A stretch of DNA of 61,629 nucleotides, filler included, from Sluysia triapertura (lineage: Eukaryota): the NCBI GenBank assembly GCA_046118255.1. It is 5 parts of 5 records of this genome, joined end to end, with 100 filler letters (N's around TTAATTAATTAA, not from the genome) between each part and the next. Parts side by side here need not be neighbours in the genome. Positions count along the whole stretch, not along the records: positions 23,628 to 38,030 come from JBJNIA010260734.1; 4 more parts are not named here. One strand, 5' to 3'. The position numbers were made by a program, and so were the translations under genes. The number at the start of each line of letters is the position of its first letter. Position 1 is the stretch's first letter. The notes under the pieces were generated by a model. The model was given only the letters and a program-made list of their open reading frames with translations, was not told the origin of the DNA and ran no database searches. Positions 1 through 61,629 of the stretch are shown here, piece by piece.

Positions 1-3000
1 CAACGAAGTTTATAATACTTCATCTGTTACTTCTCATCAATTCTTTCTTCATTTGTAATTCTATATATTCTTTACTCATCTCTTAATCTAAAGTTGGGCA
101 ATCCCAACAATTGTATCTGTTTAAAAAGTAATTTTATGAAATTAAAGAATGACTTTTTTTAATATGCTGAAATTCATGGTATATTTGTATTTCATCATCA
201 CACAAAACAGTAATCGAAGCATAAAGATATGTATAAATACAATCTAAGATATAGATGTACTTTATGGATCACGACCATCAAACAGAAAATCCGCACGTTA
301 ATTAGTGGTGGTAAGCACTGATGTCAACGTGTTAAAAAATTTAAAACAATAAACATTTCTTGTTTACGTATGTGCATCAAATTGAAAATAATTCAAAGAT
401 ACGATCTTGTCAATCAGTACCATTGGTTTCAAAAAATCAGTCAAAATATTTTATTAGTTTCAAACTAATAATACTTCATTACTGAGAAAATTAAATATTT
501 TTCATAATGATATTTTGAAAACTTTAAGAATATCTTAAGTCTTAAAATACCTTTAAGCTTGTAAACCCTTAATATCATTTAGATCTTGTAAACTTTTAAA
601 CATGTATGAATCTCAGGTATTTTTGTAAGTAAATCTTTTAGATACCTAAAATAAAATTATTATTAATAAAAGAAAATTAATTTAACTGATCAATCATTAT
701 CATAAATAATTTAAAAAAGGGTATAGAGTAGAAATTCTAATCATACATTAATTAAGTAAAATTTAATTAACTTAATTAAAAAATAAGTTATTATAAAACA
801 ATGTTTGGATGATGAATGTTATATTAAAATAATGAATACGTCTGAATTCGTTTTAGCCAGACATTTAGAAAAAGGTAAAATTTGACGTAGCTCATGCATT
901 GAAAACCTTAATATTCAGCAGAGTCCAATTTTAATTAATTAGCAAAACTAAGATTATGTAATGATATGATTTATATGAATGTGAATAATTTAGAAATGAA
1001 TTTCAGATGTTTATGATATAGATTGAATGAAAATAAGAAACTTAAAATATGTTTTTATTAGAAAACTGGCCACGAATTAATAAATTCTAAATAAATAAAT
1101 TCTAAAAACTAATATGTAGTTAATAATATATATAATTTGTTGTTATCAACAGAGAACATAATATACGTTGATCAATAGCGTGTTGATCTAAAGTTTTATA
1201 ATCGGTGTGCCTAGAACAAAAATCTGACATCCAGTGAATGTAAGGTAATGCCATTACAAAATTTAAAAAATAATAAAATGTGGAAGTCGATTGTGATGTT
1301 AAAAATTTTTTTAAAAATAAACTTTAGATAAAGCAAATAAGTTTGGCAGAGTTGCAGAGTAACTTTCTCGACAAGGAATTTTTAATGCAATACGTATTTA
1401 ACTTGTAAAGATCTAAAAACATTATAACTTTTAACTCTTAATACACATCGTTGTAATATTACAATATGCCATTGAAATGGCCTCAAAGTCATTAGTATGT
1501 TTTATAATTATCATTATCGATATGATATATTTTATCGAGTGGCAACACATTCTTTTCTTTCGAGACTGTTAAATGTGAACTTGACATTGACAAATCGATG
1601 GTTAGAGAAAGTCATGCTTAATGTGTAAAGAAAAGATCATGCATTTAAGAGTTAATTCAAAAAATATAGGTAATGTGAATTAAATTCAACAATTTATATT
1701 CAATACAAAATTTTACCGACCTATCTCTAATTACAAAATTTTAATAACCATGTTAAAATGTGTAATTCAGTTAAATTCAAATATAAAATTTATGCTATAC
1801 TAAATGGAATTTAGATTTTGTTTGTTTTAGTTTAAATAAATAAGCTCAAAAGTTGGTAAAAGTGTTACATTATTAAAAGTAAATAAAACCTGTAAGATTA
1901 TTCTACTTCAAGATACAATTTAACAAAAACCAATTATTATTAATGGTATTTGTACAAGAATATAATTGGGTTGGTGTATTAAAATAATAATTTGAATATG
2001 TTTAAAGTAATCGTCCGTTTAATTAAAGTAAATACCTTGTTTCAACATGAAAATATTTTTAATTTTTATTAATATAAAGATTGCTTTGCACTTTTTGGAA
2101 AATATGACTATTTTTAAAATTTAAATTACATTTTACTCTATAATATGTTTTATTAGATGTTGGTAAAATATATTTATATTTTATTTGCCAAATGAATTAT
2201 TATAAATTATTTTGTAAAAATGCTAATTTTCGTTTATATACATTGATATGGTGTACTTCAATTTATTTTTTATATGTTAATAATTTTGAAATACTTAATA
2301 TAAATTGAAATTTAAAATATAAAGTTATCTTTTAACAGTAAAATATAATATCAAAATTGTTTTTAAATTTTTAGTTCCATCATTTTTATTAACTGTTTTG
2401 TTAAGAATATAAATAGTTTTTATTAGCATAATAACTAATGATTTATATTTATCAAAATAAAAATGATAAGATTAAATCTGAAAATAACATTATCAAATAC
2501 AATAAAAATAATCGAAACATGACGACAAGACCAAGCTTATTATTTATTATTATCACCTGTATGTTTTATCATTATATAAACACTGTCAGGAATGGTACCT
2601 AGTATAATGACGATAAAAAGAGTATATTTTAGTAAATAGAAATAAAGAATAATCACAAAATATCCACAAAGTAATTTATATTCTAATCAATGCTTAAATT
2701 TTCTTTTATATGATATTTGATGGTTTGCAATCGAAACTATTTTAAAAATGACAAATATTATTTTGTGTATTAAATGCGCTTTAAATTTGAATTTATATAA
2801 AAATGCTAATTTTATCAAATTTTGTTTAGTATCAGCCACTTGACCAGTAATTTATCGATTGTAACTAAATTATTATATTCAAACTCATATCAAACAAATG
2901 GTCTCTCGTGATTGTGCTTGTAATCTATCATTAATTTAACCTGTATTGTGCTCTCTAACTATCCTAAATATTATGTGTGCAATAATCTATATCCAATTTT

Positions 3001-3164
3001 TTGTTATTTGATTATAAATTATAAATTTGATGACCTTACAACAATTGGATTATTTTCTCAAGTTTTATTAAGTTTATTTCTACCACTCGTTTTGATAATT
3101 TTATTCAATGATTTCAAGTGAGTGTTTTTAATTATATATAACCTCTTATGTTCCAATAATTTAG

Positions 3165-3749
3165 CCACTTCAGAAATAATGGGTTCAAATGCTGACAATA
3201 ATTGTCAAACTATAAACCTTAATATAAATAATACAATAACTAAAGTTGAACAAAACATCAAGTATACTAATAATATCAAATTAGTAAATATAAATAATCC
3301 CAATTTTAATAATGTAAGTTAACACTTTATATTAAAATTCTGTTAAGACTTTTATCTTATCAATTTTTACGTAGCTTCAATGTTCAAATTCCAACTTAGT
3401 CGAAAATCCGGAGACGGAATTGACAAGTTCTGCTTTACTGATGTCATTGATAGATGAAAATCAACCTATTTCAAGAACAACTAACAATACAAACAGTTCG
3501 TTGTATATTGAACGTAGCAATAATGAGGTGAATGAAGAGGATGAAGATGATGGTGTAGAATATTGTGAAGAACCATCATTACAACCAGTTCAAAATCCTT
3601 ATACATCTGAAATACAGTATAACCAAGGTTTAATCGGAAATGATATTTATGAACGTAGTTATATAACAAATGAATATGCAGGACATCCAATGTCGTTTAT
3701 GCAATTATTGGATTCTCCAAACTACGGACAAGTTAGATTTTATGCATAA
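3165..3749 (+). CDS. Last two exons (3165-3313, 3375-3749) of an unknown Asn/acidic low-complexity protein
   Basis: Two ORF-track frames are joined in phase by a 61-nt GTAAGT...TAG intron (3314-3374). There is an AG acceptor at 3164, an acidic tract EEDEDD and a stop at 3749. No family recognised; the 5' exons are unresolved. Confidence 0.6.
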
Positions 3750-5511
3750 ATCTTCAAAATTTTAAATAGATTTACAATGTAAAAATGCTTCTCTGATTTT
3801 CCTCTATGAAATTCGAGTATATCGTGTGTAACGTTATAATCATAAACATTTTATTTTTACCACAAACTTAACATATAATTTCATTTAAGAGAATAATGAT
3901 TAAAAACATTCAATATATTTCTTGTTTAAATTTGAGGAACAGTTGGTTTATGCAACACACGTCAGATAGTAAAAATTTTGAATAAAGAATCCTGAATATG
4001 AAAACTAAGTGAATCATTAAATTGTCAAATAAAATGAATTAACATAATAATACTTAATATAACAGCAGTGAATCAGAGGGATATATTGTACAGAAATTAA
4101 TGTCGATGCATTTCAAAGACAATTTATAAGCAAGTCATAAATTTATCAAGTTTTAACTTGTTATAATCTAAATGATTATTCAACATTTCAGTCATTCATT
4201 TTCAGAATTTTGTTTTGTTTTATTACTAGCAACATTTTAGATTAATTTTAAAGTCTTATGTATGGAATTGACTATTACGTGAATACCACTTTTAAGGAGC
4301 TGAAGTTGTGTGGAGTGATTGTTGTTGGCTATTTTGTATTGAAGATATATTAATCCTTAACTACTTGTACATTAATCCTTAACTTCAGTACCATACAGAA
4401 ACAGATACTTTTCGGGAAAATATAGGTATCAACTGTTACTATCTTTAAAATGTCTTAATTTTAATGTATATACAATTTTTTGATATTTTAAAAATTATTA
4501 TCTGTAAATTTTAAATAAATTGTGAATAAGAATGCTACATACGATTTTATAAATAAAAAATCAAATTCAGAATTCTTAAATTCAAAATCCGAATTTAACT
4601 AAACGTTCAATATTAAAACATAACCTAATTACTGTGCTGGAAGTTTATTTAAAAAACTTATCTAACAAATAATAAAATTTAATATGTCCAAGGTCTTCGT
4701 GGACACATTTATTATCTGTAAATGTAATAAATAATGCAGTATTATTTAACTAAAATCGGAGCTCACAATCTAACTTGTAAATTGTAAACACCTACACTCT
4801 ATTGCAATATCTCTAAGCACTTAAAACTTTAGATTTTAGACATATTCTTCAAGCGAACAATAAACATGTACGTCTTTAAATTATAATTATAACTTTAAAA
4901 CTGTAAACATTTTTAATTAATGCAAAATTTTCTGCAAACACTATCTTATAAAATTGAATGTAAACGGAATGTAATTTTTTGCGCACAAATCTAACATAAA
5001 AATAGAAAAGTAATGACAACTTTATAAAAAATGAATACAAATAAAACAACGCAACAAAAATTAATTATAATTTAATTTGATTTTTATTTAGTTTAATTGA
5101 AACTTTTAAGGATTATTAAATCTTTCGAGAAATATGCAAGATTTTAATTTGATTTTACGCTTTTTTATGAGCACTTTATAATAATATTACGAAAGTGGTG
5201 TGACAGGGAACTAGAATAATTTTGACAACACGAGCAACAGTTATAACTAATTTCGTCCTGAATTTAACAGCTGTGCTATATTTTTCTATATGTATTGATT
5301 ATCTATGCTACAGTCTCTTATTATTTCTGCGTTTTAAATATCTTTTATTATTAATTTTAGTTCTTTTTTTTACTACTACTTATTCATTATTTTAGATACT
5401 TGTACATTTAACAATTTTGTTGTTGAATTTCCAATTTCAATCTTATTTTAAGAATGTAAAATATTATTATTAAATGATTACTATTGTATGTTTACTAATA
5501 TTTATTATTAA

Positions 5512-5512
<1 letters not shown>

Positions 5513-5573
<61 letters not shown>
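5513..5573. repeat. (ATT)n microsatellite
   Basis: Direct reading of the perfect trinucleotide run. Confidence 0.97.
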
Positions 5574-5574
<1 letters not shown>

Positions 5575-6099
5575 CTAATAGATAATGTAGTAGGTAAATT
5601 ATTAATTATTTATTATAATTTGTATTATTTATTTTAATATTTGCTTTAGTTTTATAATAAAAATGGAATTGACACTTCTTATTTAAACAGTAAAAAGATA
5701 GCGCTTAGGGCGCGTATTAGGTATAATTATTGATTTAACGTCTTATAAAAGAATAACATTACAAAGAATAAAATTACGACAAGGTTTAATAACATTTATC
5801 TTTATATCGAACTTAAAATTAGGTTTATCCGAAAAAGAGAAATCACAACTATAAAACTGTACTTAATTTACTTCATTAAATACATACATTCCTGACAAAA
5901 AGTTTGTAGTAAGATACAATATTTAAAAAAATACAGATAAAACTATAATAAGACATGTCATAATCTTCATAATACAGTGTATTATTTTAAAGTATCAACT
6001 ATAATTTTGATTATTTTAATAACTGTATTATTGACAGTATTTTTATCCTTAGGTCTTTTTAAAAAATTTATATCCTGCTACAAACTTTTTTTGTATGTA

Positions 6100-7650
6100 T
6101 GTATTGCAATTTCTCGATGGTAATTGTCTCACATTAAACGTTTCACATTATTTCGATTTTACGCCAATATACTTATCATTGTTTTTAACACTGTTTAATT
6201 CTAATATATACTACTTAAACATGAATATTCTTTCAACTTTAACAATTGTCATGACATATATACATATAAGTTTCTCAATATTCCTAAAACTTGTTCTCAA
6301 AAGAAAAGAACCATATCCAGCAATATGCTCAGTATCAAAACTAGAATTTGAATATTCACTACATTTGTCAATCACATTTAAAATATTTAGTCCATTGTTC
6401 GCTTATCGAAAAATATTAAATCATTCCATAGGTTTAGTTGCTTTACATTCCTTTATCCTATTTTCTAACGAGTCTTATATATGTAAATACAATAGCAGAT
6501 TGGCTTCTAATTATTTGAGAAGTACCTTTATACTTAGAAGAAATGGCATAATCAATAGAATTATGAAATGATTTAAGGTTAATTTCTAAAAAGTGAATAG
6601 AATTATCAGATTTTGTGCTTCAAATAACTTTGTTTTAGTATTACGAATTTATTACGAATTTCAAAATCAATAAGTTCCTTAAAACTTGACAACTATTTTG
6701 TCAAATACTGATATAAATAACACAATTCATCTCTAGATATTTTTTATAAAACTTAATAAAATACACAGCAAATTAATTTATTTTGAATTAATCTTAATGA
6801 AGAAGTTATAAATAAATAATAATAAATTTAATAAATAATAATAAAATTTAATTTTATTAACTCATTTGTATTAATGAAATATTTAATATTATATGAAATA
6901 TGGAAAGTTGTTTAAAGTGTTGATAGTGTAAAGATGAAAGTGAAACAGCGTATAAAAATTATATTATGTTTGAAATGATGAATTAGGATTTTGAATCACC
7001 ATTTTTATTTCATTTTCTTTTTATGATTTATTATGTGTTTATGTATTTATTATCTTAACATTTGTTAAATAATCATTGCATAGTATTCCTATCAGATTCT
7101 AAATATTGTTGTTGATCATTTCGCTTCTGTAGCGATTTCAAGTTCAAGATAGCTTGGTTGATTATCTACAATGAGCTTTGGAATGTATCGATATAGCATT
7201 TTACCACAATTGTTTAACCTATTGCTCTGTGCATCTTTTTGAATTATGAGATTTAACTCAAATATTGATACTGATAATAGCTATATTATAAATTATTATC
7301 CTTGATCTCTTTATTTAAACACTGTGTTTCCAACACTTGCGTGATGACAAATATAAATTAACCAAGAAGGCACTCTCTTACATTCCGAAAGTCTGATATT
7401 TTACCAAATTGCTTCTTAAATATCAATCTTTATAAGATTTTGATATTCATTGGAGTGGAATGTACTCTAATAATTGTCTATTATTAATTCTAATCCTCTT
7501 TCATGTAGTAAAAGGAGATTGTCAAACTTTGTAATAGCAACAGTACATAAATCAGTATAAAATATTCTTCACATCCATCCAACTAGATTTCCATCGAATT
7601 GATGCTGGATTGATGGATTCACATTTACGACCTTCCGCAATTATTGTCTT
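6100..7650 (-). mobile_element. Highly decayed Ty3/Gypsy pol remnant (RT + RNase H)
   Basis: Minus-strand translation with stops gives AITKFD, IKIDI*EAIW (cf. SKIDLKxAFWQ) and VKCYIDT (cf. YxDD). It then gives FDTEHIAGYGSFLL...EKLICIY...VER (cf. RNase H TDASxxGxGAVL...EKPIAY...AERNY), in the expected order. Confidence 0.5.
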
Positions 7651-8285
7651 AATGTGTTTTTTACTACATTTATATCTTGATTTTTAAATAAAAATTTCAT
7701 AAGATTTTTGAGTTTTTTAATTTCAAATTTCACTAATTTATCTGCTTTACTATTTGTTCCAGTAACATTTCATTTTTATTTAAATCTTATATTTTTTGAC
7801 AAATTTATCTAATAATTGATAATCATTTTAGCAAGGAGAAAATGATTTTGTATTGACATTTTTCTGATCTGATATATTATTATTATAATTATAATAATAA
7901 TAATTATTATTATTATTGACCCATTATATTAATGATTGATTGTTTGATTTAATTCTTATGATACTTTATTATGATAAGCATTTTATTCAGCAACTTTTAT
8001 ATGCCTTGAGTTATATGGTTTTCTAAGTCACACTTCAGCCACATTATAATCAATCACTAAAAAATTCTCAGTGAATCTAAATTTGCATCGCACAGTGGTA
8101 CGATGTTTTAAAATTAAAACTATATATAAAAAATATTAAATAGTCAATATCACAATAAAAAAATAGAAATGTCTACTTTAATATAAATTAAATGATTAAA
8201 AAGATTTGTTTATGTAGTTAAATTGAAACCAAAAATAATTTTCAAATAGCCAACAACAAAATACATAAAATAATTTCTTTTTAAT

Positions 8286-8962
8286 ATGGAAGAAGCGCGC
8301 GCAAACATTAAACTATCTCTAATGCTATTTGTACAAGTCAGTTTATAGAAGATAAAAAATTAACCAATAAAAAACAAGAAAATTGAAGATGAAATATTAT
8401 TTCCATACCTCTTTTAAATGTGAAGAGAAAACAAAAAACACGACGTTATTCTATTTAAATATAAAATCTATGCTGAATTACCATATATAACTATTTCCTC
8501 TCATTAATTTAGATCGATCCTAATCAATATTATAATACCATGCCTCTTAACGGTACAAGCGGTACTAGTTTCATGATGCATTCTATATTGAATCCGACAG
8601 ATACGAATAATTCAAACAATCAAGAAACTAATCAATCTGCTGCCGAATTGCAACAGACAAATAACGACACTAATAGCAAAACAAGTTTAACGAGTTCTTT
8701 AAATAATCAAAATGAAGTATTAATGCCGAATCATTTCTTTTTATCACAGAATTCAAATAAAACCGATACAAATACTGGTAATAGAGAAACTAAAACAATT
8801 ATTAATAACATTTTATTAGATTTTCAACAATTTACTGATTTGAATACAAATACTAATCAACATCGATTATCCGATATCATTAATTATAACAATATTAATA
8901 ACAATAATAATAAAATATTAATAAATAATGATCCTTTTTCGAATTCATTTCCAAATATGCTC

Positions 8963-9054
<92 letters not shown>

Positions 9055-9058
9055 GTAA
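8286..9058 (+). CDS. Asn-rich protein with an eh1-like motif and a poly-Asn tail (candidate exons 8286-8336 and 8513-9058)
   Basis: 172-aa ORF that extends in frame to an AG acceptor at 8512. A possible ATG exon ends at GTCAGT (8337). It contains SFMMHSIL and an (AAC)n(AAT)n tail. Confidence 0.5.
8963..9053 (+). repeat. Compound (AAC)n(AAT)n microsatellite encoding poly-Asn
   Basis: Direct reading. Confidence 0.95.
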
Positions 9059-11230
9059 ATAAATCATAATAATAATATTAATAATGCAAAATATAATTAT
9101 TCTATTATAATAATTTTATTATTAATAATAAAATAAAAAATAATAATAACAGTAATACTACTAATTATTTTAAAATTTGGTACAAAAGATAAAGAATACT
9201 TATGTACTCATTCATTGTTATATTTGACCTTATAAGATTATATTGTTAAGAAAAATTTAAATAGCGCTCACGCGCAATAAATATCTCACAATTTTGTTGT
9301 AAAATTGATATCACAAGTAATGGCACTCATTTTTGTTTAGCACTTTAATAAAGTTGATATTTCGATTTTTAATTTACGGTGACCTTGCAATACAATATTT
9401 ATTCAAACGGTTACGCGTTTGATTTTTCAATGCAATTGTTAACATAAGTCAAATTCAATTTTACAACGCAAGTTACATTACGAATTTTGAATTTCAAGTT
9501 ATAATCAGTTATAATTATTATAATCAAGTTATAATTAAAAAAATAATGCAAGCTGATTTTCTTAGACGTTATTTTTTACATAAGTTTCGTCTATTTGCAA
9601 TAAATTAAAATCGTAACGTAAAATTTCATGTACAATTTAACGACAATTTAAAAAGTCAAAAAAACATTAATTCATTTTTAACTTTAAATTTCTAGAATGT
9701 ATAAATTGTTATTGTTAATACGAATTTAAATTATATTTGCTGTGATTATAGTAAACGTCTTATGTCGCGAAGGGGCGTTTATGTAACTGCATAAGCTAAT
9801 AATTTATCTAAATAGCAATACTGCTTAATTAGGGTTTTATCAAACGCTAAATTAACTTATTTAATTGTTTCTAAAAATTTAATAATGTGACCTACAATTT
9901 TCAGTTAAACTTTTATTCAATATGGCGAATATAAAACAAATATTGCAAAAATCAAAATGGCGGTTGTAACTAAATTGATGGTCGTTTATTTACTAGTCGT
10001 CAGCCAATAGGAATGGCTTAAATGCTATAGAATATTCTAGAAGCATCTACTCTATTTGTAGAAAAGGATTTGTAGAAAAATAAACTTCCTTTTTGGAAAA
10101 TAAATTTATTTTTTGAAAAATAAGATTTTTAAAATGATTTTAAAGTTTCTGATAGTATTTTTGAATGATTTACAGATCTAAAATATTCTATTTGATAAGT
10201 TTAATTTTAGTAGTTCATAAACAAAATTATTTTATTTAAATGAAACTTCTAAAACGATTAAATTATACGTACTATTTTTACAAATCCAATTTAAATAAGG
10301 ATATAAATTGAAGGGTGTAAATTATTTAGCTTTAATTTAGTAAAATCCGTCGGTTTCAATGCAACGATAAAATATCATTTTTTAAAAAACAGCTCAAATA
10401 TATTATTTAAATTAACTCGCTGAAGCTAAAAATTAATTCTAAGGAGTTAAGAAAACACAACCGAAATCTATAAGTCGCAGTTCATAACTATTTAACGATT
10501 TATCGCAGATAAAATTAAATTTGAATGCTCCATTTTACTTGACTATTTATATTCTAAACGTGCAAACGAGACCTTAATTAAGCAAGGTTCCAATCACATG
10601 CGAACTCGTAAATCCTTAAAAACAATTGTGATTGTAAGTTTTCCACATGAAACAACATCAATATTATTTGACACATTCTTGCATAAGTTCTATGAGCATG
10701 ATTAGTTGTGACACGCATATCAGTTTTGTGATTAACTATGCATAAAATCGATTTTGATTGCTACTGCATTAATTAATAAACAAATCCAAATAATATTTTT
10801 TGACTCAATTACGGAAACGTCATTCCAATAATAAACTACAAAACTAATTTGCTTATACCGACCAATCAAGTTCTAATATCATAAAAATTTATTATTAAAA
10901 TCTATTTCCATTATACTATAACAAATCCAAATTTTAAATGGCCATCAAAGACACCCATCTATGATGGATCTCTCAGAAATATACGGTCGACAGATATTTC
11001 ACACGAAAAGATGAAACAAAATCATGTATCTCTTTAACCATTGATGCGTTATTTCAGCATTAATTTTAAAATATCCTATAACAATTTATAAATTAATCAA
11101 ATTATAAATTTTTAATATACTTTTCATATAACATGGCTCAATATTATTCCCATAATATTGTTTCATGTTTTCTACCTAAATTTATAAACACAAACACATT
11201 TAATAATTATATTATGAATCAAACATCAGT

Positions 11231-11309
11231 TTAATCTTTCAATGTAAGTTTTTCAAATAGATATTCTCCAAGACCAGTACCATTCCGTCGAATATTCGTT
11301 AAATGATCA
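11231..11309 (-). CDS. Ferritin C-terminal exon (helix D end to helix E)
   Basis: After a TTTCAG acceptor it reads DHLTNIRRNGTGLGEYLFEKLTLKD*, matching the animal ferritin C-terminus DHxTNLxRxGxGLGEYLFDKxTL. Upstream ferritin exons are not visible. Confidence 0.75.
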
Positions 11310-11929
11310 CTGAAATTTTAAAGTAGAAATATTTCAATTTCTTATTTCGCAATAACATTTATTAGTACGCTAAGAAAATATGCAGTAATAAACAATTTAG
11401 TGAGCATGTACATACTTACTGAAATATCGCATGTAGCACATTTGTATTTCCTAAAATAATTGTTATAATAATTATCAAAAACGCTTCTACCTGAATTATC
11501 TTAAAGGGATTCTTAGGTATTTCTTCAATTTCGTTGTTGGGGGTGGAGAGTTTTGATTATATATAGTTTATATTATTTGAAATAGACTTTTTAATTATTT
11601 CATTACAAATTAATATAGATATTAAATAAAATAATGTCAATAATATACTAAAATATGAAATATATACTAAAATATACTAAAAATAGCATTATACCTTTTT
11701 AATTATGATGATATTAGGCTTACATAAAATATCTAGTTCCATCAACAATATATTATGTCAAGGTGAAGGTCATTATTTACTTTGATTAAAATATTCAAAA
11801 CATTCACACAAATTAAATTTATTATTAAAAATACGCATTTTAATAGGATTGTTATTATTTAGTCATCGTTAATTAATGTTTTATGGTTGATATCTAAAGT
11901 GTTTAATAGAAATGAAATGAAGTATTTTT

Positions 11930-12029
11930 NNNNNNNNNNNNNNNNNNNNNNNNNNNNNNNNNNNNNNNNNNNNTTAATTAATTAANNNNNNNNNNNNNNN
12001 NNNNNNNNNNNNNNNNNNNNNNNNNNNNN
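11930..12029. other. Scaffold gap with synthetic TTAATTAATTAA spacer (same at 23528-23627, 38031-38130, 50592-50691)
   Basis: An identical 44N + 12-mer + 44N layout occurs four times, and the 12-mer has stops in all six frames. Confidence 0.95.
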
Positions 12030-12104
12030 TTTTCATCAGTTATTTTAATCTCGAAAATCACAGTAAAATTGAAATGGGACTCTTATTTTCGGACAGAGGG
12101 AGTA
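12030..12104 (+). mobile_element. Right end of a Stowaway/DD39D-type Tc1-mariner element in the LPLA2 intron
   Basis: GGGACTCTTATTTTCGGACAGAGGGAG+TA (12076-12104). The reverse complement CTCCCTCTGTCC... is the Stowaway/DD39D TIR signature with a TA target site. The rest lies in the gap. Confidence 0.75.
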
Positions 12105-12169
12105 ATATATTATAATATCATACTAATAATATTTGTTTTTATTTAACTATTACAAATATTATTACTAAC

Positions 12170-12439
12170 GAGAAGAAATTTTCAGTGTACTTAAATAATC
12201 AATTGCAGTTAAATCTCCAAAATTGGGTGTTCTTATCTTGCAAAAATCTTGATCCATTGTTTCATTTGTTTGTTTATTTAAAACAAGTTCCATTGTTTTT
12301 ATGAAACGATTTATTTTATTAGGAAACAATAATTCTAAATTGATCCATAATGAAGTCCATTCACTTCTGTTGATCCCCATTTCAACTAAGGAAAAATGTT
12401 TATACAACACTTCTAATTGAGATCCACCATCGCCTGGAA
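12170..12439 (-). CDS. LCAT / lysosomal phospholipase A2 (PLA2G15)-family exon, N-terminal region
   Basis: VPGDGGSQLE...LWINLELLFP...MELVLN...IRTPNFGDLTAIDYL matches LCAT/LPLA2 motifs. TAG acceptor at 12440 and GT donor at 12169. The nucleophile (HSxG) exon is not seen. Confidence 0.85.
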
Positions 12440-12621
12440 CTAAATAATATTTTATTTTTTGATTTTCCAAAATTTATTGTGAATATTTTAAATGTTATGA
12501 TAAAAAAATTCACAATTTTATTAGTAGAAATTATTCAACATGTCTCAACCTGACGCAATCACACTTTTCCTAGAACAACATGATGCAAACACGTCCAAAA
12601 AAAGATAAAATTATAATAAAA

Positions 12622-14472
12622 TATTGGACTTCGTAAAATGGACTGACCGAGGATCTCACACTGCGCAGTTCGATTCTTTATCCACTGAGCTAGCACCCTC
12701 ATCTAACAATTTTATTTTATTATAGTTGTTAGGTTTTTATATATTTTTTTAAATTTAATACTTGCAACGCTTCAAATATTTCCCTGGATACTCTTTTGTG
12801 TGTCATTATATACTCACGTATTTTAAAATAGACTGACGATACAAATTCTATAAAATGTTATTATTCCTCAATATTCTTAAGTGAATTTTTTGCTTTAGTC
12901 AATACACACTTTATTCTTCAATAACATGTTAAATATTTTTACTTGTCAACAGAAGATTAAACTATTTACCGTTTTACTATTCAACTAATATTTGTTTATC
13001 TTACCTATAAGTCTGAATTTGGATACTCGTTCCGATAACCGGGAATGAAAACGCAAATAATTATTTAATTTAGATGTGAATTCAAAATTATTTTATCGTG
13101 ACTTAACGAAATTTGATTATTTATATAAACTTCTGTAATTCGTTTACTTTATGTTTTTTTTCTCTGGGCCACTGCTTTCGATGAATGAACAAATAAAAAT
13201 AAAAAAATTAAATTCAAATAATTTATTTATTCAATATAATAAATATCAACAATAAAGTTACGAATAATGATAATTTTATAATGAAAATTTTATAAACTTA
13301 TAACTTTTATAAATTTGAACTAAAACGATAGCAATAAAAAAGTTAAATAATTTTTTCGAACAAAATCAACAATAGGTGTCTACTTCTCTAAATCGATAAT
13401 AAATATTTGACGGTTATAAATCTCCTTTTTCTTAAAATTCAAAAAAAGTAATTTCTAAATATATTTTCTTCTAAAAAATTATGATTGGAAAGAATGCTTT
13501 CAATTGTTTCTTAACCAAAGTTGATCGTATCAATATTTAATATTTATAAATGTTCTCCTTTTCAAAAGATCTATAATTTATTCAAGAAAAATGTGTTTTT
13601 TTTAAATTTTTTGTGCATTTATATAGTGCAGGTAATAATTTTACACATATAATTAAATTACAGCAAATAATTTTATATAGTTATTTTATTTATTTTTTGC
13701 ACTTTCAGTTTACAGATAATATACAAGTATAATTGTATAGTTACAAATTATTACTTTCATAATAATATAAATGCTTATACTTTTAATTTTGTTCAGAATA
13801 TACAATAGTAATTGCCTACACTTTTATGTAATTAACAATAAAACTACTTACACCTTTAGTTTATTAATAATAATAGTAATAGTAACGATAACAGTGATAA
13901 TAATAATAATAATAAATGGTAATTACTGCCTTTTTAGTTCAAATATTTATATTTTACTAAATTTTAACTACATACTATTTATATTAAATCTCACTTTAAT
14001 ATGGTTTTTGTCGATTAAAATGCTTTTAAATTTGATATAACACTATTGTCTCAATCTTTAATTTAAGTTAATTTTGATCGAGAATAATGTTATTATTTTT
14101 TAATTGTATACTAGTTTTACTCAATCTCAATTTAGTGTAATTTTAACTCTCACAATAGAATAGTTTTTATGTTCTTAAAATTTAATGTTATATTGTCTTT
14201 ATAGAATCTCATTTTAAAATGACTATTTATTTTATTTTAATCTAAAACTAATTGTTATTTGTTGTTAAATTTTGAATTTTACTAACTCTCTTAAATCTCA
14301 TTTTAAATTGATAAAAAGCATTATAATCTTAACGATAATGATTTTAATTTTACGTTAAAATAAATTTTATTTAAAATAAATTTAAATTAAATTAATTGTT
14401 AAAAAGAAATTAATGAATATTATGTTACATAGTCAATTATACTAAATGGCACTTTAGGCCCGTATCCTAACA
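12622..14472 (-). mobile_element. Solo tRNA-bearing LTR split in two (12622-12726 and 14430-14472) by a nested insertion; AAAA TSD
   Basis: The two pieces rejoin exactly into the 27111-27268 LTR sequence. AAAA lies at both 12618-12621 and 14473-14476. Confidence 0.85.
12727..14429. mobile_element. 1703-bp nested LTR-type insertion (TGT...ACA ends, TAGT TSD), non-coding
   Basis: It starts TGTTAGG and ends TGTTACA. TAGT is duplicated at 12723-12726 and 14430-14433, precisely at the break in the host LTR. Confidence 0.8.
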
Positions 14473-15949
14473 AAAAGAAACATTTAGGCACACAAATTTG
14501 GTCTAAAGGGTTTTCTTTTCTTTCAGAGTACTTTATATTTATCGACCCATAAATGTGATTGATTTAATTAATGAACTAATAATAAAGTCCATTATTCAAA
14601 AGTAATTTCTTGATGCTGAAAGCACAAAATATGCTGAAATTCGCTGAATTTAATATCAAATTATTAAAATTGGCCGATTGTTAACATACAGAACTATCGT
14701 ATTAAATTTTCTTATATCTAGCAATTATTCAGTTTTTTTTACTGACATTTATTAAATATTGAATTACTATTAATAGACTTATAACTTCCATAGGAAAACT
14801 TCATTATCAAAATTCTCTCGAAAGTGATTAAAATTTACTCTATTACTTGAATCTAAATAAATTTATCTAACTATATCACTACTAATAACTTTTAAAATAT
14901 TTGATGAAGTTGAATTAGTATTGTTTTGTACTTGTGTTTTATGTAATTTAATGTTAATTTATTATTTGTAATTGAGTTAATATTTTGATTCATAAGTATA
15001 TAATCATGTGCCTAGATTGTTATATAATCAAATATCTTGAGTTATTCTATTTAATTAAAAAGGTTAATAAAAGATAATATTATATAGACGCAACACTATT
15101 AACATCTTTGATAAAAAGTAAAAATATGATGTGTGTTATCTTTTAATAAGTTAAAATTAATAATTAACATTGTACAAATAACGTTATTTAAGATTATTTT
15201 ATCTCTTTTTTAATATGGTTTAAGAAAATTTAATAAAGTTTTAAGTTCAAATAAGGCAATTTATTGTAATAAAAACTTACTTAATATTATTGGATACCGA
15301 GCACATAAAATAATTACAAAATAATCACTTAAAAAAATTAAAATTGAAATAAAACTTAGTTTCATTTTAGATAATTGAATAATGTTCGATTTACTTAGAT
15401 TAAGTTATTAATTTAAACATCGCATTTCCTTTATTTACACAATTAATTTCCTTTGTCTGTTAATTTAATATCAATTCAAATTTTTAGTTAGAAAATATAA
15501 ATAATAATTGAAATGCATCATGTCACTCATAAATATATTTAAATAATTTAGGGATATAATAGTTTAAATTAAAAAAATTTTAATAAATATAACAAAATGT
15601 TTACGAAAAATATTATCATCAAGTAGTACAAATTGATAACTCTCATCTAAAGATTTAAAATTGTAATAACATTGAATATTGATTTTTCTTTAGCTTATGA
15701 TTACTCTAAAGCAAAATTTATACTCTGAATATTTTTCTATCAGCGTTTAGAATATCATTTCCTAAAAATTAAATTAGTTTCTATTGAACTCGTTTCTCTT
15801 AATAGAGATAAAATTTATATTGTTGTTTTTATAAATTTAAGTTGTGTTTTGTGTTATAAATTTAAATAATAATAAGAAAGAATTTTTTCTTTTAATATAA
15901 CCTTATTATATTATAAAAAGAACACTTAGGATCAGTTTCTAGTATAGAG

Positions 15950-17266
15950 TCAGCGTAACACAGACGCACCAATCTATCTCGAATTTCTTCTTCTGTCGAA
16001 CCTGTTGAGAGATTTTAGACTTATACGATCTTAGACTTATGCACTTAAGGGCTAGTCCGTAAGTATTGTGTCTTTTTAATACTGTTATTTTCCCAAATTA
16101 TTAAATTAAAACTCAATAACTAAATAAATTCAAAATCTCGATATATTCTTTATATTATCACAAGATTAAAACTAAAATATTCTTTATAAAAATAGCAATA
16201 CAATATTCTTTATTACAATAGGAATTATTCTTCTTTGACAAGGGGTGAAACAACTTATTTAACTTTTCGCACCCGTATTAATACAAAATATAATCAATAT
16301 ATAATCAGTAATTCATTAACCCTTATTCCTCTGACTCTAAATACTTATTTTAATCAATTACTAAAGAATAATCCTAGAGCTAGAAAGTTTCCTCCAATTT
16401 TCTCAATTCCTATTTCTTGCTTTTTACGTCTGATTCTATTCAAAAATGTAACTGCTTATATAGCAGTTTTATGATGCTGCAGGAAATTAAAAATTAGAAA
16501 TTGAACAAGACGGAAATTAAAGCTGTCTATTCTCTTTTAGTTGGTTATAAGCTTAACAATTTTACTAATTGAATTTCGCCAGCAATTACCGTCTATGTTC
16601 AAATTCATTCTCATTTTAATTATCTAAAGATAATTGGATTTGTGGTAAACAATTCCCTTTTCTTTTTAGTATCATCTAATTAAAATTTAAAATCATTTTA
16701 CACTGCTATTATACTAATAACGTAATTTATCAACTTAATTTAAGGATACAAATAATGAAATAATAAATTTATTATTCATAGAAATCATTTGTATAATACG
16801 TTGTGCGTCAAGTTCATTTTGATATATACTTTATTAATACTTAGACATCGGAAGTGTAACTTTAACTTGCAGTTATAAAAATTAATTAAAATAACGAATT
16901 TTTACTTTATCTACATTGACGTGCTTCAAAATACTTCATCATTAAAAAAAATAAAACTCAATATTATACACTGAATCCAACATCATTATATCATGAGCAG
17001 ATATTTTTTATTGAGTATGAAATTAAACAAATTTTAATTAAGTTAATTAACAAATATAATTTAATATATTAACAAATAAAATCTTGTGTAAAGGGTTATT
17101 TTTTCATATTTCTCATTGTTTTGTTTTGATTCAAGCATCTTATAAGTTTATTTTATTATTACTATTCATTATAATATCTTATTTTATTCTTCAATGATGT
17201 TTATTTTATTCTGTTACCCTGGGTCTTGACCCTTACATCTACCTTTATCCTTCACTAATCCCAACA
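15950..17266 (-). mobile_element. Decayed LTR-retrotransposon 5' part (LTR start TGTTGGGATT, gag/protease-like remnant)
   Basis: The terminus ...AATCCCAACA is shared with positions ~41-48 and ~31301-31310. Minus-strand FCINTGAKS resembles the aspartic-protease motif LIDTGAxxS. The 15980-16080 stretch resembles 59630-59760 in inverted orientation. Confidence 0.35.
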
Positions 17267-18177
17267 AATTGCCTTTGTACAAAATATTTTTTGAATAACA
17301 ATAATGTAATTTAATGATATTTGCTTTAGTAAAACTTAATATGACCGGTTTAGAATGAGATCATGTTGATTCTCATCGTCTTAAACTCTGAAATACTCCA
17401 TTATGTGTTTGATATTTTTTAATAGCAGATCTAAATATTGCATTACTAATAAAATTAATTACATGAATTGCTAATAAAAATAATCAAGAAATACTTGTAA
17501 TTTTGTTGAATGTGTAATTACTGGAATATCTGATTTAAAGTAATTTATTAATTCATAAGAGAAAAATTACAATACGTTTTATATAATATAAAAGTTCATC
17601 TTCTATTAATAATTTAAGTGTTTATGATAAAAGTAAAATAGAAAATGATGCTGATTCACAATCAATTGATTTAGTGAATTTAATATTGGCTTAGAATAAA
17701 TGTGTGGTTTGAAACTCATGGTACATTCTTGAAGTATTATCAAAACGATTTCGATACATTATCTGCTATTTCATTATTAGAGTCAAATTAGGTTTTATGT
17801 TATCATAAGTCAACTTTATGTCAGATAATTCCTCATTAATTAATATTACTCTTATCCGAGAATGATTGCTTTGATTATTATCCATTGAATTACAATTATT
17901 GTTCATTTTTTTGCGAGATTAAGAAAACATTTTAGTTGGGTGCTTAGCTATTATAATATTGATTTCTTAAAAATTTTAAATTAATAGCAATAATAAAATA
18001 ATAATAATAGCAATAGTAATAATAATAATAAAATATAATAATGACAATATATTAATGATAATAATTATAATAATTATATTAATAATAATAAAGACATTGT
18101 ACAAATAAAATAATCATCACATTTGTCTAACAATTCTTCTGTGGAAAAACTCTAATTTGAGTTAATAGTAATGTTAT

Positions 18178-18274
18178 GTTTATATTACGTTTAGTTTATA
18201 AATAGTTTATATTACGTTTAGTTTATAAATAGTTTATATTACGTTTAGTTTATAAATAGTTTATATTACGTTTA
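18178..18274 (+). repeat. 27-bp minisatellite, about 3.6 perfect copies
   Basis: Unit GTTTATATTACGTTTAGTTTATAAATA at 18178, 18205 and 18232, partial at 18259. Confidence 0.95.
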
Positions 18275-18897
18275 TTTAATCTTCTATGTATATACTGATT
18301 TATTGATTAAACTTGTATATAATTATTCATTAGACGTATTGTTAATTTATATTTTTAATGTTTTAATGAAAATTTAATTAATTGGAATTTTATTGCAATT
18401 CTATAAAGTAAGGGAATATTAATTTTATTTTTTATTATTAATTGTATTGTTAAAATTTTTAACTATTTATTTTAAATTTTAAATTGTTTGACTAAATAAT
18501 TTGTTTAATCGTTTAACCTCAAGGTCATCTTTTTAATATAAAAATATCAAAACTTTACCATTTGACACAATTTTTTTTGGACACGACATTAATTCGTTTG
18601 TACTTCATCAGTTCTTCGAGCAAATATATCTTTCGGAACGATTATCATTAGTTCTTTTATGTAAGTTTTTGCATTAATTATCATTGCTTTGTTATTTTTT
18701 TGACTTAAATTTTTACTCGAGTAACGCTACTATTTAGAAGTAGCTGATTAAAAATACAAAGATAGGATTAATTATAAATTAATCCAATTTTAAAGTTTTA
18801 TTTTGTTTTTATACTGCATATATTTATAAATTGTATTATTTAATAAAACATTATTCTCTCATTTCAGTTACGTTATTATCATCTAAATAGATTTTTT

Positions 18898-19112
18898 AAA
18901 AGGTTCCGTTTAGAACATCATTAACATCTTAGTAAACTCTTAATGTTCAATTTAGAACCATATTAAAATATCAAGTTCTAAAAATCTGATTAAAATTTTT
19001 AAAGGTTCGGTTTCAGAACCTAATTAAAATCATTGAAAATAAAATTTAAGATTTATTTTAGAACCTCATCAAAATAACTAATCAAAAGGTTCAGTTTAAG
19101 AACCTGATTAAA
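18898..19112 (+). repeat. Degenerate array of palindromic AGGTTC-N7/8-GAACCT units
   Basis: About five or six related copies near 18900, 18942, 18973 (partial), 19002, 19048 and 19087. Confidence 0.65.
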
Positions 19113-20688
19113 TTACTGATTAATTAAAATTCTTTTTTTATTTGCTAGAAAAGTATTATACTAAAAATTTTTAACCTGCAGATTTGATTAAAACATCAAG
19201 TACTGATAAGTTTTGACATATAGATAGAATCATTTCGCTTAAATCCAACGGCTAGTCCTAACTGGTAAGCCTAGTACGTTGGTGGACTCACCTTAAGTTT
19301 GCTTTATTCTGTAAGGTTAGGAAAAACAGCAACAATGATAAGTTTCTGTTGACATAAATGGTTTTTAAAACAATCAATATGATAAATATTTTTACATCTT
19401 AGTGAAACGAATTCCTTCGAACACATATATAAAGGTTTAGCACAAAATGGATAATAAATGTACTATCTTTACTATCACTATCATGGGCTTCTAATATTCC
19501 AAATTTATTCAATTCAGAATCAACAATTTTACCACAAATTATAGGAGCACTAGCAGAACTGCTTATTAAAATACATCATTCACGAAATATTGTACTTAAA
19601 TCACGTCACCTCACAAACTTATGCGCCTCGAATAAAGATGTAAGTTTTTCGTGTTGAATTAAAAGTCGAACTCATGAATTTTTCGTGACTCGTTATTTGT
19701 CACGTTTTCCATGTTCAAAAATACGAATAACAGATTTTGTAGTATCAAATTCTTCTGCAGTTGTGCCTTCTAAGATCGCTGTAAATATTTAGGTTTATCA
19801 TTTCTAAATGTCATCAACCTCTTCATTTAAATCATACTTATCACTTGCATTCAAAAATGTAAATAGTCTTTTCTTCTCAAATTGTGTATATAAATGTACC
19901 AATTTTGAATGATATGGTTCTGATGTCTTCGTTTTCAATAGTTTCATCAAAACAAGGTGAAAAATATTTTACAAAATGTCAGTCCATTCCATAATTTCGG
20001 TAAGAGAAGTTATGCCGATAATTTTCAACTTTATCCCAAATTTCTTCAATATTTGTCATTAATAAATCAAATTTATATTCATTTATTAAATTTTGTCATC
20101 TTCAAAATAATCATTGTTTCTTGAAGCTTTATCTTTAGATTCAACAAACTCTTTAAAAAAATATAAATGATAAAATAACAAATAATAATAAAATTTGTTT
20201 AAATCAAAAGAAACGATAAAAATAGAAGTAGTAAAGGCAGAAAAATAGAATAATAACAATAATACGATAAAATTTAAAGATAGAAAGGCAACAATATTCA
20301 GAATTACGATAATAATTTCAATAACAATATTAAATTTTAGATTGTAGTTGTTTTGTTAATATTAATATGAATATTATTATCATTGTTTTTCTCATGAGTT
20401 GTATTGTGTTACTAGTGTTTTATTTTGTTTATGTTTTTGTTTGCAGTTTCGCTTATGAAGGTTGATTTACACAAATAATAATAAACACAATAATAATAGT
20501 AATAATGATAATAATAATTTAAAATCCGGAACGATAGAAGCCAACTTCTAAATAATTCAAATAAAAACAATAGTTCAGCACTAAACGTACCACGATAGGT
20601 CAAATGACTGTTTTTAGTATTTTTTGGGGCAAAAGGTCTAAAGTGCCATGATGGTATATTGTATATAATGAAATAGAATTGCTAGACG

Positions 20689-20760
20689 GGGTTGATATCT
20701 CAGTGGGAGAGCATTCGAACTGCGCACGAGAGGCCCTGGGTTCGATCTCCGGTCAGTCCA
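20689..20760 (+). pseudogene. tRNA-Ala(TGC)-like cassette inside LTR1
   Basis: 72 nt with A box, B box (GGTTCGATC), acceptor stem GGGTTGA/TCAGTCC, G3:U70, A73, TGC centred in the loop, then TTTT. The anticodon arm is non-canonical. Confidence 0.75.
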
Positions 20761-20935
20761 TTTTATTAAGTCTAACATTTGGTGAGTCCACATATCGAAT
20801 ACCTTTCTGATGTTGAAATTAATGATTTATAAGATGTTTGAAGACACATAATTGAATTGGGTGAGATATGTTGGGATGCAGGCCTAAAGTGCCATGTAGT
20901 ATAATTGAATATAAGAAAAATGAAATTGTTAGACG

Positions 20936-21007
20936 GGGCTGATAGCTCAGTGGTAGAGCATCGAATGTCGCAGACAGAGGTCCAGGGTTCGATCCCCGGT
21001 CAGTTCA
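20936..21007 (+). pseudogene. tRNA-Ala-like cassette inside LTR2
   Basis: TAGCTCAGTGGTAGAGC (A box/D arm) and GGTTCGATCCC (B box), followed by TTTT. The anticodon arm is decayed. Confidence 0.75.
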
Positions 21008-24000
21008 TTTTATGAAGTTTAACATTTTTACTTTTACAAAATACTATGAAATGATCGGTGATGATATAAATAGGCATACACATCAACCATTGGCAAGTTT
21101 AGTACTAAAAAATTCAGAATAGATTGATTAAAAAAATTGAAAGAACACTCAGGCAGTCTCTTACCTGTATTTTGACTCCTGTGAATAAATTTTCAGTCTT
21201 TCTAAATCACATGGTGACAATTTGAACGTTATTATTAAATTATAAATTTCGAAGGACGAAGGTATTCTGATAGTCGTCTCAATTTAAATCTGATATCTGA
21301 CATTTGATTTATCATAAAAAGTTTTATCAATATAAAACACGTTAGATTTTTATTATTAGTCTTCGATATCCCTAAGAGATATTTAAAATAGACTTTAAAT
21401 ATTATTTAATTGTTTATACGGTCAATTATTAATACTTAAAGTTTATAATAACCTTAATACAGTAAACAGCAAAAAAATAATATCATTAACTGTTATTTCT
21501 TAATTTTTTGTTATTGACCATATTTGAATAGTTAATCTGTGTTATTCATTAACACTAGATTTACCAGGAATTTTCCATACCTATTTATACCTATTTTTTT
21601 AGTATTATTTAATTAACAAAAAAATAAAAACACTTGCGAAATTAGTGCATTTAGTTTGTGTGGCAAAAGTCAGATATTGGTTTTTAAAATAAATATACAA
21701 ATTTATATAGAAATTTAAGTAATTTTTAATCAAACCAGTCAAAATGACTGGTTTGGTAAATCTAGTGTTAATAATCATCCACTCGTAACTTGGAATATCA
21801 GCAACTTTCAAAAGACTATTTTAAATAAGTCTACAAAATAAAGGACTTATTTTTAAATTATATATAGTTATAAAATAACATAAAATCGGTTGAATAATCG
21901 TTTTTGCAGAATTCATTTTAAATAGTCTCATCAACTTTCTTTTTTAAAGTCCTATTTTACATGAAGATATAAAATTAGTTTATATATTAAATAATTGATT
22001 ATCATAATAATAATTCAACCAAATCATAAACTCCATTGTGATAATTGTCGAAAATATTAGACATCCAGTCTAATCATACAAAAAGAGAAACTTACTATGG
22101 AACGTCTATAAGTCGATATTTTATTTTTAGACAAAAATCCTGTAAACAAGACCTTGATTGTATGACTTTAATCGTATGTTTTTTCATTGTAACTAATTAT
22201 GATTAAAACTGTATTCTAAGAAGTGATTTATTATTCAAATCAACATTGATCCAGATATCTGAGTTTGGAGAATCAGTCAAGGATCCGACTACCAAAATAT
22301 TCGTAGATTCAGATTTTGTTACCACAGGCTTTATTATAATTTAATATTAGGCATAACTTCTTACTTAAAATGTTTACCTTGTATGCTAACTTACGTTAGT
22401 GTCATAGTATAACTATCTATTCTATATCATTGTATTATTGGTTCATATTGTAATTGGCTTGAATGATACTTATACATATTTACAATTAGATACTTTGAAT
22501 TGTGTATACTTTTATTGTTGAAGAATTAATTAAGATAAAGAAAAAGATCTATAATTGTTAACACCACTAAAAATTTACATAATTAATTAAAAAACAAAAC
22601 TCCTAAAATAATAATACGTAATTGGAAAAATTATTGAATTTCTTTTAAATTAGTGTGAGCTAAAATATAAATCCCGATTATTTGGTGAAATAAGAAGAAG
22701 CATTATACGTGGATCTAAAGTTTAGAAGATATAAGATTGTTTATAAGCGAAGACGAAAGTATAAAAAAACTTCGTGTAAGATTAACGACTTTTCTAAGAC
22801 ATCTTAAGAAAATTGTGAACTAATTAAGGTATAATTTTGTAAAGATATTTGATATATTTTTATTTCGAATTTTATTTATGTAAAGTATTTAAAAATTATT
22901 TGAAATTATCATATTTAGTATTTTATTTGTAAAATATTTAAAAGTTATTATATTAAATATTTGAAATATAAAAAATATTTAAAATTATTAAAATATTTAA
23001 ATATTATTATTATTATTATTATTATGAAAACATAAATATTTGAAATATAAAAAATATTTAAAATTTTATTATTACGAAAACATTATCAAATATTATATTG
23101 TTTAAACCTTATGTTTCTATACAAACCAATTGTTGGTAAACGAAAAAAATAGTATAAAAGTAGCGAAGATATTTATAAATTCTCATTAACAAATTGATTT
23201 TATAAATTTTCATCAACAACAAATTGATAAATTAGTTTTCAGTGCTATAAATTTATTTGGAGAATATTGTTCTGAAATCTTGATAAGTTAACGAGAAGAC
23301 ATTTAAAAAATTTCTTATAGAAAAAAGAGATTACAATTTCGACAATTTTATTATTATCATAAATCGTTAGTCCATTATTATAATTAAGTTTAAAATTTAC
23401 ACTGATCATAAATTATACTTAAAATTAATCTAAATTTGTATAATTTAATATACAATATAATTTAAAGTTTTCTAAAATTCAATTTTATAAATATTAATTA
23501 TAAATTAATATTTTTGAATTTTTGCACNNNNNNNNNNNNNNNNNNNNNNNNNNNNNNNNNNNNNNNNNNNNTTAATTAATTAANNNNNNNNNNNNNNNNN
23601 NNNNNNNNNNNNNNNNNNNNNNNNNNNGAATGATTTACCTTAAGCGCTTTTGAGTACTTTCGCGGTAGATATAAGCGCAATATAAATTAATATATTATTA
23701 TTATATTATTACCCGAATAGAAACTGACACAATTAATATGATAAATGAAAGAAGTTGATGATCATGTTAAGCACTAAACAAACGCAAAAGGTGACGGTTT
23801 CATAAGAATCAGTCACAATTAGTAAGACAAAACAAAGCATTTTAAATTTAGACCTCATAAAATTTGAATTCGAGTTTTCTATTCATAAACGACTGACTGC
23901 TACTTCTTGATCGTGAAATCTAGGAATAAGAGATTATAAAATAAAATAAACAGTACTGTTATCTTAATTATTCGAAATTTTCTAATATTTACAAAATGAA

Positions 24001-25189
24001 ATATTATAATTAAAATCCAAAATACCAATTCGCCACGAAACCAAAACAAACTCCGACATTTTAGTTATTATTATTATATTCGAATTTCTTATCGGTTTTG
24101 TCAACAAACCCAAATCCTTATCAACATTTTCTCCCAAAAACGCTTATCAAATGTCAATAGAAAGAAAAGTCAACTTTACTTTTTCACTGGCAACTTTTAT
24201 TAGATATTTTCGTTATTTTTTGTTGTAAGTAGTTAAATTTTAAATAAATTATTAATTTTCAAATTCAAATTTAAGACTTATAATTCAAATGTGACCAAAT
24301 AATGAAAACTATTGTTAAAAAATTATAAAATAGAGAATGAAAATGTTTGTGAGTTATTATATCTACTTTTTAGAATACTACTGACAAAACTGCTGGAATC
24401 TGACTGTGGATATTGCCAGTAAGAGTGAGACTGATGAATGAAAGAAAGAGAGAATGAAAAGGCTGATAAAGCAACTCTGAAATTATTAATTTGTCATATC
24501 TCCATCCAGTTTCATTTATTTTCAGTTACTCATTTTTCATACATTGATAAGATACCACACATGTTATATTCTCTCTCTGCTACTGCTGCTGCTCTTCATC
24601 CCCAGCCGTTCATTGTAGTGTGTGCAGTTGGAACAACTCCATTCCACTTTTAGTGTCAGTAGTTTTTATTCACATGAATAATTATTTCAACGATCTTATT
24701 TAGATTTAGATATTTCGAAAATTGATAAAACATCACATTCACTCTCATTGTGCTTTCCGCTAGACGTGGATAAACTTAATAATAATGTATAATAATCTGG
24801 ATCCGTTCAAAAATAATCGTGAAATATACTTTTACTTTCCGAAATGTAAGAATGAGGAAGCGCATTATTTTCGATTTTATAATAACATAAATCAGATAAT
24901 TCGAAATTAAAAACACATGCGCATAGTGAAATCAAATTCTGAGCGTGTCAAACAATGAACTGATGATTGCGCAACATCTTTTGAGTCCGTTATTTATTGC
25001 CGTATCATTATCGTCATCATGAAACACACAAACACGCATACATGCAAGTTATTGAAATCCATAGTGACAGCAACCAACTGTACAGACTCGTACTAACAGC
25101 ATGCACGTACAAGCACTGGTCTACTAATTAAAGCACACATATTTATCGTCACATTGTTCTCGTGTGATGTTTGCTATGATAATATCGAA

Positions 25190-25300
25190 TATGATTGGCT
25201 AAATAACATTTAAAATCGCATTTCAATTGACCAATTAAACAACAAAATTGATGTAGAAAGTGATAAACACAGCATCAGCGATAACTTTGCTATAAATATT
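25190..25300 (+). promoter_or_regulatory. Candidate core promoter of the Blimp-1-like gene
   Basis: Inverted CCAAT (GATTGG ~25193), CCAAT (~25231) and TATAAATA (25291), 64 nt before ATG 25355. Motif evidence is weak in AT-rich DNA. Confidence 0.4.
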
Positions 25301-25354
25301 TTAAGTGAATTGTTTTCTCAAGTTTCATTATTACTTCTGTTTATTGTTCATAAA

Positions 25355-26313
25355 ATGTTGGATCTATTTTACCGTGAAAAGAGTTTGTTTTTTTAATAAC
25401 TTTGAACATTATTACTGTGCTTCCAGAAAGTATCACTCCGATTACTGGTCTTCATCTGGACCTGGATCTGGAATTATCGAATGCCACAAAGGGCGATCTG
25501 AAATTTCAAATCGTAAACGGTCTTTATCTGGATCAGGATAACAACAGTGAGCTGTGTCTCAAATCTGCTATCACTGTTCCCGAGAACAATTGTTTAGCAT
25601 TCCTTGGATCCGATGTAAGTACAGTTAATACTTGTAGTAGTATAAATTATTATTATTGTGGCATCATCGCCGATATTAGTGTTAGTATTATTTTGCAGAT
25701 ATATTCGTACGATAAATCGAGATGGTTCAACTATCTTCTGTCTCCTCACGACAAAGAATTCGCTAATGTAATCCTAGTTATTCAGTTGCAGTACCTCTTT
25801 CTTATGTCTATACGACCGGTTCTGCCTCATCAAAGACTCACAATCCACTCTTACAATACCACAATGACATTTAACAGCTGGAAATACAGAATCTCCACCT
25901 TGCTAGAATTGCCGTCTTCTGTGAATCTTTTGCAAGAAACCTCTTCAACCTCCTTCGTAACCCATTCTAAACACACATCTATCACCAAATCGATCAAATC
26001 ATCAAAATATCAGTGCAACATCTGCGACAAAGTATTCGGCCAACTGTCAAATTTGAAAGTGCATCGTCGAACTCACACCGGAGAAAGACCATTCAAATGT
26101 CAACTGTGTGGCAAAGGGTTCACTCAATTGGCGCATCTTCAGAAGCACCATCTGGTACATACTGGTGAGCGTCCATTTCATTGTCAGGTTTGTCAGAAAC
26201 GATTCAGTAGTTCCAGTAATCTAAAAACGCATTCTCGTCTTCACAAAGAGTTTTTATCGAGTTGTGAGTCACAGTTGAATTTCAAAATAAAAAATGATTT
26301 CCATCAAAACTAA
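25355..26313 (+). CDS. prdm1: Blimp-1/PRDM1-like C2H2 zinc-finger transcription factor (degenerate PR-like N-region, three fingers)
   Basis: Fingers with [24 protein letters not shown] and [10 protein letters not shown] (26008-26244) are the Blimp-1 finger 1-3 signatures. Likely start is ATG 25355 with a short intron ending at CCAG 25426, plus a probable 84-nt intron at 25615-25698. Confidence 0.9.
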
Positions 26314-27110
26314 AACTCATTTTGAAAATAAAATTCTACTCATCACTATCGTAAGATCTTCAACAAATTCAGATTTTGTAAATATATATTGTATTTTTAG
26401 TTTTTATATGGATTATTTAATTTCAAACGTATTCGAATTTTTACTTCTTTGTATTTTTTACAACACAATGAAAAAACTTGACATAAATAACAATAATATT
26501 ACCGAATGAATTTGAATTACATGTAACGAAATCTCATAAACAATAACAAATTAAATAGGGTCATTATTAAAACAATTTTAAGGTCAAAAAATGCATTTGA
26601 TTATTTAATTTTAATAGTAAAATTTAAATTAATTTGTCTTTCAAAAAGCAAAAACATAAATTTATTTTTACTTAAATTTTAAATTTAAATTTTCTGATAA
26701 GTCTAATTGAAAACGACTCCATTGTGGATTGTGTGATTCAAGGAACATAATTAAAATGTTATTAAAATACAGAGTTTATATTCAATATTAAAATTATGAC
26801 GTCTCTATAATTAAATGTTTTTGTTAGCACTGAATTTATTTTTCAAATTTAAGATTACGTCTCTGTAACCAGTTTGATAGGGTTTCTTTTCAAATACAAA
26901 ATATTGCACAATCATCCAAGTAATGCTGCATGCAAAAACAATAATATTATAAACATACTAAGTTATACACAATACTGCTATACAATATCCACCATGTACA
27001 ATTAGTCAAAAATCCTTAAAGAATTTTGTCTTCTTTCAAATACTTTTATTACTCAATTGTAATATTGGGGAAATATTTATTTTTTGTCATTATTCTTTTA
27101 TGTCTCGTAG

Positions 27111-27268
27111 TGTTGGGGTAAAAGGCCTAAAGTGCCATTAGGTAAAATTGACTATAATAATAAAATAACTTTGTTAGACTGGGCTGATAGCTCAGTGGTA
27201 AAGCATCGACTGCGCAGACAGAGGTTCCGGGTTCGATCCCCCGACAGTCCATTTTATGAAGTCTAACA
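27111..27268 (+). mobile_element. Solo tRNA-bearing LTR (158 bp) with perfect GTAG TSD; tRNA-like core at 27181-27251
   Basis: GTAG|TGTTGGGG...GTCTAACA|GTAG; homologous along its full length to both TRIM LTRs. Confidence 0.92.
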
Positions 27269-29764
27269 GTAGCGACAAATACTTAATATTATTAATGTTA
27301 TGATTTTCAATTCCTGTCTTACTTGTATTGGTAACTAGTGTAAATCTTTAAGATAAAGTCTTAACTGAGATGTTCCAGCGTCCAGGAAAAAACAAAATTT
27401 GGCGCCCTTTCATACAAAAATACACAAATTTACTGCGAATTAAAAAAATAGTAAAAAAGACAAAAAATCAAAATTGCACAATAAAGAACTGTGTAAAAAA
27501 TTTATTTATTTAAAAAATAATACAAGCGATACAACATATGGAATAACATAACGGGCACATTTGATGAATAAGCGAGAACTTTGAAAAGTAAGTTATGCTA
27601 TTCTTGTTGCATACGTGCGACGTATACGATCTTTTCTAATGCTATTTGTCAAAAATTCAATAACATAGTTAATTAAATTATTTTTTTGAAAATCAGTTTG
27701 TAAACAGTTTACAATATTAAAATAATTAGCGTTGTGATGTTTATTTGGTATTATTAAAGAAAAAAATCGATTTTAGTTTATAAAATCTAAAAAAGTAATG
27801 AATGTAAAAAATATTTTATTTTTATATCGGCGTTCGGTTTGCACGCCCTTTATCCACGTTGGTTTTACGTGAACCTCAGTTAAAACTTCATTAAAAATTA
27901 TAAGAAATTTCAAACTCGAAGTTTCATTAAATTAAGATTTCAACTTCCTCTATACTGATATTAAAATTGACTCTAAAATGGAGTCAATTTATCATATTGA
28001 CAGTTAAAACTTTATAAAAGGACTTAGCGCAGAAAAGCCGACTTAATCTCATTAATGCCTAATAAAAATAATTATAGGCTGCATAGAATTTAAGTATGCA
28101 GTAGAATTTGAAATAAACTCTCCCTACTTTTCATTATTCGACATTGAGATTGAAATAAATCTTGACTGAATTTGAAACTGATTTGTTATTATTAAATGAT
28201 AACTATTAATTATTCATAGGTAACAGAGATTACTTGAAAGATTTTTCTTTCTTTTTATTATCTTACAAAAATAAATCAAATATGAGTTCGCCTGTGCTAC
28301 ACGCTTTATATTCATTTCCCGAGGGCGTATCTAAAGGAATTTTGTAAAAGTATTTTAGCATGGTCTATATTACTGTTATTCTTAGTTGTTCCTCGTTTAA
28401 GTGAATATTTATTCTTTGACTAAAAAATTAAAGCAAATGGAAAAATCTTTAAAATTTATTAATAAAACATAAAGCTTCTAATCAATATTAAGATGTGACT
28501 ATTATAAATTTTTCAATAAAATATTTAAATACAATAAATATGTTGTATTAAGTCAATACTTAATATAAAGTCAAAAGTTTAATGTGATTTAAATTAGGTG
28601 CAAACATTTACCTTGATTTTAAATATTCGTTTAAAAAAGGTGAAAACCTATTAAGTAAAGTTTTAAGTACTCTTTTAAATGAAACAGCCAAATAGGATTA
28701 GCTTCGCAAATAACTACAGTTTCCACTAATATAAACGCAATTCAACGATATTGGTCAGAGATAGATTAATTGTACTGATCCACAAAAATTCAAATCAATT
28801 GTGAAATTAAGAATAAATCAACTGTGTCTATTTTCAATATGTCTATTGTACCAAATCAAATCTCACTTAATTTCTACAAGATTTAATCGATGTTAATTTT
28901 TTCTGAAGCCGAAGCACTCGATAAATTAAACAGTATTAAATCTAAATTGGCATTGTTTAAAATAAATAGTCCATTGATTTTATGTTTAAATTATCATTGA
29001 AATGATCATACACAACTCATTAAAGCAGAACCCAGTATTAATTTCTATTTTCGTAATTATAAATTAAAATAAAAATCAAATGACGATTACGAGTATTAAT
29101 TTCCTAAATCAATCAAACATCTAGTTACAAAAAATGAAATCGAAAAATGTCTTAGTTGTGTGTTCAAGGATGTACAAGGATCGATAAAAAAGATTTGAAA
29201 TAAAAGTATATCCATCACTCTTTAAAATGTTTGAAAAGTATGAATCGATATTGGGTTGACAAAACTATGTACGTTATCGATATCGTAGACATTTCGATGT
29301 AAAAATGAAAACAGTTTCACAGTTTCGTACAAATAAATGTGCAGTTATGAATAAAATAAGAGTATTAATGTTTCGTCTTTAAAATTACTGGCTATTACCA
29401 CTCAATATTAACTTGGTTAGTTTAAAGGAACCTTAATAATTTAAATAGTCAGTATATCAAATATATTTTTGCAATAATCTTCTCTTATAATATCAATAAC
29501 TATTATCCCCAAATTTAAGTACTTGACAATCAAAATCAAAACTAAGTCAATAATGTACTATTAAACAAAAATTCGTAATAACATTTATTACTAATGAAAA
29601 TCTTTACTAAATGATGAGAATCACTAAAATGACAAAAATGACAATAATGTTTATAATAAAATTAAAGACACTACAATGTAATTAAAACAAAACAACCAGG
29701 AGCGACGCAACAACCAAAAAAATCCAGAAAGTTTAGGATACTAATGATAATTAGAAATATTTTT

Positions 29765-30030
29765 AAAAAATAAATTGGGCAGAGTGGCTCCCTCTAAATT
29801 GACTTACAATTAGCTAAAAATGAAATAGTTTATTCAAAATACTTTAAAAATAAATTGATCAGAGTGTCTTCCTCTAAAAGTATTTTTTAATTAGCTGAAA
29901 AATCAAATATTCAATTCAAAACACTTTAAAAATAAATTGGGTAGAGTGTCTCCCTCTAAATTGAATTACAATTAGCTAAAAATGAAATAGTTTAATCAAA
30001 ATACTTTAAAAATAAATTGGGTAGAGTTTT
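29765..30030 (+). repeat. ~80-bp tandem repeat, about 3.3 copies
   Basis: AAAAATAAATTGGG(C/T)AGAGTG(G/T)CTCCCTCTAAA...TTAGCT...CAAAATACTTT recurs near 29765, 29845, 29927 and 30007. Confidence 0.9.
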
Positions 30031-30249
30031 CTATTAACATACCTTAAAAAACTTAAAATTAACTGAAAATAATGTAATATTAAAATTATCCAAATTAAAA
30101 TAAAATTAATTATTTATATTATTATAATGAAATAATAAATAAACAAAAATTACATAAATTTACCCTAAGTATGGATCTTCTATCATCATTGTTGACATCG
30201 TTGTTATTGTATTATTATTGTATCATTATTGTATTATTATTATTATTAT

Positions 30250-31310
30250 TGTTGGGTTGTTAAAATTCTGAAATCTCTCATCATCCAATCAATTCACAAT
30301 CTCACAACCAAACACTCTCACACAAATCATTCAAACCTCTTTGAGAATCCGACCGACAATAACAACTTTGACAACTACATGGTACGATCTGTCAAACTTT
30401 ATTAGGTACAATACATAGAAATCTGATTTATTATCAGCCATTCCTTCCTTTTATTCTACTAAATCTATTTTTTTCTTTAATTACTTCTCACATTAAAATA
30501 GTATTATTAACATACATAAAAATAATGAATTTAATTTCACATTTTATTTAATTAATTTTCTATTTTTCACACCCAATTTTCTAATGAAAAATGTTTTAAG
30601 GTTCTCATTCTCAAACGAACCATTTTACAAACATTTCGAACTTACTTATGGATTCTCCTTTTTCAGAGCAATAATCTCATATTCCATTCATCATATTTGC
30701 ATTACTCTAAGTATTAAAAATTCATCATTCCATAATTAAAAATTAATTAAAATTTGACTTTTATGAACTCGTTCAAACCATACCTTCATCGAAAGGTCTT
30801 TTCAAAACAAATGCATATACAGTTTCAAATTTAACATAGCATTCCGCATTCACAAGTTATTCACAAAAACATACTTTTTCTTAAATAAGTTAGTTAAAAT
30901 TTTTAATTAATTAATCTATTTTTAGACTTAATCTTATTCTATGTTTAAAGGTTTTATTGAGGTTCTAAAATTTTTTAGTAGTTTATAAGGTATTCAGGAG
31001 GCTCTAGATGTTTTCACCTTCTAGGTCTCAGATGATCTAAAAATTAACAAGCTCAAAGGTATTCTAATGCCTTCAAAAGTTTTTCAAGTACACTTCAAGT
31101 CTCCACAAGTTCTCGACATCTTATATAGGTCTTTGGAATGTCAAGGTACTCTTTAGCTGTTATAATTATTATAGATGTTTTTATTTTCATGATTCTTTTT
31201 CCAACAATGTTTATAATTTCAATCTATCACTTTGTATCAACTCTTCTTTCACTTTGTGATTCTACATGTCTCTTACTAATCTCCTAATCTACAGTTGGCC
31301 AATCCCAACA
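30250..31310. mobile_element. Candidate ~1.06-kb LTR of a longer family (TGTTGGG...CCCAACA); related fragments at 1-48, ~500-660 and ~17200-17266
   Basis: 7-bp terminal inverted repeat. The end ...CTAATCTACAGTTGGCCAATCCCAACA matches ...TTAATCTAAAGTTGGGCAATCCCAACA at the window start, and 31020-31090 matches 510-590 inverted. No TSD seen. Confidence 0.55.
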
Positions 31311-33169
31311 AAAATATAAAAAGGAATACCAAAAAAATTTTTACCTCACAATTAATAATGCAAAATGAATTTTTGAATTTATTTTATAATTAACAATAAT
31401 ATTATTTTGGAGGATTTTCTTAAAATAGTTTTTGTTTTTGAGTTGTTTTGGGGAAATTTATATTTGATTATCGTGAATAATTAATATTTTTCTTAGTGTT
31501 GCGTCACTCTGGTTTTCTTTTTACACGGGTTGTTAACATTATTATAAAAGTTGTTAACTTCCTTTTAATTGTTTATTTTTAGTTGTCCCATTTACATTAT
31601 TGTTAAAGAAGAGATCTACTGTAGTAATTTTTTGTAATCATTAAATTATTGAGTTGTTATTAAATTTATTTTCAAAAACTTGATTTTGGGGTGAATAATA
31701 AGAGCATTACAGCAAATTTATATTTGATATAGTGAGTACTTAAATTACTGAGATTCTTTTTAAACTAATTAAATTGATACTGATTTACCGTAGCTAATAA
31801 TTTTCAGCAATAATAAAATAGTTATAGTAAAAGAATAATATTAAAACAACAATAATACATTGTAATTAGAGAAAATCATTGAAAATAAAATAGCAAAATA
31901 GCAAATAATAGCCTCTTTGATAATTGTTTTATTACTACATTATTCTGTGACTATTTTTGAAAAATATAATTTTTGGTTGATTGAGTGTATTGAATTGAAA
32001 TTGTAAATATAATTTTCAGCTTTTGATTTTGTACCTCCATCTCGAATAGCGAAAATAACTGAGCTGCATGATATTCAAGACTTAAATTAATTTCAAAATA
32101 AGTTTGATAAAAAAGAATGTATTAGATTTTCCAGCCAACTCTTGAAATTTGCAAAGATAATTTTGAAATTAGTGAATCTTAATATTAAAAATGTTTTATT
32201 AAAGTTCTAAATCATTGCGCTCTTAATGAAGATATAAAGGTTTAGTTTTTATCAGAATATTCTCATATAATGAAAACAATGAAAAATACAAAAAATATCT
32301 TTAAAATTTTCTAGAAATAATCAATGTATGGCTTTCATTGGAATGAATTTTCATGCATTTCTATATAAAGTTTTACTTTTGCAGCGAATTATTTGTTGAA
32401 TGCCAGTTTTAATAGTAATAATAATAGTTATAATAAAAATAATAATAGTAATAATAATTAAGCAATATGATATTCTTATGTAACAGTTAAATGTTATTGG
32501 TGCTGGCTATGCGGAAGAGCATCTGCTTAATAGCGGTTTTTCTGGTTCAGCAACAAGTTGTAGGAGACAACAAAGAAATAACACGAAAGAAATATTTCAT
32601 TCGATGTTACATATCTCATCTTCATACAACCATTATGGACTAGAAACCTCACATTAAACTACATATAAGCTCTAACAACAATATCTGTTTTTACCCACTA
32701 ACAAATACACCGTCTTATGCTAAACTCACTTCACACATTACCAATTCATTACACTTAACACAATTACAAATCATAAAATTTTAAACTATAAGATTTTATA
32801 ATAAAAACCTAACGTAACTATTTCAAAATCATAATAACGAAACATGTTAATATTAAGTTTTTTAGTACAGTGTTGTTCGGGTCCCAACAACACCATTTCA
32901 AACCATAATGTCATTTTTAGTTCATTTTAATCTGTATATTATAAGAATGACTCGTTATTTTATTTTTCACGATGTTTTTGAGACTATTTTATTAATTAAT
33001 TTTACTATGATGTAAAATTAAATTTAAATTTAAATGTACCCACAAAGAAACTTACAGATTAATTAACAAAATCAGCTATTCCAGCGAGTGTTAATGTTTC
33101 AACAAATTTTCTCACGAAGTTTATCAATGCAACAGGTTCTTGAATTGAGTAGAACTCGTTAAGGATATC

Positions 33170-33330
33170 TGCAAGTTGAATCAATCAGATTTTCTCATTT
33201 ACTTGTTTTATGATTAAAATTATGTTTGTTATTTTTATAAAATTAATGTATTCATCACGGTATTACAGTAAAATTAAATACGTTCAACATGATAAAAAAA
33301 GTTCAAATAAATCAGGACTCACGGGGTTAA
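33170..33330 (-). repeat. Interspersed repeat, inverted homologue of ~52605-52735
   Basis: Shared TGAGTCCTGATTTATTTGAACTTTTT...TTGAACG(T/A)ATTTAATTTTACT...ATAAACAAGTAAAT. Confidence 0.7.
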
Positions 33331-34464
33331 CAATTTCTAAAAATTCTTATTCACAATCTTAAAAAAGTATTTTAACGTACTGGTAGTTTTACTTATTTAT
33401 ATTCAAATTTATTACATTAAAATTTAATTGCAAAATGTTAATTTAGTTGTAATACGTGTTCATTCTTTTAACAAAAATAACAAAATATGAATAGTATCAT
33501 AAATAAAAATATAAATGAATCACCTTGCAATAAATGAATAAGTACTCAGTAAAAATAAATATTTAGAAAACATTTTAAGAAAATCATAACTCTCCGAGAA
33601 ATATTTAATGTAATAAATCTCATAATCAACAAAGAAATGATTTCAAACATTCATTAAAGTAAAACTGTATATCAAAAGCACTTCGAGCAACAAACATGTT
33701 TCTTAAAATTAAAAAACACGTAATCGAAAAAAGTAAACTAACTTAAAATAGTAATAAATTTATGCATCCATTATGGCTTCCAGTGCACATTTGTTAAAAG
33801 CTTCGCGTTGAAATTTAAATAATATCATTTATGTTTACCATATTTTATTATTAAGCACGTAATTTTATTTATTCATTACACTTCAGGCTTAATTAAGCAT
33901 ATATTTTAAATAGAGTTACTATTTTCGAAATCATACCAAAAATTAAGTTTTACCGCTATTGTTTTTAGCTGATTCTGACGCATCATGACCAACCGTAAGA
34001 TTATAACCTAACTTAAAAATACATTAAAAATACAAAGTACCTTACTTTAATGTAATAAAACAAATTCTGTTTTGAAATAATATATAAAACTAATGTAAAA
34101 ATCCTTAATTACCATGAACTTAACAAAGCAAAAACTATAGATGCAATAACATTACGAAATTTCCGATCACCTATGATTTAAAATTTGTATAGATATATTT
34201 ATTAGGAAGTAATTTTCAAATCTAAGTATCGAACTTTTTTTGACATCATTCTGGATTATAATGTTTTGTAAAAATTTATATTTAAATAAGCAAATGAATT
34301 AAATACACAATAAATTATATAAATTTAATAAATAGTTATTAATAATATTTAATAAATATTTCTACTGGTTTAAGTCATTATTTTACTACAAAATAATTGC
34401 AAATTTAAAATCTATATGAAAAAAAATATATATATAAATCCATTGAAATTATGTATGTGCAAAA

Positions 34465-35567
34465 ATGCAGATACGGTTTAAGATTGAGAATTTCATAATA
34501 CCTGTTGACAATGAGACTCAATTTAAAGAAGCTTTTCTAAAAGCTATTAAATTTTGTCAACAAGCCAAAGAACAAATTGATGAAAATATTAAAAAACTAA
34601 AGGCTAATCACGCTGATAGGCGAATAATAATTTCTGCATGGAATCCTTTAGGTAATAATATCAATGTTTTAATTATTATTATTTAAGATAAAAAGGATAG
34701 CATATATTCTATTATTCAATTTTTCTTTTTCGAAAATAAATTATCTATTAAAGTATTTCAGAGGACATCTACTAGTGTATGTTACTTAATTTGTACTTTT
34801 AATTTTTATTTAGCTTCATGTATTAGCTGATGAGGTGTCACCTATGGTTTTATTTGTTTATATGATGTGCAAGATTACTAATCTTATGCCACATATGTAT
34901 GTTCATACTTTTGGATTACATAGGAAAAAGGTTAAAGAAGATCATGTATTTCCGACATTATCAATCGAACATTTGGATATTTTAGATATTTTGCAATTTA
35001 AATTAGAATACTTCAAATTAAATTTTGGCAATTTGCAAAAATTAGATATGGTGAGTAGATTTGGAAAGTCCTACACACATACATATATTCATGAAGAATT
35101 ACAATATTTACATTTAGTAGAAGAAGTTTTAACAGAAGGAGTATTACTTCATGACCGAACTGGAGTCGGAACTCTATCACTGTTCGGTCCAGAAATGAAA
35201 TTTTCATTAGAAGATTATAATTTACCATTACTAACAACTAAACGTGTTTTTTATAGAGCTGTTATTGAAGAATTATTGTGGTTCATTCGTGGCTGTACAG
35301 ATTCGGATGAGTTAGCGAAAAAGAATGTACACATATGGGATGCAAACGGATCTAGAGAGTTTTTGGAAGCTTGTGGTCTTGGACATAGGGTTGAAGGCGA
35401 CTTGGGACCCGTTTATGGATTTCAGTGGCGTCATTTTGGTGCTAAATATGTGGATAAATATACTGACTACACTGGACAAGGATTTGATCAATTAAATAAT
35501 ATTATTAATTATCTGAAATCAGATAATGAAGATGGAGAAGGTGTTTTAATGGCCTGGAATCCTGCTG
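34465..35567 (+). CDS. TYMS: Thymidylate synthase, tandem two-module form (exons 34465-34651, 34688-34776, 34814-35567; continues through a GT donor at 35568)
   Basis: Module 2 has [45 protein letters not shown] and AWNP. Module 1 has [31 protein letters not shown] and FPTL. Introns of 36 and 37 nt join all three exons in frame without stops. Confidence 0.93.
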
Positions 35568-38500
35568 GTAATATATTTGTATATTAATAATGATTCTAAA
35601 ACATTTTTAAAAATTAATTTCAAAACTCATACTCAACACCTTCTAACAATTTTGTTAAGAAATCTTTTATCTAGTGAATGTTTAGTATGGTTTTACAAAA
35701 TTTACTTGCTTACCTATTGAATGTAACTTATGTACGACTGTTGATTATGAAATCCTAAGATCGAATGCTTTGTTGTGGATTTAAATGTAAATATGTAAGA
35801 GCTCCCTGTCAAATTACTTAGACATTTCAGGCTTTGGTTTTTTGGTGAGGTCTACTGTTAAACCTTAAATACCAATTTTGACCAGTATGCATTCTTGTTG
35901 CAACATCTGCAACATGGCATATTTCTTTTATGGCTTCAGTTCATTTGACTTTTTTCCAATGATTTCATAATGTGATCAAAATTTAGAGATTTGCTGTTGG
36001 CATTTATTATAATACAATAAAGTTCAAGCTTCAATCTCCAAAAAACGAAAATACGTAGTAAGTATATAGTAAATTTGCTCAATTTTATTTTTACACTAAT
36101 AAATTTTGCGGTTAAGAGAAAAATTGAAAATAAATTGAAACATTTTAACTAAACAATATAAGCAATAAAATAAATGTATAATCAAAATTGTTACACCTTA
36201 ACTGACGAATATTTATTACGCTTGCACAAATAATAAATTAGCAATTAGAAAAATAAACAAAATGCAAATGCGATGCAAAAAATAGAAGAGTAAAATCTAT
36301 TAATGTATATAGTAGTTTTTATTAATGTCCAAATTTTAAAAATAATATCTTGTGATGTTACATAAAATATGTATTTAATTTTCTAAACTTGAATATGTAT
36401 ATGCAGGTAACTTTTTTAATTCAAAATTTGTCAAATTAGTTCCTTTAACTTTCCTATTTTTTATTGATTTCAATAAATAGTAAACAAACTTCTATTTTGA
36501 AAACTAAATGTTACATTAAAGATTTTAGATTTTATTATTTTAAAATTTTATTAGAATCTTAATACATAAAAATTTATAGTATGAAAGTATTCTAGAAGAC
36601 CGGATATTTTAACTTAATCACTAGTAGGTATTTTATTTGAGTTTCAGGGATAAGCGTCTCGTTCATCATAAATATTTAGGAATAAATTGAATTTTATCAA
36701 ATGTAAAAAATTACAATCCCATTGACCTATAAACGGAAAAACTCGATAAGAATATATTGCAAACGTTTTGTATTTATTTGATCATTTAATACAAATGTAT
36801 ACTTATATATTGAATGTTACTAATATAAAATTTATTAGGATATTCAGATCACAAGATCACAAAATAACAATTTGAAAAAAATAAGGTGTCTACAAAAGTG
36901 ATGACGTAAATCTTCAAGATATACATCAATTTTATGAATAGCATAAATTAATAAATGTAACGAAATATCAATTTTTAATATGAGATGGTTTGTATGTTTT
37001 TAATGAATAAGTATTAATAAAAATGTTACTGATAGCGATTTCGTAAGTTTCAATTATATAAGATTTTTGTCTTACTTAAAGGTAAGAAATAAATAATCAC
37101 TTTGCGCTATCTTAATAAGGTATTAACGAAATCAATTTTTAAAATCATTAATTCGTTACGATACAATCTAACGAAACAGTTATTTATATTATTTGCAGAT
37201 TGTGATAGTTTTTGTAATTGGTACTCATCGGATTTATCATTTTGTATTTATTTCATTATCTTTCTGAACTATTTATTGTATTGTTTTCAGACGTTTGTAT
37301 TGATTGACACTGAAAAAGATTAGGTTAATTTATAGGTTATAGTTGCAATTATTTAGAGTTAATTACAGAGAATAGCAATAAATCAATATTAGTGTAGAAA
37401 CTTATAATAGGTAAATAAGTCGAAGATATTTAGTAAAATATTTGTAAGAATATTAGTCTGAGCTTGAAACAAATCATTAATAAAAATAAGATTTATAGTA
37501 AAGAAATGTAAAGATAAAGATTGCAGTAATTTGAAACAAGTTAAATAATAAACATATTATTAGTGTAAAAGAAGATTTGTTAATATAAAGATTAAAATAT
37601 TTTTGAACTTAATTACCTGAATTATTAAACACAAAAGTGTCAAAGAAGTTAGACCCTCACCAATAAAAATTTAGCGAAACACTATAGGTATGTCTTTCTC
37701 TAGAATATAATCGTATATTGTAGGTGAATTCATATTAATGAAATCATTTTGCGTAGTGTAAGTCGAAATTAAAGAAAAACAGCATTTCTAAGGATGGTTT
37801 ATGTTGCACTTACTCTACAATATCTAAACATTCATTAATATTCACTTAAATATTCACTTAAAAAACTAGGTGCAATAGTATTGTCATAGTTGTTACCAAG
37901 TGAAGAGCTGTGGGAAATATTTTATTGTTTAAATTAGTATTATTAGTTTTATCTTTTTTATTTTTATAAAATTTAAAAGATCTTAAATTGAAATAATTAA
38001 TTAATTTTACTATTAACAAAAAGGGCTTAANNNNNNNNNNNNNNNNNNNNNNNNNNNNNNNNNNNNNNNNNNNNTTAATTAATTAANNNNNNNNNNNNNN
38101 NNNNNNNNNNNNNNNNNNNNNNNNNNNNNNATTTGTATCTTTATTCTCACTTTCTTTAATACATATATTAGAGTGCTAATACCGTTTTTTATAACTAAGT
38201 AAAAATATTTCGTTAATAAAGCAGCAGACCCTCTACTTGTGATTTAATTCTTTTGAATCAGCAAATCGTGCATCAAGTTTAAGATTATTTTTTCGTAGCA
38301 TTGACATATTATTTCCTATAACTAAGTCTTCCGTGCGATATAAAACTTAGCTTATAGGCAGACCCGATAGAATAATTATAATTGTTCAGTAAGATAAAAG
38401 TAAAGTAAAATTTTGAACAATATAAAATACTTACAAATCAAATTAATTTACACAATCAAAACGCTAATTAGCTCCAATGGTTTGTCTTTTTTATTTCTTA

Positions 38501-40414
38501 GCATTCCTTTATGTAATAAGATTGCAGAACAATCTGAAAAAATTTTATTGGGTTGCGAGATAAAAAGGTTGAGAAACGCTGATTTAAAATATACTGAATG
38601 TAACATTACGATAATGTTTTTCGTGAAAATGTAATTTTTTGGTTTGTAATTTATATTTTAATTTATGGAAGGTAAAAACGAAAAATATCCAAAAACTTTA
38701 TGTAACAGTTTGCTAAAATGTGTAATATTCCGTATATTTAAACGGACTTATGTATTAATTCAATATTAACATACTATATACTCAAAACTAGCTATCGAAC
38801 TGCCAACATAAATATGTTAACTGTTGTTTATTGCCTGTAAAAATTTGTCGAAATTTATCAAAAGAAAAGTGCAAACTTATTGATCAAATGCAGAAATAAA
38901 CTAAAATGAACTAACTCTCGTCATTAGGTCAGCCCGTAATAGCAGAAATAATGTAAATATGATAATAATAATAATAAAATAATAACCATAGTAACCATAA
39001 TAATAATTATTTTTCAAAGGACACAGCCCTAATTAATTTGCAAGAATGAAAATAAGGACATGATAATCGTGCGTAGTAGTTTTAAGATGAATAACGCTAC
39101 AAATTCACAGACAATGCATAATTACATATCAATATAGGTGTAACGTTTCTTGTTGACAAGATTTATATATTGTTATATTTTTAGATTGATACAATTTATG
39201 TAGTGATGGATATGAGGAAGCCTGTGACTGTGACGGAATTTAAGATACCGAAATATTTTAAGAATATTAAGTTTGTTTCTGACAGAAAAAGAGTACATGT
39301 TTGAAACCGTGTAGCACTCAGGATAGCACATGCGGATCACCGTGAATATTTCGAATGGGCAAGGTTTACGATAGTTGCTTATACTTATACGTATTTGTTT
39401 CTTTATACGATATGTTTGATGAAATGTCAGAGAATTAGTTGTAAGATAATTGAATTCATCGTTATAGTTACTGTAAAAATCCATTATTCTGATTTTCATG
39501 TATTGATATTTAATTTTTTATGAGGTCTCGATGAAATTCTTTTTTATTAAATTAATATTATAAAATTTATCTTTTCTGTTGCTATTATCATAAGATATGT
39601 CTTCTATGTCATTAGCTATTTCATTTATCAAATCATTATGAGATTTTACGTGACATTTTTTTACAATCAATAAAATCAAAGACACGATAGAAGTTAAAAC
39701 TCTTCATCAATCTCGTTATAAAATGCAGTTTATAAATTAGTAAAGGGCATTTTATTTTGATACATGGTGTGAACTATCTTATAAAACAAACACAATAATA
39801 CATAATAAGACACCACAAAACAATAACATAATGATAAGAATAAATTCTAATATTAGATAAATTAGCATTCTTCACATTGTTATTCACAATGATTTTTTTA
39901 TTGACCACTTAAATTGTTCATTGAAATTTACAGGATGAGCATTTTTACTTTGTACCCACTGGTTCATCGACGTCGATACATTCTTAGCATTGTCTATCTC
40001 TTTTTCCTTTATACTTACTCAATAACTAGTATTTAAATTGACTAAATTATATACATCGCCTGTCTCTCATCTTAATATTACCCATGTTTTTTACCTTTAC
40101 TTTTCCTGAATAATTAACATTTAAATTGACTAAATTATATCCATCGTCTATCTTTCCTACTTTCAGACATAATTTATTATTTATGATTTTTATTGTCGAT
40201 TATTTTTAATTTTTATTTGTGGCCCAATTTTTATTGTCTCTAACTTTCTTTTTTGTACTACATTCCTAAGGATACAAACATAAATAGACTCTACTGTTTA
40301 ATCCTATGAAATGTGAATTGACACTGAAATAGCCAATTCACATTTGATTGGATTTCATTATAAACAAATAGATAACGCAGCCATATTATTTTTATTCTAA
40401 TTAATTTTATTGTA

Positions 40415-40473
<59 letters not shown>
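40415..40473. repeat. (ATT)n microsatellite
   Basis: Direct reading. Confidence 0.97.
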
Positions 40474-40474
<1 letters not shown>

Positions 40475-41963
40475 TTAAATTTTTTTATTATATTTGATTA
40501 CAATAATCATGCATAACTACATCTTTCCTTACTTTAGAATTTCTATGGATGTTTTGTTACTTCATTTTAGCAATGATTTTTGGTTTGAAGCAATTTCGAA
40601 TTGTGTTTTTCTTTTGATTTAATTTGCTCTATCAATGATGTTAGCTTTGTTGCTAATTCTTTATTTTCTAAACGTGGAGTTTGATTTTTTCTTGATAAAA
40701 TTTAATTTGATCATCGTTTTCATTAATTTTTTGACTGAAATAACTGAGAAATTTCTTTTTACGATTTTTTTGCACCTTTTCTTCCACAGTGTGCTTTTGT
40801 TTATGCAAATATTGTGAGGGATTTTCAAGATTGTTTTCTCATTATTAACTTATTGTAAGCATTATTCAAATGTTCTTTTTCTTTTAGAACAAGTGTTAGT
40901 GGTTTAGTGGTTTAGTTGAATATCGAATTTTGACATATTTTATAACCTGATTTTTTGTTGACTGATGTTAATAGTTATAATTACCGAATATAGAGTGTCA
41001 CAAAACTCTTTAAGTCAACAGTCATTCTTTGATGACAATGATGTAAATTAGAGTCTGCGAAGTTTCATGTACTGCAAAGTGAAACGTTCTAACAAGATGA
41101 AGCTTCATGCACATTATGCTCTAATGCAAGGTCAACAAAAAAATTAAGTATACTTACTAGTTACAAGACGGTGGAACTTCAAGATCTACGTTACATAACT
41201 TTAATGAAATTCGATGTATTATATAAAAACAAACAATGGAATATGTAAAAACAATAACTCATCTAGCAAATTCTGTACTTGGTATTATTAATCTTCAAGA
41301 TTCAGTAATATAGTACTTTCAGAAAATGGTTACACCGTTTTATGTCACAACTTTAATACAAGGAAAAGTTATTCTATAAACACTAAATTTGTCGAAAAGA
41401 ATTAGAAATAGCATAAATTAATTAAAATAAAACAATTATTATCAAATACTTAAACCGAAAACGCATTATAAAATTGAAGTAAAAATGTTTACACTCTTAA
41501 GCATAATACAACAGATGATTGCATTTTTATTGTAACTCCTAAATATATAAATTCTGATTATTTCATATTAAATTATGTGTGCTAAACTATTCCAGCCCCT
41601 TCAAAAAACATTTCTCGTAAAATTAATGAAACAACACTATTGAGTAACTTTTATTGCTAACTTAAATTACTAGCATAAAGTAACATAACTTATAAATATT
41701 GTATAGAAGTCATTTGCTGTCAGTCTTGGGTCACATGCTAACACCATTTAGAATAATCTTTTTAATTAACAGAAACAAGATTATATTCAGAATTTATTAT
41801 TCGGTAATAATATGCAGTTTTCGGAAAATTTTAATGCTTATAATTGGATATTTGATGGTTAAAAATATTAAATATTTAATTCTTATTCGAAAATAAAACC
41901 AAATTTATATATTTATACATGAAATTTATGAACGACTTTTTAATAGTTTAATTCTTATTTTAG

Positions 41964-44900
41964 GATAAATTAGATACTCAAGATAGCAGTACACATGATA
42001 AATTACATCGAATATCAAGCATTGTACGATTATTACTAAATTTGAGTAGTATCACTAATAATAGTAGTAATTCTGACAATGTAGCCTCACCAGTATTAAA
42101 AGTGACTGATCAAAATAGTGATACGAAGAAAACAGAAATAAATAAATTAAATTTGAAAATTTGGAATCTATTGAATTGTATTATAAGCGAAATTGTAAAT
42201 CATAAACATCTTACTGAACCTACAGTTAACAGTTTAACAAATCAGGTTAGATTATTGTTTTTTGAAGTGAAATTAGTTTGGATAATTTGATTTTTAATTA
42301 CAATTATTATTATACTTTTATAAATCTAAACTATAGATCATATATTAAGAGTTTACTTAAGTATTGTTACAATAGTTCTCATTATAATTACAGTATTATA
42401 GGATAAATAATATTCAAGTACGATTGCAATTATATTATTGTAGTACGACAAAATATATTTATGTTAATTTTATAACAAAAAATCAACTTCAAACTTTGAT
42501 AACAGCTACATTTATCAAAATCTAGACAAATTATTATTTAATTATTCTTGACTTACATCAAGAAATGACTACCTTTTTTTATTCAGTAAATATTAAAATT
42601 ACAATTTAATTTCTTGTAGTATTTGCCACATTGACATTATATAATATGCACTATTAAAATTAAGAAAATATAAAATATAAATAACCCAATGTATAATTGT
42701 TATTGGGAATTAGACAAAATGACGATAAAAATAATGGACTCTGCAATGAAAAAACTTTCTTTAAATACATTTTTGTAACAATTTATTCATTTCTAACTTT
42801 CTAAACAGGAAAAAAGTTATTCAAAAAATAAAGTGTATTTAATCTACGTAAACTTTATAAGTATAATTTGGGCTAATTACTCGCAAGTATTACGTGTATA
42901 TTAATGCTTGAAAAATTTTCAAATAATCATTTTTTATTTTCAATTTAATCAATATTTTATCAACTAATAATTCAGAGACATAAGCTAGTGAATAAGTGGT
43001 AAAACTGTGTTGTCCAATTAAAACAGTAACAAAACATAAAATAGCCTACGCACAAAGCAAAAAAACATACAACACATCATTACTTTTAATATCCAGAAAA
43101 ATTATTTTTCAGAAATAAAAATTAATAATTAAAATAATTAATAAAAATATGAATTAAGATTTATAGTTCAAATATTGTTGTTATTTCTCGGGAAAATTAT
43201 TTTCATTGAAGAAACTGAACATTGTCAATATGAGCTTTACGAAAACAAGCTTCTGGAAACTAACTTACTTTATTACGAATTTATTGCTTATTTGATTGTT
43301 TCCTAAGTTTTTTCGCTTTCAACCATTATAAGAACTATTATCATGTAAAACTATCTGGATTCGAATATTTTAAAAGTTCTTGGTCTATTTTAAAAATTAA
43401 GTTCTATATTTAGAGATTTTGTGTTAATAAAAATAATATTAACATTAATAATGCTAATAATAATAATAATAGTGATAATAATTCAATAAGAATAAAATAA
43501 CACAAGCAGTTGTAATAAGGATAATAATAATTATTATTATTTTGTTTTGCGAATAATTTAAAATAAATCTTAATAAAATAAAACTAAAATATCTTAATAA
43601 ACTCAGTAATTTTATAAGAAATAGATTAAAAGTTCTCGAATTAAGAATGAAATATTCCAAAACTCCATGACAAACAAAATTAAAATACTAGAAACACGAA
43701 GAGAAACGTTGAACACATTTAACACATTCGCTATCGGAGCTTGAAAAGAAAATCTTGTACCACAACCTATGGAAATTATTCTTATGAAATGACTTTAAAT
43801 GGTTTTGGTTTTTTTAATCCCGAAAAATAGTGCAACACCTTACCGAAAACTGATATTTGTGACGCCGGGCTCAAAAGCAAGAACTAATGCTTCTCATATA
43901 TGCGACGCTGGTAGCGAACGTGTTAATTAATAGGATTAAAGGAAGACACTGTCCTAACGACTTTATTAAAATAACAATGAAAGAACGAATATAAACTACG
44001 CAAATGTTTATGAAAGAATGAATAAAGAAATATTGAATATAGTCAAATCAATATTAACACGTTGAATGCCCGCTAATTTTACATGGCTTGATCGTCTGGC
44101 CAAATGAATTTCTCAGATAAATTTTTGTAAAGATAATATAAAAAAATTAAAGGCATTAAAAATTTACTTCAATTATATTTCTAATAATTTTGACTTCGCC
44201 GGTCACCAGTGAGCCCATGGCATTCAACATTATGATTTTCACTAAAGAAATTGGCAATAAAACATACCGTAAAATCCCGTGTATGGGCCGCACCTTAAAT
44301 TTTTTTAAAACATCTTTTTCTGTAGATAAGCCGCAGTTTATCCATGGAAACATAAATATTTGAATTTTTTTAGAATCATTTATAAAGGTCACCCTATTAA
44401 ATCTTTATTTAAAGACTATGTTAAACGTCGCAAACTAAAGTTTTTTCTGTAATTTTTCACCTGTATGTTTTGATATGCCAACTATTTACACTGTCGAATC
44501 AAAAGGTGTTAAGTCAGTCATAATTGCAAAAATTCACTTTACTGTTGTGCTGTATTACTATTAACAATCTTTAAAAGAAAAACATTTCCAAAGAAGTTTT
44601 TCTGTAAAGAATAGTTATTAAAGTAAATCCCAAAGTTTGGATTGATAGTAAAATCATGTTGGAATGAGTAGATGAAGTTTGGAAATGACGCAATTTATTG
44701 TTTAGTCCGTTATCAATATTGATAGGTGATTCAGCAAAGTCCCATGTAACTGATGATGTCAAAAATAAAATTAAATCTTGTTCCAGATTATCAGTGATAC
44801 CTAGTTGGTTTTACAGCCATTGGTTATTACAGTTAATAGATCATTCAAAAGTAAGCCTCTTGTGGTTTAATTTGTATTGGATAAAAGAAGCTTGAGATGA

Positions 44901-47900
44901 TGTAACGATGAACACTATTAATGGTGGCTTTTTAGATCACACATTTCACGACGATAAGACCTAAATCACAATGAAGATTTTAGTGGTTTTGAATAATTTA
45001 TTATTTGAATTTTCTTTTAATTTAAAATCCCATGTATAAGCCGCATTAAAAATTTTCAAAAAACATCTTTTTTTTAGATAAGCTGAGGCTTATGCACGCG
45101 AATTTACTGTAATTTAACTGAAAAAATATTGTTAGAGATTAGGAATTAAAGAATTTATTGGTAATGGTATTATAACACTGAAGTAGAGTTTTCCGCATAG
45201 GTAGTTATGAATTTTAAAGTAGTTTTTCCAGTTTGAATTGCTGTTTTACATTTGTTCCAAAATAGACCTTATATTTCAGTAAACTGCATAAAAATGAATA
45301 TTCATTTTGGCATTTCTGCGATGATACTTCATTACTTTCTATAATTTCGGTACTTATTGGTGTTTAGCAAAAGTATAATACTTGTAGTTGTAACCACAAA
45401 ACCATTATTATTTGTAGCCCACTGGATATATTTCATTGACATTTTTATTTTCTATTTATTCAAATTGAATAAATATTCAACCTGGACATGGTTACCATAC
45501 AACAGATTTCAAAATCGGTAATGTAAAAGTATTAAGTTATTGATTAATTTTATTTAATATTTGTATAGTAAATTAAAGATATTATTATTATTTTATTTTG
45601 TAAAAGATTTCTTGAATATAAAATCATTATTTATTTGTAAATAATTTCTGGAATATTTCAGCGAGAAATATTAGAAAAAGAGTGTTTTCATGAAACTGAT
45701 CGTATGGATCAAAAATTATTTTATCAATTGAACAACGGTGATGATATAATAAACAAATCTGATTCTGGAGTGTTAGTAAAGACGCCATCAAGATTTAAAA
45801 AGTTAATATGGACTGAAGTCAAAGAACCGATTTGCAGTTACCAACATCAATTTGGAGATGTTAAAGAAATCGTTGATGAGTGTATATTCGATTGTACGAA
45901 GTGTTATAAACAATTTATTAATGGTTTTCGTGTAAGTGAGCATGAAAATGTTTGGCTCTCTGGAGTAAAAATTTACGCACCAGCGCGTATAAAGTTTGAT
46001 CATACAGCGTTTTTGTATTTTTGTGAAGTTGGTTGATATCGTAATTTTTTTTGTAAAATACTTATAAAACTGCAAATGAAACAGCTGTTTTTTAATAAGT
46101 CAGTAAAAAGAACTTGCAATTTTATCAGTATTTTCAATTGTAATATCCTATTATTATTTGTTTAGTACAGTTTTATTTTATACCAAAATAACAATATATT
46201 TTCAAAATGAGATAAATAAAATTTTCCCTTGTTGAATAACAAAAATTAAATCAGTTAATAGAAAGAAATATTAATTCATTCAACATTTTATTGATAAATG
46301 AATGAAATTTTAACAAAAACGGAATCTACATTTTGGGAAATTTTAAGATGATGGAGGAGAAAATGACAAAAGTATTCATGGAAAGCATAACCTTTATTTT
46401 ATAGTGTTATTAGTGACACAAAAAAGATTAGGTGATTCCACTATATTTTTAAAAACAAGAACGAGCTAAATATATTTATTTATACAAAACAAAAACAAAA
46501 CCATTGAATTCACAAAAGTAGAGGTATAAAAGCAATAACATAATAAGACGCAAATACAAAACACAATTTATTAGGAAAATTTAAAAACAGTCATCACCTA
46601 CACGACATCATCACATTTAATGTCCACTATCAGAGATATTATTTTGAAAAAAGTTACGAAAAATTTTTATTCAGAAATACAAAATATAACAATAATTAAT
46701 ATAACAATAATTAATCAAAATATTATTAAGATTGATAGTTGAAGTAATGTTGTTATTTTTCTGGAAGATTATCTTCATTGAAGAAGAAACTGCATATTGT
46801 CAATGTAAGCTGTACAGTATGTGAAGACTAATTTACTTTATTATGCATTTCTTATGCGATAAAATCGTAAATTTATTATTGTGAGGCTTTGCTTAAGAAG
46901 TACTTTTGACTGTTTCTTAAATCTTTTTTGTTTTCAAACATTATAAGAACATCTATCATCTAAAACTATCTGAAGTCGGGTATTTTTAAGTATAATGTAT
47001 GAAACAAGAATTGAAATAACAATGAAAAAAATGAAGACCAGTCGCACAAATTTTTACAAATCTATACATAAATACAAAACAATTGCATATGAATGTAAAG
47101 ATGCATTATAATATAGCCAAATTCATATTTCAGAAGAAAATTAATATTAGAAATTAACTGTAGAGAAGCTATTATAAAATGAAATTGGAAAACATTATCC
47201 AAGACAATGTTTTTTCTACGTATTTATTGATAAAAAGTGAAAGTGGTGAAAAATAGAGGTTGTAATCATTATAAACAATTATAAACAATAATTTTGGAAA
47301 TTATTTATTTGATTAATAATNNNNNNNNNNNNNNNNNNNNNNNNNNNNNNNNNNNNNNNNNNNNNNNNNNNNNNNNNNNNNNNNNNNNNNNNNNNNNNNN
47401 NNNNNNNNNNNNNNNNNNNNNNNNNNNNNNNNNNNNNNNNNNNNNNNNNNNNNNNAAAATGCAACTCTTAATTAAATTGGTGTTTTTATTCTAAATATAA
47501 CACCACCAATCCTAATAATAAATGAGAATTACAAGTAAATAAATATTCCCATAAATTCTTATTAAATGTATATGATAATACATGCTACATCGTGTTATTA
47601 ATATTTCTTCTTATCACTTTAAATATTAACAAAAATATGCAAGAATTCAGGTTATATATGCTTTTCGCTGCATACTGTCTTCAATGTGTTAAAATACCCT
47701 CAGAAGTGATATTTATGTAATAATAAAGTTGATAATTTAGATTTGTATGAGGTGTAATTATAAATAATAATAATTTGTTCCAGAAACGAATGATGAACTT
47801 TCAAAATTGTGAATGGAAATCGATACCAGTTCAATTTGCTATACAAAGAGAAGAACAAGATCTTATTACGTGCAATTTGGAATTTTCCAGGAAAATATTG

Positions 47901-50900
47901 TTACAAGTAACGTTAAAATTGTTTTGTATCTATTTAAAATAGGAAAAAATTTTATTTCTGTATTGATTATACATTATTTTGTAAGTGCAATTCAGTAATA
48001 TCACAAGTTATTTTAGTACATTTATTATAGATGTTTAAAGCTGGATTAATATTAATAAAGTAGGGAAAACCTTAAAGAAATATGGTATAAAAATGTAATA
48101 CGAATAAAACTGTAATGCAAATTTATTTAAAATATAAATTATCATATTTTTATATATGTAACTTTATCAAATTTAATTAAACAATTTTTATTTAAGGATA
48201 ATTATTTATATCGTTTGAAAGTGATTATTCGACTTCATAAACCCAAAAAAATTCTCACAGGTCATAATAACTTAAGTTATATTGACTTAGATCGTGGTTA
48301 CCGCTTAAATTTCTACGAAGATTTATTAACGTATCCGGAAAAACAAAAATTCTGGAAGAAAGGATTCATATTCGCATTCATTTATACTTTTAAGAAATCT
48401 AATGGGTAAGTATATCTTGATAAAGTTTTTAATTATAATTCATAGTATTTTACTTTTAATACTTGCTATTATTGCTTACTATTGGTACTCGTTTTTGTGT
48501 TTATTACTCGTCATTAATTACTCTAAATTTAAATTGCCTTATTGTCTATAAACTTAATTAATAATTAATAATTTTTATTAAATTTTAAATAAATATTTGA
48601 CAAAAATTTTACTTTTAATTCTTTTAAAGTTATTCTGATTTAATCCATACCATTTAATTAATGAAACTGTCACAATACTTTGTCTAATAATCAATGATTT
48701 TAAGACGTCTATCTAAAAAATCTGATTATATTTTGTCTCTAATGTAAGAGATAGAAGTGCAAATAAAATTCAAATTTTCTGTCAATGTCTTAAAGAAATA
48801 AAACCAATTTTGCTGTAAACTATTCATAAATTTTCGATTACAAATAATAACAAAATACCACACCTAAATTGCTTATTTATTGTTAAAGATATTAACAAGC
48901 AAACTATTCAAACGAATTTAGAATTAATTATATTTAAGTGAATTATATCTCATATTATTTTTCATGGATACCACGTTATAGCCAAAAAATGCATTTTTAT
49001 TATATTCTATAATAATTTGTTCATCTTCAATCTTCTCTTTAATTAAATTCGTCACTTAGCCAATGTTTTATAATAAAATACACATTGTAATCTTATTTCA
49101 TATATTTTTACTTCTATATTACCAATTTTCTCCAAATCATATTATATAACATACTTGGCTGTGTTTTTATCCGCTTTATTTATCTGGTATTTTCTATATG
49201 CGTTACAGTGAATTTACATACGCGTTATTTTTCTTTTATAATGTTTCCACTTTTTTGATGTTTTGCTTGTTCTTGACTAATTAAGTATGGTAAGCTATAT
49301 TCTTTCTCATTTTTCTTTTATTGTTTTTTGAACGCTTCTTTTCCATTTTCAAATTTCTAAGGTTAATGTTTTTGAGTTATTGAGTAAAAATTTATTCATT
49401 TTCTTAAACTTATTTTATTATTTCCATATTAATGTTAACATTGCATTGTATTATTCTTTATTATTACTATTATTATTCTTTATTATTCTCTATTATTCTT
49501 TATTGTATTATTCTTTATTATTACTATTATTATTCTTTTTTATTCTCTATTATTCTTTATTGTATTATTCTTTCCATCCATAAATGTACCTTTGATTTCG
49601 ATTTTTTATGAAAATTAAGAAAAAGCGTTTTGCTTTTAAAAGTTAATTTTCGTTTTGAAAACACTTTATAGGTTAAGTTTTTGACAACTAAAAAGTTCTT
49701 CGTTGAATATATTTTTTTGATCAAGAAAAAGAATTTTAAAGGCTTAATATATAGTTCCAGCGAAAGAAAATAATGGAAGATATGAAAAATGTTTTGGCAA
49801 AAAATGGTCGTAAAGAACCTAATTTAAGTCCAGACGCAAGAGAAGTTGTTTATCATGCATTTTTTGAATTGAGTGATAACATTTTGAAGAAAAGCTCAAT
49901 CAAGTAGACAAACAATAAATGCCAACCACCGAATAGTGCCACTAATAAGTCTTAGATTCGTGTTTTTTCAATGCAAACAAGATATTGCTACAACAATCAC
50001 CGCATAAAACTGTAGAGGGATTGAAAACACTTTTAATTGAATTAGAACACTTTGATTAAGTTTTTATTTCTCGCCAGCTATATATTGTAGAAATCATGAA
50101 AGTAAATGGAGATAACAACTCTTAACGTATCCTATGAAAAGACCATTTACAAACATTTGGCAAGCTTCCAATTTCCATAGATTTTGATTTTGGGCTTTCT
50201 GACTCTGTGCAAGACATATAAATTCAATTTAAATCACTCAAATCACTCTTAAAAGTTTATCATAAACTATATTTGTAGTCAGATCAGGTTTCAGTAAAAT
50301 ATATAATTTTATGTTTTTGGATTTGACAATTTTTAAAGAATTCGGACGCTTATTTCTAGACGCTTATGGAGGAAATATAGTTTTTATTGAAATTTGTTTG
50401 TGTAAATATTAAAATAATATTTATCGAAAATAACTTTATTTATTAATTAATTTAAAAGTATTTTCATTTTTTATTTTTTTTCTTTCAATTATAAAAAATA
50501 TGATGTGTTATTTAAAAAATCGTATAATAAAATATTAAAATGTTTTTATTTTTAAATAAATCATTTATTTATCATGAGACTTTAAAGATCGNNNNNNNNN
50601 NNNNNNNNNNNNNNNNNNNNNNNNNNNNNNNNNNNTTAATTAATTAANNNNNNNNNNNNNNNNNNNNNNNNNNNNNNNNNNNNNNNNNNNNAACAATGAA
50701 TTGACGCATCTTTTGTATTATTTTATCTATGTTGTATACATCGTTATTATGTTATATGTGTTTTGACTGAATCAGTTGCGGAACCCCTGTCAACGTTCCA
50801 GGGAACCCTAGGGTTCCGCGGAACCCAGGTTGAAGAGCCCTGACGTAGATCATGAAATTGTGTGCTGAATAAGTAGGTCTTATATGATAGTAGTCCTAGT

Positions 50901-51972
50901 AGAAGTTTTTAGATCGATCAAAAAATTACACTCTAAATTTGTATTATTTCAACATTAACATTTTAAATCATAAAGTTTAATAAATGTATTTTAGAATAAT
51001 GAATATCTCATCAAACCGATTAAATACATTAGTGACATCATCCCGTCCATTGAAGCCGTATGAATTATTCGAATTTCGAATAGATAATATTTTGAATAAT
51101 AAAAGTGCAGGATTTCGATTTGGTATATGTATACCTTCATCAAATATCAAAAGCAATGATTTATCAGTTTATATACAGTAAGTATGTTGTAATATTGATT
51201 AATTGATTAATACATATTTTGTATATAGCAAAATTCAATTGAGTAAATTTTAATTAATCTATCGCCAACATTGTTAATACAATTTCGTATGATGTGTATA
51301 AAATATAATTATTTTTATAATTGCAGAATAAAAAATGTGCTGCATTCATTTTTATACGTAAAAGTAGTTTATTCAGGCTAAAAAAATTTCATATCAAGTC
51401 GAGAATGAATATATTTCAATATCTATTAATAGAAGAATAAAATATTTTGGATTTGAATCTAGAAAACATAAAAAACATAAATAATTAATATTATTATTAA
51501 TGTTTAAGACGAAATTTATAAAACCATTGACTTTTGTTATAGGAACGTTTCTTAATTTTCTTTTCTTTACTCTTTCTATAGAGTATTATTTTTGAATTTA
51601 ATTTTAAAATAAAGTAAACATCATGACCATGTGAGACTTTATGTGTGATTTTATTATATTATTTGTTTGAATTAAAAAATCAATTTTGTTATTTTAATCT
51701 TCAGATCAAATACGGTTTGGAATCGCAGTTGTCAATCACCTGACAAGTATAGTTATAGTTTGAAAAAAGAATCGGAAAACTCAAAAATTGGTTTTATCTA
51801 TCATCCAAATAAAAACATGGTATTTTATTTTGTAAATGGTCGCAACATGGGTCCAGCAGGTTTTCAACTGCCACCTAATGATACGTTATGGGCATATTTT
51901 GCTATTCTAGACTTTTGTGACTATATTGCTAGTGCTTCACTGACTTCAAATTCTGGTCAAGTGTTTTCTTCT

Positions 51973-52051
<79 letters not shown>

Positions 52052-55000
52052 ATCATGATAAATATAAAGCAAAATTACTGAATGATCTAAAAGGATGTAC
52101 TTAACTTTAGTGCTTAATGTGTGATAAATATTAGATAAAAGGTAAAAATATTTTTCCAATAAAGGTACCACTAAGTTTTTGATTCAATAGCATTTTTCAA
52201 CAATGCAGTCGAAATCATTAAATCTTTGACTTGTTATCAAAAAACCTAATCTTAAATATTTCCAGGAAAAGGAATCTAAATGTGAAAAATCTCGTGATTT
52301 TACATGCTCATCCTTTTTCTGGCAATATTTAAGATCTTGCTTATTCAGAAAATTATTAAAGGAACTTTTGGATTATCATAATAGAAATTCAATGGAATCT
52401 CATTAATTTTGTTAACTCATTTCATAAAATCTTGTACATAATAACTGTAACTAAGGCGCTATTTTTTAATGAGGTTGTTCTAAGGTTTAGAGCAATTATA
52501 TTTTTAACTAAACAATTTTCAGAATGTCTGCGTATTGTTTAACAACTAACATTCCAGGTCTAATATGCATGTCACTTGTTTATTGCCATTAATTTAATTC
52601 AATTTTAAACCCTGAGTCCTGATTTATTTGAACTTTTTTAACACATTGAACGAATTTAATTTTACTACAATATTACAATTTTATAAACATAACGAAAATA
52701 TAAACAAGTAAATCAATACAAGATTGATTACGTTAATCAAACATAAGTTAAATTTTAATAGTGTTGAAAATTGTGAAACTTTTCAAAGCAGCTTGGTAGA
52801 TTCAAATGTACTTTGATTCGTTTGCAGTGTCTCTTTTCTTAGTTTTGGTGATAAAAACGCGGCATCTTTTCGTTGGAGGAATATTTTCCGGAAAATGTCC
52901 CAAAAATAAAAATGTAAATGTAAACATGTTGAAACAAATTTATTTGCGTTCGTCAATTGTTACAAGGACACCAATAGTGTTAAGGAAGTGGCGCAACGCA
53001 TGCGCATGCGCACATTACTACATAAAAAAACACCATGCATATGTTAAATTGCAATGACGAGTCTCGTCAAATGCACCCAAACGGTTAATTTGTGTTTAGA
53101 AACTACGCATTATTTTCATTACTATATATTTCTTATCTTGCAAGTTTGTAAATAAGCTGAATATTATAAGTGAACAAGAATAACATAAATATTGCATAAT
53201 TTTCGTTATATTTTCATCATATTCTCTAATAAATATGAAAGATAATTCTGCGATTCCAAGGTGAGTTTCTAATTAACGACTTATCGCAAAAGTTATAAAA
53301 TCTTATTATCTCTTAGACATAGTAAAATAACTCGATTATTGCTAATTCTTTTAAAAAGCGTAAAAATATTATAACCAAAGAAAACAGTTATAAAATAAAC
53401 TTATCTGAGTTGTTGGAATTGCTATAAATTTTTTGAAACGTGTTATAATAGTTTTAAATTTCAATGACATTATCGGCAATCATATCCACACACACCTTTC
53501 GTTATATTGATATCACGAATTTTACAGTATTGTATTTTTTAAATCGTCTTTTGAAAATAATAACATTTTATAAGACTTAAATAATGATTAAGAAGGAAAC
53601 TATTAATATTTTATTAAGGCTTCTAGCTACATAACTAAGTTAAAACATTGATTTTTTGATTTGTAGAAGTACAAATTGCTTTTGAAATGATCAAACCACT
53701 AAACTGAATATTCGATAAACAAGTCAACTCGAAATTTTCATTAACCGGAACAAAATAAAACTAATATTTTAAAAGAATGTTTATTTATTCATGTTTAATT
53801 TCTTTGTATGAATGTTTTTGTGGTACTCACTTTACATAGTCTGTGTTGTAAGTTTATTGTGATATTTTCGACAATAAATACATTTTATTCAAGCAAAAAA
53901 TTGTCTTTGTAAACAAGTTATTACGTATATAAAATATATTAATATTAAAAATTATACAATAAACAAACTGTTTTTATATCCGATAACAAACAAATGGTAA
54001 ATATTTATATATCTTTATAAATTTTTTTCAAAATTAATCATCGGACCACAAGCAATACATTGTATGATTATTTTGTAAAAACTTTAATTATTAAATCAAA
54101 TTCAGAAAAATTAAAAACTCACCCTTTCAGTCCCGAATTTTTTTTCCTTAAGATATATGATTTATTGTCTTTATAGATGATGATTTAGGAAAAATGTATG
54201 AAAATTGTAAATATTGACGTGAAGTAAAAATATATAGGTCAAGGTTCAAACATAAATATGCTCTTTGTATTACTTTAGTAGGATCTTGCATATCAGTTGT
54301 GTAAGAGAAAAAATCGCCATTGACGCCATATAGCTGTCCCGGGGCTGAAAGGGTTAATAATAAAGTATTTTTAAAAAATTCACAAAGTTTTATCTCCTAT
54401 TTAGGCCCAAATAGAAAAACCAAGCCTTTATGAAGAATTAAATCATGTTCCTTATAAAATTATTCAAGACCTTTCTATGAGTAACAAGGTTAATTATTTA
54501 TTTATTTATTCTTTTATTTATCATAGACATCTGAAATTCAATCTATAAATACATCAACTACTAAACCATTTTGGAATCATTACAATCCATTAGACCTAGA
54601 TAGTTTCCGAAAAATGCCACTATTTGATGATTCAGTTAGATTTGAAAAAGGTATTCGAAAATATAATTATAATAACTTGTTATTATCAACTGAAAAAAGA
54701 TTATCATGTCTATTTATATCGAATACGGCTTTGCAAACGAATTCTTATCATGAAGTAAGTTATAACTTGAAGATATAACTTATAAGTTATAAGTTGAACT
54801 TTTTATCAAAAATTATTTTTATATTAAAATTTAATAATTTATTCGACTTCCAAAAAAATTCATGAAATACTTTCTAATCACAAAATCTCTAACTTGAAGC
54901 ACATGTATGTATGAACACCATTCTATTCATATTAAATTGTGGAACAAAGATCATTTGAAATATATCTAAATTGTTTTCAAACATTGACAGGTAATTGTAA

Positions 55001-55604
55001 ACGCATTATCCAAACAACAAAATTATTATTAAAATCATTATTATCATTAAAACATAATTTAGTATTACCGATATATCTCGGGAAAACAAACTTCATTGAA
55101 AAAAATTATACATTGATACTCCATACCTAATAGACACCTGGTATATATTTACGCTGTACGAATAGATCTAAATGTATTATGATGAATTTTACTTTATGCA
55201 TGACAAAAATGAACCAGAGATTTTCACTTTAAATATTTTATGTAAATCTTTTATGTAATTATTATTTAAACATAATAAACGTACTTTTAAACATAATATT
55301 TGTTTATTATTTTAAAATTTAATAATAATTTATATTTGAATAGTTAATATTTTGTCATGGAACCTCAGTAAACAATATAAACAATTTGTTTTGCAATAGT
55401 GATGATTGTAACAATTCTGATTTTTTGTTTAAATCGTTACTGTTTGGTTTTTTACCCAATGTAATTTCGTTGAGTGATTTGGATACTTCTGATTGGTCAA
55501 ATTTGAACTTACCGTTTACGAGTTGGGTGGTATGCAACGAAAAATTAATCGTGTATAAATGGCTTTATAACTATAATTTTGCACCAGAATTAATGAAATT
55601 GAGA
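41964..55604 (+). CDS. Multi-exon protein with at least two divergent NHR (neuralized homology repeat) domains; exons ~41964-42245, 45662-46027, 47784-47906, 48197-48405, 50995-51177, 51705-51960, 54527-54754, 55344-55604; both ends open
   Basis: LVTSSRPLKPYELFEFRID...GFRFGI and KIGFIY...FYFVNGRNMGPA...LP...LWAYF match the NHR consensus. A second repeat reads LFISNTAL...SLLFGF...SWVV. Exons are AG/GT-bounded and mostly phase-compatible; 47906 to 48197 needs a small extra exon (candidate 48031-48059). Linkage across two gaps is assumed. Confidence 0.7.
43050..43380. repeat. Interspersed repeat with copies at ~46600-46990 and ~55060-55110 (possibly a MULE/FLYWCH remnant)
   Basis: Shared TTCATTGAAGAAACTG..ATTGTCAAT and CATTATAAGAAC...AAAACTATCTG blocks. 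The family assignment is a guess. Confidence 0.65.
43700..45110 (+). mobile_element. pogo/Tigger-family (DDE_1) transposon remnants with two tandem right ends
   Basis: VESKGVKSV...HFTVVL and LIGDSAKSHVTDDVK...LSVIP...LLQLID match the pogo DDE_1 motifs. The terminus is ...AATTTACTG+TA at 45110. The subterminal block 45027-45100 is repeated at 44275-44350. Confidence 0.8.
49445..49573 (+). repeat. ~55-bp low-complexity tandem repeat, about 2.3 copies
   Basis: TTGTATTATTCTTTATTATTACTATTATTATTCTTT...CTCTATTATTCTTTA is repeated. Confidence 0.85.
49770..50378 (+). mobile_element. Internally deleted DD39D (plant-type mariner) transposase pseudogene with decayed right TIR
   Basis: NLSPDAREVVYHAFFELS (N-terminus) is joined directly to QPPNS...FFNA...KTVEGL...VFISRQ..IVEIMKVNGDNN...GKLPISI (DD39D C-terminus). 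GGACGCTTATTTCTAGAC...GGAGG at ~50344-50372 resembles the TIR at 12076-12102. Confidence 0.75.
50692..50842 (+). mobile_element. End of a young hAT (Charlie-like) non-autonomous element
   Basis: GC-rich palindromic GGAACCC/GGGTTCC subterminal motifs ending ...CAGGTTGAAGAGCCCTG. The next 8 bp, ACGTAGAT, have a central TA. The other end is in the gap. Confidence 0.75.
51975..52050. repeat. (ATT)n microsatellite (intronic; produces spurious poly-Leu and poly-Ile ORFs)
   Basis: Direct reading; it lies after the GT donor at 51961. Confidence 0.97.
54122..54353. mobile_element. piggyBac-type MITE, 232 bp
   Basis: TIRs CCCTTTCAGTCCCG and CGGGGCTGAAAGGG (13/14 match). TTAA on the right, degenerate CTCA on the left. 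Confidence 0.8.
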
Positions 55605-57789
55605 GTTAGTTGAAAATTTTTGGCAATTAATTAAAATATGGTGTATTTATTAAATTAGCAAAAGGATATTCCTAAAATTATTACAAGGTTTTCCTAACGC
55701 AAATCAAACTGAAAATTAATTAACTTGTATTTTACACTAAGAATGACCAAATATAATTGTATATAGTAAAATTTATTTAAATATATAAAATAACAAATAT
55801 TAAATAATTTCTATATCAACTTAACCATTTTATCAAAAATATTTTACAAATTAATATTTTTTGAAGTCTTTTATACTCGAATAAAAATCAAAGAAATTAA
55901 TCAAATAAAATACACTTAAAAATATATTAAAATCATGTGCTATAATTATTATAAATATTTTTTATACATTTTAAGCAAATGTTTTTGGAATTCTGACAAA
56001 CAATACGTTATTTTAAAATCTTTTATTTGGGAACGCAATCTACATATATTTTTCATTGGCAATTTTAAAATTTTAATAAATGGTTTAATAATGTAGAATT
56101 GATTTTAATTTCTTTTAAAATCAAATAAAACTTTTTTAGTTCTTATAAACTTATAAGCTTATTGAAATTCTTTATATTTTTCCTTAAATATTATCATGAT
56201 ATTGTAATAAATAATATTTGATATTAAATGTTATCAAAGGCTATCATTTTGATATTCTGAGAGTCATATGAAACTGTATCAATTCACACAATTCATCTTT
56301 GTTGATTTACAAAATTGAATAATTTCAGGCTTTTCGGAGTGATAAAAGAGCAAATTGTTATGCATAGAACTAACAAGAATAACACTATAATTTACCATTC
56401 TGGAAATTTCATAAGAAAGTTATTTCCTGATGTTTAAAATTGGAGGTCAAAAAATTTCTGTTATTTCAAAAGGTTCCGATCAAAGTCGTTTTAACTAAAT
56501 TCAAATTCGTGAAAAAATGTCTATTATTGATCATCCACATTCCAGTTATGGAGATAATAAATCCAAAACAACTTTTTTCTATATGCTTATGAACATTGAA
56601 AAGGAAAGAATTTTTAGAATACCATATTGATGCTACACTTTCCTGGCATAAACTAAAAGTCAGTGTTATTAAGATTGCTATTGTTTTGTCATTGTTATTA
56701 TTATTTTTGTCATTTTTTATCCTTTTCTCTGTATTCTACATAGATTATTATTAAATCGTTATCAAGTTATTATCTTTGTTCTAATTGATTTTTCGGTATG
56801 TTCTGCGTAAAATATGAAGTGTAAATGTGATATTTAGGTAATTATCATAATGCGTAATTCAAAATTTAATTTTGTGCGCTTCGAAGATCATAAAATTTTT
56901 GATTTCATTCGAATTTATAGTGTATTTATTATGTGAATTTACATTGAGCTTTGGTTGATATATAATTGGACTTTGTGGTTTATAACAGAATACATAAGCA
57001 AGTATCAAAAGCGTCATAAATGTTCGCATTTATGATATTTTTGATTTGGTATGCTTAGTAAATAAATATTCTTAGTTTTTATTCTTTGAATAACTATTGG
57101 ATCGTATTATATTTTGATGGTTTTATGTTATATTTTCCTTAAGGATTTATAATGATTTAACTGCTTTAGTTACAAACAATCTCAACGCGGTTTTTGAGTA
57201 TTTGAGCTAACGAATTTGACATAAAATTCAATTTTTGATTTCTGTGATATTTATTCTTCAAGTGATGTTTACAATTAGTGCTGAGTTTTGGGTAACAACC
57301 GAGTTCTTAGGATAAGTCTTAGAAATGAATTTTAGTATTCTATATCTTTTATAATTATCCTCGATCATAATGGATGGGTACAATATTGTTTACATAAGCA
57401 TTATAAATGTAATTTGTATATATTAATGATTGTTACTTTTATTGGTTTATCTAATGCAAGAAAAATATTATAAATTTGGATAGTAAAATATTTAATATTT
57501 CGAATAAAATTGAGTAATATTTCGAATAATATAATAAAATTGAACTTAAACCATTATCTTTTGGTATTCGACGGTTTTTGGATTCAAATTGTAATGAAAT
57601 TTCTGATATTATCAATGTTAATACGAACAATGCTACAACCAATGTTTCTCTTGAAAAGACAATGTTAGATTGGTATTTTGTTTGTTCAATTGATTTTTTG
57701 TTTTTTCTTTAAATGGTTAATTGACTCCTTAAAATCCATACCATTAGTTTCGAAAAGTAAACCCTTGTGTATAAACATTAAAAAAAACT

Positions 57790-58965
57790 TAATCCCTTAA
57801 CGTGCACATTCGAGTTAATTCGAGCGCGCTAAATAGGCCAAACTGCACACACTCGAGATAATTTGAGCGGGTTCGTTTTATTGATATTTATCATTTGCGA
57901 TTTATTTAAAGGCTATCGTTTATATTTTACGATTTAGTAATGAAATATCAAATCTTGTTCCTCTTGTTTTATATAATATTTTAGTTAAGCGTGTCTTTAT
58001 AGACAGTTATTTTGTTTTCTAATTTTCAAATTATTATTATTACTACATTTTATTTTAGATTATGTGTGGTTTCACTCTACAACATATAACACACATCTCA
58101 TTCATTATCACCATCAACTACATAAACCTCATCACAAACAAAAACCATATCAAAATAAAATACGTTTACAATATCTGCAGTATCACATTTTTTTCTCCGG
58201 GCGATTCACAAACGTTTAATAAAATCATTTCAATAAAATCCCGTTTATTAACATCTCTTTATATGTAATGTCTATTGCCAACTCACCATCACTACAACAC
58301 TACCTTTTTATTATATTTATTGTTGTAAATTTTAAAGCCTTAAAATAAACATGTATAAAAGTACTCAAATCTGATCAGACCAAATTGATAGTGAAGATAT
58401 CATTCAATCATGTGAATATTTTAAAATTTGCACTGAATCTTGTTGGAAGATGTTCTACCAGTAGTGCTCAATTAACAAATAATAATGAACTTTTTTTGTT
58501 CTGAAATGTCCACATACCGTTTGGCAATATTCCTTTATATATATATCGTGTTAGTCAGTACGAATCAGTAACCTAAATGTTTAATTCGCCTACTTCAATT
58601 GAAAGCTACTAGGAGTACAGAAATGAGTCAGATACTTTCTGCATTTAATACACTCAATTTGTTATTATCAAAAAGAAATAAAAAAGAAGGCTGAAAACGG
58701 ACCGCTTAATAAACCAGAATGCCAAAATGGAAATTCTTTAAAATACTGGCGTGATGAAGGCGGATTGAATTGTTTTGAACAAAATTCATTTCAAAATAAT
58801 TTCCACAATAATGGTAATGATTCTGCCAATATAAGTAAACACTGTGATTTATGTCAATATTGTGCTGCCATTGAACTGTTGAGAGAAAGCAGCTACAAGA
58901 AGCTTTCTTATGGGAAGTTATATCTGAAATTATTCAAATGCTTACAATGTCAAAAAAAGATTTAG
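57790..58965 (+). mobile_element. Decayed piggyBac-like element
   Basis: Starts TTAA-TCCCTT with a subterminal direct repeat TGCACA..CGAG..AATT.GAGCG. KPE...Y...GGLNCFEQ resembles YNxxxGGVDxxDQ, and the C-terminus is Cys-rich (CQYC...CLQC). Confidence 0.5.
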
Positions 58966-60199
58966 ATTAAAATCTATGCCGTCATTATCATTATTATTTT
59001 ATTATTATTAACACTATTTTATTATCTTTATTATTTCATTTTATTTTTATTATTTTATTATTATTTTTATTATTTTATTTTATTGTTTCATTTCATTATT
59101 TTTATTATTCTATTTTATTAATTTTATTTTATTATTTTATTTTATTAATTTTATTTTATTATTTTATTTTATTAATTTTATTTTTTTTATTTTTATTATC
59201 ATTTTATTTTATTACTCCTATTATCATTTTATTATAATTACTTTATTATTTACAAAGTTTTAAAAAGTAAAAAAATTTAAAAAAATTTTAAAATCTCAGT
59301 TTAATTATCTTTAGGCAACATAACTTTTTAAATAAAGTCCAATGTTTTATCGGCCGGAACAAGACGAAATTGAGGACAGAACTGAAGTTGTTTACGAAGG
59401 AGTTCGTGAATCAAATGCAGCGGTCCGCATTAAAAATTTGAACTTAAATAATCACCCAGATTTGTATATTTGTAAATGGGGTGATTTTCATCATTTATCT
59501 ATTCACTTTTTGTTATTTAGAATTAGTTTAATTGATGAATTAGTGATACTTAGTGTTAGTGACTGTTCAATAAAGTTAGATGATGTTGATGAATGTGCGA
59601 CTATGTTTCTTCAAGTTCGTTTATTGATCAAGAAGTCACAGTATACTCGTAACTTGGGCACTAGATTAAGTGATCGTTATGGTATGCGTGAGAGACTATG
59701 TCACGGAACTTGCCGGTATGGAAGAGTGTCCCGAAATCAAACAGTACGACAGAAGAAATTATCGTAAGCTTCTTATTTTGAACAAAACATTTTATTACAT
59801 GAGAATAATTGTGAATGTACTCAAGTTTATGTGAATAAAATCATTCTAGTTTGTTACTATATTTTTCGCCCTCAAGACCTTAATACAAACTTACTTAATA
59901 CAAACCTATTAAAGTGCCTTAAGCACATATGTTGTAATAATAAATTAATAATTTGTAAACTAATAATTCTATCAAATTTGAATAAATTAATAGTGAAACA
60001 TTTTAAATCAAAATTCGCCACTATAGGTAGCTTATGCAAGCAGAGGTAAATGAATTATTCAACAATAAAAGAGAATGTCATAATATAGTGTACGCATGTA
60101 AATTATTCCGACATTATCTATTAGAACAAAAAATAGACCCTTGACTTATGCAATCATAAAGATGAGTTAAGTCGATTAAACAGTTAGTTTACAAAACTA

Positions 60200-60760
60200 G
60201 CAGAATTTGATCTACAAATAATACATACATAATCAATGAACAATGGTACAGATTGAATGTCACGGTTAACAAAAACGGATGAAGAAGGAAATATAATTTT
60301 TTATACAAATAATCAAAAGAGATAATCAAACATCAAGGAGAGTACGAAAGATTGTCATATGCTTTTGAAGTAATAGATAAAGGATTATTAAACGAAAATC
60401 AGGCAAAGAGACTATCAATAATTGATTGAATGTTACGTTTTAAGGATTCAAAAGACGAATGGTATTGAATTAATAATACCATTGCTAATTCAATTCCACA
60501 ACGGTCAAATGGGAGGACATTTATGTTGAATTAAAAATAAGTATTACTGGGATAATACGGAAAAGGATATCAAAAAATGGATCAAAGATTGTGCAATATG
60601 TTGTAGAAGAAAGAATATTGGAACTAAAACAAAAGTACCACTGAATTTACTGCAATGAATATAATGGGACACTGCCATAAACAGATTGACTAAGTGGCCA
60701 GAAGCTTATCAATGCCAAATCCAAAGGCAGAGGCAGTTGCTTAAATTCTAGTAGAAAAAA
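60200..60760 (+). mobile_element. Ty3/Gypsy integrase pseudogene fragment
   Basis: FHNGQMGGHL...KYYWDNTEKDIKKWIKDCAIC (HHCC zinc finger), then LTKWPEAY/MPNPKAEAVA*ILVE (integrase core), with frameshifts. Confidence 0.85.
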
Positions 60761-61553
60761 TAAGATTAACTTATAATAATCAGAGGGTTTACTTAATAAC
60801 TTTAACTTTTGCTTAATTTATATTATTAATGTTAATCTAGTATTCTTTTAAATTACACTAGGTTTTTCTTTAAATCCAAATCTACTTAGATGGTATTTAA
60901 CAATGTTCTACGGTCAACTCGTGTGTTGATTTCTCAATGTTAATTTCTTAATATAGTGTCACATCCGTCTTATTTGTCAAATTTAATCTTTATTAAAAAA
61001 TCTTTATTAACTTTAGTAGTACTTATTTTATCTGTTTATCTAGTTTAATTGCCCTTATGGTTATTCTTTAATTCACTTCAAGATTTATTTGTTTCTCAAA
61101 AAGGAAATGAATGAAACCAAATGTACAATATATTCACCAAATATAAGTATATTAATCTTCAAATGTAAATATCTAGTACCATCTGTTATTCAGAAAAAAA
61201 GAAATGTCACAAATATACAATTAAAAAATGTAAATGATAATACAACCTTTAATAACAACAATAATAATTTAATATTTGTTTATATTAAGATTATCTCCAT
61301 AATTTGGATTACAAATTGTAAGAAGATTTTATGACTATCGTTAAGTTAGCATATAAATAAATGATTTTAAGTTTTATGTTATTTCTAATTTTAAATTAAG
61401 CTATAAACCTATCGTAATAAAAATTACAAAATTTTAAAGAGAATGTTATAAGTTTATTATAAATCATAAAAAGTTTATTATAAAACAAAACAGAAAATTT
61501 TATTATGAATTTAACAGAAAGTTTTATTATTTTATTACGGAAAATGTTATTAT

Positions 61554-61554
<1 letters not shown>

Positions 61555-61629
<75 letters not shown>
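61555..61629. repeat. (ATT)n microsatellite at the window end
   Basis: Direct reading. Confidence 0.97.

Follow-up and report, generated by a model that had tools for sequence, protein, structure and literature searches.

Positions 23,628-38,030 of the window, the 61,629-nucleotide stretch of DNA that was analysed as a whole, correspond to record JBJNIA010260734.1 of the Sluysia triapertura assembly GCA_046118255.1. This piece is AT-rich (GC 0.19-0.38), with slight increases in GC at coding stretches only. Its plus strand carries, one behind the other, two regions related to ThyA-type thymidylate synthase (TS): a degenerate region in three exons, here called module 1, and the N-terminal half of a well-conserved TS, here called module 2 (Table 1). 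Once two mini-introns are taken out, the reading frame is continuous from 34465 to 35567, with neither a stop codon nor a spacer between the modules. The first-pass annotation of this stretch had described three plus-strand pieces in one frame that run stop-free into a further TS module, and that description holds, as the frame is intact after removal of the GT..AG introns.

Table 1. Coordinates of the TS-related features, counted along the window
Feature	Position	Strand	Description
Module 1, exon 1	34465-34651	+	ATG start; upstream stop at 34444-34446; ends in phase 1 before GTAATA
Mini-intron 1	34652-34687	+	36 nt, GT..AG, phase 1; in-frame TAA inside
Module 1, exon 2	34688-34776	+	(D) and 29 further residues; counterpart of TS strands beta-iii and beta-iv
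Mini-intron 2	34777-34813	+	37 nt, GTATGT..TTTAG
Module 1, exon 3 part	34814-35047	+	Counterpart of helix J, strand beta-v (YVHTFG) and the C-terminal tail (FPTLS...KLDM)
Junction signals	35042-35056	+	Acceptor-like TTAG at 35042-35045, two bases before ATG 35048; donor-like GTGAGT at 35051-35056
Module 2	35048-35567	+	N-terminal half of a ThyA-type TS, MVSRF...AWNPAG; frame shared with exon 3; phase 1 before GTAATA (35568)
Arg-Arg lesion	35534-35539	+	GGA GAA, Gly163-Glu164, opposite human R175/R176 (E. coli R126/R127)

Two profiles were used for the comparison with TS, namely Pfam PF00303 (266 profile positions, cut-off 24.3 bits) and an HMM of 299 positions built in this analysis from 131 full-length TS sequences. 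Across these 131 sequences, 58 columns of the N-terminal half are conserved at 97% or above and serve as the set of invariant columns, while the strand map of a canonical TS was taken from an AF2 model with a pLDDT of 90.3. A search of public runs located the stretch in one run only (X1), which is DNA-like and kept as Logan contigs, and in no RNA run. The run's own contigs equal the window sequence with zero differences, and the contig spanning 34945-37466 reaches across the boundary between the modules and includes the GGA GAA codons. The assembly at these two codons, for which the first-pass annotation had raised the possibility of an error, is backed by this contig, which has zero differences at 35534-35539.

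Exon 1 of module 1 encodes a helix followed by a segment of 11 residues, with DRR at 34615-34623, and matches positions 138-171 of the TS HMM (i-E 8.5e-8). Its score against Pfam PF00303 is 24.1 bits (E 2.3e-5), which is marginally below the cut-off. The matches of the other two exons to the TS HMM are weak, at positions 182-212 for exon 2 (i-E 0.019) and 216-284 for the exon 3 part (i-E 0.048). By tblastn, the tail FPTLSIE...NLQKLDM aligns with residues 216-298 of a 302-residue TS (P0042), four residues short of its end. Altogether module 1 spans about 55% of the TS domain, corresponding to TS residues ~140-300, with an overall identity to TS of ~27%. A search of 23628-38030 with module 1 peptides and DNA gave no second copy within the piece. 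For exon 3, an exhaustive search of 1.84 billion representatives returned 0 homologues. A search of the ESM Atlas likewise gave nothing.

The 169 codons of module 1 contain zero in-frame stops against a background stop density of 8.4% per codon. Among background windows of equal length, the stop-free share is 3e-3 for exon 1 (62 codons), 8.6e-2 for exon 2 and 1.7e-4 for exon 3 (78 codons), and the product of these three empirical values is ~4e-8. In exons 1 and 3 GC1 lies well above GC3, a codon-position pattern like that of module 2. The open frame and the excess of GC1 over GC3 together argue that module 1 is a selected reading frame, either now or very recently, and not a rotted relic.

The two mini-introns find independent backing in other contigs of run X1 with a likeness of at least 80%, which break at 34651/34688 and at 34776/34814. 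Two of the run's contigs skip precisely mini-intron 1 (joint 34649>34686, cut +2) and one skips precisely mini-intron 2 (34776>34814). A further contig (34730>34814) carries 19 letters identical to the final 19 bases of exon 2, followed directly by exon 3; it has no intron 2 and also has an in-frame deletion of 27 nt. The breaks at both intron borders and the copy without intron 2 show that the mini-introns are true introns that have been spliced. The pieces of module 1 are thus genuine exons, and paralogues of them occur at other places in the genome, at least one of these copies being without intron 2. The position of mini-intron 1 is homologous to that of the donor following AWNPAG in module 2, and the frame of module 1 is kept only when mini-intron 2 is taken out.

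ThyA-type TS, a major drug target, is an obligate homodimer whose two subunits share their active sites, and its half-the-sites behaviour is under debate. Its dimer interface is a five-stranded sheet, and R126'/R127' from the partner subunit reach the dUMP site (PMC6514825). The counterpart of DRRIIxSAWNP, an 11-residue segment agreeing with the consensus at 10 of 11 positions, is the best-preserved element of module 1. Counterparts of the canonical strands 171-173, 189-197, 200-211 and 237-246 were found in the AF2-based map, as were those of the helix at 215-233 (helix J) and of the helix preceding RR. For the fifth strand, beta-i (47-58), only the end is represented, by MQIRF against HMM positions 46-60, and this assignment is tentative, the match (i-E 54) not being significant by itself. 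The earlier statement that module 1 keeps DRR and the sheet strands stands for DRR and four strands, with beta-i remaining tentative.

The catalytic motifs of module 1 have been lost, as first proposed, and a column table against TS places each loss. PPCH is replaced by a ten-residue segment in which H182 has become Tyr and the Cys column has no aligned counterpart. The Asn of PFN is missing, and the Asp, His and Tyr of GDxHxY fall within an 11-residue deletion. The whole small domain is absent. A TS-like relic on the minus strand at 32530-32658, with a 43-residue open stretch faintly resembling strands beta-iii and beta-iv and PFNIASY, was also considered. It matches TS HMM positions 185-220 at E 0.55, is not colinear with the other TS pieces and was treated as chance.

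Module 2 is a significant family match to Pfam PF00303 (150.8 bits, profile positions 2-136) and covers positions 8-171 of the TS HMM. In a collection of 5.8 billion proteins its identity to TS is 60-67%, with nothing closer than 67%. The closest solved structure is the TS of WSSV (7xyj, E 3e-65); module 2 aligns to WSSV residues 6-162 and, in the same manner, to residues 28-184 of human TS (1hvy). A viral origin found no support, as the WSSV TS is no nearer to module 2 than cellular TS are. Protein searches with module 2 or with the 244-aa ORF gave no relatives of the fused arrangement, and the ORF of the window has no record in the contig collection that was searched.

DRTG, EELLW, IWD and PVYG are retained in module 2, while its Arg-Arg reads Gly-Glu, just as the first-pass annotation had it; the R-R at this position is invariant in 131 of the 131 TS sequences. 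Those N-half invariants that bind dUMP and folate, other than RR, are likewise retained (a set of 35 residues). Of the 58 invariant columns, 55 are intact, where real TS carry 0-2 changes. The three that are altered (P158N, R161G and R162E) all fall within the NPxDRR, or P..RR, motif, and the chance of three changes out of 58 columns clustering inside five columns is P 2.5e-3. The terminal branch of module 2 has a length of 0.91 changes per site, the median being 0.17, and because of this long branch the tree gives module 2 no supported placement. Neutral decay on a branch of this length would be expected to affect about 20 invariant columns. The 173 codons of module 2 are stop-free at the background density given above. 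That 55 of 58 columns are intact despite such a branch argues that the half-domain is under TS-like selection and that the Arg pair has been released from it or selected against. A constrained TS N-half without both of the arginines that a partner donates calls for an explanation even under modest readings of the locus.

The junction of the modules is compact. ATG 35048 lies 14 residues ahead of HEELQYL, exactly as in the TS of the bee Colletes (P0016), and ATTAAA is found at 35016-35021. Since the tail of module 1 corresponds to the C-terminus of TS and ATG 35048 to the usual TS start, there is no room between them for a 3' UTR, a promoter or a 5' UTR. The TTAG and GTGAGT sequences at the junction would allow separate or alternative expression. 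As the frame of module 1 is not closed by a stop codon, translation of this module, if it takes place here, must continue into module 2.

No sequence corresponding to TS residues 172-299 was detected on either strand of 35568-38030 (2.46 kb) by tblastn or by the TS HMM in six frames. Within the piece the catalytic Cys of PPCH is found in neither module, and module 2 is represented there without its Cys-bearing half. The only live site, proposed for module 2, is therefore not seen in the piece, and both modules are partial: module 1 covers little over half of the domain and module 2 stops at profile position 136 of 266. The remainder of the domain may lie past the end of the piece. An AF2 model of the ORF at 34814-35566 reached a pLDDT of 58.6, with the first 54 residues below 50, and was unusable. 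Very high-copy repeats occur at 33090-33485 (summed contig depth ~1,000-3,200) and at 37842-38030 (~16,600), compared with ~19 for single-copy sequence. The second of these closes the piece and is the probable reason that the assembly breaks off before reaching any C-terminal TS exon.

Over 34278-35069 the summed contig depth in run X1 is 77-279, a figure that the tool flags as unreliable, with contigs of conserved genes possibly filtered. Positions 35070-35465 are covered only by the window's own contig and by one contig that is 81% identical. At face value, these depths, unreliable according to the tool, suggest that the paralogues of module 1 do not carry module 2. Some of the paralogous contigs have in-frame indels of 3, 9 and 27 nt. 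The 81%-identical contig is 546 nt long with a depth of 13.7, and its aligned part, 35295-35510 (40 differences in 216 nt), is the most conserved part of module 2 and excludes the RR region. It represents a second TS-like gene, either of the same genome or of another organism in the sample. As such, the TS of the window may not be the only one, which bears on the question, posed in the first-pass annotation, of whether this is the genome's sole TS.

Arginines are present at the RR position of module 1 only, the Cys, Asn and His-Tyr motifs are gone from that module, and the site residues of the N-half are kept in module 2. The locus could be accounted for by a fused ORF with a built-in pseudo-subunit, a reading drawn from the sequence pattern that we hold tentatively and with somewhat less than even confidence. 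The locus would have arisen through a head-to-tail, in-frame duplication of a ThyA-type TS gene. The upstream copy would have been reduced to the three-exon ORF of 169 codons, keeping DRRIIxSAWNP, helix J and the counterparts of the interface strands, and would read directly, with neither stop nor spacer, into exon 1 of the copy downstream. Purifying selection would have maintained this downstream exon, with loss of only the P..RR motif that is loaned to the dUMP site of the partner. The catalytic half of the downstream copy is presumed to lie past the end of the piece, behind an intron of more than 2.4 kb, and both parts would most likely be made as a single polypeptide. In that case the remnant would pack on the interface sheet and give its Arg pair in cis to the one site that works. 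An intramolecular pseudo-dimer with a single active site would thereby take the place of the obligate homodimer. In this complete form, that of a natural single-chain, monomeric, one-site TS to which a Cys-less remnant lends Arg-Arg in cis, the model is in our estimation unlikely. In a variant, the partnership may be one in trans with the paralogues of module 1.

Several observations support the fused ORF. The lack of a stop codon in module 1 obliges any translation from its start to proceed into module 2, the reciprocal pattern of motifs is that expected if a remnant lends arginines to one live site, and an engineered heterodimer of wild-type and RR>EE chains with one site offers a biochemical precedent. 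Two homologous modules in one unbroken frame with complementary loss of site residues are what a pseudo-dimer should have, module 2 being known from its N-half alone; neither module is a whole fold, module 1 being partial and module 2 ending at HMM position 171. Accordingly, of the duplication, fusion and subfunctionalisation first proposed, the head-to-tail in-frame duplication and the reciprocal losses stand, and the modules are both partial. Other observations weigh against the fused ORF. The C-half is absent from 2.46 kb although the homologous intron of module 1 is 36 nt long, module 1 amounts to only about half of the domain with a non-significant beta-i match, and copies like module 1 exist elsewhere, apparently without module 2. 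ATG 35048 is placed at the start of a stand-alone TS with an acceptor-like TTAG before it, the protein searches gave no relative with the same arrangement, and the unusable AF2 model was also counted on this side.

In a different account, which we consider doubtful, the locus would comprise two separately expressed units: a member of a small family of TS-derived mini-ORFs, of which at least three paralogous copies would lack intron 2, and a TS translated from its own ATG 35048 by way of an internal promoter or of trans-splicing at TTAG. The open junction would then be a by-product of where the duplication breakpoint fell, and the mini-protein might, as a dead paralogue, serve the RR-less TS as a partner in trans, or might be unrelated to TS function. 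The contigs that lack the intron or break at its borders, the in-frame indels of the paralogous contigs and the greater depth over 34278-35069 than over module 2 are in keeping with such a family, and the normal TS distance from ATG 35048 to HEELQYL, the TTAG two bases upstream of it and the ATTAAA sequence are in keeping with separate expression. However, with no module 1 stop ahead of module 2, an mRNA of module 1 on its own would be a non-stop transcript. A junction that is in frame and free of a spacer would arise by chance in about 1 in 3 cases, and its frame would then have had to stay open while many further changes accumulated. The supporting depth figures are those flagged as unreliable by the tool, and trans-splicing is invoked in a host without evidence for it. 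A decaying duplicate is an unlikely source of the same pattern. In that case a working TS would be encoded elsewhere, perhaps by the 81%-identical contig, the C-half would have been lost to rearrangement or repeat insertion, the change of RR to GE would be a single clustered early mutation and module 1 an older relic. The failure to find a C-half within 2.46 kb, the high-copy repeat at the end of the piece, the second TS-like contig in run X1 and the long terminal branch of module 2 all agree with decay, and a homodimer deprived of both arginines would be crippled (PMC5981203, PMC6514825). Decay is nevertheless hard to reconcile with the near-complete set of invariants on a branch of 0.91, on which about 20 should have been affected, with 173 and 169 codons free of stops, and with the coding-like codon-position composition of both parts. 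Moreover, the other contig differs by ~19% in the most conserved stretch, which implies a long separation during which module 2 has stayed intact.

The order of the halves within the ORF, C-half followed by N-half with an overlap of only residues ~138-172, brings to mind a circularly permuted, dead TS-like protein with a non-catalytic role, which after fusion would have shed the N-half of the first copy and the C-half of the second. The ORF would end at the stop at 35585-35587, following a run of 11 residues, and the degenerate C-half and the N-half would form one TS-fold domain. The decayed DRR strand of module 2 would then be a redundant second copy, and no C-half would be expected downstream, where none was found. 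Still, the N-half retains nearly all of the invariants that bind dUMP and folate, which would be needless without Cys, and the conservation of the halves is unequal (~27% against 62% identity to TS). The AF2 model of 34814-35566 gave a permuted domain no support, and we regard this explanation as very improbable.

If the fused ORF is considered beside known systems, canonical TS such as those of WSSV and human differ in having R175/R176 where Gly-Glu is found here, in having no TS-derived extension of 169 residues, and in that the Cys half here lies outside the piece. Duplication-fusion enzymes with one surviving site are known, as in the monomeric dUTPase of herpesviruses, and the AdoMetDC prozyme of trypanosomes is a dead-paralogue partner. 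These resemble the proposed arrangement in logic, in that reciprocal motif loss turns a site-sharing oligomer into one chain or into a heteromer, but they belong to other folds and families. For TS, our literature search found neither a duplication-fusion nor a dead-paralogue arrangement. It also found no TS that lacks both arginines or bears a TS-derived extension, which agrees with the initial remark that no described example was known to its author.

A biochemical parallel comes from the E. coli heterodimer of wild-type and R126E,R127E chains of Falk et al. 2016, which is described as having exactly one site that works, that of the RR-less protomer (PMC5981203). An Arg-less protomer is there served by an Arg-bearing partner, which is the logic proposed for module 2 and module 1. 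However, that heterodimer is man-made and consists of two full-length chains mixed in vitro, whereas the present case would be natural, possibly a single chain, and would have a stripped-down donor. The nearest natural precedent for loss of the arginines is the VAAP-clade TS of Vibrio parahaemolyticus, in which Arg127' is naturally replaced by Gly and which is an active dimer with ~20-fold weaker dUMP binding (PMC6005164). Unlike module 2, this enzyme keeps Arg126', is a homodimer and has no additional TS-derived module. The bifunctional DHFR-TS of protists and plants (PDB matches 8dae and 4eil) demonstrates that TS tolerates a large N-terminal fusion, although the fusion partner is an active, unrelated DHFR and not a dead TS remnant. 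With regard to gene structure, the TS gene of Copidosoma floridanum (L001:6001-7600) has introns after residues ~62, 150 and 237, whereas the introns of the window follow AWNPxG and QRxxxS. None coincide, and the structure is not that of a chalcid-wasp gene.

The observation itself is non-random; its interpretation as a fused pseudo-subunit is an attractive and partly supported hypothesis, resting on a pattern in the sequence. Were it correct, the locus would provide, for the first time, a natural equivalent of the engineered one-site heterodimers with which subunit communication is studied, and a clean case of subfunctionalisation after duplication and fusion in which each half can still be recognised. 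Should the host be a parasite, the enzyme would also constitute a structurally distinct drug target.

Other features were noted in the same piece. Within exon 1 of module 1, positions 34525-34570 (+) match the histone 3' UTR stem-loop model at 21.5 bits against a gathering score of 34 (E 0.052), which is probably chance. A tRNA-like element at 27181-27251 (+) scores 27.1 bits against the Rfam tRNA model, under the gathering score of 29, and its surroundings look like a tRNA-derived SINE. Further upstream, the ORF at 25402-26313 encodes three C2H2 zinc fingers at 25960-26250 (+), given as segments beginning with 20, 19 and 19 residues. These fingers closely resemble those of PRDM1/Blimp-1, a likeness that points to a metazoan as host. 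A protein search with this ORF, limited in query length, returned generic poly-ZF proteins only.
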